Shown: positions 1-11,410 of the stretch, piece by piece | Position numbering within the stretch: the first letter of the stretch is position 1 | Layout of the letters: each line of letters starts with the position of its first letter | Virus record (IMG/VR): IMGVR_UViG_2585427732_000018 | Source of the DNA: a virus | Taxonomy: Duplodnaviria > Heunggongvirae > Uroviricota > Caudoviricetes | Strand: one strand, 5' to 3' | Length of the DNA stretch: 11,410 bases | Notes under the pieces: model-generated | Database searches by the model: none | The model's input: only the letters and a program-made list of their open reading frames with translations | Told to the model about the DNA's origin: nothing | Position numbers and translations under genes: made by a program

Positions 1-1242
1 ATGGCGAGAAAAACACACCCATTAACCACAGTGCAGATCAAAGCAGCCAGACCAGCGCAAAAGGAGTACACCCTGCAGGACGGCGGAGGGCTTTTTCTCC
101 TGGTCAAACCGTCTGGATCAAAACTCTGGAGATTTTCCTACTACCGACCATCGGACAAAAAAAGAATATTGCTGAGTTTTGGATCGCTTGAAGATGTTTC
201 CCTGGCTGATGCCAGAAAACGCCGTAGCGAGTACAGGACGTTAATCAGTGCCGGAACTGACCCGCAGGACCACGAGAGGCAAAAAAGAGAGACAGAGGCC
301 CGAAGACAAGGGAACACGTTCGAAAATGTGGCGGCGGCATGGTACCAGGTGAAAATCAGCCAGAATCTGGCCCCCAACACGATTAAAGACATCTGGCGTT
401 CGCTGGATAAATATGTATTCCCGTTCATCGGCAACACGCCAATAGATACCCTCACCGCCCGAAGGTTCGTTGAAGTGCTTACACCCATCAAGGAGCGCGG
501 CAACCTGGAAACACTCAAGCGGGTTTTACAGCGCGTTAATGAGGTAATGGATTACGCCGCCAACAGTGGGCTGATTGATGCCAATCCGGCTATGAATGTG
601 CGTAAGGCGTTTCCCTCACCTGTAAAAAAACATATGCCAACAATCCGCCCCGAACAGCTGCCGGAGCTTATGCAGGCTTTATCAGTATCGGCAACAGAAC
701 GGCAGACCAGATTACTGATTGAATGGCAGTTACTGACCGTAACCCGTCCCGCCGAAGCGTCATCAACGCGGTGGGATGAAATCAACCTGGACGCGAAGCA
801 ATGGACGATACCTGCCGGACGCATGAAGATGCGCAGGGATCACGTTATCCCGCTTTCCGGTCAGGCTATGGCGGTGCTGGAGGCCATGAAACCAATCAGC
901 CACCACCGCAATTACGTTTTCCCAAGTCTGAAAGACCCACAGCAGCCGATGAACAGCCAGACAGCTAACGCAGCATTGCGGCGTATGGGATTCGCTGGCG
1001 TGCTGGTGTCTCATGGATTACGCGCCATATTCAGCACAGCAGCGAACGAGGAAGGATTCGAGCCGGACGTAATAGAGGCGGCACTTGCCCACGTCGACAC
1101 CAACGAAGTTAGACGGGCATACAACCGGAGCAACTACATAGAAAAACGCATCGTGCTGATGCGCTGGTGGGGCGAATTTGTCGAGGCTGCGGCGACGGGC
1201 GTAACCCTCGCCAGTGGTAAAAGGGGTATCCGAGCCGTGTAG
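1..1242 (+). CDS. int: Tyrosine site-specific integrase, P4-like family
   Basis: 413 aa ORF. N-terminus (KEYTLQDGGGLFLLVKPSGSKLWRFSYY...VSLADARKRR) is typical of P4-type integrases; C-terminal catalytic motifs HGLRAIF and YNRSNY (putative catalytic Tyr) are present. Confidence 0.93.
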   Translation: MARKTHPLTTVQIKAARPAQKEYTLQDGGGLFLLVKPSGSKLWRFSYYRPSDKKRILLSFGSLEDVSLADARKRRSEYRTLISAGTDPQDHERQKRETEARRQGNTFENVAAAWYQVKISQNLAPNTIKDIWRSLDKYVFPFIGNTPIDTLTARRFVEVLTPIKERGNLETLKRVLQRVNEVMDYAANSGLIDANPAMNVRKAFPSPVKKHMPTIRPEQLPELMQALSVSATERQTRLLIEWQLLTVTRPAEASSTRWDEINLDAKQWTIPAGRMKMRRDHVIPLSGQAMAVLEAMKPISHHRNYVFPSLKDPQQPMNSQTANAALRRMGFAGVLVSHGLRAIFSTAANEEGFEPDVIEAALAHVDTNEVRRAYNRSNYIEKRIVLMRWWGEFVEAAATGVTLASGKRGIRAV

Positions 1243-1319
1243 CTGTACAGAAAACCAGTAAAAACTACGAAAACCATGTAAAACCGTCGTATAATTGCAT
1301 CAAATTTAACGACAAGGCC

Positions 1320-1571
1320 GTGAAACATGAAACCGTTAAGATGCAAAAAAATATCAGATGCAATTGCGACGGGCTGCAACTGGCCCTGATGGTTCAGCAT
1401 GAATTTTGGTCAACCTACGATCCGGAGGACAGAACGACGGCCCCATCAAAAAAACAGGTAGTAGATTTTCTGGTATCCCGTGGCGCTTCCAGAAATCTGG
1501 CGGTAAGTATTGATAAGGTCGTACGTCCGGCATCTATGAAGATCGGAGGCAGGCCCAAAAAATGGCGGTAA
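1320..1571 (+). CDS. Hypothetical small protein (83 aa from GTG at 1320; alternative ATG at 1341)
   Basis: ORF followed at once by an intrinsic terminator; weak AAGG upstream of the GTG; possible -10 TATAAT at 1290-1295. No recognisable family. Confidence 0.4.
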   Translation: MKHETVKMQKNIRCNCDGLQLALMVQHEFWSTYDPEDRTTAPSKKQVVDFLVSRGASRNLAVSIDKVVRPASMKIGGRPKKWR

Positions 1572-1582
1572 CAATCCTGGAA

Positions 1583-1607
1583 GCGGCAGAAATGCCGCTT
1601 TTTTTAT
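1583..1607 (+). terminator. Rho-independent terminator
   Basis: GCGGCA-GAAA-TGCCGC hairpin followed by TTTTTTTAT, directly after the stop codon at 1569-1571. Confidence 0.7.
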
Positions 1608-1630
1608 AATTCCATTTCAAATCATCAATA

Positions 1631-1661
1631 TAAAAACGGTGTATACCGTTTAAAAACGGTG
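1631..1661. promoter_or_regulatory. Direct repeats TAAAAACGGTG x2 and palindrome ACGGT-GTAT-ACCGT upstream of alpA
   Basis: Repeats at 1631-1641 and 1651-1661 (20 bp phase); palindrome at 1636-1649. Lies in the noncoding leader before alpA. Confidence 0.4.
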
Positions 1662-1737
1662 GGAACTGTTTTTACCCATATCCGATGATTTACCGTATTT
1701 GTCACCGGAATACACCGGATTCACAAGGTAAATCACG

Positions 1738-1944
1738 ATGGAAGCAATCAGAAAAATTATCTTTCGCCAGGAAGTAAAAAAAATTATCCACATCAAGGCA
1801 GACAGCACGCTGCAAAGCATGATCAACGCCGGAGAATTTCCGCAGGGTTTTCGCGTTGGTTTACGCCGTCGCGGATGGTATGAGGATGATGTGTTGGCCT
1901 GGCAGAAAGAACGCGAACAGGAAGCACGCGGAACGGCTGCTTAA
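1738..1944 (+). CDS. alpA: AlpA-family transcriptional regulator / excision activator
   Basis: 68 aa; motif INAGEFPQGFRVGLRRRGWYEDDVLAWQ matches the AlpA-type HTH pattern (AGEFP...W...E...AW); SD AAGGTAA 8 nt upstream. Confidence 0.85.
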   Translation: MEAIRKIIFRQEVKKIIHIKADSTLQSMINAGEFPQGFRVGLRRRGWYEDDVLAWQKEREQEARGTAA

Positions 1945-2092
1945 CGGGTATCACAGATATGACAAACACGAAAAAAGCGGCCCCGATATGGAGCCGCCTT
2001 TCTGAACAATTAACCCGCTGCGCCTTATGTGTATATGATCCCAAACATAAGCACGGGGATGATAGCCGCTATCAGGCTGGTGGGCAATGCAA

Positions 2093-2281
2093 TCAGTCTG
2101 GTTCAGTTCGTTGCCATACCTGCAATGAGCGCTTTTCCCTGTATTCTTTAAGGAATTGCTCAAGGGCAAAAGCACATGGCGCGAATCTTTCTGATTCATG
2201 CTCTATCTTTCTGCGCCGTCTTTTCCGTGCCGGTGATAATGTTTTGGTCAATTCTTTATCGGTCATTGTGTTGTCCTGCAT
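2093..2281 (-). CDS. Hypothetical small basic protein (62 aa)
   Basis: ATG-initiated ORF directly downstream (minus strand) of the RHH regulator gene; contains ARKRRRRK basic patch. No family recognised. Confidence 0.3.
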   Translation of the reverse strand: MQDNTMTDKELTKTLSPARKRRRRKIEHESERFAPCAFALEQFLKEYREKRSLQVWQRTEPD

Positions 2282-2323
2282 AGCAATGCGCCGTAATACC
2301 TTACACCACGGCGCTGATGGTGA

Positions 2324-2629
2324 TTACTCTGGTTCTTTGGTCTTGCGGCGCTGGAGTTCTTCACGTGCGACAGTGACGAGCTGCCCGATCTCCTCGGCGG
2401 CTTTGATTCCGAGTTTTTCCACCTGCGCCAGTGCATCGAGCGAAGAAATCAGGGGGTTTTCTCCGCTTCCTTCTGCCTGGCGGCGGGCGATTTCACCGCG
2501 CATGGCGGTTACTATGAATCCGGCGTTGCTTTCACCGTCCAGTTTTACGGATTCCATGCCTTCAATAACATCATGCGGGATCCGAGCTGTTAGTGATTGT
2601 GATTTTGCGTTTTTTGAACCTGTAGCCAT
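2324..2629 (-). CDS. Ribbon-helix-helix-like DNA-binding protein, candidate island regulator/repressor
   Basis: Start placed at the ATG of MATGSKN because a GAGAGGA SD lies 7 nt upstream (the ORF track extends to a TTG at 2644). N-terminal LTARIPHDVIEGMESV followed by two helices fits an RHH fold. Divergent from the rightward operon. Confidence 0.55.
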   Translation of the reverse strand: MATGSKNAKSQSLTARIPHDVIEGMESVKLDGESNAGFIVTAMRGEIARRQAEGSGENPLISSLDALAQVEKLGIKAAEEIGQLVTVAREELQRRKTKEPE

Positions 2630-2651
2630 CTGTAATCCTCTCAATGAAAGT

Positions 2652-2681
2652 GTAAGACAATATACACATAAAAAGTCTTAC
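2652..2681. promoter_or_regulatory. Palindromic operator candidate GTAAGAC-N16-GTCTTAC between divergent genes
   Basis: Perfect 7 bp inverted repeat (2652-2658 / 2675-2681) located between the RHH gene start and the rightward promoter. Confidence 0.4.
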
Positions 2682-2690
2682 ATAAAAGCA

Positions 2691-2719
2691 TTGACATGTA
2701 AGCCACCTATAAATAAAGT
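2691..2719 (+). promoter_or_regulatory. Putative sigma70 promoter of the rightward (Icd-primase) operon
   Basis: -35 TTGACA (2691-2696), 17 bp spacer, -10 TAAAGT (2714-2719); followed by a structured leader (CCTTG...CAAGG and CCCCG...CGGGG hairpins) before the first Icd-like gene. Confidence 0.45.
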
Positions 2720-2825
2720 TACTTACACCTTGTTAATGCAAGGTGCAGAAACGACGAAACCCCGCACTGTAGGAGCAGTAACGGGGCTTCTAACCACCAA
2801 CGATAGCAAGATTATCGAGGCAGCT

Positions 2826-3029
2826 ATGAGAAATTATACCATACACCCGCAAGGGCGGGACTCGTACAACCTGAATAAATACATCTGGCGTTTTATCGCC
2901 CTGAGCACGGCACAACCGCGCGTGATTACCATTGAGGCCACCAGCGAACAGGAAGCACGCCAGCAATCCCCGGCTGGCTGCGTGATGGTATTCGCTGCCC
3001 GTATTCGCCAGGGGTCACATCATGCGTAA
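2826..3029 (+). CDS. Icd-like (host cell division inhibitor-like) small protein, copy 1
   Basis: 67 aa; motif YIWRFIAL...EATSEQEARQQ...VFAARIRQG characteristic of Icd-like proteins of P4-like elements; GAGG SD upstream. Hidden inside the spurious 356 aa ORF 1959-3029. Confidence 0.65.
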   Translation: MRNYTIHPQGRDSYNLNKYIWRFIALSTAQPRVITIEATSEQEARQQSPAGCVMVFAARIRQGSHHA

Positions 3030-3315
3030 AAACCGCTTGCAAAAAATTATCACGGGGCTGTATGCTTCCCCCGTCGCCCACATGGCGACCGGGTTTAGCA
3101 GCCTGAATACATCTGGCGGACAGCCGCCCACATCCGATAAGCGGTTTTTTTGTGTCCGTAAACCTACCCATACCCGCATTATGGCGGGGCGTAACGGGGG
3201 AGCCTTTGTGCTCGCTGGTTTCCAGATGACCAGTCTGCTAACCCTGTTACGTCTCGCCACCATGTTTAGCAGCGTAGTAGCGAGACTCCTTAAAATTCAT
3301 CTGGGAGCCTTTCAC

Positions 3316-3486
3316 ATGGCTGTATTCGCACGCCCTTATTTTGTCTGGCGCTTTATGCAGTGCCTGACAGACAGTATTGCAATATTCACCGTTACCGCTG
3401 CCACTGAGCGCGAAGCACGTGCACAGCTGCCGCACGCACATCTTATTTTTGTCGCCCGTATTCGCCAGGGGGGGAGTCATGCATAA
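3316..3486 (+). CDS. Icd-like small protein, copy 2 (short form; the track ORF 3022-3486 may be an N-terminal over-extension)
   Basis: 56 aa from the ATG at 3316 with GGGAG SD 8 nt upstream; FVWRFMQ...ATEREARAQL...FVARIRQGG parallels copy 1. The upstream 3022-3315 part of the long ORF looks non-coding (hairpins, repeated motifs). Confidence 0.55.
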   Translation: MAVFARPYFVWRFMQCLTDSIAIFTVTAATEREARAQLPHAHLIFVARIRQGGSHA

Positions 3487-3706
3487 AATACCCTTTGATG
3501 TTCTTGTTCATTCTGAAAACGCATTAATCCGCGCAAAGGAAATGGACGCATTACTACTTAAGTTAATTGATGTGCCGGAAAGTGGCGATGAATCTGATTC
3601 AATGATGTTTTCTGCCGTGCGTACGCTATTAACGCCTGTTATTAATGAATTAAATACAGTGATGGCAATTCACGAGAATAATAAAGCGCAGCACACCGGA
3701 GAATAA
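3479..3706 (+). CDS. Hypothetical protein (75 aa)
   Basis: ATG at 3479 preceded by GGGGGGAG SD; overlaps the stop of the preceding gene by 8 nt (coupled). The track ORF 3377-3706 is an upstream over-extension. No family recognised. Confidence 0.5.
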   Translation: MHKIPFDVLVHSENALIRAKEMDALLLKLIDVPESGDESDSMMFSAVRTLLTPVINELNTVMAIHENNKAQHTGE

Positions 3707-3711
3707 AAAAC

Positions 3712-4011
3712 ATGAAAAATAAAAATTCTGGCGTTACTGCCAGCGGCCCCGCTCGTCCTGAATTTATGAACGGCGATATTTACCGCGATAAATATGGCGG
3801 CATGGTAACGATTAAAGGCGTGGCAGAACGGCGCATCACCTACCGTCGTGAAGGCTACGAATATGATTGCGTGATGCCTGTTTATCAGTTTCGGCGTGAT
3901 TTTTCTCTGGTACAGGCAGCGCCCCGCAGTAAACCAACCAGCAGGGAGAAAGCACGCGCCAATATTCAGGAAATAAAAAAGATGCTTAACGTATTCAGGG
4001 GTAAAAAATGA
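3712..4011 (+). CDS. Hypothetical protein (99 aa), possibly DUF4222-like
   Basis: GGAGAA SD upstream; motif GDIYRDKYGGMVTIKGV...YRREGYEYDCVMPV resembles small proteins found beside primases in P4-like islands (family assignment from memory, unverified). Confidence 0.55.
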   Translation: MKNKNSGVTASGPARPEFMNGDIYRDKYGGMVTIKGVAERRITYRREGYEYDCVMPVYQFRRDFSLVQAAPRSKPTSREKARANIQEIKKMLNVFRGKK

Positions 4012-5756
4012 AACTGGCACCGAACGTAAAAAAACAGCCACGCGGAATAAAACACAAAGACACAGAGGTAATTATTTTCGCGGGTAGTGATGCCTGGTCG
4101 CACGCGAAACAATGGCAGGAGCAGGATGGCCCCGCATCCGGCGATAATGTGCCGCCTGTGTGGCTTGGGCCAAATCAGCTTGCCGAACTTGATGCACTGA
4201 AAATTGTTCCGGATGGGAAAAAGCGCGTAAGGCTGTACCAGGCCGGAGAACTGGATTTGGTGGAGACCAAAAAGATTGGTCAGAAGCTGGCGGCGGCAGA
4301 TATTCAGGACGCAAATTTTTACCCCGAAGGAATGCACGTCCAGAAGTGTGAAAACTGGCGGCGCTATCTGAATGCTGAGCGTGAAAATATTGCCGCAGGG
4401 CTTACCATGCCGGAGCAGAAAAATACGCAACTGGCACAAATGGCAGACAGTGAGCGCGCGCAGCTGCTTGCCGAGCGCTTTGATGGCGTTTGTGTGCATC
4501 CTGAAAGTGAAATCGTTCACGTATGGCGCGGCGGGGTATGGTGTCCGGTCAGCACAATGGAGCTGAGCCGCGAAATGGTGGCGATCTATTCAGAGCACAG
4601 GGCCACTTTCAGCAAGCGCGTAATCAATAACGCCGTGGAAGCGTTAAAAGTTATTGCCGAACCAATGGGCGAGCCGTCCGGCTATTTGCTGCCGTTCGCC
4701 AATGGTGCGCTTGACCTGAAAACGGGGGAATTTTCCCCGCACACGCCGGAGAACTGGATCACCACGCACAACGGCATTGAGTACACGCCACCAGCACCCG
4801 GGGAGAACATCCGCGATAACGCGCCAAACTTTCATAAATGGCTTGAGCACGCAGCCGGAAAAGACCCGAGCAAGATGATGCGTATATGTGCCGCGATGTA
4901 CATGATTATGGCGAACCGGTACGACTGGCAGATGTTTATTGAGGCCACCGGAGACGGCGGGAGCGGTAAAAGTACATTCACACATATAGCCAGCCTTCTG
5001 GCAGGGAAACAGAACACGGTAAGCGCTGAAATGACATCGCTTGATGATGCTGGTGGACGTGCGCAGGTTGTCGGGAGTCGTCTTATCGTCCTGGCTGACC
5101 AGCCGAAATATACAGGCGAAGGAACGGGCATCAAGAAAATCACAGGCGGCGACCCCGTGGAAGTTAACCCGAAATATGAAAAGCGTTTCACGGCGGTAAT
5201 CAGGGCGGTGGTGCTGGCGACCAACAACAACCCGATGATATTCACCGAACGGGCCGGAGGTGTGGCACGTCGTCGCGTGATTTTCCGTTTCGACAATATC
5301 GTCAGTGAGGCCGAAAAAGACAGGGAGCTACCGGAAAAGATCGCGGCTGAAATCCCTGTCATTATCCGCCGATTGCTGGCGAACTTTACCGACCCTGAGA
5401 AGGCACGGGCTTTACTACTGGAACAGCGTGACGGTGATGAAGCTCTGGCAATAAAGCAACAGACGGATCCGGTTATTGAGTTTTGCCAGTTCCTGAATTT
5501 TCTGGAGGAAGCACGCGGCCTGATGATGGGCGGCGGTGGCGATTCAGTGAAGTACACGACCAGAAACAGCCTTTACCGCGTCTATCTGGCGTTTATGGCG
5601 TACGCAGGCAGGAGCAAACCGCTAAACGTAAATGACTTTGGCAAGGCTATGAAGCCAGCCGCGAAAGTTTACGGACATGAATATATTACGCGGAAAGTTA
5701 AGGGAGTAACGCAGACTAACGCAATAACAACAGACGAGTGCGACGCGTTTTTATAA
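4008..5756 (+). CDS. Primase / replication initiator, P4-alpha-type (D5-like P-loop NTPase)
   Basis: 582 aa; Walker A GDGGSGKST and a downstream hydrophobic stretch LIVLADQ; start overlaps the upstream stop (ATGA); iteron origin immediately downstream, as is typical of satellite pri-rep genes. Confidence 0.88.
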   Translation: MKLAPNVKKQPRGIKHKDTEVIIFAGSDAWSHAKQWQEQDGPASGDNVPPVWLGPNQLAELDALKIVPDGKKRVRLYQAGELDLVETKKIGQKLAAADIQDANFYPEGMHVQKCENWRRYLNAERENIAAGLTMPEQKNTQLAQMADSERAQLLAERFDGVCVHPESEIVHVWRGGVWCPVSTMELSREMVAIYSEHRATFSKRVINNAVEALKVIAEPMGEPSGYLLPFANGALDLKTGEFSPHTPENWITTHNGIEYTPPAPGENIRDNAPNFHKWLEHAAGKDPSKMMRICAAMYMIMANRYDWQMFIEATGDGGSGKSTFTHIASLLAGKQNTVSAEMTSLDDAGGRAQVVGSRLIVLADQPKYTGEGTGIKKITGGDPVEVNPKYEKRFTAVIRAVVLATNNNPMIFTERAGGVARRRVIFRFDNIVSEAEKDRELPEKIAAEIPVIIRRLLANFTDPEKARALLLEQRDGDEALAIKQQTDPVIEFCQFLNFLEEARGLMMGGGGDSVKYTTRNSLYRVYLAFMAYAGRSKPLNVNDFGKAMKPAAKVYGHEYITRKVKGVTQTNAITTDECDAFL

Positions 5757-5770
5757 TTTTTTGTAATTGC

Positions 5771-5996
5771 TGTCTACCCTGTCTACCTGAGTAAAGAAAA
5801 ATACATTTAATTCAGTGCATTAAGTTAGGTAGATAGCTTTTTTTTACTGTCTACCCACTATCCACCCTCTCTACCTGATTTTACCTGAATCAGACAGGGA
5901 GGTAGACACGGGGTAGATAGTGGATAAAAGCACTCTACCCCGCTGAAAGCCGCGCCATTACTGGCATGAGGGCCACTAAGGTAGATAAGGTAGACA
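5771..5996. repeat. Iteron cluster, putative replication origin
   Basis: About 10 copies of TGTCTACC / GGTAGA(C/T)A in both orientations (e.g. 5771, 5782, 5827, 5848, 5901, 5912, 5979, 5988) in the AT-rich gap after the primase. Confidence 0.65.
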
Positions 5997-6044
5997 AGGG
6001 GAGGCACAACTCAAAACTTTTTAAACGAGGGGGTAAAAATAAAT

Positions 6045-6323
6045 ATGCACACTTCAGGGAAATTTAATAAATCACTCAAAAAACGCAGAGACAGAACAGA
6101 ACCGAAATATCGCGCGTTAGACATGACAGAGCACGCTTTAAAGGTGGCAATCAGAACGATAGACCGCCACGCGGGGGAAGGATACGCGAAAGCACATCCC
6201 GAACTGATAAGCGCATTCATGACCACGACGGCGGCAAACTTTGCCACGCTGACAGAACGGGAGATTGCCGAAGCGGAACAGGTAACAACCATCAACGTTA
6301 AAACCGGAGAGGTGGAATCATGA
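6045..6323 (+). CDS. Hypothetical protein (92 aa)
   Basis: GAGGGGG upstream at about 11 nt; stop overlaps the ssb start (ATGA), suggesting translational coupling. No family recognised. Confidence 0.5.
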   Translation: MHTSGKFNKSLKKRRDRTEPKYRALDMTEHALKVAIRTIDRHAGEGYAKAHPELISAFMTTTAANFATLTEREIAEAEQVTTINVKTGEVES

Positions 6324-6742
6324 CAGCACAGATAGCCGCTTACGGGCGGCTGGTGGACGACCCGCAGGTAAAACAGACCAGCAAGGGCACACCGATGACG
6401 CTGGCGCGTATGGCGGTCCCCCTTCCGTGCAGCCAGGCAGATGACGGAACGGCGACGATGTGGTTATCCGTCCTGGCATTTGGCAGACAGGCCGAAGCAC
6501 TGGAAAGGCACCGCAAGGGTGAACTCCTGAGCGTGGCGGGTAACATGCAGATCAGCCAGTGGACTGGGCAGAACGGAGAAACGCGGCAGGGCTGGCAGGT
6601 TATCGCAGACAGTGTAATCAGTGCGCGAACGGCGCGACTGGGCGGCAAAAAAGGTCAACAGGGCCAGGCTACTGACGCGCTGAACAGGGCAAAACAACAG
6701 GCGGGGAATGATGATCCGTACGGGGATAACATACCGTTTTAA
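6320..6742 (+). CDS. ssb: Single-stranded DNA-binding protein (SSB-like OB fold)
   Basis: 140 aa; GRLVDDPQV...W..V.AFG..AE.....RKG aligns with the E. coli SSB OB fold; Gly/Gln-rich linker; C-terminal DDPYGDNIPF resembles the SSB acidic tip (DDDIPF). Confidence 0.75.
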   Translation: MTAQIAAYGRLVDDPQVKQTSKGTPMTLARMAVPLPCSQADDGTATMWLSVLAFGRQAEALERHRKGELLSVAGNMQISQWTGQNGETRQGWQVIADSVISARTARLGGKKGQQGQATDALNRAKQQAGNDDPYGDNIPF

Positions 6743-6757
6743 GCGACGAGTGACAGA

Positions 6758-6781
6758 AGCCGGAGCAATCCGGCTTTTTTA
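6758..6781 (+). terminator. Rho-independent terminator after ssb
   Basis: AGCCGGA-GCAA-TCCGGCT hairpin plus TTTTTT. Confidence 0.7.
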
Positions 6782-6835
6782 CGGGTCCTCCTGGCGGGGT
6801 GGGCCTGAACACGGGGCGGGAGGCGCGGAAAAAAG
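6782..6835 (+). other. Degenerate cos-like relic (third copy of the terminator-cos module)
   Basis: CGGGTCCTCCTGG...ACGGGGCGGGAGGCGCGG parallels 9223-9275 (CGGGTCCTTCCTGG...ACGGGGCGGCGACCTCGCGG) but the 12-nt cosN core is disrupted. Confidence 0.5.
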
Positions 6836-6954
6836 CGCATTTTTGTGATTTTATCGTCATCATCATCATGAGCGTAATTTATTGTTTTTAATTGTTTTGA
6901 TGCAAAAAAGATGATGGTTGTGGTTAATTTTCGTTCGACATCTTTGCAGGCAGA

Positions 6955-6997
6955 TAAAAAAGCCCGATAAGGTCAGAGGTGGCTTATCGGGCTTTTG
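6955..6997. terminator. Bidirectional intrinsic terminator-like hairpin
   Basis: 10 bp stem GCCCGATAAG/CTTATCGGGC with 11 nt loop, A-tract on the 5' side and TTTT on the 3' side. Confidence 0.5.
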
Positions 6998-7073
6998 CAT
7001 ATGAGACTTTTTGGTGCACTGACACACATGATCGGGATCATCATTTCATAATTTGCAACACAACTCAATATCA

Positions 7074-7101
7074 TTGCACAAAATGCAATCATGATTATAA
7101 T
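7074..7101 (+). promoter_or_regulatory. Near-consensus sigma70 promoter of the capsid operon
   Basis: -35 TTGCAC (7074-7079), 16 bp spacer, -10 TATAAT (7096-7101). Confidence 0.55.
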
Positions 7102-7106
7102 CAGAG

Positions 7107-7122
7107 CTGGATGAACATCCAG
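7107..7122. promoter_or_regulatory. Palindrome CTGGATG-AA-CATCCAG at the predicted transcription start, operator candidate
   Basis: Perfect 7 bp arms immediately downstream of the -10; T-tract at 7129-7134 is 6 nt from the stem, so it is not a canonical terminator. Confidence 0.4.
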
Positions 7123-7157
7123 TTATGATTTTTTAAGTCGAAGAGGAATTTCTTACT

Positions 7158-7364
7158 ATGGCTGAAGAGAAAAAAGGCGGTGTTTCGGTGTACATAAGCC
7201 CCGAAATCGTGGAGGTGCTCAAGCAGCGCCACAAAAAAAACTATGAGGCTGGCGTGGCGGCTGGACTGGATCCGCTGATGACGCCGGAGCCGTCGATAGG
7301 TTCACTTGTACGCTCTTATTTACTTGCGGCGCTTGGGATGCATAAAAATTATGGGGGTGAATAA
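7158..7364 (+). CDS. Small RHH-like protein (68 aa), first gene of the capsid operon
   Basis: GVSVYISPEIVEVLKQ (beta strand plus helix) and SIGSLVRSYLLAALG (helix) suggest a ribbon-helix-helix fold; stop overlaps the capsid gene start by 1 nt. Confidence 0.5.
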   Translation: MAEEKKGGVSVYISPEIVEVLKQRHKKNYEAGVAAGLDPLMTPEPSIGSLVRSYLLAALGMHKNYGGE

Positions 7365-8419
7365 TGGCAGGCAAAGCAACGGCACTTAACACTAACCAGC
7401 TTTTCATGTACCTGAATCGCGGGGATATTGCGGATTTTAAATTCAGCCCTCTGTTTACCACGCTGTTTTTCCCGAACGTGGCGACATTCAGCACGCAAAA
7501 CATCATGCTGGATACCCTGGACATTGAAGAAGTCACCATGTCGGCGTTTTGTTCGCCTATGGTGGGTAGCCAGGTTCAGCGCGATAAAGGGTACGAAACC
7601 AGCACAATCAAACCTGGCTACATGAAGCCAAAGCACGAAATCGATCCAACGAAAACCATCATGCGCATGGCTGGAGAAGATCCGGCACAGCTTAACGACC
7701 CTACCTATCGCCGTATGCGCCTGATTACTGGCAACATGCGCCGCCAGATAAACGCCATTAAGGCACGCGTGGAATGGCTGGCGGTGAATGCGGTAACGAC
7801 CGGAAAAAACATCATTGAGGGCGAAGGCATAGAACGCTATGAAATCGACTGGAAAATACCGGAAAACTGCATCATAGAGCAGGCCAAGGGTAAAAAATGG
7901 TCCGAGCAGGATAAAGACATGCACGACCCAATCTATGACATCGAGCTTTATGCTGATCAGGCTGGTTGCCCCGCAAACGTCATGATTATGGGCGCTGAGG
8001 TATGGCGCACATTACGCAGCTTTAAAAAATTCCGTGAGCTGTACGATCTTTCCCGTGGTTCAGAATCCGCCGCCGAACTGGCCTGTAAAAACCTGGGCGA
8101 AGTGGTGAGCTTTAAAGGCTATCTTGGTGATCTGGCCCTTATCGTCTATTCCGGCAAATACACTGACAGCGATGGTACCGAAAAATATTTCCTTGAGCCT
8201 GATTTGCTGGTCCTGGGTAACACCAACAATAAAGGGCTGGTGGCCTATGGTGCGATAATGGATCAGGAAGCGGTAAGAACGGGCGCAACACAAAACATGT
8301 TTTACCCGAAAAACTGGATTGAGGACGGCGATCCGGCGATTGAGTACGTGCAGACACACAGTGCACCGCAGCCGGTACCGGCAGATATTCGCAAATTTGT
8401 TACCGTCAAAATTGGTTAA
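7364..8419 (+). CDS. Major capsid protein, phage lambda gpE-like
   Basis: 351 aa; long colinear matches to lambda gpE as I recall it: DFKFSPLF..LFF; SP.V...V.R.......IKPGYMKPKHEIDP; EDP..L.DP.YRR.R; WSEQDK..HDP..DIE.YA; RGSES....A.K.LGE.VSFKG..GD.A.IVYSG.Y; YPKNW...GDPA.E. GGGGGTGA SD upstream. Confidence 0.9.
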   Translation: MAGKATALNTNQLFMYLNRGDIADFKFSPLFTTLFFPNVATFSTQNIMLDTLDIEEVTMSAFCSPMVGSQVQRDKGYETSTIKPGYMKPKHEIDPTKTIMRMAGEDPAQLNDPTYRRMRLITGNMRRQINAIKARVEWLAVNAVTTGKNIIEGEGIERYEIDWKIPENCIIEQAKGKKWSEQDKDMHDPIYDIELYADQAGCPANVMIMGAEVWRTLRSFKKFRELYDLSRGSESAAELACKNLGEVVSFKGYLGDLALIVYSGKYTDSDGTEKYFLEPDLLVLGNTNNKGLVAYGAIMDQEAVRTGATQNMFYPKNWIEDGDPAIEYVQTHSAPQPVPADIRKFVTVKIG

Positions 8420-8431
8420 CGGGGGAATTCT

Positions 8432-8767
8432 ATGGACACTCCATACATTGAGTTATTTGCAGGCAGTCAGCAGGTATCCACGACGTTGGTACATTTTGCC
8501 GCTGATGCTGGCGTTATTCAGGAATTTACCCCGCTGATGCTGGCAGACAATGGCGAGTTTAAGCCGTGGGATGGTCAGGAATCTGGCAAGGCTGTTTATC
8601 TGACCTCGTACCCTGTGGACACGTCAAAGCAGAAATCAGCACAGTGTTACAAGACGGGGATATTCAATATTGCCGCCGTTAACTGGCCTGAGAGCGTCGA
8701 CACCGATGCGAAAAAATGCGCCGCCTTTGCGGGTTCCGGCGTATCCGTTCAGCCGCTGGCCCGATAA
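8432..8767 (+). CDS. Head decoration protein, phage lambda gpD-like
   Basis: 111 aa, about the size of gpD; conserved TPLMLAD...WDG, YKTG.F, WPES.D.DAKK.AAFAGSG motifs; GGGGGAA SD upstream. Confidence 0.8.
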   Translation: MDTPYIELFAGSQQVSTTLVHFAADAGVIQEFTPLMLADNGEFKPWDGQESGKAVYLTSYPVDTSKQKSAQCYKTGIFNIAAVNWPESVDTDAKKCAAFAGSGVSVQPLAR

Positions 8768-8779
8768 GCAGGGGGAACG

Positions 8780-9193
8780 ATGGCAACGAATGAAAGCATC
8801 ATGACGCTACCGCTGGCGAGTAAATTTAAAGCCGAAGCGCGGGCAATGGCTGACAGAGGTTTATCAACCTACGAGGCCGTATATCAACTCAACAAACTGG
8901 AAGAGCAGGACAAGCCGCGCGCTGATGCGATTATGGCGCTTCATGAGCATAAAGACTATCAGCCGCTGTTGCGTGCAATGGCAAACGTGCCTTGTATCGA
9001 TGTTGATACGGCTAAAAACATCCTGAACATGACCATAGAGCAGGAACGCCCGAAGGTTGCACCAGAGCTTACCGCAGCCTTTGAAAACTTTATGGACATG
9101 CACAGCCCACAAACCGTATCAGCTGGCATGGCATACGATGGCAGAAACCCAGGCGATGACGGCGACATCGATCGCATACTGAAAACCATCTGA
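8780..9193 (+). CDS. Hypothetical protein (137 aa), predicted helical, in the capsid operon
   Basis: Same GGGGGAA SD as the two upstream genes; followed by a terminator. Occupies the position that lambda gpFI holds after gpE, but I see no sequence similarity to gpFI. Confidence 0.6.
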   Translation: MATNESIMTLPLASKFKAEARAMADRGLSTYEAVYQLNKLEEQDKPRADAIMALHEHKDYQPLLRAMANVPCIDVDTAKNILNMTIEQERPKVAPELTAAFENFMDMHSPQTVSAGMAYDGRNPGDDGDIDRILKTI

Positions 9194-9198
9194 GACAA

Positions 9199-9221
9199 GG
9201 CCGGAGAAATCCGGCTTTTTT
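9199..9221 (+). terminator. Rho-independent terminator after the capsid operon
   Basis: GCCGGA-GAAA-TCCGGC hairpin plus TTTTTT; near-identical to the terminator at 6758-6781. Confidence 0.7.
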
Positions 9222-9222
9222 G

Positions 9223-9290
9223 CGGGTCCTTCCTGGAATTATGGCCCGTTACGGGGCGGCGACCTCGCGGTTTTTCGCTATTTATGAGCT
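9223..9290 (+). other. cos site (forward copy): cosN cohesive-end sequence GGGCGGCGACCT at 9254-9265 with lambda-like flanks
   Basis: CCCGTTACG-GGGCGGCGACCT-CGCGGTTTTTCGCTATTTATGA matches the phage lambda cos junction as I recall it; similarity to lambda stops about 30 bp to the right of cosN. Confidence 0.8.
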
Positions 9291-9398
9291 TTTTCAGGGG
9301 GGTGGTGGTGGTTTTGTTGTTTGCTCTATCTTTATGAATGAAAAGGGAAAGATGCAAACAATACACCAACCTGAAGCAGTAATTAAGTTGGTGTATTA

Positions 9399-9941
9399 AT
9401 GAAATCGCACCTGATGAACAAAAAAAACATGGCGAAAAGCTGCCGTGTAAGTGCGACAGCGTTCGACAAGTGGGGAGTGACTCCCGTTGAACGTAAAGGC
9501 CGTGAGGCGTTTTACGATGTTGCCAGCGTGATAGACAATAGGGTTAACAATGCAATTAGCCAGCTTACAAACGACAAAGGCGATATTGATGATGATGAAC
9601 TCTTACGAGTCAGGATCAGATTACTGACAGCACAGGCGGAGGCGCAGGAACTTAAAAACGAGCGCGATCGCGGTGACGTGATTGATACTGAGTTTTGCCT
9701 GTACGCGCTTTCAAAGCTGGCGAGTCAGATTTCATCAATCATGGACAGCCTCCCGCTTACTATGCAAAGGAGCTTCCCACAGATTACCCCCGCCATGCTG
9801 GATAGGCTTAAAAGGGAAGTGGTTAAAGCCTGTAATGCCAGTGCCAGAGTTGCCGACAACCTCCCACAGATACTGGCTGATTACTTGAAAGAAACAACCG
9901 GAAACGTACCGGAAAAGTTGCTACAGAAGAAAGGCGAGTAA
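9399..9941 (+). CDS. Terminase small subunit homologue (lambda Nu1-like); candidate packaging-redirection (Rpp-type) protein
   Basis: 180 aa; C-terminal two thirds (LTAQAEAQELKNERDRGDVIDTEFCLYALSKLASQISSIMDSLPLTMQRSFP) closely parallel lambda Nu1; N-terminal wHTH region is much more diverged. Alternative starts at 9414 and 9429; no strong SD for any. Confidence 0.8.
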   Translation: MKSHLMNKKNMAKSCRVSATAFDKWGVTPVERKGREAFYDVASVIDNRVNNAISQLTNDKGDIDDDELLRVRIRLLTAQAEAQELKNERDRGDVIDTEFCLYALSKLASQISSIMDSLPLTMQRSFPQITPAMLDRLKREVVKACNASARVADNLPQILADYLKETTGNVPEKLLQKKGE

Positions 9942-9964
9942 CAGACGCGCAATTATTGAACAAA

Positions 9965-10163
9965 ACTGAGAAACGACATGAAAGCGTCATAAATCGCCAT
10001 TTTAGATGATTACCGTGTCGTTTCTTTTTATTGTGTATCTATTTAAAAACAAATAGTTATGTTCGAGAAGTACCGACATGCTTTTTCCAGAAAAATTTTC
10101 ATAAACAGATAAAAACCGCGAGGTCGCCGCCCCGTAACGGGCCATAATTCCAGGAAGGACCCG
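9965..10163 (-). other. cos site (inverted copy) with lambda-like cosB architecture; cosN core at 10121-10132 (minus strand)
   Basis: 10111-10163 is the exact reverse complement of 9223-9275 (53 bp). Read on the minus strand, the flank continues with ATCTGTTTATGAAAATTTTTCTGG, an R3-like TCGGTACTTCTCGAACATAACT, an AT-rich TTGTTTTTAAATAGATAC and an inverted repeat AGAAACGACA/TGTCGTTTCT (9969-9978 / 10016-10025), resembling lambda R3-I1-R2-R1. Confidence 0.75.
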
Positions 10164-10196
10164 ACGACACCAGACTATCAGAGCGATGGGGGCACA

Positions 10197-10478
10197 ATGA
10201 CAGAAGCCGAAATACTGGGATTAATCCGCCGTGCTGGTGGAATCAGCCAGCAGACTGACGAACAGGCCACGCAGCCGGACAGCGTGACAGCCGAAAATTA
10301 TGCGCGTGTTGTTGCTGAGGTGATGCGCCGTGATGGTATCCAGCTTAATGATGTGGATATGCGCAACATACGGATCCGCGTTCTTGAAATGCTGGCCTAC
10401 CGTCGCCGCGTGCAGACGTACAGGGAAAAAGCAAAAATTACGTACCACTGGAAGAAGCCGGAGCGGTTACGGCGGTAA
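10197..10478 (+). CDS. Hypothetical protein (93 aa)
   Basis: GGGGG SD upstream; lies between the inverted cos and the right-end repeat array. No family recognised. Confidence 0.5.
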   Translation: MTEAEILGLIRRAGGISQQTDEQATQPDSVTAENYARVVAEVMRRDGIQLNDVDMRNIRIRVLEMLAYRRRVQTYREKAKITYHWKKPERLRR

Positions 10479-10647
10479 CTGGTTGATATTTTCGAAATTC
10501 GCCAGCGGCGAACATCGGGGAAACCAGCCTAACCCGTTGATATTTTCGGGAACCTCAAATTGAGGAGGTCGGAAACATAACCCGTCATATTCTGGATGCT
10601 GATAATTACCACGCAGCCCATTAAGGCCTAACCCGTTGATTCTTCCC
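10477..10647 (+). repeat. Four phased direct repeats (TAACCCGTTGATATTTTCG-like) at about 50 bp spacing
   Basis: Copies at about 10477, 10529, 10577 and 10627; also palindromes TTCGCC-AGC-GGCGAA (10495-10509) and GCGCAA-AA-TTGCGC (10700-10713). Confidence 0.6.
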
Positions 10648-11071
10648 AATTTCCACAGACTGCGGAAATTGGCGCGGTAACTTACTGAGATTAAAGCAAA
10701 GCGCAAAATTGCGCTGGCTGGTGGGCATGATGCCGATATGGTGATCCCCATAACGGAAATATCCACCAGCACGGCAACGGCAGAATAGCCACAACACAGA
10801 AAAACCACGAATATGGGGTTTTTGTTATGGCATGGGCATGATGACCGCCCCTGCTCTGAATGGTGGAAATCACCACGCAGATCATCCACCAGCTTCGTTT
10901 TTATAAATTAAACATCCGGGAAAATCCGACCCTGAATTGTGCATTTTTTCAGCAAATCATTTTAGTTATACGTTTGGTTATACGGTTTAAAAGTTGAATC
11001 ATATACATTATTTTAAATCATGAAGTTACACGCTCAATTAAACTACTCTCGTGCCGACCAAAAATCCCAAG

Positions 11072-11100
11072 AAAACCAACCTATTGCGGTTGGTTTTTTT
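11072..11100. terminator. Bidirectional intrinsic terminator, probably for the convergent flanking gene
   Basis: AAAACCAACC-TATTGC-GGTTGGTTTT with a T-tract on the + strand and an A-tract upstream. Confidence 0.55.
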
Positions 11101-11161
11101 ATATCTGCATTTAATTCGATAAACAGACCGCGACACATCACGGCCTGTTTATTTTCTGTTA

Positions 11162-11410
11162 TCAGAACGTCCAGACCACACCCGCCTGAGTTGTGCTGCT
11201 TTCTTCACGGGAGAAACGGCTGTCGATACCAAGCGTTAGCCCCGTCAATGTTTGCTCAAAGCCAGCGCCTGCATCAGTGGTCACGTTGTTGCGGCTGTTA
11301 ATTGCCGAACTCCACATCGCCGTATCGTAATTAACGCCTTTTACGCTACCAAGACGCCCACGCACGGTGTCCAGTTCTGCATCAAATACCAGCGGTTGTG
11401 CTGCCGCCAT
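11162..11410 (-). CDS. 3' end of a flanking gene (partial, continues beyond the window); possibly an outer-membrane beta-barrel protein
   Basis: Open to the window edge; C-terminus ...TTQAGVVWTF ends with an aromatic-x-Phe pattern common in outer-membrane beta-barrels. Weak inference only. Confidence 0.35.
   Translation of the reverse strand: MAAAQPLVFDAELDTVRGRLGSVKGVNYDTAMWSSAINSRNNVTTDAGAGFEQTLTGLTLGIDSRFSREESSTTQAGVVWTF

Follow-up and report, generated by a model that had tools for sequence, protein, structure and literature searches.

The locus examined here raises the question of what kind of element joins integration and replication genes of the P4 type to cos, terminase and capsid sequences of the phage lambda type. 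The window, that is, the whole stretch of 11,410 nucleotides that was analysed, is very probably a Gram-negative phage-inducible chromosomal island (PICI), a kind of phage satellite, of the E. coli EcCICFT073 family, inserted at the 3′ end of tRNA-Pro (proL) in the yejM/yejO interval and following the life cycle proposed below. It is not a new chimera, as a PICI of this type had been catalogued earlier at the same chromosomal site. EcCIATCC25922 (CP009072.1 106749-118031, 11.3 kb) is listed at the yejM site in Table S1 of Fillol-Salom et al. 2018, ISME J (PMC6092414), and its locus matches 94% of the length of the window at 96.1% identity; the window is therefore not new. The original prediction thus read the locus correctly.

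The EcCIATCC25922/EcCIED1a.1 group shares with the window its insertion site (tRNA-Pro, yejM to yejO/narP), arm-type repeats, gene order and 11.3-kb size. Compared with this group, the window is a mosaic allele. Its terS and SSB genes are 100% identical to those of the island copy in Nissle 1917, which belongs to the yejM-site group, whereas positions 3015-3680 (C4 RNA, second icd and small ORF) stand in for four small ORFs of the group and are 100% identical to a capsid-forming PICI (cf-PICI) in IAI39. The major capsid protein (MCP) and decoration protein genes, unlike those of the yejM group, are 100% identical to those of an O157:H7 island at roxA-phoQ. The same architecture is also found at roxA-phoQ and rcnR-thiM, and the compact arrangement is repeated at no fewer than four att sites, its copies having swapped modules.

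A direct repeat delimiting an element of about 11 kb had been predicted at 10.5-11.0 kb. The repeat is present, but its right copy lies outside that interval (Table 1). The 17-nt core, CTCTCGTGCCGACCAAA, consists of the final 15 nt of tRNA-Pro and the next two bases. On the left, the copy is formed by the 3′ end of tRNA-Pro, a tRNA end being the type of site that had been suggested; it is located approximately 230 bp to the left of window position 1 in Nissle 1917, a relative and not the source genome, with 99.7% DNA identity to window positions 1-3014. With the left copy taken from this relative, the repeats delimit an island of about 11.28 kb. The closest relatives were also inspected for a prophage to the left of int; yejM was found instead, with tRNA-Pro directly left of the integrase gene. 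In Nissle, the interval from tRNA-Pro to int holds copies matching the tandem arm-type sites. This arm-type repeat is the “att core” of Table S1 in PMC6092414, whereas we assign the crossover core to the 3′ end of the tRNA.

Table 1. Features of the window, with strand and supporting evidence or remarks.
Feature	Position	Strand	Evidence or remark
int, tyrosine integrase, P4/CP4-57 type (arm-binding, central, catalytic domains)	1..1242	+	
Small hypothetical ORF	1320..1571	+	ORF list; “hypothetical” in Nissle annotation
AlpA/Vis-like HTH regulator or excisionase	1738..1944	+	
YlcI/YnfO-family gene	2324..2644	-	NCBIfam NF041551 72 bits; PHROG 6522 5e-58
Sigma-70-like promoter, best in window, 10/12 positions	2691..2719	+	Promoter scan, consensus match only
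Icd-like ORF 1, 67 aa	2826..3029	+	PGAP annotation of identical Nissle gene
P1/P7-type antisense RNA cassette	3060..3264	+	Rfam
Icd-like ORF 2, 56 aa	3316..3486	+	Directly downstream of C4
Small ORF (PHROG 2196)	3479..3706	+	
DUF4222 protein	3712..4011	+	Pfam 1.7e-24
Replication initiator/helicase-primase (D5_N, SF3 helicase, C-terminal domain)	4008..5756	+	
Replication origin, iterons TGTCTACC / GGTAGA(C/T)A	5764..6001	.	
92-aa ORF (PHROG 1231) and SSB (6320-6742)	6045..6742	+	
Partial third hairpin-cosQ-cosN unit, degenerate cosN (GGGCGGGAGGCG)	6756..6830	+	
68-aa ORF (PHROG 3255)	7158..7364	+	End abuts capsid gene start
Major capsid protein, lambda gpE-type	7364..8419	+	Pfam Phage_cap_E 5.5e-50
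Head decoration protein, lambda gpD-type	8432..8767	+	Pfam HDPD 5e-18
137-aa ORF, like C-terminus of lambdoid gpC/Nu3 (protease-scaffold)	8780..9193	+	
cos1: hairpin, cosQ GGGTCCTT (9224-9231), cosN (9254-9265), island-specific cosB	9196..9398	+	
Nu1-family small terminase (TerS), N15-like	9399..9941	+	Pfam Phage_Nu1 2.3e-23
cos2, inverted: cosQ (10162-10155), cosN (10132-10121), lambda-like cosB	9950..10163	-	
93-aa ORF (PHROG 1561)	10197..10478	+	Conserved at right end of family
Tandem arm-type integrase sites TTT(A/G)GTTATACG	10961..10984	+	
attR core CTCTCGTGCCGACCAAA	11046..11062	+	Right boundary of island

The P4-type int/alpA/primase backbone that had been described holds at the protein level. 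The integrase (Pfam Phage_integrase 5.7e-29, Arm-DNA-bind_3 4.6e-23; NCBIfam NF007246 552 bits) shows 34% identity to P4 Int (E 2e-74). The AlpA/Vis-like product is 31% identical to P4 Vis (E 1.5e-5) and matches PHROG 66 (excisionase/regulator, 5.5e-7); its Pfam AlpA score of 3.5e-3 falls under the Pfam cut-off. Its assignment as AlpA, drawn from such weak scores, is putative, and it is presumed to be a helper-responsive activator. Paired 20-nt repeats (1631-1670) lie upstream of this gene. The small ORF that precedes them matched no Pfam or PHROG family, and the terminator scan placed a terminator-like hairpin 3′ of it (1579-1602).

The YlcI/YnfO-family gene is the only clear leftward gene in the window. 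The promoter beyond it is probably the start of a rightward icd-replication operon, as judged from its consensus match. Within this region, a c4-a1b1 target motif (3060-3109; Rfam RF03163, 45.5 bits, slightly below the gathering score of 46.7) is followed by a C4 antisense RNA (3177-3264; RF01695, 72.7 bits against a gathering score of 45, E 5e-13). This P1-type C4-icd cassette, lying upstream of the replication genes, probably helps to silence them. A 154-aa ORF at 3022-3486, named “Icd-like” by PGAP, traverses the C4 RNA. The DUF4222 gene is directly upstream of the replication gene across the PICI family (synteny at five loci). The helicase-primase itself carries Pfam D5_N, DUF5906 and Pox_D5 matches, with the TIGR01613 P4-family primase C-terminal domain above cut-off, and is 40% identical to P4 alpha residues 326-762, while its N-terminal 140 aa are dissimilar to the P4 primase domain. 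Immediately 3′ of the initiator gene, an origin holds at least 10 iterons that flank, in both orientations, an A+T-rich stretch, a position that fits the PICI ori rule (PMC6092414).

P4 also resembles the window in its size of about 11 kb and its insertion at a tRNA. The protein likenesses, together with a C4/CI-type antisense RNA of the kind used as an immunity element, could suggest a satellite of the P4 kind with a P2-type phage as its helper, a reading that we regard as exceedingly improbable. No match to P4 sid, psu, delta, epsilon or cII was found in the window, and it is because sid, psu, delta and epsilon are absent that the island is not taken for a P4-like satellite. Its cohesive-end site is of the lambda type, an exact lambda 12-mer at the lambda cosQ spacing, whereas that of P4 is of the P2 type, and it carries capsid and terS homologues which P4 does not.

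The lambda-type component that had been claimed comprises two cos copies and homologues of Nu1, gpE and gpD. The exact lambda cosN 12-mer, GGGCGGCGACCT, occurs once on each strand, against a chance expectation, by our own arithmetic, of about 0.001 in 22.8 kb. In both copies the cosQ sequence GGGTCCTT lies exactly 30 nt upstream, as in lambda. The two sites differ in their cosB. That of cos1 is island-specific, with TTGTTGTTT at bp 61-69 and an inverted repeat AATACACCAAC/GTTGGTGTATT at 9359-9396; the TTGTTGTTT motif is 9 bp farther from cosN than that of N15, and in lambda this spacing is critical (PMC9026076). The cosB of cos2 has the order R3-I1-R2-R1, with R sites of the TGTCGTTTCT type. 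Between the two copies, EcCICFT073 has cosB and rppA, whereas the window has cosB, an N15-like terS in the RppA slot and the second, lambda-like cosB. The island TerS is 46% identical to N15 gp1, sharing its deletions, and 35% identical to lambda Nu1 over nearly the full length (dN/dS 0.10-0.12); it has no similarity to RppA or to any PDB chain.

The placement of terS exactly in the RppA slot allows a reading in which the protein acts as Rpp does, forming mixed dimers with the helper TerS that block helper packaging and redirect the terminase to cos1, rather than taking its place altogether. Rpp is a mimic of the DNA-binding domain of TerS and uses that domain to form heterodimers (PMC6739421), and a true Nu1 homologue could co-oligomerise with a lambda-type TerS. 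This is nevertheless unlikely, as the full-length Nu1 architecture is kept, and with its C-terminal TerL-binding half the protein would in principle have no need of a helper TerS. Where lambda has the dimer-interface residues I11-F12-G13, the island TerS has S-C-R, as read from the alignment.

The capsid-like genes follow the order E then D, whereas lambda has D then E. The MCP is 43% identical to lambda E (dN/dS 0.13), and no phage MCP in the collection exceeds 47% identity to it. Its identity to PDB 3BQW, described as a putative capsid protein of a prophage and taken here to be CFT073 c1499, is about 96%. The decoration protein matches PDB 1TD0 (1.7e-13) and is 36% identical to lambda D (dN/dS 0.06-0.15). 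Residues 49-131 of the 137-aa product resemble the extreme C-terminus of gpC/Nu3: BLASTP aligns them at 36% identity (E 5e-10) with residues 416-493 of a CFT073 prophage S49 peptidase (501 aa), with further matches to PHROG 53 (3.8e-9) and lambda Nu3 residues 126-199 (E 0.058), and a dN/dS of 0.2. Overall, the capsid, decoration, orf137 and terS genes show dN/dS values of 0.06-0.22, indicating purifying selection, while the 68-aa ORF is variable between lineages (68-99% aa identity).

The original prediction that the island carries its own capsid shell genes does not imply that it builds its own heads, because the EcCICFT073 capsid homologues are dispensable and its DNA is found in phage-sized heads. 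Deletion of c1499 or c1500 left transfer and interference unchanged, and all packaged DNA was phage-sized (PMC6092414). It is accordingly rather improbable that the gpE-, gpD- and Nu3-like proteins form island-specific, possibly small, shells on helper portals. Such a role would fit a block of three head-morphogenesis homologues under purifying selection, the distance of the MCP from phage MCPs, pointing to a satellite-specific lineage, and MCP and D genes that are 100% identical in islands inserted at different att sites; against it stand those deletions and the lack of portal, protease and connector genes. ORF list, Pfam and PHROG searches of the window matched no portal, TerL, tail or lysis gene, as had been noted for tail, portal and large terminase, and its intergenic gaps are too short for any of them; protease and connector genes are likewise absent. 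The cf-PICIs (EcCIEDL933 type) are also satellites with head genes, and that of IAI39 shares the left half of the window, with icd, C4 and primase 95-100% identical. However, the head and packaging genes of cf-PICIs form a full HK97-type set (MCP, protease, portal, connectors, HNH, TerS, TerL), whereas the window has only the lambda-type E, D, Nu3-like fragment and TerS. SaPIbov5 resembles the window in carrying the cos of its helper and encoding a capsid-protein homologue, Ccm (PMC6092414); Ccm gives small capsids, an effect not seen with the E. coli homologue.

Among the E. coli PICIs, cf-PICIs and P4 elements that were to be compared, the closest relatives are of the EcCICFT073 family. EcCICFT073 has the size and unidirectional layout of the window, an icd/DUF4222/primase/SSB block (3681-6648, 88% identical), an orf68-MCP-D-orf137-cosQ/cosN block (6956-9295, 94% identical), a pair of cos copies in inverted orientation, and the right-end ORF. 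It differs in an unrelated int/alpA module, an att site at roxA-phoQ, the presence of perC and the lack of a C4 RNA. It is the model Gram-negative PICI, mobilised by lambda, phi80 and CFT073 prophage 4 (PMC6092414); its helper dependence, AlpA requirement, cos-dependent transfer and mobilisation by lambda and phi80 are published (PMC6092414, PMC6739421), and its transfer is abolished with phi80 lacking terS. The dependence on a lambda-like helper proposed for the locus is thus supported, the experiment being on this close relative (PMC6092414). Three further PICIs of E. coli in that study (IHE3034, O42 and 18098) transferred little or not at all, so mobility should not be taken for granted for any single island.

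The lambda-like cos, E, D and Nu1 homologues, and the labelling of such loci as phage genes in databases, would also suit a decayed lambdoid prophage, a cryptic remnant without a life of its own. This is most improbable for an island bounded by a tRNA att repeat and arm-type sites, with its main genes all intact and under purifying selection, in an order unlike that of lambda. The recurrence of the compact architecture, with module exchange, and the mobilisation of a close relative at up to about 1e6 transductants per ml also argue against decay.

For a mobile PICI of the EcCICFT073 family, the life cycle can be proposed by analogy with EcCICFT073. A lytic lambda-like helper would turn on alpA, the island would excise and replicate from its own origin into concatemers, and these would be cut at cos. 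The helper large terminase would package the island into helper proheads, to which helper tails would then be added. In the TerS subtype only, the island would supply its own TerS, replacing the RppA-style conversion of the helper TerS: the N15-like DNA-binding domain would read the island-specific cosB at cos1, and the lambda-like C-terminal half would recruit the helper gpA. The helper's own terminase may be able to read cos2, given its inverted orientation and a cosB with the lambda-like order R3-I1-R2-R1. The searchable literature yielded no experiment on an island of the TerS type, and we infer its helper, induction and the division of roles between cos1 and cos2.

Such an own-TerS strategy would be the counterpart, among cos phages, of the way SaPIs use TerS. 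SaPI1 and SaPIbov1 are similar in outline, combining a satellite TerS of altered DNA specificity with the helper TerL, as may the window. However, SaPI proteins are unrelated to those of the window, SaPI1 packages by headful (pac) rather than cos, and SaPIs are under Stl repressor control. Of 5426 complete E. coli genomes, 595 hold the cassette of TerS with its own cosB at 80% coverage or more, and in strain HZDC01 cos1 and terS occur together without cos2.

The EcCICFT073 family of phage-inducible chromosomal islands (PICIs) dates in the literature from 2018-2019, and SatelliteFinder picks up its members routinely. The window is a PICI of an already catalogued type and not a new element. Among published islands, EcCIATCC25922 is listed in Table S1 of Fillol-Salom et al. 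2018 as 11.3 kb in length and located at the yejM site (CP009072.1, 106749-118031), one of six PICIs assigned there to this site (PMC6092414). When the whole window was searched against complete E. coli genomes, the ATCC 25922 locus matched with 96.1% identity and 94% coverage. At least 80% of the window is held by 60 of the 5426 genomes, and over its whole length none rises above 96.3% identity. O157:H7 has an island of the same architecture at roxA-phoQ, and strain HZDC01 has one at rcnR-thiM.

The original prediction was of a compact satellite parasitising lambda-like phages, with a P4-type int/alpA/primase backbone joined to lambda-type cos, terS and capsid genes. Both its description and its interpretation were correct, and every gene that it named was recovered in the ORF map and domain scans. 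The main genes all lie on the + strand, with the exception of ylcI/ynfO.

Features of the island and its right flank (window coordinates)
Feature	Position	Strand	Evidence or remark
Integrase, P4/CP4-57 type	1-1242	+	Left end of element; ORF map and domain scans
AlpA/Vis-like small HTH gene	1738-1944	+	PHROG 66, 5.5e-7; P4 Vis, E 1.5e-5
P1/P7-type c4-icd cassette	3060-3486		a1/b1 target motif upstream of C4, 56-aa Icd-like ORF downstream
C4 antisense RNA	3177-3264		Rfam, 72.7 bits, E 5e-13
D5_N/SF3 helicase, "P4-family primase" type	4008-5756	+	Domain scans
Iteron origin	5764-6001		At least 10 iterons, directly 3' of the replication initiator
SSB	6320-6742		Domain scans
Lambda gpE-family major capsid protein (MCP)	7364-8419	+	43% identity to lambda E
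gpD-family decoration protein	8432-8767	+	36% identity to lambda D
orf137	8780-9193	+	Conserved; resembles extreme C-terminus of lambdoid gpC/Nu3
cosN of cos1	9254-9265	+	Exact lambda cohesive-end 12-mer GGGCGGCGACCT
Nu1-family small terminase (TerS, 180 aa)	9399-9941	+	Domain scans
cosN of cos2	10121-10132	-	Exact lambda cohesive-end 12-mer GGGCGGCGACCT
Tandem 12-mers TTT(A/G)GTTATACG	10961-10984		Arm-type integrase sites, inside both element ends
att core repeat CTCTCGTGCCGACCAAA	11046-11062		17 bp: last 15 nt of tRNA-Pro and two more bases
yejO autotransporter gene, 3' part	11162-11410	-	Chromosomal flank

The window begins at the ATG of int and the left end was therefore read from relatives, Nissle 1917 and strain E1; the Nissle DNA is 99.7% identical to positions 1-3014. 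In both strains int is preceded by yejM and tRNA-Pro and not by a lambdoid prophage, the finding that would have counted against an independent element. The predicted direct repeat delimiting about 11 kb was also located: the right copy of the att core immediately precedes the remnant of yejO, Nissle supplied the left copy, and the core-to-core length of approximately 11.28 kb falls within the size range of PICIs (about 10-15 kb). The "att site core" published for the yejM-site group (PMC6092414) corresponds to the tandem 12-mers, which are typical of arm-type integrase sites. The duplicate of the tRNA-Pro 3' end, approximately 60 bp further out, is more likely to be the crossover core. The yejO gene itself is intact in strain E1 and degraded in Nissle 1917.

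Comparison of all P4 proteins with the window by tblastn matched only the integrase (34% identity), Vis (31%) and residues 326-762 of the alpha protein (40%), this last match covering the C-terminal two thirds of alpha. The first 140 residues of the island protein (4008-4430) do not match the primase domain of alpha. As only the helicase and C-terminal parts match, primase activity is not evident from the sequence. In keeping with the criteria of Fillol-Salom et al. (2018) for Gram-negative PICIs, the island has its own replication initiator with an adjoining iteron origin. The AlpA-type regulator expected 3' of int is weakly recognizable, its Pfam AlpA match (3.5e-3) being below the cut-off.

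Two other satellite classes were considered and rejected. In the case of a P4-like satellite, as defined by the SatelliteFinder core set, the same tblastn search gave no match to sid, psu, delta, epsilon or cII. In the case of a capsid-forming PICI (cf-PICI), genes for the large terminase (TerL), portal, prohead protease and head-tail adaptor or connector are missing, in contrast to the IAI39 island. Pfam, PHROG and NCBIfam scans revealed no portal, large terminase, protease, tail or lysis genes, as had been predicted for the first, second and fourth of these, and the non-coding gaps are too short to leave room for a hidden one. A PADLOC scan of ten unassigned ORFs found no defence-system cargo.

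The gene order of the window is the same as that of EcCICFT073, the model Gram-negative PICI (locus L005, 27931-39000). The block from DUF4222 through the primase to SSB is 88% identical in the two islands, and that from orf68 through MCP, D and orf137 to cosQ/cosN is 94% identical, whereas neither the int/alpA module nor the att site is related. Between the inverted 65-bp cosQ-cosN repeats (9296-10085) the sequences are again unrelated: EcCICFT073 has cosB and rppA, whereas the window has a different cosB, a Nu1-type terS and a second cosB on the other strand. The repeats themselves (9223-9287 and 10099-10163) enclose precisely the cassette in which TerS-type islands differ from Rpp-type ones, and may serve as recombination anchors for exchanging packaging specificity.

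For both exact cosN copies, cosQ, GGGTCCTT, lies upstream at the lambda spacing of exactly 30 nt, and the nick site is followed by approximately 45 bp of lambda-like sequence. cos1 has cosN, cosQ and cosB and lies 133 bp upstream of the adjacent terS. Its cosB contains TTGTTGTTT, the core of N15 R3, at the position of lambda TTCTTCTTC (bp 61-70), although N15 itself has this core 9 bp closer to cosN. The cosB of cos2 aligns with the R3-I1-R2-R1 array of lambda and has R sites of the TGTCGTTTCT type, and for this reason helper terminase might read cos2 directly. In the HZDC01 island the cos1-terS unit is present and cos2 is not, an argument for cos1 as the cognate site of the island TerS.

The encoded TerS is 35% identical to lambda Nu1 over almost its full length and closest to N15 gp1 (46%), with which it shares deletions relative to lambda. 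The winged-helix domain is clearly N15-like, and the full C-terminal half can be aligned to the TerL-binding half of Nu1. Rpp-type cos PICIs carry an Rpp of 139-154 aa beside cos1 (Fillol-Salom et al. 2019); the ORF at this position in the window is the 180-aa Nu1 homologue. It was rejected as RppA, the protein that converts helper TerS in EcCICFT073 (BLASTP, E 1.4), and PDB sequence searches with this ORF, orf137 and orf93 returned no RppC or TerS chain, so that an Rpp identity was rejected for all three.

Helper-dependent induction, packaging, high-frequency transfer and interference with the helper have been shown only for the relative EcCICFT073. Studies of that island have reported that alpA is induced by the helper phage, that Int is needed for transfer and that the pri-ori module drives replication. 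Lambda, phi80 and prophage 4 transfer the island in a cos1-dependent way and with a requirement for helper TerS, and DNA molecules of phage length are packaged into full-size heads (PMC6092414, PMC6739421). By analogy, the island in the window would follow the same cycle with one change, in that it would bring its own TerS. This protein is predicted to bind cos1 and recruit helper gpA, making it the cos equivalent of the TerS strategy of SaPIs. The main alternative is that the island TerS forms an Rpp-like heterodimer with helper TerS; set against it are the Nu1-like length of the island protein and its alignable TerL-binding half. In complete E. coli genomes the TerS cassette far outnumbers the RppA cassette, the well-studied one: 595 genomes against 53 among 5426 (near-identity search, at least 80% coverage), the count of 53 leaving out the divergent RppB and RppC cassettes. 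A literature search found no experimental study of this N15/lambda-type TerS cassette.

In islands of the EcCICFT073 family the head genes run E then D, opposite to the lambda order. The MCP is approximately 96% identical to PDB 3BQW, a putative prophage capsid protein that we take to be CFT073 c1499. Residues 49-131 of orf137 match the C-terminal 80 residues of a lambdoid gpC/Nu3-type protein with 36% identity (E 5e-10), a likeness backed by PHROG 53 and a weak alignment with lambda Nu3. The name "phage head-tail connector protein", given to orf137 in some NCBI records, was rejected, as no family match supports it and the gpC/Nu3 C-terminus is the only homology found. The homologue search for orf137 returned only close E. 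coli relatives, with too little diversity for profile comparison. The dN/dS ratios are low for MCP (0.13), D (0.06-0.15), orf137 (0.2) and terS (0.10-0.12), indicating working genes. The head-gene block contains a Nu3-like piece that had gone unremarked, and purifying selection acts on it although no phenotype is known: in EcCICFT073, deletion of c1499 or c1500 left transfer and interference unchanged (PMC6092414). It is not claimed that the island builds its own heads.

The c4-icd cassette has the immunity layout of P1/P7 and is situated ahead of the replication genes. The 154-aa "Icd-like protein" annotated by PGAP runs through the C4 RNA and is probably an over-call. There is no second C4-like RNA at E <=1 upstream of icd-like ORF 1 (window 1200-4100), and no C4 RNA at gathering score in four other islands, those of Nissle, CFT073, O157:H7 and HZDC01. 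No paper that connects C4 RNA with PICIs came up in a literature search. In some alleles a C4 RNA-icd switch precedes the replication genes, and this may bear on how Gram-negative PICIs stay silent.

Neither Nissle nor CFT073 has the segment 3015-3680, which IAI39, CE10 and three other genomes carry with 100% identity. In IAI39 (locus L010, 9001-9666) it forms part of a cf-PICI at roxA-phoQ that encodes an HK97-type MCP, protease, portal, connectors, HNH, TerS and TerL. This identity shows that classical PICIs and cf-PICIs exchange modules. The MCP and D genes (7364-8767) are 100% identical in DNA to those of the O157:H7 island, which occupies a different att site, and terS and SSB are 100% identical to those of the Nissle island at proL. 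As its modules are identical to those of different islands, the window is a recent mosaic, recombined from PICI modules in circulation.

These elements could be joined in a single scheme. The gpE-like, gpD-like and Nu3-C-terminus-like proteins would form satellite-specific shells on helper portal and protease, and the N15-like TerS would fill these shells via cos1. The inverted, lambda-like cos2 would be a fallback for helper terminase, and the replication operon would have its missing repressor in the C4 antisense RNA of this allele. The scheme as a whole is considered improbable; the sole experiments on the capsid genes, done on EcCICFT073, an Rpp-type island, gave no phenotype.

A third, partial hairpin-cosQ copy follows SSB (6756-6830) and has a degenerate cosN, GGGCGGGAGGCG. 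This resembles the variant cosN, GGGCGTCAGGCG, of the HZDC01 island (locus L007). At approximately 10950-11650 of that locus the island has a related terS (88% aa identity), with another cohesive-end sequence and no second cos. The change in cohesive end suggests that the HZDC01 island has adapted to a helper whose cosN is different.

Follow-up and report, generated by a model that had tools for sequence, protein, structure and literature searches.

Two Icd-like genes in a phage satellite

The locus lies within an 11,410-nt stretch of DNA that was analysed as a whole (hereafter the window) and is built around two Icd-like genes on the plus strand, on which the elements given with coordinates below lie unless stated otherwise. 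The first, icd1 (2826–3029), encodes a 67-aa protein, and the second, icd2 (3316–3486), a 56-aa protein that aligns with the product of icd from P1 and P7. The two are 43% identical. An earlier note on this DNA had placed both open reading frames correctly, and both match NCBIfam model NF033153 (phage_ICD_like, "host cell division inhibitor Icd-like protein"; cut-off 25 bits), with scores of 69.8 bits for icd1 and 53.7 bits for icd2; the same model gives 52.6 bits for P1 Icd and 73.9 bits for the C-terminal part of P4 ORF137 (Kil). NCBIfam was needed for these assignments, as the Pfam search returned no family for icd1, icd2 or the 154-aa ORF that overlaps icd2. By analogy, icd2 would correspond to icd in P1 and kil in P4, and would be directly controlled by the C4 RNA described below.

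Downstream of icd2, the ATG of a 75-aa ORF (3479–3706) lies inside the icd2 stop (ATGCATAA), and genes for a DUF4222 protein (3712–4011; Pfam) and a P4-family primase (4008–5756; TIGR01613) follow. These translationally linked genes (3479–5756) form the presumed cargo of C4 control. The island also contains genes for a tyrosine integrase, an AlpA-like protein, SSB, a lambda-type capsid E, a decoration protein D and Nu1; together with the P4-type primase, this gene organisation is that of a Gram-negative PICI or PICI-like element, a phage satellite in E. coli.

A C4-family RNA gene between icd1 and icd2

The only above-threshold match in an Rfam scan of the whole window is to the C4 antisense RNA family (RF01695) at 3177–3264 on the plus strand, within the spacer between the two Icd-like genes. 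The match covers the full model (positions 1–87 of 87) with 72.7 bits (E = 5.4e-13; gathering threshold 45 bits), and the same model gives 74.9 bits for P4 CI, 68.8 bits for P1 C4 and 69.6 bits for P7 C4. In P1, C4 is a stable RNA of ~77 nt that is processed by RNase P out of a longer transcript and represses downstream expression. By alignment to this 77-nt RNA, the mature C4 of the window is predicted to span ~79 nt (~3183–3261); the ends are placed by reference to those of mature P1 C4 in the alignment and to the 3′-terminal ...GCCACC, which is conserved.

The RNA folds into a long closing stem around two hairpins, the shape of the RF01695 family, with a minimum free energy of −47 kcal/mol (z = −5.96 versus shuffles). 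Covariance analysis across homologues, which the earlier note had proposed as a check, revealed compensatory double changes in 15 of the 27 consensus pairs in an alignment of 20 relatives. A covariance model made in this analysis from a 20-sequence C4 alignment (R1) scores the window C4 at 95.8 bits. Two segments of the RNA are left available for pairing with targets: b′ (CCAGATGA; CCAGAUGA in the RNA) at 3222–3229, in the loop of hairpin 2, and a′ (CTGCTAA; CUGCUAA in the RNA) at 3235–3241, in a single-stranded stretch.

Promoters and an IsrK-like leader

Upstream of C4, the spacer contains a candidate internal promoter at 3037–3066 (TTGCAA at 3037–3042, an 18-nt spacer and TATGCT at 3061–3066). 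With 8 of 12 consensus matches it falls under the promoter-scan threshold, and the call is made solely from homology and position: it aligns with the annotated P1 promoter P1c4 (P51b) and, on this sequence evidence, is the positional homologue both of that promoter and of the constitutive promoter inside P4 eta.

The promoter is followed by an IsrK/c4-a1b1-like leader (3073–3151), assigned from RF03163, RF01394 and collinearity with P1. It comprises a perfect first hairpin, GTCGCC-CACAT-GGCGAC (3073–3089), a second hairpin (3089–3105) and a terminator-like hairpin with a run of seven T residues (3122–3151). In a relaxed-threshold search, the c4-a1b1 model (RF03163) gave 45.5 bits (E = 3.9e-10) on the leader, just below its threshold of 46.7 (1.2 bits short), and the isrK model (RF01394) gave 36.8 bits (E = 3.4e-6) over 3073–3151, with the terminator hairpin and U-run included, and did not reach its threshold of 50. 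Despite these missed thresholds, the sequence homology of the leader to the a1/b1 leader of P1 and P7 is clear, because it is collinear with the annotated leader of those phages. The terminator-like stem is weak, with six pairs and a 13-nt loop, and was missed by the terminator scan; no site for a Rho-dependent terminator could be located from the sequence.

Further upstream, the promoter scan detected a strong sigma-70-like promoter at 2691–2719 (TTGACA, a 17-nt spacer and TAAAGT; 10 of 12 consensus matches). This promoter probably serves icd1 and would be the positional analogue of the upstream late promoter of P4 (PMC10111431). It is bracketed by four TGTAAG half-sites arranged as inverted pairs (inverted repeats I1–I3, 2651–2731, without strand), and all three TGTAAGNC matches of the window fall in this same interval; we regard the TGTAAG repeats as a putative operator. 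No match to the P1 C1 operator consensus was found in the window with up to three mismatches allowed. A divergent YlcI/YnfO-family gene adjoins the upstream promoter.

Target sites for C4

The sites complementary to C4 occur twice, once in the leader and once between C4 and icd2. The first pair consists of a1 (TTAGCAG, 3095–3101), in the loop of the second leader hairpin, and b1 (CATCTGG, 3110–3116); the second consists of a2 (TTAGCAG, 3266–3272), downstream of C4, and b2 (TCATCTGG, 3297–3304), which overlaps the icd2 Shine-Dalgarno sequence (GGGAG, 3303–3307). Exact 7-nt complementarity links a′ to both a1 and a2, and b′ pairs with both b1 and b2. The b′:b2 duplex comprises 13 bp including G–U pairs, has an energy of −22 kcal/mol and covers the icd2 Shine-Dalgarno sequence; none of 500 shuffles equalled it. 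The cores of a2 and b2 recur exactly in a1 and b1, so the leader can also pair with C4, with duplex energies of −14.2 kcal/mol for a′:a1 and −10.6 kcal/mol for b′:b1. A further helix, between the 3′ arm of C4 and the segment after a2, was considered and rejected: the window has a 7-nt match (GTCTCGC/GCGAGAC), and the best duplex in relatives is only 3–5 nt.

These assignments give meaning to one of the two short repeats that the earlier note had pointed out in the spacer. The two copies of GTTTAGCAGC (3093–3102 and 3264–3273) are the a1 and a2 sites, complementary to the a′ sequence CUGCUAA, and their recurrence is far above chance (0.02 matches expected; none of 200 shuffles reaches two). The proposal that the region encodes a P4-CI-like regulatory RNA acting through short complementary repeats is therefore upheld, P4 CI belonging to the same Rfam family as the window C4. 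The repeat of GCCCACAT (3076–3083 and 3126–3133) also exists and is within chance (0.52 expected; 16 of 200 shuffles reach two); its two copies lie in the loops of different hairpins, which vary independently among relatives. As this repeat is not beyond chance and has no complement in C4, it was rejected as a functional pair and is probably coincidental. The repeat coordinates in the earlier note were off by 1–10 nt: the perfect hairpin had been put at 3074–3090, the GTTTAGCAGC copies at 3103 and 3263, and the second GCCCACAT copy at 3131–3138. The b sites (b1 CATCTGG and b2 TCATCTGG, both pairing with b′ CCAGATGA), which form the second target pair and the more specific one, had escaped that note.

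The duplication of the target sites in the leader raises an alternative, in which activation of the IsrK type is the main function: the leader RNA (3073–3151) would target, in trans, either the long transcript or C4, a1 and b1 would absorb a′ and b′, and icd2 and the operon would be switched on. The alignment of the isrK model through the terminator hairpin and U-run is in keeping with this reading, as is the ability of the leader to compete for C4 through its copies of the a2 and b2 cores at the duplex energies given above. There is precedent as well, in the activation by IsrK in Gifsy-1 (PMC4825925) and in the need for IsrK-like elements in P4-like prophages of S. Typhi (PMC3632133). However, the isrK score lies under threshold, the terminator stem is weak and escaped the scan, the role of a1/b1 in the P1 record is labelled only "putative", and IsrK activation supplements C4 repression rather than replacing it. 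We consider it possible, though doubtful, that such activation is the main function, and we favor repression by C4.

Covariation of b1, b′ and b2 among relatives

Relatives were drawn from three sources: E. coli, with 231 chromosomal and 608 plasmid places (loci L125–L133); IMG/VR, by a C4-core pattern (loci L134–L253); and a pattern scan of genome contigs, which contributed few true matches. The pattern of the last scan, GCTGGTTTCN{5,11}CCAGTCTG, was too loose: of its 120 loci, most were matched by chance and came from unrelated phyla, and only five (L043, L102, L041, L089 and L075) were real C4 loci.

Over 58 unique configurations, a′ is either CTGCTAA, the P7 allele, or CTGTCAA, the P1 allele, and the b′ loop has at least 20 different sequences over the 58 unique relatives. 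In all 58, a perfect Watson–Crick complement of b′, 7–9 nt long, is present both at b1 in the leader and at b2 just before the Shine-Dalgarno sequence. When b′ loops were instead compared with the flanks of loci that carry a different loop, the best match averaged 4.3 nt at b1 and 3.9 nt at b2, and matches of at least 7 nt occurred in only 4 of 3086 and 4 of 3084 comparisons of mismatched locus pairs, the events at b1 and b2 being coupled. A three-way covariation of this kind can only be maintained by selection on RNA–RNA pairing. The combination in the window, b′ CCAGATGA with a′ CTGCTAA, is shared by E. coli IAI39 (L001) and loci L242 and L245, and the same b′ is found with the other a′ allele in L150. 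The island is present in E. coli strains IAI39 and AR_0013, with identities of 98.4% for IAI39 and 100% over 3030–3330 for AR_0013.

Relatives also differ in the number of modules. According to Rfam and R1, they hold one, two or three C4 genes at a spacing of ~478 nt, with an Icd-like gene after each, and in three of them (L130, L131 and L133) the icd1 homologue has in front of it an isrK and a C4 of its own, the latter of different specificity. The window contains exactly one C4, as do IAI39, L129 and L132, and searches for a C4 remnant upstream of icd1 returned only noise (Rfam to E = 1, and R1 with filters off over 2600–3100). By this sequence comparison, the tandem Icd-like genes are stacked immunity modules, the first of which is without its RNA in the window.

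These comparisons bear on a different explanation, that recombination with a P1-like phage-plasmid left the module behind as an inactive relic. Some relatives have indeed decayed, with pseudogenes in L131 and L133, and the window lacks the C4 copy that is found before icd1 in several relatives. Nevertheless, all elements of the window are intact and mutually complementary, the same b′ specificity recurs in independent contigs (L001, L242 and L245, and L150 with the other a′ allele), and three-way covariation across at least 20 b alleles needs selection on pairing. A relic is thus highly improbable, and we continue with the module as a selected one.

An open frame through the RNA gene

The start codon of the 154-aa eta-like ORF (3022–3486) lies within ATGCGTAA, where it shares bases with the icd1 stop, 294 nt upstream of the icd2 ATG. 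From there the ORF crosses the internal promoter, leader and C4 and enters icd2 in the same frame. RefSeq/PGAP calls the equivalent ORF in IAI39 and other genomes a 154-aa Icd-like protein, and RefSeq has no RNA gene here. The match to the Icd family is confined to residues 107–149.

Codon-level comparison used 15 tandem-type relatives, five of the 20 unique sequences having been set aside. In codons 1–98, substitutions are distributed 32/40/30 over the three codon positions, with a synonymous-only share of 0.12, versus 23/24/41 and 0.39 in icd2. There is no synonymous bias in codons 1–98 and no coding-type conservation of the frame 3022–3315; the earlier note had named such conservation as something that would tell against its RNA proposal. 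Judged by these substitutions, the first 98 codons are free of protein-type constraint and only the last 56 codons evolve like protein.

The frame is nonetheless kept open. All 26 unique satellite-type sequences have the icd frame open for at least 294 nt upstream, whereas the other two frames average 5.2 and 6.9 stops in the satellite relatives; within the 294 nt that precede icd2, 48 distinct stop-codon events were counted, none of them in the icd frame and 22 and 26 in the other two, counts that are drawn from related sequences, so that the events are not fully independent. Satellite relatives with a tandem gene have an ATG exactly 294 nt upstream, which shares bases with the stop codon of the Icd-like gene before it (ATGnnTAA), and islands without a tandem gene have an ATG 348 or 354 nt upstream of icd. 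One lineage (L133, L159, L204 and L238) combines two compensating indels, −1 in the terminator loop and +1 in the b′ loop, and ~37 codons between them are read in a different frame; even so, no stop interrupts the ORF, which rejoins the icd frame. Among P1-like phage-plasmids, in contrast, 36 of 42 sequences close the frame 33–42 nt upstream of icd. In P4, an ATG that overlaps the ORF88 stop lies 402 nt upstream of the 65-aa kil and in frame with it, across the isrK-like leader and CI; by sequence, the 154-aa ORF has the nested-gene architecture of P4 eta/kil. The earlier note had the coordinates of this ORF right and took it to be non-coding, a view that holds for codons 1–98 as regards protein constraint and does not account for a frame that is maintained in all satellite relatives.

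The alternative that the ORF encodes a genuine long Icd-like protein, with the RNA resemblance secondary to coding, could draw on the PGAP annotation and on the openness of the frame in all satellite relatives. However, the Icd family match is limited to the C-terminal residues given above, the substitution pattern of the first 98 codons differs from that of icd2, and one lineage replaces ~37 codons by those of another frame, while the covariance-model score and the covariation of base pairs and targets point to constraint at the RNA level. A functional long protein therefore seems improbable, and we prefer to see an RNA gene crossed by a frame whose peptide would be of little consequence.

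Comparison with known immunity systems

The P1/P7 immI module, comprising the c4 antisense RNA, icd and ant, was reportedly described by Citron and Schuster in 1990. In BLAST comparisons with phage records, window positions 3085–3274 are 75–79% identical in nucleotide sequence to the c4 region of P1, P7 and P1-like phage-plasmids, and by alignment 3030–3490 is collinear feature by feature with the annotated P1 record (NC_005856), in the order promoter P1c4, 5′ hairpin (with a compensated stem), a1, b1, terminator-like hairpin with T-run, c4, a2, b2 and icd. By nucleotide sequence the nearest relative is thus c4–icd of P1/P7, not P4. The shared features include the order of elements, the position of b2 over the icd ribosome-binding site and the Rfam families, and the a allele is that of P7. 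The b specificity differs, being CATCTGG/CCAGATG here, TTAGTG/CACTAA in P1 and ATTGTG/CACAAT in P7. Further differences are that the window is without a C1 operator, that the satellite replication operon (75-aa ORF, DUF4222 and P4-type primase) stands downstream in place of the antirepressor gene ant of P1, that the frame through leader and C4 is open here and mostly closed in P1-like sequences, and that an extra Icd-like gene lies upstream. The mechanism of P1 C4 is taken from PMC8198154 and the P1 annotation.

P4 resembles the window in other respects. Its CI belongs to RF01695, its Kil is Icd-like, its constitutive promoter, leader and RNA gene all lie inside a long ORF that shares the kil frame and whose ATG overlaps the upstream stop, and a P4-type primase operon follows. 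The transcript from the constitutive promoter in eta is soon terminated through the interactions of CI with seqA, and its processing yields CI; Kil represents a shortened form of Eta, and full-length Eta is translated only from the upstream late promoter, coupled to the upstream gene, this translation preventing termination (PMC10111431). The sequence is far more diverged, however, without a blastn match to P4; the coupled upstream gene is Icd-like here and an alpA/vis homologue in P4; P4 is described with one complementary sequence (seqB), in contrast to the two-part a/b design here; and the island has genes for a lambda-type capsid E, decoration protein D and Nu1 instead of sid/psu/delta.

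A third parallel is isrK-orf45-anrP of Salmonella Gifsy-1, in which a C4-like RNA (STnc1160), overlapped by a translated ORF, comes after an IsrK-like leader that has a terminator. The nucleotide sequence of orf45 is conserved and its amino-acid sequence is not, and it is translationally coupled to the next gene; IsrK is a short RNA that activates translation in trans (orf45-anrP) rather than repressing it (PMC4825925). Gifsy-1 differs in having an antirepressor downstream, and the window leader reaches only 36.8 bits on the isrK model. The "IsrK-C4 immunity system" has been named for P4, P1, P7, N15 and lambdoid prophages, and P4-like prophages of S. Typhi have been reported to need IsrK-like elements (PMC3632133).

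Among Gram-negative PICIs, several, including helper-embedded ones, match the Rfam C4 and isrK profiles, and the described layout is like that of the island, with an integrase and an AlpA-like protein, a regulatory zone that contains immunity RNAs, primase/SSB, and late genes, capsid E among them (PMC10111431). Target specificity, the tandem arrangement of modules and the conservation of the frame are not analysed in that study and were worked out here.

A model for control of the satellite operon

Taken together, the spacer between the Icd-like genes is, with high probability, an RNA immunity module of the P1 C4/P4 CI type that carries its own target sites and resides in a phage satellite. 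Family membership, RNA structure, target complementarity and covariation, and conservation of the open frame were established here; the processing and stability of C4, the translational block, termination and the override by translation are inferred by analogy.

In the model, transcription from the internal promoter (~3037–3066) would start at ~3073, and the transcript would open with the IsrK/c4-a1b1-like leader, bearing a1 and b1, and then meet the weak terminator-like hairpin. Read-through transcripts would contain C4, and the stable ~79-nt RNA (3183–3261) would be cut out of them. Its b′ (CCAGAUGA) and a′ (CUGCUAA) would then pair with b2 and a2 on the same kind of transcript and, because b2 overlaps the icd2 Shine-Dalgarno sequence, icd2 is proposed to be left untranslated. 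The untranslated mRNA would end early through Rho-type polarity, so that the 75-aa ORF, DUF4222 and primase genes stay off and the island remains quiescent.

Transcripts from the upstream promoter (2691–2719) would behave differently. Because the icd1 stop overlaps the ATG of the 154-aa ORF, ribosomes arriving from icd1 are proposed to enter this eta-like ORF and to run through the leader, C4 and a2/b2, and such passage should make these transcripts insensitive to C4. The leader may in addition give an IsrK-like short RNA that competes for C4, as a rival to or complement of repression; given IsrK activation in Gifsy-1 (PMC4825925), the net logic could by analogy be more complex than C4 repression.

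Implications for satellite immunity

The module is an ordinary member of a family that is already in Rfam and has already been noted in E. coli phage satellites; a known mechanism is extended to one more element, and current understanding is unchanged. For annotation, the RefSeq call of a 154-aa Icd-like protein masks a C4-family RNA and its targets.

A broader reading, which we put forward tentatively and with somewhat less than even confidence, is that Gram-negative PICI-type satellites, usually described without a dedicated repressor, set the quiescence of their replication operon by a combinatorial RNA code (two a and at least 20 b alleles, in one to three stacked orthogonal modules). The peptide-indifferent open frame would then be a helper-triggered override, in which ribosome transit from the induced upstream promoter erases immunity, and the window would be a variant whose first module is without RNA, icd1 serving purely as the coupling entry point.

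The module places an E. coli satellite within IsrK-C4 immunity as found in P1, P7, P4 and some lambdoid prophages, and the survey of relatives, which takes in many b specificities that covary with their targets, modules in tandem and a frame that stays open across the RNA gene, leads to predictions on heteroimmunity between satellites and on the bypass of immunity upon helper induction.

Genetic context of the C4 locus

The window (1–11410) has the appearance of an entire satellite of the Gram-negative PICI type, encoding an integrase (1–1242), an AlpA-like protein (1738–1944), a P4-family primase (4008–5756), an SSB (6320–6742), a lambda-type major capsid protein E (7364–8419), a head decoration protein D (8432–8767) and a Nu1-like small terminase (9399–9941). 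Upstream of icd1, four TGTAAG half-sites (2651–2731) are arranged as inverted pairs around the −35 and −10 elements of the icd1 upstream promoter, and the interval they span holds every TGTAAGNC match in the window. These half-sites are a possible operator for some regulator, perhaps the divergently encoded YlcI/YnfO-family protein (2324–2644, minus strand). The 109-nt icd1 5′ leader (folding energy −29.3 kcal/mol, z −2.6) contains a GC-rich hairpin (CCCCGCACUGUAGGAGCAGUAACGGGG, 2756–2790), in which a covariance-model search detected no C4 remnant.

Complementarity to b′ (CCAGATG), one of the exposed segments of the window's C4 antisense RNA, extends into coding sequence: CATCTGG lies inside icd1 (2882–2888), in the codons of the conserved IWRF motif, and TTCATCTGGCG in the icd of P1/P7 is likewise complementary. 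These matches may reflect a coincidence of conserved codons or an extra target.

The open frame through the RNA gene and its annotation

The eta-like ORF (154 aa in the window), which runs through the leader and C4 in frame with icd2, changes frame locally in four relatives (L133, 1493–1790; L159; L204; L238). There the terminator loop of the leader carries a −1 indel and the b′ loop, 12 nt long instead of 11, a +1 indel, which together put approximately 37 codons into a different frame; even so, no stop interrupts the ORF, and it afterwards returns to the icd frame. RefSeq/PGAP records the ORF across C4 as an "Icd-like protein" of 154–175 aa, in E. coli IAI39 (NC_011750, 6298–6762) and in all E. 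coli chromosomal matches, and annotates neither C4 nor the leader RNA isrK at any of them. The part of c4 that was matched in P1-like plasmids is without any annotated feature. The absence of C4/isrK annotation is a systematic gap.

In P4, residues 22–85 of the old "cI gene product" ORF (8168–8584, minus strand) match the Pfam family Phage_ASH (PF10554). As this match largely overlaps the CI RNA gene (8420–8507, ~residues 26–55), part of the family appears to rest on translation across an RNA gene. The 154-aa ORF of the window gave no match to Phage_ASH.

Distribution and tandem arrangement of C4 modules

Full-length C4 family matches (51–80 bits) were also found beyond Enterobacterales, in four genome contigs (L041 and L075, both Acinetobacter, L089 and L102); in L102 the a/b target logic is the same, but the ORF lying downstream does not resemble icd. 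Two complete C4 genes, ~478 nt apart, occur in tandem in L130 (1044–1710), L131 (1163–1710), L133 (1072–1735), L154, L156, L169, L180, L181, L204, L227, L238 and L247, and three, at the same spacing, in L194 (1090–1876). The window has the RNA of the second module only. Each tandem copy in the relatives has its own Icd-like gene and a different a′/b′ specificity, and together they look like stacked orthogonal immunity modules.

Follow-up and report, generated by a model that had tools for sequence, protein, structure and literature searches.

The stretch of DNA analyzed here (the window, all 11,410 nucleotides of the IMG/VR virus record IMGVR_UViG_2585427732_000018) carries an element that, judging from its sequence, is a satellite, namely a phage-inducible chromosomal island (PICI) of the EcCICFT073 type. 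The genes that bear on this assignment and on the promoter discussed below are the following:

1-1242, tyrosine integrase gene
1738-1944, AlpA-like gene
3712-5756, D5-type primase gene; the window's gene list holds a DUF4222 gene alongside it
6320-6742, SSB gene
7158-7364, plus strand, first gene of the capsid operon, encoding 68 amino acids (phrog_3255)
7364-8419, plus strand, major capsid protein of the lambda gpE family (Pfam PF03864, E = 5.5e-50; phrog_29)
8432-8767, plus strand, gpD-like head decoration protein (phrog_49; PF02924 in relatives)
8780-9193, plus strand, 137-amino-acid open reading frame (ORF) similar to the C-terminal portion of a head maturation protease or scaffold (Nu3/protease-C-like; phrog_1999, with a weak phrog_53 match)
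9399-9941, plus strand, Nu1/TerS-like protein, the Rpp of EcCICFT073-type islands (PF07471; phrog_57; PMC6739421)

The order is thus primase, SSB, a terminator, and then the capsid, decoration, scaffold-like and Nu1/Rpp-like genes. An earlier reading of the letters alone (the sequence-only reading) had spoken of the capsid operon of a satellite, and this description was borne out by the gpE-like capsid, decoration, Nu3/protease-C-like and Nu1-like Rpp genes and by the EcCICFT073-type PICI in which they lie. The rpp gene is possibly part of the same transcript as the 68-amino-acid ORF and the capsid, decoration and 137-amino-acid genes. Several regulators are predicted in the island, e.g. the AlpA-like and Icd/Ash-like proteins. 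Homologs of the 68-amino-acid ORF were found in E. coli and Salmonella islands only. DNA of the promoter region matched approximately 600 of the 5,426 complete E. coli genomes, many O157, O55, O111 and ExPEC strains among them, and in strain CFT073 the matching island sits between roxA and phoQ and is EcCICFT073 itself, the model Gram-negative PICI (PMC6092414, PMC6739421). A literature search on c1499/c1500 returned the original PICI paper as its sole find.

Between the SSB gene and the capsid operon we found the following features:

6951-7003, unstranded, GC-rich long inverted repeat (AAAAAGCCCGATAAG ... CTTATCGGGCTTTT) forming a bidirectional intrinsic-terminator-like hairpin, with T4 on the plus strand and T6 on the minus strand
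7040-7066, plus strand, conserved block ATCATTTCATAATTTGCAACACAACTC at about -68 to -42, exactly where the similarity between E. coli and Salmonella starts
7073-7089, unstranded, inverted repeat ATTGCA-N5-TGCAAT over the -35 and the spacer, from an inverted-repeat search
7074-7079, plus strand, predicted -35 TTGCAC (TTGC invariant, positions 5 and 6 variable)
7096-7101, plus strand, predicted -10 TATAAT, 16 nt past the -35 (TAAAAT in a lineage that lacks the box of the next line)
7105-7124, unstranded, LexA-like (SOS) box AGCTGGATGAACATCCAGTT spanning roughly -3 to +16 relative to the predicted start (18.98 bits, heterology index 8.09)
7129-7134, plus strand, T6 run in the 5' leader, kept in the palindrome-less lineage too
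7141-7148, plus strand, Shine-Dalgarno sequence AAGAGGAA of the first gene, invariant across all lineages

The hairpin at 6951-7003 ends the replication/SSB module, lies upstream of the capsid promoter and is conserved in the E. coli relatives; the ATG of the first gene is at 7158. The core of the box, CTG-N10-CAG (CTGGATGAACATCCAG, 7107-7122), is the palindrome CTGGATG-AA-CATCCAG. With promoter and start site both being predictions, the box begins 4 nt past the conserved TATAAT and spans the predicted start. Hence TTGCAC-16-TATAAT, the palindrome and the T-tract are all present where they had been placed, in the gap between the terminator and the capsid operon. The wording that these elements follow each other at once holds approximately, as 5 nt (CAGAG) separate the -10 from the palindrome and 6 nt (TTATGA) separate the palindrome from T6. 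Similarly, the label "near-consensus" is correct for the -10, which is perfect, but not for the -35, which agrees with TTGACA at 3 of 6 positions (TTG), with a spacer of 16; for these reasons a consensus promoter scanner made no call here. The T6 run probably gives the mRNA a U-rich leader before the Shine-Dalgarno sequence.

We compared these elements with chance expectation. The pattern TTGNNN-16..18-TATAAT occurs once in the window, where 0.34 occurrences are expected, and at least one was seen in 28% of simulated windows. Perfect inverted repeats with 7-nt arms and a spacer of 0-4 nt number 7, compared to 4.7 +/- 2.5 in the simulations. Thus, neither the promoter match nor the palindrome is beyond chance taken alone, and the case therefore rests on context and comparison: the elements gain weight from their position between terminator and operon, from their conservation in E. 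coli and Salmonella, and from the match to a LexA matrix. Other candidates in this region were considered and set aside. A promoter that the scanner did propose at 7045-7074 (TTCATA-18-TATCAT) has a -10 that is not conserved in Salmonella and was discarded for that reason; the upstream TTGCA motifs fit, by eye, no consensus for a sigma-54 promoter, a MerR-type site or an IHF site; and CATTTCA plus TCAATAT, which the region shares with the alpA promoter (1613, 1625), were judged too little, as two 7-mers, to make a common activator site.

To score the box, we used a symmetrised LexA matrix built from 18 known E. coli boxes (Table 4 of PMC3009722). On this matrix the site at 7105-7124 has the score and heterology index listed above, both inside the range of the 18 known boxes (7.35-28.3 bits by leave-one-out, with ruvA at 18.7 and lexA at 19.3; heterology index 0.27-9.29), and it carries the CTG-N10-CAG core. 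The exact score distribution gave a probability of 2e-7 per 20-mer position, or 0.0024 expected sites per window. A site of at least 18 bits occurred in 3 of 1000 Markov-simulated windows and two such sites in none of the 1000; the best site in the window unrelated to 7105-7124 and to a second box at 1241-1260 reached 7.2 bits. An operator over -10 to +1 is the usual arrangement in SOS genes. The palindrome accordingly looks like a good E. coli LexA box of the ruvA/cho operator subclass, as far as matrix and sequence comparison can tell. The ruvA operator, CTGGATATCTATCCAG, is identical to the satellite box in the outer six bases on each side (CTGGAT....ATCCAG) and differs in the central four, which are ATCT in ruvA and GAAC in the satellite. 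The cho operator, CTGGATAGATAACCAG, is of the same CTGG...CCAG type (Table 4, PMC3009722). All three share CTG-N10-CAG and lie at promoters, a predicted one in the case of the satellite, and their scores are 19.0 bits for the satellite box, 18.7 for ruvA and 20.3 for cho; however, the ruvA and cho boxes control repair genes, whereas the satellite box is predicted to front capsid-related genes. Since its half-sites, CTGG/CCAG, are of a less common type than CTGT/ACAG, this would be a box of middle strength, and repression may be leaky.

Conservation was examined in aligned copies from ten E. coli genomes, 80 IMG/VR contigs (found by the promoter pattern), 14 metagenome contigs, and Salmonella islands reached through the 68-amino-acid protein. 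The sampling thus covers E. coli genomes, IMG/VR, exact-protein look-ups and one metagenome scan, and is not species-wide. Scans of genome contigs with the 68-amino-acid ORF and with the capsid protein yielded no confirmed loci; the metagenome scan, which used the promoter pattern only, gave mainly chance AT-rich matches plus the 14 true homologs, with no new lineage; and the relatives found in IMG/VR with the capsid protein were all 92-100% identical. The box is present in 86 of the 92 loci from IMG/VR and E. coli, and in Salmonella. In the 843 kb of the 92 related loci, sites scoring 13 bits or more were confined to the promoter box, always 53 nt past the start of the search pattern (window position 7052), and to the gap between int and alpA; in approximately 49 kb of the Sakai chromosome no LexA-like site scored above 11.2 bits.

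In the Salmonella islands, the product of the first gene is 53-55% identical and the box reads GACTGGATGAAAATCCAGTA (20.1 bits). Similarity to E. coli sets in abruptly near -68 (ATCATTTCATAATTT) and covers the -35, spacer, TATAAT and palindrome; the DNA before -68 is unrelated or rearranged, and the same is true of the greater part of the leader past the box. The counterpart of the repeat at 7073-7089 is GTTGC-N7-GCAAC, in which the outer pair A..T has become G..C. This pattern of conservation between Salmonella and E. coli is a phylogenetic footprint of the predicted promoter and operator.

In a sister lineage (L002-like, lineage B; 6-7 loci), the promoter (TTGCAA, TAAAAT), Shine-Dalgarno sequence and T-run are all retained but the palindrome is missing, the sequence reading ACTG[ACTTTTCG]TTATG where the others read ACTG[GATGAACATCCAG]TTATG. 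Since this lineage retains the promoter without the box, the box is dispensable; and since it retains the T-run without the palindrome, the T-run does not depend on the palindrome and does not form a hairpin-plus-T terminator with it. Among copies that carry the palindrome, changes are seen at the two bases flanking it, at the innermost base of the arm, at the centre and at one position of the stem (CCAG to ACAG); CTG and CAG are invariant. The natural box variants score 16.1-22.1 bits. Ten distinct natural substitutions change the score by a mean of -0.44 bits, compared to -3.21 for all possible substitutions, and only 9 of 100,000 random sets equal that value. The positions most informative for LexA are also the stem positions of the palindrome, and conservation alone therefore cannot separate selection on the DNA from selection on the RNA. 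Only the ACAG variants do so in these alignments: their change from C to A, the sole change within the stem, is uncompensated and brings the site nearer to the LexA consensus (21.6 bits), and in one of them (L023) the 68-amino-acid ORF and the capsid gene are intact. A capsid-forming island at the roxA-phoQ site of O157 Sakai, Sp7, is a different island and has no box at its head-gene promoter.

Based on these comparisons, we consider it likely that the capsid operon has a sigma-70 promoter that is repressed by host LexA at the start-site palindrome and derepressed during the SOS response. The sequence-only reading had offered a repressor operator as one of two options, and the matrix match, the conservation and the substitutions tolerated by LexA favor that option and would sharpen it to host LexA. 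According to this model, the promoter TTGCAC-16-TATAAT would drive the 68-amino-acid ORF, the capsid, decoration and 137-amino-acid genes, and possibly rpp. In the undamaged cell, a LexA dimer at about -3 to +16 would block RNA polymerase; upon DNA damage, activated RecA would cause LexA to cleave itself, freeing the promoter. The T-run would be a feature of the leader, unrelated to the palindrome. Because the same SOS signal induces lambdoid helper prophages, the capsid-related proteins would be made as a resident helper turns lytic. LexA leaves the strongly conserved block upstream of the -35 unexplained. This block probably carries a second input, possibly by acting as an UP-like element or by binding an activator; the TTGC-N7-GCAA repeat across the -35 may contribute to such an input as well. 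Since EcCICFT073 interferes with lambda when non-lysogens are simply infected (PMC6092414), LexA cleavage would not be the sole route of expression of rpp if that gene shares the transcript. Expression of alpA in EcCICFT073 was reported to be SOS-independent (PMC6092414).

Four other explanations of the palindrome were weighed. It might be the operator of another dimeric DNA-binding protein, either an island protein (AlpA-like or Icd/Ash-like) or one of the helper's, its likeness to a LexA box being coincidental. The perfect 7+7 symmetry of the palindrome and its place on the start site, the several regulators predicted in the island and the further conserved symmetric elements of the promoter are all consistent with such an operator. 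However, a search tolerating up to 3 mismatches found no second copy of the palindrome in the window, and as a single occurrence it marks no regulon of island promoters. Furthermore, islands that differ greatly in their early regions and in their replicases (primase D5_N, RepA helicase, AAA_25) have kept it, which fits a universal host factor better than an island protein that varies along with these regions. A coincidental match to the LexA matrix is expected 0.002 times per window, and the natural variants drift toward the LexA consensus. We therefore regard another operator as unlikely, and favor LexA.

The palindrome could also act as RNA, that is, as a 5'-end stem-loop that stabilises the mRNA or modulates its translation, with or without a role as DNA. 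Stem-loops at the 5' terminus protect E. coli mRNAs, and RNA starting at 7106 is predicted to form a 7-bp stem (-7.8 kcal/mol, z = -2.9 compared to shuffles). Yet the full stem needs a start at or before 7106, and the -10 predicts one at approximately 7108-7109, which would cost 2-3 bases of the stem. The natural variants point in the same direction: in the ACAG variants the RNA stem falls to -2.0 kcal/mol with no compensating change while the operon is intact, lineage B has no stem (-0.5 kcal/mol), and compensatory pair changes are absent among 59 distinct sequences. An Rfam search of 6850-7450 returned no family at threshold, the sub-threshold signals being minus-strand noise driven by the terminator. 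A role as RNA thus seems improbable.

Alternatively, the palindrome may be functionless, a chance inverted repeat carried along with a closely similar promoter region that has spread recently. Approximately 5 palindromes with 7-nt arms are expected per window, one lineage lives without this one, and most copies are more than 90% identical, such that conservation within E. coli is weak evidence. Nevertheless, the Salmonella copies have retained the palindrome between diverged flanks, the substitutions are non-random when set against the LexA matrix, and the LexA score is far beyond chance. Together, these observations make a chance repeat very unlikely.

The least probable explanation, in our estimation, is the second option of the sequence-only reading, in which the promoter is constitutive and the hairpin with its T-run is a proximal pause or termination element, read through only with the Q protein of a lambdoid helper. 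A pattern scanner did list 7105-7124 plus ATGATTTTTT as terminator-like, and islands of this kind have Q-using lambdoid phages as their helpers (PMC6092414). However, terminator-like matches of this scanner are common (22 in the window, compared to 13 +/- 3.8 in shuffles), and the stem is a weak one (-7.8 kcal/mol, 3 G-C pairs), set apart from U6 by six nucleotides (UUAUGA). The site does not have the properties of an intrinsic terminator, and the hairpin would span +1 to +27 of its own transcript. It is lost in the ACAG variants (-2.0 kcal/mol) and in lineage B, which retain the T-run. The sole -10-like candidate for a pause element, TATGAT (7124-7129), has become TGTGAT, TCTGAT, CCTGAT or TATGGT in relatives, the first three of which have lost the key A at the second position. 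A blastn search with 6990-7165 against 50,697 phage records found no similarity except one match at E = 0.5. Moreover, helpers of differing Q specificity (lambda and phi80) mobilise the same island (PMC6092414). The layout is also unlike that of lambda pR'. Both have a sigma-70 promoter ahead of head genes, in the case of the satellite within an element that depends on lambdoid phages, but in pR' a Q-binding element occupies the spacer and approximately 190 nt separate the start from the terminator downstream, whereas the satellite is without a robust terminator. We found neither kinship to pR' nor a conserved pause element nor an efficient terminator, although a divergent Q-binding element could escape sequence comparison. 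Consequently, the claim of a proximal element that needs the helper's antiterminator was not supported, nor was its corollary, a timing of the satellite's capsid genes by the late regulator of the helper; the host SOS signal is the likelier timer.

The window holds a second candidate site for the LexA control that we favor:

1241-1260, unstranded, second LexA-like box AGCTGTACAGAAAACCAGTA (18.05 bits, heterology index 7.7)

This box lies directly past the int stop codon; a small ORF (1320/1341-1571) with its terminator follows. It is present in at least 16 related loci, and further relatives carry other box types in the same gap between int and alpA. A site in CFT073, TACTGTTTTTTTATACACTG (18-19 bits), was not accepted as a firm LexA box, as it ends in CAC rather than CAG and lies inside a GTGTA...TACAC repeat. 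In the published logic of Gram-negative PICIs, induction of alpA by the helper comes first, and AlpA then activates the island (PMC6092414). Tentatively, EcCICFT073-type islands might be wired to LexA twice, in the int-alpA gap and at the start of the operon for capsid and decoration (and possibly Rpp), in parallel to the helper-triggered AlpA switch and convergent with the control of SaPI operon I; within this same tentative scheme, the block at -68 to -42 and the TTGC-N7-GCAA repeat could make the capsid promoter a two-key gate.

SaPI operon I, the packaging/interference module of the S. aureus islands, is controlled by LexA according to Ubeda et al. 2007, as cited in PMC5052747. Insofar as that citation describes it, operon I resembles the arrangement proposed here in being a morphogenesis, packaging and interference module after the replication origin, with SOS control kept apart from the helper-sensing master switch. 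The two differ in their genes, which are unrelated and belong in the satellite to lambda-type families (PF03864, PF07471), in the host phylum, and in the master switch, which is the activator AlpA in the satellite's type and the repressor Stl in SaPIs. Gram-positive LexA boxes have a different consensus from that of E. coli. With lambda-type genes and a Gram-negative operator, the parallel to SaPIs would thus be one of convergence and not of homology. A case closer to the host is that of the ExPEC prophage endolysin genes (Epel1/2), which LexA represses directly via SOS boxes at their promoters (PMC9621596); those are lysis genes of prophages, whereas the genes here are capsid-related, belong to a helper-dependent satellite, and are under LexA control by prediction.

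Searchable papers, to which the literature search was confined, did not address transcription of the capsid, decoration and Rpp genes, and the same search found no mention of LexA control in Gram-negative islands and turned up no ChIP, EMSA or expression results for this promoter. The site would be an SOS box of the usual kind at a biologically interesting location, and the LexA prediction itself is absent from the searchable literature. If the prediction is correct, the capsid-related genes of the satellite join the host SOS regulon and would be expressed early after DNA damage, before the late proteins of the helper and without any helper factor. It would also mean that Gram-positive and Gram-negative satellites have independently reached the same control of a packaging/interference module. 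Finally, because so many of the complete E. coli genomes carry this promoter region, SOS-inducing antibiotics could affect the expression of these genes widely.

A second strong predicted LexA-like box lies in the gap between int and the alpA-like gene, where it starts one nucleotide past the stop codon of int. The following features were found upstream of the alpA-like gene, in this order:

1241-1260, predicted second LexA-like box AGCTGTACAGAAAACCAGTA, 18 bits on the LexA matrix
1290-1295, TATAAT, 3' of this box
1320-1571, ORF of 76-83 aa, downstream of the box and TATAAT
1579-1602, strong terminator, after the ORF

No family match was obtained for the 76-83 aa ORF. Related islands carry different predicted LexA-like boxes at the equivalent place in the int-alpA gap, e.g. 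TACTGTATTTTAATCCAGTA (24.8 bits) and the paired boxes TACTGGATATGCGAACAGAT / TACTGGTTTTTTATACACTA, which occur in the Sakai Sp7 island as well. This island of E. coli O157:H7 Sakai (L177:5712-21172, 'prophage Sp7; untypable') is likewise located at the roxA-phoQ site and looks capsid-forming. Its early region (integrase, primase, SSB, PchE) is similar, but its head, protease, portal and terminase genes are of the HK97 type, and its head-gene promoter lacks a LexA-like box.

Directly 5' of the alpA-like gene, two perfect palindromes overlap at 1634-1660, and AAAACGGTG is repeated within this segment, as AAACGGTGTATACCGTTT and ACCGTTTAAAAACGGT. AlpA autoregulation has been reported in EcCICFT073, and these palindromes and repeats are candidate operator sites for such control.

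The Nu1/Rpp-like gene is situated between two oppositely oriented copies of the lambda cohesive-end sequence, equivalent to the pair of cos sites reported in EcCICFT073:

9253-9264, plus strand, GGGCGGCGACCT, first copy
10122-10133, inverted, GGGCGGCGACCT, second copy

Both copies were listed by the pattern scanner as terminator-like hairpins.

Among 64 distinct sequences, the DNA of roughly the first third of the 68-aa ORF (7158-7231) was nearly invariant, while the remainder (7232-7364) was highly polymorphic; this suggests a recombination boundary or an added constraint acting on the transcript's 5' portion. Before the capsid promoter, the T-run of the terminator hairpin is T6 on the minus strand, longer than the T4 of the plus strand. 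The stretch of about 210 nt from SSB to this terminator (within 6743-7003) contains no convincing gene; in relatives this interval is occupied by a PerC-family regulator gene and a small ORF.

At the capsid promoter, two elements are conserved between the E. coli and Salmonella copies:

7040-7066, conserved block, about -68 to -42
7073-7089, inverted repeat (A/G)TTGC-N7-GCAA(T/C), spanning the -35 element and spacer

The alpA promoter shares two 7-mers with this region, CATTTCA (1613) and TCAATAT (1625), and their order is unchanged. The block and the inverted repeat are also kept in the box-less sister lineage (L002:3019-3125, with six loci like it from IMG/VR or metagenomes), in which the promoter is TTGCAA-16-TAAAAT, the T-run and SD are retained as in the window, and the right half of the LexA-like box is swapped (ACTG[ACTTTTCG]TTATG). 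This lineage is a natural control without the operator. The block and the repeat are not explained by LexA, and they may be bound by an activator or by a second repressor.

Follow-up and report, generated by a model that had tools for sequence, protein, structure and literature searches.

A complete classical PICI of the EcCICFT073 type carries a conserved capsid operon with lambda gpE-, gpD- and Nu3-like genes

The window analysed here, a stretch of 11,410 nucleotides, is a complete classical enterobacterial PICI of the EcCICFT073 type, about 11.3 kb long and located at tRNA-Pro beside yejM/yejO, and its positions 7158-9193 are the conserved capsid operon of this type of island. The operon consists of four co-oriented genes on the + strand, coding for proteins of 68, 351, 111 and 137 aa (Table 1). 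The module is already known, as the capsid and decoration genes of a PICI were described and knocked out in 2018. Taking the whole of the evidence, we think it probable that this PICI capsid operon builds or joins full-size lambda-type heads and is redundant with the shell of the helper.

Table 1. Features of the island, with positions in the window and the evidence for each.
Feature	Position	Strand	Evidence
Tyrosine integrase, P4-type with arm-binding domain, island left end	1..1242	+	PF00589, PF22022, PF13356
AlpA-like small HTH regulator	1738..1944	+	PF05930, E=0.0035, under curated cut-off
Primase/replicase	4008..5756	+	D5_N (7e-16), DUF5906, Pox_D5; phrog_864 DNA primase, 1.7e-169
Single-strand DNA-binding protein	6320..6742	+	PF00436, 4.9e-15
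Terminator-like hairpin and degenerate cos-like relic (cos0)	6759..6830	+	31-nt direct repeat, 94% identical to 9200-9230
68-aa protein, directly upstream of the capsid gene	7158..7364	+	phrog_3255 (function unassigned), 8.5e-46
Major capsid protein, lambda gpE family (HK97 fold), 351 aa	7364..8419	+	PF03864 Phage_cap_E, E=5.5e-50
Head decoration (cement) protein, lambda gpD family, 111 aa	8432..8767	+	PF02924 HDPD, 5.1e-18
137-aa protein, homologous to the lambda Nu3/gpC C-terminal part	8780..9193	+	phrog_1999, 2.7e-65
Intrinsic-terminator-like hairpin, GCCGGA-GAAA-TCCGGC then T6	9200..9221	+	Read from sequence
cos1	9223..9294	+	cosN 12-mer GGGCGGCGACCT at 9254-9265, exact lambda cosN
Nu1-type small terminase subunit (TerS), full length, 180 aa	9399..9941	+	PF07471, 2.3e-23
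cos2, inverted copy of cos1	10092..10163	-	72-nt inverted repeat, 92% complementary; exact cosN at 10121-10132
93-aa conserved protein, last gene of the late region	10197..10478	+	phrog_1561, 6.3e-56
Probable attR core, copy of the tRNA-Pro 3' end (CTCTCGTGCCGACCAAA)	11046..11062	+	17-nt exact match

The window runs from the start codon of the integrase to the attR core and a flanking remnant of yejO. Related islands sit beside tRNA-Pro, between yejM and yejO, and in one of them, L001, from which the tRNA-Pro 3' end used for the attR comparison was taken, the integrase lies about 220 bp downstream of tRNA-Pro. The element is small, within a class range of about 10-15 kb, has a tyrosine integrase at one end and occupies a specific chromosomal site. 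An AlpA-type regulator is followed by a co-oriented primase/replicase module, the AlpA match being weak (RefSeq labels the orthologue of this gene an HTH regulator) and the primase match strong. The late region holds a capsid homologue, terS and cos sites, without portal, TerL, tail or lysis genes. Sid, Psu and Delta were absent from the Pfam and PHROG matches of the window ORFs, so that nothing points to a P4-like element.

The original prediction, made from the letters of the DNA, was that this satellite encodes its own gpE-like and gpD-like proteins, and both assignments were confirmed by matches to PF03864 and PF02924 above the curated cut-offs. The capsid protein matches PF03864 over its full length (residues 28-349; 170.7 bits for a cut-off of 22.9) and gives an almost complete alignment with lambda gpE that contains just 2 gaps (43% identity over 327 aa, E=5e-92); the match to the solved lambda gpE (7VI9) reached 1.6e-80. 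The decoration protein also matches its family over the full length (65.7 bits, curated cut-off 29.1), shows 36% identity to lambda gpD (E=3e-13) and matches the solved chains 1TD0 (1.7e-13) and 1C5E/7VII (about 4e-9). A structure of the same capsid family was found in the PDB: 3BQW (351 aa) scored 771 bits with the window capsid protein, from which it differs by about a dozen substitutions, and it carries the CFT073 residue wherever the window and CFT073 capsid proteins were seen to differ. 3BQW is therefore the EcCICFT073 capsid protein, already crystallised, which was deposited as 'putative capsid protein of prophage' (E. coli CFT073) and not as a satellite protein.

A scaffold-like gene is also present: by profile comparisons, the 137-aa protein, left without assignment in the original prediction, shares homology with the C-terminal part of the head-assembly (scaffolding) protein Nu3/gpC of lambda. 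The protein has two copies of the Nu3 repeat motif and matches, besides its own family, the C-terminus of phrog_53 (3.8e-9); reciprocally, residues 117-200 of lambda Nu3 match phrog_1999 (2.7e-26). A phmmer search with the 137-aa protein among 1.84 billion proteins reached the Nu3-like protein P0008 (9.4e-6), which is 47% identical to Nu3 and is matched by the profile of the 137-aa family at 1e-18. Direct similarity to lambda is weak (BLASTP against gpC, E=0.1; hhalign against Nu3, probability 2%), and the homology to Nu3 thus rests on the PHROG profile cross-matches and on P0008 as a bridging protein. A tblastn search with the 137-aa protein of 50,697 phage records gave no match, and a comparison of the family profile with solved structures found none. 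Some NCBI records call it 'phage head-tail connector protein', a name that has no NCBIfam or Pfam model behind it; NCBIfam gave no match for any late protein. The Nu3-like gene is not universal in these modules, as its slot is taken by an unrelated 77-aa gene in a relative from Salmonella, and the version in a helper-embedded relative from E. coli is shortened to 115 aa.

For portal, protease and TerL, no Pfam or PHROG match was obtained among all window ORFs, nor was there one for head-tail connectors or HNH in any of them, and the only unassigned ORF of sufficient size, of 356 aa, has no family match. The proposal that portal, protease, scaffold and large terminase are all lacking therefore held for portal, protease and TerL and failed for the scaffold, given the Nu3-like protein.

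The first gene of the operon, coding for the 68-aa protein, ends in a TAA stop that overlaps the ATG of the capsid gene (TAATG), and the two genes appear to be translationally coupled. It was found directly upstream of the capsid gene in every case, the Salmonella island included. The protein had no Pfam match up to E=10 and no NCBIfam match up to E=0.1. Its AF2 model (pLDDT 72) has two helices (residues 15-34 and 47-58), for which the best fold match in the PDB by Foldseek (E=2.9) and a match to a NikA RHH fragment (E=4.1) were not significant. These comparisons did not confirm the RHH-like label that the original prediction gave to the gene. In a promoter scan, shuffled controls had more sigma-70-like sites than the actual sequence, in which one weak site was placed at 7045-7074.

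Just 3' of the 137-aa gene lies the intrinsic-terminator-like hairpin, whose repeat partner (6759-6780) belongs to the cos0 relic; there, GGGCGGGAGGCG follows the repeat at the place where cosN has GGGCGGCGACCT. The cos1 site aligns with the lambda left end and has the same position as cos1 of EcCICFT073. The TerS gene is located between the two inverted cos sites, and its product shows 35% identity to lambda Nu1, almost to the Nu1 C-terminus, with N15 gp1 (46%) as best phage match. A TerS-type late region like that of the window is also found in islands of E. coli O157:H7.

The four-gene module was matched in 598 of 5,426 complete E. coli genomes (about 11%), with at least 80% coverage in 592, and among the matches listed all four genes were annotated in every one. 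Estimated at dS up to about 1, dN/dS ranged from 0.085 to 0.156 for the capsid gene and from 0.025 to 0.12 for the decoration gene; such low values (about 0.1) indicate that the two genes are functional and maintained by selection. In Salmonella, where the context is a single case, the capsid protein has 351 aa and aligns gap-free with 68% identity. A search for the locus with the capsid protein in one genome per species returned nothing usable. Identity to phage proteins among the 50,697 records never exceeded 47.5% for the capsid protein, 45% for the decoration protein and 46% for TerS, and these three proteins appear to form a satellite-specific lineage.

EcCICFT073, the model Gram-negative PICI (Fillol-Salom et al. 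2018, 2019), shares with the window the island build of integrase, alpA, primase and ssb, both cosN sites and the order of the late region: 68-aa gene, capsid, decoration, 137-aa gene, cos1, packaging-specificity gene, inverted cos2 and 93-aa gene. Protein identities are 68% for the 68-aa gene, 97% for the capsid (c1499), 98% for the decoration (c1500), 94% for the 137-aa and 86% for the 93-aa protein. The two islands differ in the packaging-specificity slot, which holds the 180-aa Nu1-like TerS in the window and the 144-aa RppA (rppA) in EcCICFT073, without similarity between them; in the integration site, which is tRNA-Pro/yejM-yejO in the window and roxA/phoQ in EcCICFT073, with different integrases; and in a gene of the PerC family, located between ssb and the capsid operon in EcCICFT073 and lacking in the window.

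The published tests concern this island, which is of the Rpp type, and three helpers only, namely lambda, phi80 and CFT073 phage 4. Helper-dependent induction, replication and high-frequency transfer were experimentally shown for EcCICFT073 only (PMC6092414). Fillol-Salom et al. named and deleted c1499 and c1500 in 2018; deletion of either gene did not relieve lambda interference and did not affect island transfer, an island with c1499::cat transferred well, and the packaged DNA, reported for a lambda lysogen, was phage-sized throughout (PMC6092414). When genes downstream of ori were over-expressed singly, lambda was blocked by rpp only (PMC6739421). Reviews agree with these results (PMC6893505, PMC10111431, PMC10085698), and a search of the available literature for later functional work on these PICI capsid-module genes returned nothing relevant. 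The idea of an intermediate strategy that had escaped recognition was thus overtaken by the description of the module in EcCICFT073, with capsid, decoration and 137-aa proteins 94-98% identical to those of the window. The original prediction had itself named dispensability of the satellite gpE for transfer as evidence against it, and this is what the c1499 deletion revealed (PMC6092414).

According to the explanation that we favour, a lambdoid cos helper would induce the island, and the island proteins would form or join full-size lambda-type heads, presumably nucleated on the helper portal and processed by the helper protease. The Nu1-like TerS of the island would bind beside cos1 and recruit the helper large terminase, and about four island genomes (about 45 kb) would be packaged per head; four copies of the island, at about 11.3 kb each, indeed add up to 93% of the length of the lambda genome. 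The helper gpE and gpD would be able to supply the same shell, making the module redundant in laboratory crosses, and deletions may well be without phenotype because of this redundancy. The null deletion phenotypes fit equally well with a role unrelated to the making of transducing particles. A role of this kind would be the poisoning of capsid assembly in other phages, beyond those tested, by incompatible subunits, decoration protein or scaffold, or else a regulatory or decoy function. PICI late regions typically carry interference genes, HK97 is insensitive to rpp, which leaves room for further interference functions (PMC6739421), and the module is conserved, yet a transfer phenotype is absent. 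We nevertheless consider such a role very unlikely, as single over-expression of the module genes left lambda plaques undiminished (PMC6739421), the deletions did not relieve interference (PMC6092414), and a gpE homologue that is full-length and gap-free and comes with its matching cement protein resembles a building block more than a poison.

The module had also been proposed as a likely determinant of capsid size, and a small-capsid role is contradicted by the results on the EcCICFT073 orthologues with lambda; for EcCICFT073 with phi80 or CFT073 phage 4 no size effect was reported (PMC6092414). A Ccm-like redirection, in which the capsid, the cement and the scaffold-like partner would make, or bias assembly towards, heads of small size (T=3 or T=4), fitted to one or two 11 kb genomes and excluding the helper genome, is very unlikely in our judgement. 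Orthologues with 97-98% identity package phage-sized DNA only, and their deletion left interference and transfer unchanged; nothing obvious in the near end-to-end, two-gap alignment with lambda gpE suggests an altered geometry; and the island length of about 11.3 kb comes very close to a quarter of a lambda headful, as expected for multimers in full-size heads. These points have to be weighed against the precedents of Ccm (PMC6893505) and PmCI172 (PMC6092414), against the fact that the published tests cover an Rpp-type island and the window island is of the TerS type, and against the strong purifying selection, which shows that some function exists. Selection on the module is compatible as well with a back-up role, silent with a healthy helper, that would allow packaging when the helper capsid gene is missing, interrupted, repressed or targeted, for instance in PICIs inside helper gene E, with defective prophages as helpers, or under defences and rival satellites that act on the helper capsid. 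Helper-embedded PICIs of this family are often integrated in gene E and carry their own E homologue, the capsid gene being the commonest late gene of Gram-negative PICIs (PMC10111431); the embedded island L005 keeps a diverged but intact module, and a shell, cement and scaffold-like set, each below 48% identity to its phage counterparts, suggests a self-consistent assembly unit. However, the window island sits at a tRNA site and not inside a prophage, the redundancy is called non-essential by the authors of PMC10111431 themselves, and the argument is purely inferential, so that we rate a back-up role as unlikely; it would provide a selective rationale for the redundant capsid operon that we prefer and not an exclusive alternative to it.

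More tentatively, and with clearly more doubt than belief, the capsid, decoration and Nu3-like genes, with the coupled 68-aa gene, may be a self-sufficient shell kit, by which the satellite would make lambda-type heads on a stolen portal. If so, the strategy would be 'half capsid-forming', placed between that of classical PICIs and that of cf-PICIs, and of benefit only when the helper capsid is defective, interrupted or attacked, or with other natural helpers, where head size could possibly be changed. Models for satellite detection already treat the capsid and decoration genes as a core PICI component, and a PDB entry exists for the capsid protein. The present results sharpen the puzzle, since the module occurs in about 11% of E. 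coli genomes, is under strong purifying selection, belongs to a putative satellite-only lineage and is accompanied in E. coli by a Nu3-like assembly protein, yet has no known phenotype. A condition in which it matters would tell whether classical PICIs are partly capsid-forming; such a condition might be a helper whose E gene is defective or interrupted, a defence aimed at the capsid, or another helper.

Compared with the lambda head genes, the capsid, decoration and TerS genes of the window belong to the same families, with 43% (E), 36% (D) and 35% (Nu1) identity, and the similarity of the 137-aa protein to Nu3 covers the C-terminal repeat and tail, the N-terminal half of Nu3 having no counterpart in it. 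The gene order is E, D, Nu3-like in the island and C/Nu3, D, E in lambda, D preceding E in four phage records that were checked, and the island lacks the portal, protease domain, TerL, W, FI and FII of lambda. The cf-PICIs (EcCIEDL933; Alqurainy et al.) share with the window the int-alpA-rep backbone and an own capsid protein and small terminase; however, they have in addition genes for portal, maturation protease, head-tail connectors, HNH and TerL and produce small capsids of their own, and membership of the window in this group is ruled out by the absence of portal, protease and TerL. Ccm of SaPIbov5 is, like the window gene, a satellite-encoded HK97-fold homologue of the helper capsid protein in a cos-packaged island; it has 23% identity to the helper protein, and both small capsids and interference depend on it (PMC6893505). 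Neither activity was seen for the EcCICFT073 orthologue, and Ccm has no decoration or scaffold-like partner, unlike the window capsid gene. Small heads are also produced by the Pasteurella island PmCI172, which has a capsid homologue (PMC6092414).

The + strand carries a single co-oriented series of genes in the six-frame ORF list, running from a tyrosine integrase to the end of the late region (see the table). In close E. coli relatives the insertion point lies between yejM and yejO, about 220 bp downstream of a tRNA-Pro, and the 3' end of the tRNA is duplicated as a 17-nt copy at 11046-11062; taken together, the copy and the insertion site give an island of about 11.3 kb, essentially all of it within the window. 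Relatives vary in the early region around 1959-3029, and the break of the whole-window match into pieces (94% coverage) probably falls there. A 356-aa ORF at 1959-3029 (+) matched no family and overlaps a stretch annotated by RefSeq in relatives as truncated Icd-like pseudogenes, where the other strand carries a YlcI/YnfO-family gene (window 2324-2644, -).

Features of the island and its flank, in window coordinates
Feature	Coordinates	Strand	Remarks
Tyrosine integrase	1-1242	+	ORF list and family matches
AlpA-like regulator	1738-1944	+	ORF list and family matches
DUF4222 gene	3712-4011	+	ORF list and family matches
D5-type primase	4008-5756	+	ORF list and family matches
SSB	6320-6742	+	ORF list and family matches
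Late region	7158-10478	+	ORF list and family matches
68-aa gene	7158-7364	+	ORF list
351-aa capsid gene	7364-8419	+	ORF list
111-aa decoration gene	8432-8767	+	ORF list
137-aa gene	8780-9193	+	ORF list
Terminator-like hairpin	9200-9221	+	3' of the 137-aa gene
cosN 12-mer, exact lambda	9254-9265	+	
Nu1-type small terminase, full length	9399-9941	+	PF07471, 2.3e-23
Second cosN, inverted	10121-10132	-	
Conserved 93-aa gene	10197-10478	+	phrog_1561; end of late region
yejO autotransporter remnant	final 250 bases	opposite	

The original prediction described the four ORFs at 7158-9193 as a lambda-type shell module lacking the rest of a head module, and the ORF list places them exactly at its coordinates. 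The 351-aa protein matched Phage_cap_E in Pfam (5.5e-50) and phrog_29, "major head protein" (1.5e-107), and is 43% identical to lambda gpE across 327 residues with two gaps, while the 111-aa protein matched HDPD (5.1e-18) and the solved decoration-protein chains 1TD0, 1C5E and 7VII, with 36% identity to lambda gpD; the predicted gpE-like and gpD-like assignments are thus both upheld. Portal, prohead protease domain and large terminase, said to be missing, indeed gave no match in any window ORF with Pfam or PHROG. The module order is E then D (7364-8767), the reverse of lambda, where D precedes E, as it also does in four phage records in which both genes were located. The TAA stop of the 68-aa gene overlaps the capsid ATG (TAATG), and this gene also sits beside the capsid gene in Salmonella. 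Its label as RHH-like was not demonstrated, as the protein had no Pfam or NCBIfam match and a fold search with an AF2 model of moderate quality, showing two helices, returned nothing significant.

The fourth gene had been listed as unknown, and its kind is recognisable as the Nu3/gpC C-terminal region. Lambda Nu3 is a head-assembly protein nested within the C-terminus of gene C. The 137-aa protein matched phrog_1999 (2.7e-65), as do residues 117-200 of lambda Nu3 (2.7e-26), and a further match fell at the C-terminus of phrog_53, a family of head-maturation proteases (3.8e-9). When 1.84 billion representatives were searched exhaustively with phmmer, just nine clusters matched, among them P0008, a 195-aa bridging protein (E=9.4e-6; 1e-18 with the 137-aa family profile). 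P0008 shares 47% identity with residues 115-176 of lambda Nu3 and gave matches of 1e-30 to 1e-44 to PHROGs for scaffold and capsid assembly. Direct comparison of the 137-aa protein with lambda was weak, so that its Nu3 homology is profile-based and transitive; the evidence for it is consistent throughout, including the C-terminal tail common to both sides (FENFMDMHSPQTVSAG / FEQFMQQHSPAPVQAG), and the family profile points to a Nu3 repeat present twice in the island protein. In several NCBI entries the protein is called "phage head-tail connector protein", a name with no NCBIfam or Pfam model behind it, while the profiles lead to Nu3/gpC. The gene is less constant than the rest of the module, with 137 aa in the window, 115 aa in a helper-embedded relative and an unrelated 77-aa gene in its slot in a Salmonella island.

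Downstream, the small terminase is 35% identical to lambda Nu1, reaching the C-terminal end, and its closest phage relative is N15 gp1 (46%). Its gene is flanked by a 72-nt inverted repeat, 92% complementary (9223-9294, + / 10092-10163, -), within which both exact lambda cosN sites sit in opposite orientations. The 93-aa protein beyond the second site belongs to a PHROG whose function label is "unknown". The capsid operon is also bracketed by a 31-nt direct repeat, 94% identical, made of a terminator hairpin, a T-run and CGGGTCCT, with copies within 6759-6830 and 9200-9270. After the upstream copy comes a degenerate cosN-like stretch (GGGCGGGAGGCG in place of GGGCGGCGACCT), apparently a dead relic of a third cos copy, which may be a trace of how the capsid module was acquired.

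Among the 5,426 complete genomes of E. coli, 598 had a match to the module (coverage at least 80% in 592). The module is under purifying selection: dN/dS is 0.085-0.156 in the capsid gene, 0.025-0.12 in the decoration gene (dS up to ~1 for both) and ~0.24 in the 137-aa gene. Across 50,697 phage genome records, no capsid protein exceeded 47.5% identity, no decoration protein 45% and no TerS 46%; the capsid, decoration and Nu3-like proteins lie at roughly the same distance from all their phage counterparts. Judged by these sequences, the module is a satellite-specific lineage. The Salmonella island (GCA_044187915.1, locus 9001-11714) keeps the small, capsid and decoration genes, with a second integrase upstream; its capsid protein has 351 aa and 68% identity to that of the window with zero gaps, its decoration protein 53%. 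The helper-embedded PICI, within a prophage (NZ_CM143727.1, locus 1777-11992), has lambda-like head-completion genes (FI, head-tail joining) on one side and P2-like baseplate/tail genes on the other, and its module copy shows 81% nucleotide identity and includes a Rpp-sized gene.

The window capsid operon is the module of EcCICFT073, whose capsid protein is PDB 3BQW ("putative capsid protein of prophage"). Gene order matches (68 aa, capsid, decoration, 137 aa, cos, 144-aa gene, inverted cos, 93 aa), with protein identities of 68% (68-aa), 97% (capsid), 98% (decoration), 94% (137-aa) and 86% (93-aa). The sole differing late gene is that for packaging specificity, the 144-aa RppA in CFT073 versus the unrelated Nu1-like TerS in the window; E. 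coli O157:H7 islands have the same TerS-type late region. The inverted cos arrangement, around rppA, was published as the functional sites cos1 and cos2, in work that named c1499 the capsid protein and c1500 the head decoration protein (PMC6092414, Fillol-Salom et al. 2018).

The original prediction took the module as a likely capsid-size determinant, in the manner of the staphylococcal Ccm, an idea explicitly put to the test on EcCICFT073 (PMC6092414). In a lambda lysogen with the island, only phage-sized DNA was packaged; lambda plaquing was not restored, nor was transfer affected, when c1499 or c1500 was deleted; and an island with c1499 replaced by cat was transferred better than a tetA-marked island. 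A 97% identical orthologue of the satellite gpE is therefore dispensable for transfer, and a review concurs that EcCICFT073 uses full-size capsids despite encoding a capsid homologue (PMC6893505, Dokland). When late genes were expressed singly, rppA alone blocked lambda (PMC6739421, Fillol-Salom et al. 2019). Size redirection by the island capsid is improbable, and conceivable just for helper/island pairs outside the published assays. A full-length gpE homologue, crystallised as a folded protein, together with its matched cement protein and Nu3-like partner does not look like a poison or curvature modifier.

The identity of the module's parts is secure, and we infer the manner of their use. 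Together the three proteins look like a coherent shell-building set, which would build full-size lambda-type heads, or join them, on the helper portal with the helper protease, while the island TerS would direct the helper large terminase to cos1. Four 11.3-kb units make ~45 kb, 93% of the lambda genome, the island being a quarter of that length. The lambda terminal cos is cut only once the head is ~75-105% full, in agreement with the phage-sized DNA that was reported. The null deletion phenotypes would be explained if the module were redundant with the shell proteins of the helper. The selective benefit may come with defective or interrupted helpers, such as those with helper-embedded PICIs inserted in gene E (PMC10111431), and may also arise under capsid-targeting defences or with helpers other than those assayed.

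In conclusion, the predicted observation is real and its interpretation right in part, and given the published EcCICFT073 work it is a rediscovery of what was already known. New here is the reading of the fourth gene as Nu3-like, and the remaining interest lies in the role of this shell module, which is widespread, under selection and owned by the satellite. Of the 29 reference Gram-negative PICIs, 21 have capsid genes, which their transfer does not require (PMC10111431), and a capsid component and terS are among the five core PICI components of SatelliteFinder (PMC10085698).

Follow-up and report, generated by a model that had tools for sequence, protein, structure and literature searches.

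The packaging-specificity gene of an Escherichia coli phage satellite is flanked by two complete cos sites that point in opposite directions, and natural genomes carry this cos-bounded cassette both ways round. The 11,410-nt stretch of DNA analysed here (the window) is a cos-type E. coli PICI that belongs to the EcCIIHE3034/Nissle type and has EcCICFT073 as its sister. We favour, with a probability of roughly 0.6, a reading in which the island offers several sites at which different terminases can start packaging. On this view, the opposed orientation of the sites keeps the cassette from being lost, and its flipping is a by-product of recombination and not a switch. This reading builds on features observed directly: the anatomy and homologies of the sites, the boundaries of the cassette, its occurrence in inverted form in natural genomes, and the second cos site, cos2, being present in some relatives and absent from others.

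The window encodes an integrase, a D5-type primase, an SSB, gpE-like and gpD-like proteins and a Nu1-like TerS, in the gene order of EcCICFT073 (int, pri, SSB, gpE-like, gpD-like, p137, cassette, p93). Phage_integrase, Phage_int_M and Arm-DNA-bind_3 domains fall at bases 1-1242, the left end, and the replication module comprises a D5_N/DUF5906/Pox_D5 primase (4008-5756) and the SSB (6320-6742). The 68-aa product of 1738-1944 is labelled a helix-turn-helix regulator in RefSeq and scores 17.6 bits against Phage_AlpA, below the cut-off of 21. Positions 9100-10300 are 99.7% identical to Nissle 1917 and ATCC 25922, with the cassette interior 100% identical to the Nissle island, and the cos2/terS segment tested against IHE3034 also shows 99.7% identity. 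The Nissle 1917 copy adjoins tRNA-Pro and yejM, and most of the related IMG/VR contigs that are cut as islands measure ~9-14 kb. TerS matches WP_000835278.1 of Nissle 1917 and IHE3034, and its neighbours in the IHE3034 island are those seen in the window. The accessible text of PMC6092414 lists the IHE3034 island as a TerS-encoding Gram-negative PICI and reports very poor, low-frequency transfer of the marked island; TerS coding and poor transfer are all that this text gives on EcCIIHE3034, with no cos description there. We also considered whether the window is EcCICFT073 itself and rejected this, since the window codes for a Nu1 homologue in place of RppA, whose published sequence is different.

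The cassette and its surroundings are laid out as follows.

8780-9193, plus strand: p137, left flank gene (PHROG 1999, E 2.7e-65)
9200-9221, plus strand: terminator-like hairpin GCCGGAGAAATCCGGC followed by TTTTTT, directly before cosQ of cos1, read from the sequence
9223-9275, plus strand: left arm, with cosQ at 9224-9230, a 23-nt spacer, cosN at 9254-9265 and 10 nt of an I2-like segment
10111-10163, minus strand: right arm, with cosN (10132-10121) and cosQ (10162-10156) of cos2
10197-10478, plus strand: p93, right flank gene (PHROG 1561), conserved beside cos2

The first-pass annotation had described a perfect 53-bp inverted repeat, and the two arms are indeed exact reverse complements over 53 nt. 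If mismatches are allowed, the repeat grows inward to 72 nt at 92% identity (9223-9294 and 10092-10163); outward, no similarity was detected beyond the arms. Perfect 53-nt inverted pairs are expected by chance in 11.4 kb at ~8e-25, and the runner-up in the window spans 35 nt at 71%. The lambda cosN GGGCGGCGACCT, which had been placed in each copy, occurs exactly twice in the window (9254-9265, plus strand; 10121-10132, minus strand), and both arms contain the cosQ core GGGTCCT (9224-9230, plus strand; 10156-10162, minus strand). Each site combines the 12-nt cosN with cosQ ~30 nt upstream and an I2-like segment downstream, the arrangement of a lambda-type cos. The anatomy first proposed, two complete cos sites in opposite orientation with a lambdoid cosB at the downstream one only, is correct. 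The hairpin at 9200-9221 was not among the calls of a consensus terminator scan; together with the cosQ motif of cos1, it recurs at 6759-6789. Beside cos1, p137 is kept in terS-type as well as rppA-type islands, and it has a second, weaker match, to PHROG 53 (head maturation protease family, C-terminal part).

Downstream of the left arm, cos1 continues into an island-specific cosB, which directly precedes terS.

9266-9398, plus strand: cosB1 of cos1, with its I2-like segment at 9266-9287
9301-9319, plus strand: R3-position element of cosB1, GGTGGTGGTGGTTTTGTTG, +48 from cosN
9360-9370 and 9387-9397, plus strand: inverted pair of cosB1, AATACACCAAC and GTTGGTGTATT
9295-9400: interval with GGTGGTGGTTTTGTTG and the ACACCAAC/GTTGGTG pair
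9399-9941, plus strand: terS, encoding a 180-aa Nu1 homologue (Phage_Nu1 of Pfam at 83 bits, cut-off 30)

This region had been called a novel leader. The first ~20 nt past the arm, CGCTATTTATGA, are lambda-like; the sequence that follows them found no nucleotide match in 50,697 phage records. Compared with lambda cosB, the elements of cos1 are analogous in position only and differ in sequence. Among four terS-type islands compared, the R3-position element and ACACCAAC are conserved and the last cosB1 element varies. A cosQ-cosN site lies upstream of terS in all 80 relatives compared, which were drawn from an IMG/VR scan, and an element of the cosB1 kind precedes terS in each of the 10 loci read. 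A scan of one genome per species found no relatives of TerS, and terS had no phage DNA match.

The product of terS has the extent of a complete small terminase. Residues 6-166 align with Nu1 3-180 at 35% identity, through the C-terminal TerL-binding segment; over the full length, including that segment, identity is 35% to lambda Nu1 and 41% to PhiR5_1 Nu1. The protein falls in PHROG 57 (terminase small subunit, E 3e-53), and a sequence search of solved structures returned no match. Outside the Pfam match, which spans 33-148, its N terminus is divergent yet can be aligned with Nu1 (NKK..W..KG); an alternative start at 9414 lines up with the Nu1 start. We rejected assignment to the Rpp proteins (139-154 aa, RppA/B/C-related, no TerL-binding tail), given a BLASTP E value of 1.4 against RppA and the presence of the Nu1 C-terminal region.

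The minus strand from the right arm reads into a different cosB.

9945-10120, minus strand: cosB2 of cos2, phage-21/lambda-type, with its I2-like segment at 10120-10099
10081-10066, minus strand: R3 of cosB2, GCATGTCGGTACTTCT
10061-10036, minus strand: I1-like AT-rich segment of cosB2
10027-10013, minus strand: R2 of cosB2
9981-9967, minus strand: R1 of cosB2, TCATGTCGTTTCTCA

The proposed likeness of this downstream copy to lambda was borne out: the minus strand aligns through cosQ, cosN, R3, I1, R2 and R1 with lambda, PhiR5_1 and CFT073 phage 4. R3, an I1 region with a predicted IHF region, and R2 and R1 in opposite orientation are all present, at offsets from cosN (R3 +52 to 67, R2 +106 to 120, R1 +152 to 166) that we take to be close to lambda's spacing. 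The layout is thus lambdoid, but the sequence is nearer the phage-21 type (R3 = CATGTCGG...) than lambda itself. Identity of cosB2 is 73% to PhiR5_1, 73% to CFT073 phage 4 and 66% to lambda, the same range that genuine phage cosBs show among themselves (66-72%). The best phage match reaches 83% over 150 nt, and no helper with exactly this cosB2 was found among the phage matches. Over its first 66 nt, cosB2 shows 86-94% identity to the prophage-like matches sampled, and >1,000 E. coli genomes match in the 80-95% band. A second place in the Nissle genome also matches cosB2.

Relatives differ in what they carry at this position. Downstream sequence was long enough for comparison in 71 IMG/VR relatives. 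Of these, 22 lack cos2 and 10 retain only a remnant, cosQ plus part of cosN; cos2 is therefore dispensable for the island family. Where it is lacking, p93 abuts terS directly. Some relatives have a variant cosN at the cos2 position, and the cosB and cosN of cos2 come in several flavours. At least two are similar to the cos of real phages; no phage source was traced for those of EcCICFT073 and the related locus L088. The related locus L007 encodes a TerS 95% identical to that of the window and carries the same cosB1, but its helper-type cosB has different R elements, GTCAGATCC; cosB2 therefore varies independently of the island TerS.

Genetic data exist for the sister island. EcCICFT073 was published with two cos sites, cos1 required and cos2 dispensable (Fillol-Salom et al. 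2018, ISME J, PMC6092414; Fillol-Salom et al. 2019, Mol Cell, PMC6739421), so an island with two cos sites is not new. In those studies cos1 was needed for Rpp-directed transfer, cos2 worked on a plasmid, deletion of cos1 alone still allowed transfer and deletion of both sites abolished it. Removing cos2 raised transfer by lambda and phi80 (PMC6092414, PMC6739421), and cos2 is therefore a cost with those helpers. Both EcCICFT073 cosBs were termed 'completely divergent', and the words 'inverted' and 'orientation' are absent from the main text of the two papers (PMC6092414, PMC6739421); the 2022 review by Murialdo and Feiss does not mention cos2. In EcCICFT073, cos1 (plus strand, 8900), rppA and cos2 (minus strand, 9639) follow one another in the order seen in the window. 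It is for EcCICFT073 that both cos sites have been shown to function and cos1 to be used by the redirected terminase. By analogy, dual entry sites in the window island would be consistent with these genetics.

We infer the following assignment of proteins to sites in the window island. Laid out like the cos-Nu1 region of lambda but with island-specific R-type elements, cos1 would be bound at cosB1 by the island TerS, which would recruit a helper gpA-type TerL to cut cosN and start rightward packaging. The R3-I1-R2-R1 set of cos2 would offer an entry for an unmodified helper terminase of the phage-21/lambda type, with packaging running leftward. From a replicating concatemer, either direction would yield whole island units. 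Termination in lambda needs cosQ-to-cosN polarity, so an inverted site cannot end a run begun at the other site. By this analogy, a direct pair would give rise to products without the 0.87-kb cassette, and the inverted pair would avoid them; we infer the rationale for the orientation from this.

The patchy distribution of cos2 could instead mean that it is a relic or neutral passenger, a recent or harmless scar left by entry of the terS/rpp cassette from a phage or another island, with no role in transfer. The relatives without cos2 or with a remnant of it fit such a scar, as does the increased transfer of EcCICFT073 after cos2 deletion. The cassette interior is also more conserved than its flanks, which points to recent spread of the cassette. 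We nevertheless consider a relic unlikely: cosQ, cosN and all three R elements of cos2 are intact at lambda-like spacing, its flavours include those resembling real phage cos, and it is kept in terS-type and rppA-type islands on diverged backbones. That EcCICFT073 still transfers without cos1, the double deletion being needed to abolish transfer, also argues against it.

The helper type of cosB2 could suit a decoy that, on a multicopy island, titrates helper TerS or terminase and adds to interference; PICIs of the EcCICFT073 family do interfere with helper packaging (PMC6739421). We judge this very unlikely, as interference in the sister island maps to Rpp alone, and any cos that binds terminase and keeps its cosN and cosQ intact would be cleaved and its DNA packaged, just as in the dual-entry reading we prefer.

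Further support for several entry sites comes from a site in another part of the window.

6759-6950, plus strand: cos3, with a hairpin (6759-6780), cosQ (6783-6789), a cosN-like GGGCGGGAGGCG (6814-6825) and a cosB-like region of ~125 nt

Judged by its sequence, cos3 is a putative third cos site, of a different terminase class. It shares 94-96% identity with the sequence between Rz and terS in Stx phages, and its cognate phage encodes a DUF1441-type TerS and a gpA-type TerL. We found cos3 in the Nissle island and in L007; it is absent from EcCICFT073 and from the related loci L006 and L090. Together with the variant cosN sites of relatives, cos3 would fit a set of helper-specific entry sites. 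The first-pass annotation had missed three points: cos3, the published cos1 and cos2, and the relatives without cos2.

The boundaries of the cassette emerge from comparison between islands. Between the arms, terS and rppA substitute for each other exactly: flanks of the window and EcCICFT073 are 94-95% identical, and the interiors are unrelated except for ~30 nt next to each cosN. An invertible terS cassette had also been proposed, and we sought and found inverted isomers in complete E. coli genomes for both cassettes. Inverted and standard orientations number 5 and 484 (~1% inverted) for terS-type islands and 24 and 64 for rppA-type islands. Each inversion extends from one arm to the other with clean ends, and the encoded proteins are intact and identical. 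Assembly artefact was considered and rejected, because the arms span just 53-77 bp, several independent complete genomes concur and the junctions are clean. We did not find a prior report of a cassette present in both orientations in natural genomes; searches of the literature outside subscription journals turned up no account of the inverted orientation, of inversion or of the TerS-type cassette beyond the 2018/2019 papers and the 2022 review.

Both orientations occur in at least three independent combinations of cassette and backbone, as might be expected of a programmed switch that sets packaging direction or terS/rpp expression by phase variation. We find such a switch highly improbable. 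ORFs and annotations revealed no invertase beside the repeat, the sole recombinase being the island integrase ~8 kb away, and all listed assemblies of Nissle 1917 derivatives, ATCC 25922 and CFT073 share a single orientation. The rarity of inverted terS-type islands speaks against it too. A scan of 8700-10600 detected nothing promoter-like within the cassette that a flip could bring into or out of play; its terminator-like calls within the cassette were the cosN regions themselves. Both cos sites are complete after inversion, so no functional difference is predicted. Inversion looks like a rare by-product of recombination.

As substrates for recombination, the conserved arms would account for both processes: cassettes are swapped between islands, terS for rppA, and flipped. 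Mapped exchange intervals measure ~30-40 bp and centre on cosN. Their position allows a reading in which the helper terminase itself flips or swaps the cassette through cut cosN ends, but recombination of the RecA or Red type, in the sole long block of identity, accounts for it just as well. If both cosN sites were cut, a 0.87-kb fragment would be released with the same 12-nt 5' overhang (GGGCGGCGACCT) at either end, and the outer ends would carry its complement; religation in either orientation, or a swap between co-replicating islands, would therefore be possible. Terminase would then be a restriction-enzyme-like shuffler of packaging modules. We consider this distinctly unlikely: some lineages have a left arm that now contains a spacer of the right-arm type, a conversion indicative of ordinary recombination.

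Taken with the preferred reading of several entry sites, these patterns suggest that cos sites act as specificity modules, one for the island-redirected terminase, one native to a helper and, in this island, one more for a different class of phage. Together with its cosB, the gene that sets packaging specificity (rpp or terS) behaves as a cos-bounded cassette, which is swapped between islands and can lie either way round; the inverted layout would shield it from loss during packaging. Such modularity bears on the helper range of satellites and on PICI or cosmid vectors engineered for delivery, whether they derive from EcCICFT073 or are housed in Nissle 1917.

Several known systems resemble parts of this arrangement. 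As in EcCICFT073, cos1 lies directly upstream of a packaging-specificity gene and cos2 lies downstream on the opposite strand with the same cosQ-cosN arm. Unlike that island, with its 144-aa Rpp, which Murialdo and Feiss argue probably lacks the TerL-binding tail, the window encodes a full-length Nu1-type TerS of 180 aa; its cosB2 aligns well with real phage cosBs, whereas cos2 of EcCICFT073 is more divergent (54-61%). With the cos of lambda and phage 21 the island shares cosQ, an identical 12-nt cosN and an I2-like segment at both sites, R3, I1, R2 and R1 in cos2, and a Nu1 homologue after cos1, but the R sequence of cosB1 differs (GGTGGTGG / GTTGGTG). Lambdoid phages have one cos, whereas the island has two, inverted and at a distance of 867 bp, and a putative third that belongs to another class. 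Like the pac SaPIs, it encodes its own TerS, which would redirect helper TerL to the satellite's own site; SaPIs are Gram-positive elements with a headful pac TerS, whereas the window island pairs a Nu1 homologue of the cos type with cos sites of the helper type. Among the cos-SaPIs, of which SaPIbov5 is another, SaPIbov4 is said to have two putative cos sites. Finally, as in the Gin/Hin/Cin and fim switches, a segment bounded by inverted repeats occurs in both orientations in natural genomes; unlike those systems, the island has no dedicated invertase, its arms are cos sites and no change in expression is predicted, making inversion by general recombination the more likely route.

We found that the element belongs to a known group of E. 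coli satellites. In Nissle 1917 and ATCC 25922, an island adjoining tRNA-Pro is 99.7% identical to window positions 9100-10300, and the IHE3034 island encodes the same small terminase subunit, TerS (WP_000835278.1). The latter, marked RS04635-RS04640::cat, was published as a TerS-encoding PICI with poor transfer (Fillol-Salom et al. 2018, PMC6092414). The window element, of the IHE3034/Nissle type, is therefore a Gram-negative PICI that is already catalogued. Its features are:

1-1242: tyrosine integrase
AlpA-like regulator (weak match)
DUF4222 protein
4008-5756: D5-type primase
6320-6742: SSB
6759-6950, plus strand: third cos site (cos3), comprising a hairpin, cosQ GGGTCCT, cosN-like GGGCGGGAGGCG and ~125 nt of cosB-like sequence
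7364-8419: gpE-like major capsid protein
8432-8767: gpD-like decoration protein
8780-9193, plus strand: 137-aa protein (left flank gene)
9399-9941: Nu1-type small terminase, 180 aa (terS)
right of the cassette: 93-aa protein (p93)

The C-terminal part of PHROG 53, a head maturation protease (positions 495-567 of 583, E 3.8e-9), matches the 137-aa protein in a segment that may be Nu3-like scaffold. This protein and the gpE-like and gpD-like genes hint that the island may remodel capsids.

Around terS, positions 9223-9275 form a perfect 53-nt inverted repeat with 10111-10163, with the lambda cohesive-end sequence GGGCGGCGACCT in each arm, just as the first-pass annotation had described. That sequence occurs exactly twice in the window, at 9254-9265 (plus) and 10121-10132 (minus). 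Allowing mismatches, the repeat grows inward to 72 nt at 92%; outward of the two arms we looked for similarity and found none. A perfect 53-nt inverted pair is expected by chance ~8e-25 times in 11.4 kb, and the runner-up inverted repeat in the window reaches 35 nt at 71%. The inverted repeat is real and non-random. Since each arm also carries the cosQ core GGGTCCT 23 nt 5' of cosN, both copies are cosQ-cosN units and not cosN alone.

The two sites, cos1 upstream on the plus strand and cos2 downstream on the minus strand, differ in their cosB. cos1 is lambda-like as far as an I2-like CGCGGTTTTTCGCTATTTATGA; beyond it lies the leader that the annotation called novel (9288-9398, part of cosB1), for which a search of 50,697 phage records gave no nucleotide match. 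Four terS-type islands share its element GGTGGTGGTGGTTTTGTTG, which occupies the lambda R3 position (+48 from cosN); ACACCAAC at +110 is likewise conserved, and its inverted partner GTTGGTG at +134 is variable. Read from sequence, cosB1 is non-random. cos2 can be aligned to real phage cos regions over its entire cosB (cosB2), with R3 (GCATGTCGGTACTTCT) at +52, R2 at +106 and R1 at +152. Identity is 73% to phage PhiR5_1 (83% if only the first 150 nt of the cos region are compared), 73% to the CFT073 helper prophage 'phage 4', which has a 21-type Nu1, and 66% to lambda; these three share 66-72% with one another. As the annotation stated, a lambda-like cosB sits at the downstream copy only, though it is closer to the phage-21 type. 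cosB2 is matched at 80-95% identity in >1,000 E. coli genomes, and its R3-I1 part is 86-94% identical in sampled prophage-like matches. The Nissle 1917 chromosome (NZ_CP022686.1) has a second place matching the 166-nt cosB2 query, probably the cos of a lambdoid prophage resident there, which would be a candidate helper. That cos2 is a decoy titrating helper terminase strikes us as improbable.

Over its full length the island TerS is homologous to Nu1: it matches Pfam Phage_Nu1 with 83 bits and has 35% identity with the lambda protein and 41% with the Nu1 of PhiR5_1. Similarity reaches the C-terminus, the part of Nu1 that binds gpA; the DNA-binding N-terminal region is divergent and the linker is 13 residues shorter. 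No sequence relationship to RppA was detected (E 1.4). Island locus L007 encodes a TerS 95% identical to that of the window and has the same cosB1, and its helper-type cosB carries other R elements (GTCAGATCC), like yet another lambdoid cos. cosB1 thus stays constant with the island TerS and cosB2 varies independently, the pattern expected if the island TerS reads cosB1 and helper TerS reads cosB2.

We favour, at roughly 60%, an island equipped with a set of packaging entry sites of differing specificities in an inverted layout, with exchange and inversion as by-products. cos1 would be used by a terminase of island TerS and helper TerL, cos2 by the unmodified terminase of 21/lambda-type helpers, and cos3 by another lambdoid class. 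In lambda termination, cosQ must precede cosN, so packaging that starts at cos1 could not terminate at an inverted cos2. With two sites in direct orientation, genomes would come out lacking or duplicating the 867-bp cassette between the cos sites, products that the inverted orientation would avoid.

The hairpin and cosQ motif of cos3 are the same as at cos1. The stretch resembles Stx phages such as Stx2_112808 and VT1-Sakai, whose Rz-terS intergenic region it matches at 94-96% identity. The one Stx phage examined, Stx2_112808, has a DUF1441-type small and a gpA-type large terminase subunit. cos3 is in the Nissle island and L007, and not in loci L006 and L090 or in EcCICFT073, the sister island in CFT073 with rppA in place of terS. 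Loci L076-L089 have a variant 'cos2' that belongs to the class of cos3.

We surveyed cos2 in 80 IMG/VR loci encoding the island TerS (81-100% identity). cos1 was present in 80/80. Among the 71 with enough downstream sequence, an inverted cos2 with lambda cosN was found in 30 and one with another cosN in a single locus; an inverted cos of GGGCGGGAGCAT type occupied the position in 10 (eight in this tally, plus L076 and L081 from another). Ten loci kept only cosQ and partial cosN joined to the terS stop, and in 22 there was no cos2 and p93 abutted terS. The ten remnants (L051, L052, L054, L066-L070, L072 and L075) consist of cosQ, spacer and ~9 nt of cosN at the stop codon, the helper-type cosB being wholly deleted. 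In L053, L055-L063, L065, L074, L084 and L089, cos1 has a variant cosN (GGGCGGAAGGCG, GGGCGTCAGGCG, GGGCGGCAGACG or GGGCGGCTGACG) before the same kind of island cosB, which implies helpers whose large subunits may differ in cutting specificity. The annotation had held that relatives without the inverted copy, if transferred normally, would count against its reading; the 22 loci are relatives that lack the copy. Frequent loss fits cos2 being a relic or neutral passenger, as does published work on EcCICFT073 in which deleting cos2 raised transfer (PMC6092414, PMC6739421). We find this explanation doubtful, and continue to prefer multiple entry sites.

Comparison with EcCICFT073 bears on how cassettes may move. 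Both flanks are 94-95% identical to the window, and between the cosN sites the islands are unrelated except for ~30 nt beside each cosN, so terS and rppA, each together with its cosBs, replace one another exactly at the arms. In other pairs the interior is better conserved than the flanks:

Cassette interiors and flanks in pairs of islands (identity)
CFT073 vs WP4-S17-ESBL-08: interior 100%; flanks 95.9% and 99.1%
P15-385 vs 2014C-4587: interior 99.9%; flanks 94.1% and 99.1%
window vs Nissle: interior 100%; flanks 96.3% and 95.5%

By locus (L005, which is EcCICFT073, vs L090; L008 vs L007; window vs L001), interiors are 99.9-100% identical and flanks differ by 1-6%. Interiors better conserved than flanks suggest that cassettes move between island backbones by recent horizontal exchange, which conserved arms would permit, along with inversion, as by-products.

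The annotation had also raised an invertible terS cassette, and its inverted isomer exists. Searching complete genomes with a synthetic inverted left junction, matched end to end, we found the terS cassette inverted in 5; 484 genomes have the normal arrangement. Matches were at 98% in PM4-5 and LZHX12 and at 85% in 2014C-4587, JNE181771 and 2013C-4282. In PM4-5 and 2014C-4587 the entire arm-to-arm segment is reversed between collinear flanks, and terS is annotated on the strand opposite to the capsid genes. P15-385, nearest relative of the 2014C-4587 cassette (interior 99.9% identical, same TerS accession), has the normal orientation. The same junction test on the rppA cassette gave 24 inverted and 64 normal genomes; the 24 may be a single clone. 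One inverted example, WP4-S17-ESBL-08, has the CFT073 interior (727 bp, 100% identity) in flipped orientation, and both islands sit at phoQ. These cases amount to at least three independent inversions. In L006 and L007, left and right cosQ-cosN spacer types are fixed in place and cosB sides are swapped, which puts exchange within ~30-40 bp around cosN, the only long identity block. The right-arm spacer type stands on both arms in some lineages, the window and WP4-S17-ESBL-08 among them, hence the perfect 53-bp repeat of the window; this looks like gene conversion. Among the matches listed, the orientation is the same in every assembly of Nissle 1917 derivatives, ATCC 25922 and CFT073, and 0/80 IMG/VR loci were inverted, so inversion is rare recombination and not a fast switch. 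A programmed switch is accordingly highly improbable.

The arrangement is already known as a kind: it is the cos1/cos2 of the EcCICFT073 family, here in a catalogued TerS-type island. EcCICFT073 has two cos sites, of which cos1 is needed for lambda and phi80 transfer and cos2 is functional in a plasmid clone; with both sites deleted, transfer is abolished. The cosB of cos1 is the target to which RppA redirects helper TerS (PMC6092414, PMC6739421). These publications establish the two-cos layout for the family, of which the window is a second version. In the island as fetched from CFT073, cos1 (plus) lies at locus position 8900, directly 5' of rppA, and cos2 (minus) downstream at 9639, forming an inverted repeat of 77 nt at 82%. 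The EcCICFT073 cos2 region (L005 9480-9640, minus), described as without phage R sequences (PMC6092414, PMC6739421), holds three CATGTCCGG / CCGGACATG elements, the first at the R3 position, that resemble R elements with a further, different specificity. Published Fig. S1A shows this cos2 already reverse-complemented; 'inverted' and 'orientation' are absent from the main text of both papers, and the review by Murialdo and Feiss (2022) leaves cos2 unmentioned. In the literature we found no report of the explicit inverted-cassette geometry or natural inverted isomers, of cos2's good match to real lambdoid cosBs, of terS and rppA replacing each other exactly at the arms or of a third cos. With these points, a question left open in print becomes testable; they do not amount to a new type of system.

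Follow-up and report, generated by a model that had tools for sequence, protein, structure and literature searches.

A Nu1-family small terminase gene with an N15/D3-type DNA-binding domain in the rpp position of an Escherichia coli PICI, a probable functional alternative to Rpp

The window, which is the whole stretch of 11,410 nucleotides analysed here (IMG/VR record IMGVR_UViG_2585427732_000018), is a PICI of E. coli of the EcCICFT073 type located beside tRNA-Pro, between yejM and yejO. Its 96% identity to islands in complete E. coli genomes extends over 94% of the window. The island has genes for an integrase, a DUF4222 protein, a D5-type primase, an SSB, a lambda E-like MCP, a lambda D-like decoration protein, a 137-aa protein, a 180-aa ORF and a 93-aa protein. 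The window and the right half of EcCICFT073, the model PICI of Gram-negative bacteria, have in common the gene order of a 68-aa ORF, the MCP, the decoration protein, the 137-aa ORF, cos1, either rpp or terS, cos2, and the 93-aa ORF. Neither the ORF list nor family scans contain a homologue of gpA (terL) in the window, and tblastn finds no gpA homologue in the satellite loci L007-L012. The 180-aa ORF, called terS below, is intact, starts with ATG at 9399, and has near-identical copies in RefSeq that are labelled 'terminase small subunit'. We divide it as follows.

9399..9941, plus strand: terS, a 180-aa Nu1-family small terminase subunit (homology, purifying selection, RefSeq annotation)
9399-9563, plus strand: N15/D3-type wHTH DNA-binding domain (DBD) of terS, about aa 1-55 (homology)
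About aa 56-125 of terS, plus strand: conserved central helical region (homology)
9774-9938, plus strand: variable C-terminal third of terS, aa 126-180 (homology)

The TerS protein scores 83 bits (E = 2e-23) against Pfam Phage_Nu1 (PF07471), for which the cut-off is 30 bits, but over aa 33-148 only, and it aligns over aa 1-174 with PHROG 57 'terminase small subunit' with E = 3e-53. Lambda gpNu1 is in the same Pfam family and has the same layout, with the helical assembly and C-terminal regions after a wHTH. BLASTP aligns the two proteins at 35% identity (E = 2e-34), and the similarity is uneven when taken by domain: 31% over aa 1-55, where lambda has 16 extra residues, 44% over aa 56-100, 45% over aa 101-140, and 27% over aa 141-166, which corresponds to the TerL-binding region of lambda. 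The 14-aa tail (aa 167-180) has no counterpart in lambda Nu1. At 27-32% identity the extreme C-terminus has diverged from lambda as much as the DBD, and the most rearranged part relative to lambda is the N-terminus. The best-conserved part in comparisons with TerS of the lambda, 21 and PhiR5_1 types is about aa 66-125, with 42-66% identity and a shared motif RL..AQA.AQELKN. A first-pass annotation of this DNA described a mosaic Nu1-like protein with a diverged, weakly similar wHTH region and with its C-terminal two thirds close to lambda Nu1. The divergence of the N-terminus from lambda is confirmed; the closeness of the C-terminal two thirds is overstated, with only 44-45% identity even in the middle of the protein.

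Comparison of the terS family profile with PDB gives E = 6e-6 for lambda TerS 1-98 (6HN7_B) and E = 0.2 for 1J9I, and the predicted secondary structure of the N-terminus, beta-H-H-beta-beta-H, fits a wHTH. The AlphaFold2 model, made from a 20-sequence alignment, is poor (pLDDT 60, pTM 0.34), and Foldseek of that model against PDB returns non-significant helical-bundle matches only. Because of the poor model, we take the fold from homology and predicted secondary structure only.

The N-terminus is neither an orphan nor a weak wHTH once it is compared with the right phages. The best phage match to the protein is N15 gp1, aligning gaplessly with 46% identity overall (E = 2e-53), and over the DBD the identity to gp1 is 53-56%, again with no gaps (53% over aa 1-55). 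In tblastn against 50,697 phage records, aa 1-69 match N15-type and Pseudomonas D3-like TerS only, at 50-60% identity, and match no lambda-type TerS. A scan of one genome per species, with contig look-ups, collects 64 loci encoding an N15-type TerS. Copies at least 54% identical to the terS ORF are all found in satellites, with the order MCP, decoration protein, x, TerS and without gpA, and copies at most 49% identical are all directly followed by a gpA-type TerL. Several of the satellites with an N15-type TerS are embedded in prophage late genes. The recognition helix reads xTAFDKWG in the satellite copies and xQAFDKWG in 55 of the 59 phage copies; terS thus has the short DBD with the xxAFDKWG helix of the N15/D3 class, and its core AFDKWG is the same as in N15 gp1, the partner of cosB-N15. 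Judged by these homologies, terS is a mosaic of an N15/D3-type DBD and a C-terminal half from another lineage.

Upstream of terS lies cos1, with the following elements.

9197..9221, plus strand: terminator-like hairpin (AAGGCCGGA-GAAA-TCCGGC, then a T run) between the 137-aa ORF and cos1 (predicted fold)
9223..9294, plus strand: cos1 core, one arm of a 72-nt inverted repeat, aligning to the cos of lambda, N15-type prophages and satellites
9224-9233, plus strand: cosQ-like GGGTCCTTCC of cos1 (alignment)
9254-9265, plus strand: cosN cohesive-end sequence GGGCGGCGACCT of cos1 (alignment)
9276-9287, plus strand: I2-like CGCTATTTATGA of cos1 (alignment)
9296..9398, plus strand: cosB1, the satellite-specific cosB of cos1, with R-like elements colinear with the cosB of N15-type prophages
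9304-9316, plus strand: R3-like GGTGGTGGTTTTG in cosB1, bp 51-63 from the nick (alignment)
9359-9371, minus strand: R2-like element in cosB1 (GGTTGGTGTATTG) (alignment)
9386-9398, plus strand: R1-like AGTTGGTGTATTA in cosB1, the third copy (alignment)

With cosQ, cosN and an R-bearing cosB immediately upstream, terS is placed as is usual for the Nu1 family. Lambda has the same module order of cosQ, cosN, cosB and terS, its cosQ closely resembles that of the window, its 12-nt cosN cohesive-end sequence is identical, and in both cases R3, R2 and R1 are in plus, minus, plus order. The differences from lambda are that the R sequences are unrelated, in line with an alignment in which cosB1 is unlike lambda cosB, and that the window has no adjacent terL, besides the divergence of the DBD and TerL-binding region given above. 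From cosQ through R3 to the inverted R2, cosB1 is instead colinear with prophages carrying an N15-type TerS and with other satellites. R3 has been placed at bp 50-65 in lambda and at bp 48-60 in N15 (PMC9026076), and the R3 position in the window equals both. The related R3 in N15 cosB is GAGGTTGTTGTTT at bp 48-60, where the window has GGTGGTGGTTTTGTTGTTTG at bp 51-70 (N15 positions from PMC9026076), including a TTGTTGTTT core 9 bp beyond the aligned R3 position. N15 differs in having one R element where the window has three R-like elements, and in having gp1 followed by TerL (gp2). The patterns GTTGGTGTATT and TTGTTGTTT occur nowhere else in the 11.4-kb window, and their degenerate versions have one stray match each. 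R3 and R2 are kept in five E. coli TerS-type PICIs. By eye, there is no convincing match to the IHF consensus between R3 and R2.

The exact sequence of the R core divides phages from satellites. An exact GGTTGTTGT is found within 300 nt upstream of terS in 53 of the 59 phage loci with this DBD class, in none of the lambda, PhiR5_1 and 21-like prophage controls, and neither in the window nor in any other satellite copy. The satellites carry GGTGGTGGT at the R3 position where N15-class phages carry GGTTGTTGT, and at R2 they have CAATACACC(A/C)AC (9359-9371 in the window), so that the variant R core reads GGTGGTGGT / GGTTGGTGT. The R elements of cosB1 belong to the class that goes with N15-type DBDs, and the R variant points to a specificity that would be related to, but distinct from, that of the N15/D3 class. 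The private R-site variant and the private helix variant are found together in all satellite copies, and the T in the helix with the GGTGGTGGT-type R site seems to be a private version of the N15-class code. We offer this code as a hypothesis, since the covariation of DBD and R site (Q to T with T to G) is seen in a single satellite clade and counts as one evolutionary event. One phage TerS with T at the Q position (L023) has no cos near its terS and is uninformative on this covariation.

The C-terminal part has a different set of relatives. The best matches to the C-terminal 68 aa are in E. coli lambdoid phages (PhiR5_1 53%, PhiR12 phages 49%, lambda 39%), and for the C-terminal third the closest is again PhiR5_1 with 56%, compared with 35% for N15 gp1. 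With the phage TerS examined, the C-terminal region has only 27-42% identity. Nu1 binds gpA through its C-terminal ~40 residues, according to work on lambda/21 chimeras summarised in PMC9026076. The least conserved part of the protein is the one that would contact the helper TerL, and this comparison does not support the earlier description of a C-terminus well conserved with lambda.

Among five E. coli alleles, dN/dS of terS is 0.12-0.24 overall and <0.3 in each third, with omega of 0.13-0.28 in the C-terminal third, and the whole protein is under purifying selection. These values bear on the idea that terS is a non-functional relic of the left end of a degraded prophage, an idea prompted by the lack of an adjacent terL and by the finding that c1499 and c1500, the EcCICFT073 counterparts of the island capsid genes, can be deleted without phenotype (PMC6092414). 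We find that idea hardly credible given the dN/dS, an ORF that is intact in hundreds of genomes, and a satellite context conserved across genera. As read from its sequence, the feature is real and the terS gene is functional.

Satellite TerS proteins are 65-95% identical to each other in the DBD and 64-93% in the middle, but 36-92% in the C-terminal third. The satellite TerS of Superficieibacter (L012) even joins the satellite DBD to a lambda-type C-terminal third with 74% identity to lambda Nu1. For the more divergent of the five E. coli alleles, dS rises from ~0.12-0.3 in the N-terminal third to ~1.0 in the C-terminal third, a contrast that indicates intragenic recombination in terS, not relaxed selection. 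The mosaic pattern exceeds chance, as it recurs across the satellite family and is visible at synonymous sites. A variable, recombining C-terminus fits a module that would match different helper TerLs.

On its other side terS is followed by a second cos. The gene lies between the arms of the 72-nt inverted repeat (9223-9294 and 10092-10163), which are 92% complementary. Both arms are cosQ-cosN cores that contain the lambda cohesive-end sequence GGGCGGCGACCT; since the two cores are inverted, cos1 and cos2 point toward each other.

10092..10163, minus strand: cos2 core, inverted, the second arm of the inverted repeat
10121-10132, minus strand: cosN of cos2
10153-10162, minus strand: cosQ-like element of cos2
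9942..10091, minus strand: cosB2, the phage-type cosB of cos2, aligning with lambda R3-I1-R2-R1
10064-10080, minus strand: R3 of cos2
10041-10061, minus strand: I1-like element of cos2
10013-10027, minus strand: R2 of cos2
9966-9980, minus strand: R1 of cos2
9296..10085, no strand assigned: exchangeable packaging-specificity cassette of cosB1, terS and cosB2, replacing the rppA cassette of EcCICFT073 (alignment)

Over 152 nt, this cos2 shares 83% identity with the cos of Escherichia phage PhiR5_1, and in R3 and I1 it is almost the same as the cos of CFT073 prophage 4. Its R elements (CATGTCG... / AAACGACA) belong to the lambda/21/PhiR5_1 type that accompanies lambda-type DBDs. When five E. coli TerS-type islands are compared, the TerS of L072, an O157-type island, is 98% identical to that of the window, but its cos2 has a cosB of a different R type; two others (L073 and L075) have no cos2, and in one island the cosN sequences differ. 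In this comparison cos2 acts as an independent module. PhiR5_1 has both the most cos2-like cos and the most similar TerS C-terminus, and a single helper lineage was considered on that account. As a firm claim it was rejected on the differing cos2 of L072, the two islands without cos2, and the rarity of prophages with a PhiR5_1-type terminase (38 of 5426 genomes). Because cos2 is an independent module, the C-terminus and cos2 are not claimed to mark the same helper.

The behavior of cos2 also speaks to which site TerS would recognize. The lambda-like cosB at 9942-10091 abuts the 3' end of terS and has three clear R elements, so it could in principle be the cognate site in place of cos1. This is very improbable with an R type that goes with lambda-type DBDs, when the N15 DBD class accompanies GGTTGTTGT-type sites (53 of 59 phage loci) and is not once seen with the lambda type, and with a cos2 that is swapped or missing in islands whose TerS is nearly identical. 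A different role for cos2 arises if the TerS protein were an interference decoy, titrating helper TerL or blocking terminase assembly while the island is packaged via cos2 by the helper TerS. PICIs generally interfere with helpers, cos2 does hold a complete phage-type cosB (R3-I1-R2-R1), and both cos sites of EcCICFT073 are functional when cloned (PMC6092414). A pure decoy, however, would have no need of a conserved DBD with a cognate-class site, and the DBD is the best-conserved part; moreover, it is cosB1 with its DBD-class R elements that is present in all five E. coli TerS-type islands, where cos2 is absent from two and of another R type in a third. We regard the decoy as quite unlikely.

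Comparison with EcCICFT073 delimits the cassette. The two islands are 93-94% identical up to 9295, in the cos1 core, and again from 10086, in cos2, and the 790 bp between these breakpoints are unrelated to the 662 bp with cosB1, rppA and cosB2 in CFT073. The rppA gene (encoding the 144-aa RppA) holds the exact position that terS has in the window, and the terS cassette is bounded by the inverted cosQ-cosN cores. Like terS, the rpp genes of EcCICFT073-type PICIs lie beside a cos1 with a non-helper cosB, between inverted cos1 and cos2, and have a presumed packaging-steering role (PMC6739421). The likeness ends at the protein. Rpps are 135-153 aa long, with their own C-terminal coiled-coil dimerisation helices and without a TerL-binding domain, and they work by heterodimerising with helper TerS (PMC6739421, PMC9026076), whereas the TerS protein is longer, at 180 aa, has a center and a C-terminus of Nu1 type, and is a full homologue of Nu1. 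It has no similarity to RppA (BLASTP E = 1.4; hhalign probability 0.1%), and the terS family profile does not match the Rpp chain of the 6HN7 entry; PDB matches with E up to 10 include no Rpp. On these comparisons, by BLASTP, by hhalign, and with the PDB by sequence and profile, membership of the Rpp family is rejected. The rest of the window has no Rpp homologue either. By sequence and position, terS is a positional alternative to Rpp and not a member of the Rpp family, and it is probably a functional alternative as well. The first-pass annotation invoked a protein of Rpp type that redirects packaging to another DNA site; the logic of a satellite protein with another DNA specificity is retained here, given the rppA slot, the non-lambda cosB and the matching R class, and the Rpp type is dropped.

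The TerS protein might still act like an Rpp, as an adaptor that forms mixed oligomers with helper TerS through its central region, in a complex that prefers cosB1 and is poisoned for phage cos, with helper TerS supplying part of the TerL contact. Besides the shared slot with rppA, the conservation of about aa 66-125 with phage TerS makes hetero-oligomerisation plausible, conservation with phage TerS is low at the extreme C-terminus, and EcCICFT073-type islands need helper TerS for transfer (PMC6092414). Set against this, the protein has no homology to Rpp and its Nu1-type C-terminus is kept under purifying selection, when Rpps are without that region (PMC9026076). In the DBD of lambda TerS, the contacts of Rpp are around residues 50-70, and mutations that escape Rpp are at Y50, A55 and E65 in lambda TerS and at D68-R70 in phage 80 (PMC6739421). 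By alignment, the segment with these lambda escape positions is largely missing from the N15-type DBD of terS, and because of this an Rpp-like DBD heterodimer with a lambda-type TerS is unlikely. Overall, we think the adaptor rather improbable.

The reading we favor, and consider likely, is that terS encodes a functional satellite small terminase that forms one module with cos1. The N15/D3-type winged helix would bind the satellite R elements of cosB1 (the GGTGGTGGT-type R3, inverted R2, and R1), and the Nu1-type central and C-terminal parts would assemble with a helper TerL, which the island lacks. The helper TerL would then nick the helper-type cosN of cos1, island concatemers would be packaged rightwards, and packaging would be redirected to the island without the helper's own cosB specificity. 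That would be the logic of SaPI TerS in lambda-type cos packaging, and a functional alternative to Rpp in the same slot. From the sequences we infer that TerS binds cos1, contacts TerL and does not depend on helper TerS. The TerS homologue is in a satellite that has an integrase, a primase and an SSB and no terL, and the points for this reading are the full-length Nu1 homology under purifying selection, the N15-type DBD, the R-site class, the satellite context, the rpp slot, the variable C-terminus, and presence in 487 genomes. The points against it are the 27-42% identity of the C-terminus to phage TerS, the rarity of the PhiR5_1 type, the covariation from one clade, the poor structure model, the upstream hairpin with no promoter found, and the requirement of EcCICFT073-type islands for helper TerS (PMC6092414).

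A more ambitious version can be put forward tentatively, and as a whole we doubt it more than we believe it. The cosQ-cosN cores would delimit an exchangeable cassette in which Rpp and a complete TerS are alternative alleles, and the TerS allele would make packaging independent of helper TerS. Its private code (helix T20 with GGTGGTGGT R sites) would differ from lambda-type helpers and from all N15-type phages, the recombining C-terminus would be retuned to different helper TerLs, and the convergent phage-type cos2 would be a second route in the opposite direction, dependent on helper TerS.

Two kinds of satellites already use a TerS of their own. SaPI TerS_S combines a satellite TerS, a satellite-specific site and the helper TerL (summarised in PMC6092414 and PMC6739421), as proposed here, but SaPIs differ in using headful (pac) packaging, an unrelated TerS family, and an extra protein, Ppi, that blocks phage TerS, where the window is cos-type with a helper-type cosN and cosQ. 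The cf-PICIs also have a satellite TerS in Proteobacteria (bioRxiv 10.1101/2022.09.08.507074), but they encode HNH, TerL, portal, protease and connector as well and take only tails from the helper, where the island in the window has only the MCP-like, decoration-like and TerS genes. In the literature searched, no functional work deals with a Nu1-type TerS from a cos PICI, and the only relevant remark was that some Gram-negative PICIs contain a terS homologue (PMC6092414). The strategy of a satellite-encoded TerS is thus known, and its use by a lambda-type cos satellite is not yet described in that literature.

Gram-negative cos PICIs have so far been explained by one mechanism, in which Rpp reprogrammes helper TerS, and terS with its own cosB in the rpp slot would be a second and mechanistically simpler route of redirection. 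It is also the more frequent in sequenced E. coli. With presence taken as at least 80% of the terS cassette by megablast, 487 of 5426 complete E. coli genomes have it, including O157-type strains, and 53 of the 5426 have the rppA cassette, making the terS cassette about nine times commoner; this comparison covers rppA only, as RppB and RppC cassettes are too divergent for counting by megablast. If the satellite TerS replaces that of the helper, transfer is expected with a terS-deleted helper, and T20Q with GGTGGTGGT changed to GGTTGTTGT is expected to swap the specificity. The system is suited to finding the TerS residues that determine cosB specificity and those that determine the TerL partner, and is relevant to the mobility of virulence islands and to the engineering of PICI-based delivery vehicles.

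There remain some observations on how terS may be expressed. The promoter scan finds no sigma-70-type promoter for terS. The hairpin at 9197..9221 has an RNA fold of -18.4 kcal/mol with z of -2.7 and is also found in EcCICFT073, and the R2/R1 palindrome of cos1 can fold over the ribosome-binding region of terS.

The terS gene of the island, a small terminase gene of the Nu1 family, lies between two cosQ-cosN cores, and the features that surround it in the window are as follows.

9197-9221: terminator-like hairpin followed by a T run, between the ORF for a 137-aa protein and cos1; also kept in EcCICFT073
9223-9294 and 10092-10163: two cosQ-cosN cores, inverted and convergent, with terS between them
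9220-9399 (plus strand) and 10002-10145 (minus strand): two mirror-image ORFs that run across the cos cores
10476-10494, 10530-10548 and about 10629-10645: repeated motif TAAC(T/C)(G/C)GTTGAT(A/T)TT, downstream of a 93-aa ORF and near the right end of the island

In EcCICFT073, rppA is flanked by cosQ-cosN cores that are likewise inverted and convergent (locus L005, about 2529-2600 and 3276-3340). The EcCICFT073 cos1 contains CACCACCACCAC in what is proposed to be the Rpp R3 region (L005 2606-2625), and this is the reverse complement of GGTGGTGGTGG, which occupies the R3 position of TerS-type satellites (window 9301-9313). Hence, both cassette types carry a (GGT)n tract equally far from cosN, though the tract faces opposite ways in the two.

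The terminator-like hairpin ahead of cos1 may bear on how terS or rpp gets transcribed. Nearer the gene, the R2 and R1 elements of the cos1 cosB form an 11-bp perfect palindrome with a 16-nt spacer (window 9360-9397), which folds as RNA with −14.5 kcal/mol and z = −3.9. Because the 3' arm of this palindrome spans the likely Shine-Dalgarno sequence directly before the terS ATG, the fold could influence terS translation. Both mirror-image ORFs include the peptide MARYGAATSRF, which is N-terminal in the minus-strand ORF and starts at residue 8 in the plus-strand ORF. In some RefSeq records, an ORF of about 69 aa is annotated at the equivalent place over cos1; the mirror-image ORFs are probably not genes.

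The cosB of cos2 (window 9942-10091, minus strand) is phage-type, resembling those of PhiR5_1 and 21. Comparison of the window with islands L072, L073, and L075 finds that this cosB varies independently of TerS. In the O157-type island L072, whose TerS is 98% identical, the cosB downstream of terS is of another R type (CAGATCC...), and L073 and L075 are missing the cos2 cosB.

TerS-type satellites L007-L010 and L073 sit within prophage late genes. In Enterobacter/Citrobacter-type contigs the gene with the insertion is the major capsid gene E, and in E. coli VL7S7 it is a portal gene. These satellites are helper-embedded PICIs as described in PMC10111431. According to that paper, its 11capE element is without terS, whereas these relatives have it. 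In another TerS-type satellite, L074 (E. coli W12-1, yejO site), the cosN sequences, GGGCGGCAGACG and GGGCGGGAGCAT, are unlike those of the window, and this difference suggests adaptation to another helper TerL. L074 also has a ClpP-protease/major-capsid fusion gene in place of the E-like and D-like genes.

Those 2 capsid genes, similar to lambda E and D, are at window 7364-8767, and the island is without any portal, protease, or TerL gene. Deletion of their EcCICFT073 homologs, c1499 and c1500, gave no phenotype (PMC6092414). The 137-aa protein encoded upstream of cos1 (window 8780-9193) is a member of PHROG 1999, of unknown function, and weakly matches head-maturation protease/scaffold proteins at their C-terminal end (PHROG 53, E = 4 × 10−9); it may be a scaffold-like fragment. 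The repeats near the right end of the island could be binding sites for a recombinase or a regulator.

Follow-up and report, generated by a model that had tools for sequence, protein, structure and literature searches.

An array of IHF-consensus repeats homologous to phage rha/roi genes at the right end of an EcCICFT073-type satellite of Escherichia coli

RESULTS

The window holds an EcCICFT073-type PICI between proL and yejO

We analyzed a stretch of viral DNA of 11,410 nucleotides (IMG/VR record IMGVR_UViG_2585427732_000018), hereafter called the window. It is a phage satellite of E. coli, an EcCICFT073-type PICI sited between proL and yejO, and E. coli Nissle 1917, ATCC 25922, and others carry near-identical islands at the same place, between tRNA-Pro proL and yejO. 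The window opens with the ATG of a tyrosine integrase that has the arm-binding domain PF13356. The integrase is followed by an AlpA-like protein, two proteins with Icd-like domains, DUF4222, a D5/P4-alpha-type primase, and SSB, and then by lambda gpE-like and gpD-like capsid proteins, a Nu1-like protein of 180 amino acids, and, as the last gene, an open reading frame of 93 amino acids (ORF93). We assigned the island to the EcCICFT073 type from its combination of int, alpA, and primase, its gpE/gpD-like capsid genes, its two cos sites, the Nu1-like gene after cos1, and a gene content free of tail and lysis genes. The published layout of EcCICFT073, with capsid c1499, decoration c1500, cos1/cos2, and Rpp, is also the layout of the window (PMC6092414, PMC6739421). 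Two cos sites have been described for EcCICFT073, and phage phi80 is its experimentally proven helper (PMC6092414).

The Nu1-like gene is flanked by two inverted cos copies, cos1 at 9223–9294 and its partner cos2 at 10092–10163 on the minus strand. The 72-nt arms of cos2 are 92% complementary to 9223–9294. The Nu1-like protein may be the Rpp, an assignment made by position only; sequence comparison with the deposited Rpp structures gave no match. The attR core was identified by comparison with attL of the Nissle island, where the 3′ end of tRNA-Pro lies: it is CTCTCGTGCCGACCAAA, a 17-bp duplicate of the 3′ end of tRNA-Pro proL located at 11046..11062 on the plus strand. This core is the true right end of the island.

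ORF93 is a conserved small backbone protein

ORF93 begins with ATG and occupies 10197..10478 on the plus strand. An earlier note on this DNA placed the ORF outside the inverted cos, which the second, inverted copy at 10092–10163 bears out. The ORF that the note described is real, and remote homology searches by profile and by structure returned nothing beyond phrog_1561. The profile of PHROG 1561, a family without assigned function, matches ORF93 over its full length (residues 1–93 of 93, E = 6e-56), and RefSeq annotates the gene as “hypothetical protein” in related genomes. Searches of Pfam, NCBIfam, PADLOC, and PDB sequences gave no match, and a Foldseek comparison of the AF2 model with known structures gave none with E < 1. 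The AF2 model shows three helices at a pLDDT of 66, and the basic tail YxWKKPERLRR is nearly invariant. An exhaustive HMMER search of 1.8 billion proteins returned a narrow, enterobacterial family of 40 representatives, mostly fragments.

Comparison with nine homologs indicates purifying selection on ORF93 (pN/pS 0.21–0.49). The homologs are 86–100% identical and form the last gene in both cf-PICIs and Rpp-type PICIs; in HK97-type capsid-forming PICIs (the islands adjoining phoQ and clpS), they come after terL. Right ends of the ORF93 type are found in ~31% of complete E. coli genomes (1682/5426). The note had suggested that the ORF is accessory or interference cargo. A backbone gene of 86–100% identity with no PADLOC match does not support this, and we conclude that ORF93 is a real, conserved, small helical backbone protein and not variable cargo.

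Five repeat units begin at the ORF93 stop codon

Repeat unit 1 opens with the TAA stop codon of ORF93, and from here the array extends to about 10718. Four repeats at about 50 bp, ending at 10700, and two palindromes had been noted previously. The repeats are real, but there are five units, they run past 10700, and four of them carry a palindrome, each ~23 nt after the box start. The boxes start at 10476, 10530, 10579, 10629, and 10678. Allowing up to three mismatches, the 19-mer TAACCCGTTGATATTTTCG is found in the window only at 10476 and 10530 (0 expected), and a shorter core of the repeat also matches 10629. The units at 10579 (degenerate) and 10678 (diverged) were recognized by reading the sequence. 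Unit spacings of 54, 49, 50, and 49 bp correspond to 4.7–5.1 helical turns and are inconsistent; the ~50-bp spacing is the length of a unit, not a helical phasing.

All five units lie on the plus strand. Unit 1 (class A, 10476..10529) has the box TAACTGGTTGATATTTTCG, with an exact IHF consensus on the minus strand, and the palindrome TTCGCCagcGGCGAA (TTCGCC-agc-GGCGAA) at 10498–10512. Unit 2 (class B, 10530..10578) has the box TAACCCGTTGATATTTTCG, again with an exact IHF consensus, and the palindrome CCTCAaatTGAGG (CCTCA-aat-TGAGG) at 10553–10565. Unit 3 (10579..10628) is degenerate or truncated and consists of TAACCCGTCATATTCTGG and a spacer module; its box has two mismatches to the IHF consensus, and it has no palindrome. 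The same spacer module is also found 5′ of class D units in other islands. Unit 4 (class D, 10629..10677) has the box TAACCCGTTGATTCTTCCC with an exact IHF consensus and the palindrome CCAATTTCCACAG-a-CTGCGGAAATTGG at 10646–10672, which has 13-nt arms with one mismatch. Unit 5 (class E, 10678..10718) has the diverged box TAACTTACTGAGATTAAAG and the palindrome AGCGCAaaatTGCGCT (AGCGCA-aaat-TGCGCT) at 10700–10715.

The boxes carry the IHF consensus, and a palindrome follows at a fixed offset

In general, a unit consists of a box of the form TAAC-NNN-YTGAT-ATTYYCG and then a palindrome. The module is ~48 bp long, with an IHF consensus site (YAANNNNYTGATW on the plus strand) and a short palindrome ~10 bp further on. 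On its other strand, the box reads as the IHF consensus WATCARNNNNTTR. Exact matches to WATCARNNNNTTR occur three times in the 11.4-kb window, against 0.81 expected, and all three are boxes (1, 2, and 4). Among the 60 distinct units of related islands, 43 have an exact IHF consensus and 9 more have one mismatch, while class E boxes deviate from the consensus. Box positions 5–7 are the most variable. When units are compared with the phage alleles described below, mismatches fall at 31 of 40 N positions of the IHF consensus vs 14 of 90 specified positions, the pattern expected from selection for IHF binding. In both respects, consensus and variation in the unspecified positions, the boxes match what defines an IHF site and are putative IHF sites.

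The palindromes lie at a fixed offset of 23–24 nt from the box start, and their arms take 26 different sequences at this offset. The mean arm length is 5.05 bp vs 2.76 bp in shuffles (sd 0.11). We used this direct hairpin count against shuffles in place of RNAalifold, which found no consensus structure for 30 aligned units, the hairpins being one column out of register. A search of Rfam in E-value mode over positions 9100–11410 gave chance-level matches only.

The units match one segment of phage rha, roi, and ant genes

A BLAST search of the arrays against phage genomes returned genes annotated as Roi, Ant, Rha, or DNA-binding protein, always in antisense and always at the same spot. All of the genes checked that are matched by classes A, B, C, D, E, and I carry Pfam Phage_pRha. 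The matched segment encodes residues ~41–56 of the N-terminal Phage_pRha winged-helix domain, just past the recognition helix. Pairwise identity between unit and phage is 31–39 of 44 nt, and the similarity ends at the unit border. Unit 1 (class A) is antisense to a pRha-domain “DNA-binding protein” gene of Stx2_95 (35/44), unit 2 (class B) to HK620 roi (34/44, with sister units reaching up to 39/44), and unit 4 (class D) to a pRha-domain gene of Stx1_14744 (34/44). Unit 5 (class E) matches rha of Lys8385Vzw (31/44) and rha of phi80. Class C matches phiP27 ant, class F/G matches P22 rha, and class I matches VT2-Sakai roi; class J matches a KilA-N gene of a Salmonella phage, which is not pRha.

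The layout of the unit is also found in the phage genes. In P22 rha, a perfect IHF consensus adjoins the palindrome ACGCAAAAATGCGC; box and palindrome are arranged alike in HK022 roi, where the palindrome is again a different one. The pRha-domain gene of Stx1_14744 contains a perfect 12+12 palindrome within its coding sequence, and GCGCAAAATTGCGCTGG of unit 5 is identical to a palindrome inside phi80 rha. Identity with HK620 roi is exact over 27 nt across the unit hairpin. The island palindromes are often longer or more perfect than those of the phages (class A, 6/6 vs 4/6; class I, 5/5 vs 4/5), and class B′ palindromes have 11-bp arms. Regions downstream (10560–11040 and the extra palindromic module of island L048) were also compared with phages, and no match beyond the units was found.

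The island does not hold a functional rha, roi, or ant frame, as the minus-strand pieces come without the upstream HTH coding part. In island L002, the minus-strand unit pieces are in different frames, with stops between them. Since the island pieces form no single reading frame, coding does not explain why the IHF bases and palindromes are retained. A minus-strand ORF of 140 amino acids (10467–10889) was considered as a repeat protein and rejected, since L002 interrupts its frame and the peptide pieces are spread over different frames. Lambda nut (boxA + boxB), the nick sites of phiX174 and pC194 (CTTGATA), integron attC, and P1 parS were likewise considered and dropped in favor of the direct rha/roi homology. 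An AgvB-like anti-sRNA was rejected as well: AgvB belongs to lambdoid prophages, and Rfam gave nothing above chance level at 9100–11410.

In the phages, the matched spot is most likely an intragenic element that restrains, via IHF and in HK022 via Roi itself, a gene toxic to phage growth. In IHF-defective hosts, phage growth is blocked by Rha, whose gene is under regulation by IHF (PMC4936722). The phi80 annotation also links rha with IHF regulation, and inhibition of phage lytic growth in IHF mutants is stated for HK022 Roi in the title of a paper. In the HK022 study of Clerget and Boccard in 1996, Roi reportedly binds within its own gene beside an IHF site, and IHF stabilizes the binding. 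Henthorn and Friedman are said to have described IHF control for phi80 and P22 rha in 1995. The conserved intragenic IHF site with its allele-specific palindrome is the obvious candidate for the HK022 Roi/IHF element.

The array is variable, modular, and shared by islands of different types

Across 41 distinct right ends, the number of units ranges from 0 to 7, and the commonest spacing is 48 bp. In all islands, all units have one orientation and are co-directional with the island genes. A strand-specific (RNA) role would likewise predict uniform units that are co-directional with the island operon.

Among the 38 IMG/VR stretches with two adjacent boxes, an ORF93 homolog lies directly upstream in 36 and has been lost in two; the array can exist without ORF93. 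Islands L014, L034, and L036 keep ORF93 and have no units, and the array is therefore dispensable. Arrays are present in HK97-type cf-PICIs and in lambda-type Rpp PICIs, together with unrelated integrases and primases. In Nissle 1917, a class C unit replaces unit 4 of the window (class D) between identical flanks, and in island L019 an IS element is inserted within one unit. Units are exchanged between islands as cassettes.

A second motif, not the repeats, fits the integrase arm sites

The earlier note also proposed that the repeats are arm-type integrase sites of attR, and it named their absence from related islands with an identical integrase as the observation that would speak against this. 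The integrase does carry the arm-DNA-binding domain PF13356, and the repeats lie between the last gene and att. However, the boxes are 330–570 bp from the attR core, and their number varies. The left att flank, where matching arm sites were to be sought, has no TAAC box: the boxes are absent from L001:1675–1890, which is the int-proximal flank of the Nissle island, and Int is 100% identical there. We extended the comparison of integrases and boxes to 55 related right ends. Islands whose Int is 95% identical (L062, L065, and L066) have two degenerate boxes only, whereas those whose Int is 21–36% identical (L048, L070, L075, L076, and L083) have 2–7 boxes. The boxes are not tied to the type of Int, and the proposal is refuted on its own terms; we regard an arm-site role for the TAAC boxes as extremely improbable.

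Instead, the motif TTAGTTATACG fits this role on both arms. Two copies (TTAGTTATACG / TTGGTTATACG) lie at 10962..10984 on the plus strand, 62–84 bp from the attR core, and four more copies of TTAGTTATACG, two direct and two inverted, lie at L001:1806–1860, just upstream of Nissle 1917 int. As it is common to both att flanks, TTAGTTATACG is a credible arm site, unlike the TAAC boxes. We predict that on the right arm it is TTAGTTATACG/TTGGTTATACG that the integrase likely uses as arm-type sites.

DISCUSSION

The reading with the best support, which we propose here, makes the array a dsDNA-level, multi-allele decoy or sensor for host IHF and for helper proteins of the Rha/Roi family, and we would give this reading a probability of roughly 45%. 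The satellite units would bind host IHF together with the Rha/Roi-family proteins of the helper, and the array would thereby couple the island to whichever helper is present. Two options can be pictured: the array may titrate the autoregulator of the helper, or an IHF/Rha nucleoprotein block may form at the island end. The independence of the array from integrase and primase type, its variable copy number, and the whole-unit swaps all support a decoy or sensor. We established directly the anatomy, the homology, the IHF consensus, and that the array does not depend on the type of integrase or primase; binding and a biological effect are proposed on this basis. We infer that the palindromes would be Rha/Roi operators, by analogy with one phage study and from a palindromy that persists through sequence change. 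An earlier suggestion that the repeats are binding sites for another island protein holds in that they look like protein-binding sites; the likely ligands, though, would be IHF and the Rha/Roi-family proteins of the helper.

Titration poses difficulties of its own. IHF is abundant in the cell, which makes titration of IHF alone implausible. For a titrated autorepressor, the free level is unchanged at steady state, and a benefit to the island from such titration is therefore doubtful. In a more ambitious form, the proposal describes an evolving “helper recognition library” of cassettes, in which ~48-bp modules taken from rha, roi, and ant of the phages met would serve as DNA decoys or antisense RNAs and would sense or disarm a toxic helper regulator. 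We consider this form rather doubtful.

Two further functional readings of the units were weighed against a decoy or sensor. The units could be an antisense RNA array, transcribed as a 3′ tail of the ORF93 operon, whose hairpins would pair with the matching helper rha, roi, or ant mRNA and silence it, making the array a collection of antisense pieces directed at several helper alleles. The orientation is uniform: every unit runs antisense to the phage gene and in the direction of the island genes. The first unit begins at the ORF93 stop, which makes read-through transcription likely, and terminator prediction gave no strong candidate up to about 10800. Antisense pairing usually nucleates at hairpins, and the 27-nt exact identity with HK620 roi spans one. 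However, complementarity is lost at box positions 4–7 while the positions specified for IHF are kept, a pattern that pairing does not need, and island palindromes that are longer and more perfect than those of the phages argue for selection on the palindrome itself. There is also no Rfam match. Counting stem mismatches by strand gave 3 G:T vs 9 A:C, counts that are not independent of each other. We think this role unlikely. The other reading takes the units as an IHF-dependent transcription block or insulator, in which a hairpin and an IHF roadblock, derived from an rha attenuator, would stop leftward transcription that comes in at the right end of the island, for example from convergent host genes such as yejO or phoQ. 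Read leftward, each unit indeed presents a hairpin, a short T-rich stretch, and an IHF site; on the minus strand, a terminator scan gave unit 5 a terminator-like score; at two integration sites, the neighboring host genes are directed into the island; the hairpins vary freely in sequence at a fixed position; and IHF negatively controls rha in phages. As a variant of this reading, the units might serve just as well to mark where the island operon ends, with the palindrome sequence itself irrelevant. Yet the T-runs past the hairpins are only 2–4 nt, not those of canonical terminators, and a good bidirectional terminator is already present at 11069–11100. The array is missing from some islands, and the use of many phage alleles, where in-place duplication would serve, is left unexplained. 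A transcription block thus also seems improbable to us.

The array might also have no function in the island and consist of debris, or a hotspot, of recombination between satellite and helper rha/roi, with the units as scars or substrates. The clear nucleotide homology to phage genes, the highly variable number and order of units, the whole-unit swaps between otherwise identical islands, and the IS element inside a unit of L019 would all fit. Scars, however, would bear variable rha flanks, and here the homology is always to the same ~44 nt with the same borders; IHF-specified bases and palindromes are kept without coding constraint, and location and orientation are fixed in 36 of 38 cases. We hold this to be quite improbable. 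Very improbable is a role as replication-origin iterons, or as a second cis-replication region, for the primase-helicase. Such a role would fit direct repeats in an island with genes for a D5/P4-alpha-like primase and SSB, and P4 does have a distant cis-replication region (crr). Against this, the primases that accompany the same units are 39–98% identical, DUF927-type proteins accompany them as well, the box is absent from the surroundings of the primase gene, and the array neither adjoins pri-rep nor is specific to a Rep type. According to the PICI literature, the PICI origin has been mapped adjacent to pri-rep.

The helper-sensing activator of Gram-negative PICIs has been described as “to be identified” (PMC6092414), and the array, which pairs candidate operators of helper regulators with IHF sites, is a concrete candidate cis-element for helper sensing by these PICIs. 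The conserved intragenic IHF site and palindrome is the likely place of the unexplained IHF control of rha/roi genes. Should the library form of the proposal be true, it would give Gram-negative PICIs a previously unknown, allele-specific means of helper recognition or interference. For annotation, the repeats should no longer be entered as att arm sites or origins. The array is also a dispensable, modular region that could be used in engineering synthetic PICIs.

Comparison with known systems places the array closest to the intragenic IHF-Roi element of HK022 roi and of phi80 and P22 rha, with which it shares sequence (31–39/44), layout (an IHF consensus and a palindrome), and allele-specific palindromes. 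The phage element is a single copy inside a coding sequence, whereas the array has 0–7 tandem copies outside any Rha gene. Also unlike the phage element, a satellite with no rha gene here carries alleles of several phages side by side. Lambda-like attP arm sites are similar in being short direct repeats near att that accompany an integrase with an arm-binding domain, but the TAAC boxes are not common to both arms, lie too far from the core, and do not track integrase type, and TTAGTTATACG fills that role. The RIP/RIB elements of E. coli (BIME-1, with REP palindromes around an IHF site) are likewise repeated and intergenic and combine an IHF consensus with palindromes; the array differs in having no REP consensus, much shorter palindromes, a single satellite locus, and homology to phage coding sequence. 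With the replication iterons of PICIs and P4 (ori/crr), the array shares tandem direct repeats in a satellite with its own primase, but it is not next to pri-rep, has no AT-rich center, and is independent of primase type. Decoy or sponge arrays, such as datA for DnaA, CsrB for CsrA, and prophage anti-sRNAs such as AgvB, share the proposed logic of many targets of a regulator in one place, and differ from the island array in that its function is one we infer. The PICI literature that we examined contains no description of the array or of its rha/roi homology, and we know of no satellite in which operators from several alleles of helper phages have been gathered. As elements, IHF sites and operators are familiar; new is their collection from multiple helper alleles at the end of a satellite.

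Palindromes within phage regulator genes

The coding sequence of the rha, roi, and ant genes, which are regulators of the helper phages, holds perfect palindromes with arms of up to 12+12 bp that adjoin an IHF consensus. In phage Stx1_14744 (L169), such a palindrome lies at ~520–545, within the pRha-domain gene. Further phage genes that combine an intragenic palindrome with the IHF consensus were found in L085, L086, L171, and L208. The pairing of these two sequence features points to a control element, at the DNA or the RNA level, inside the rha/roi/ant genes. No family-wide mapping of such an element seems to have been made before.

Variation of the array and adjoining non-coding features

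The array of ~48-bp units that starts at the stop codon of ORF93, the last gene of the island, is interrupted in unit 1 by an IS element in L019 (10310 onward). ORF93 is deleted in two related islands (L188:5731 and L203:809); their arrays are still present, and the ACGGCGG/TAAC junction is kept despite the deletion. Many islands also carry a GTGAC module, either after the array or in its place (L003:12395–12520, L036, L015, and L058). Its four GTGAC motifs are spaced 10–11 bp apart; beyond them come a promoter-like stretch and a clean intrinsic terminator (GACGTGGCCAACGTC and a T-run). The module could represent a small RNA gene or a further cluster of binding sites.

To the right of the array, the segment 10786–10826 consists of a CA-rich stretch, CCACAACACAG, and, after it, a hairpin (AAAAACCAC/GGGGTTTTT) that has a T-run. 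Both arms of the hairpin stem are changed in the O157 island (CAAC/GTTG), and the hairpin looks like a terminator or the 3′ end of a small RNA; Rfam, searched with 9100–11410, gave no match above chance level. A long-range inverted repeat (GCTGGTGGGCATGAT at 10718–10732 and ATCATCCACCAGC at 10881–10893) encloses ~160 nt, and there is a 31-nt direct repeat (10591–10621 versus 10855–10885, 77% identity) that is seen again ahead of class D units, the class of the fourth unit in the window, in other islands.

Elsewhere in the window, two adjacent ORFs (1959–3029 and 3022–3486) each have an Icd-like (host cell division inhibitor) domain at their end, with a 42-nt repeat common to their 3′ ends (2997–3038 and 3454–3495). 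This region is annotated differently in Nissle 1917, including a pseudogene. The SSB block and, after it, the capsid block each close with a terminator-like hairpin, GCCGGAG-AATCCGGC and then a T-run (6759–6789 and 9200–9230); the two hairpins are 94% identical.

Candidate integrase sites at the att flanks

Both att flanks carry repeats of the TTAGTTATACG type. The right flank has two (10962–10984), and two direct plus two inverted copies lie just upstream of int in the Nissle island (L001:1806–1860). These repeats are probably the genuine arm-type integrase sites. Outside the window, on the attL flank of the Nissle island, five CACCGGA(T/A) repeats (L001:1680–1790) sit between the end of tRNA-Pro and a terminator-like hairpin. 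These repeats could serve as sites for the excisionase (AlpA) or as further att-arm sites.

The cos sites and the Nu1-like gene

The two cos copies, at 9223–9294 (+) and 10092–10163 (−), are inverted relative to each other, with a Nu1-like gene between them. This gene (9399–9941) occupies the position of rpp in EcCICFT073-type islands, and its 180-aa product had no sequence match among PDB chains, deposited Rpp structures included, at E ≤ 0.01. Candidate identities for the protein are a divergent Rpp and a true TerS. Two cos sites have been published for EcCICFT073 (PMC6092414); in the published accounts consulted, we found no discussion of the inverted orientation or of an R-like pair at cos2. 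That pair, an inverted repeat at 9960–9978 and 10016–10034, adjoins only the inverted cos copy (cos2, 10092–10163) and resembles the inverted R-type repeats of phage λ.
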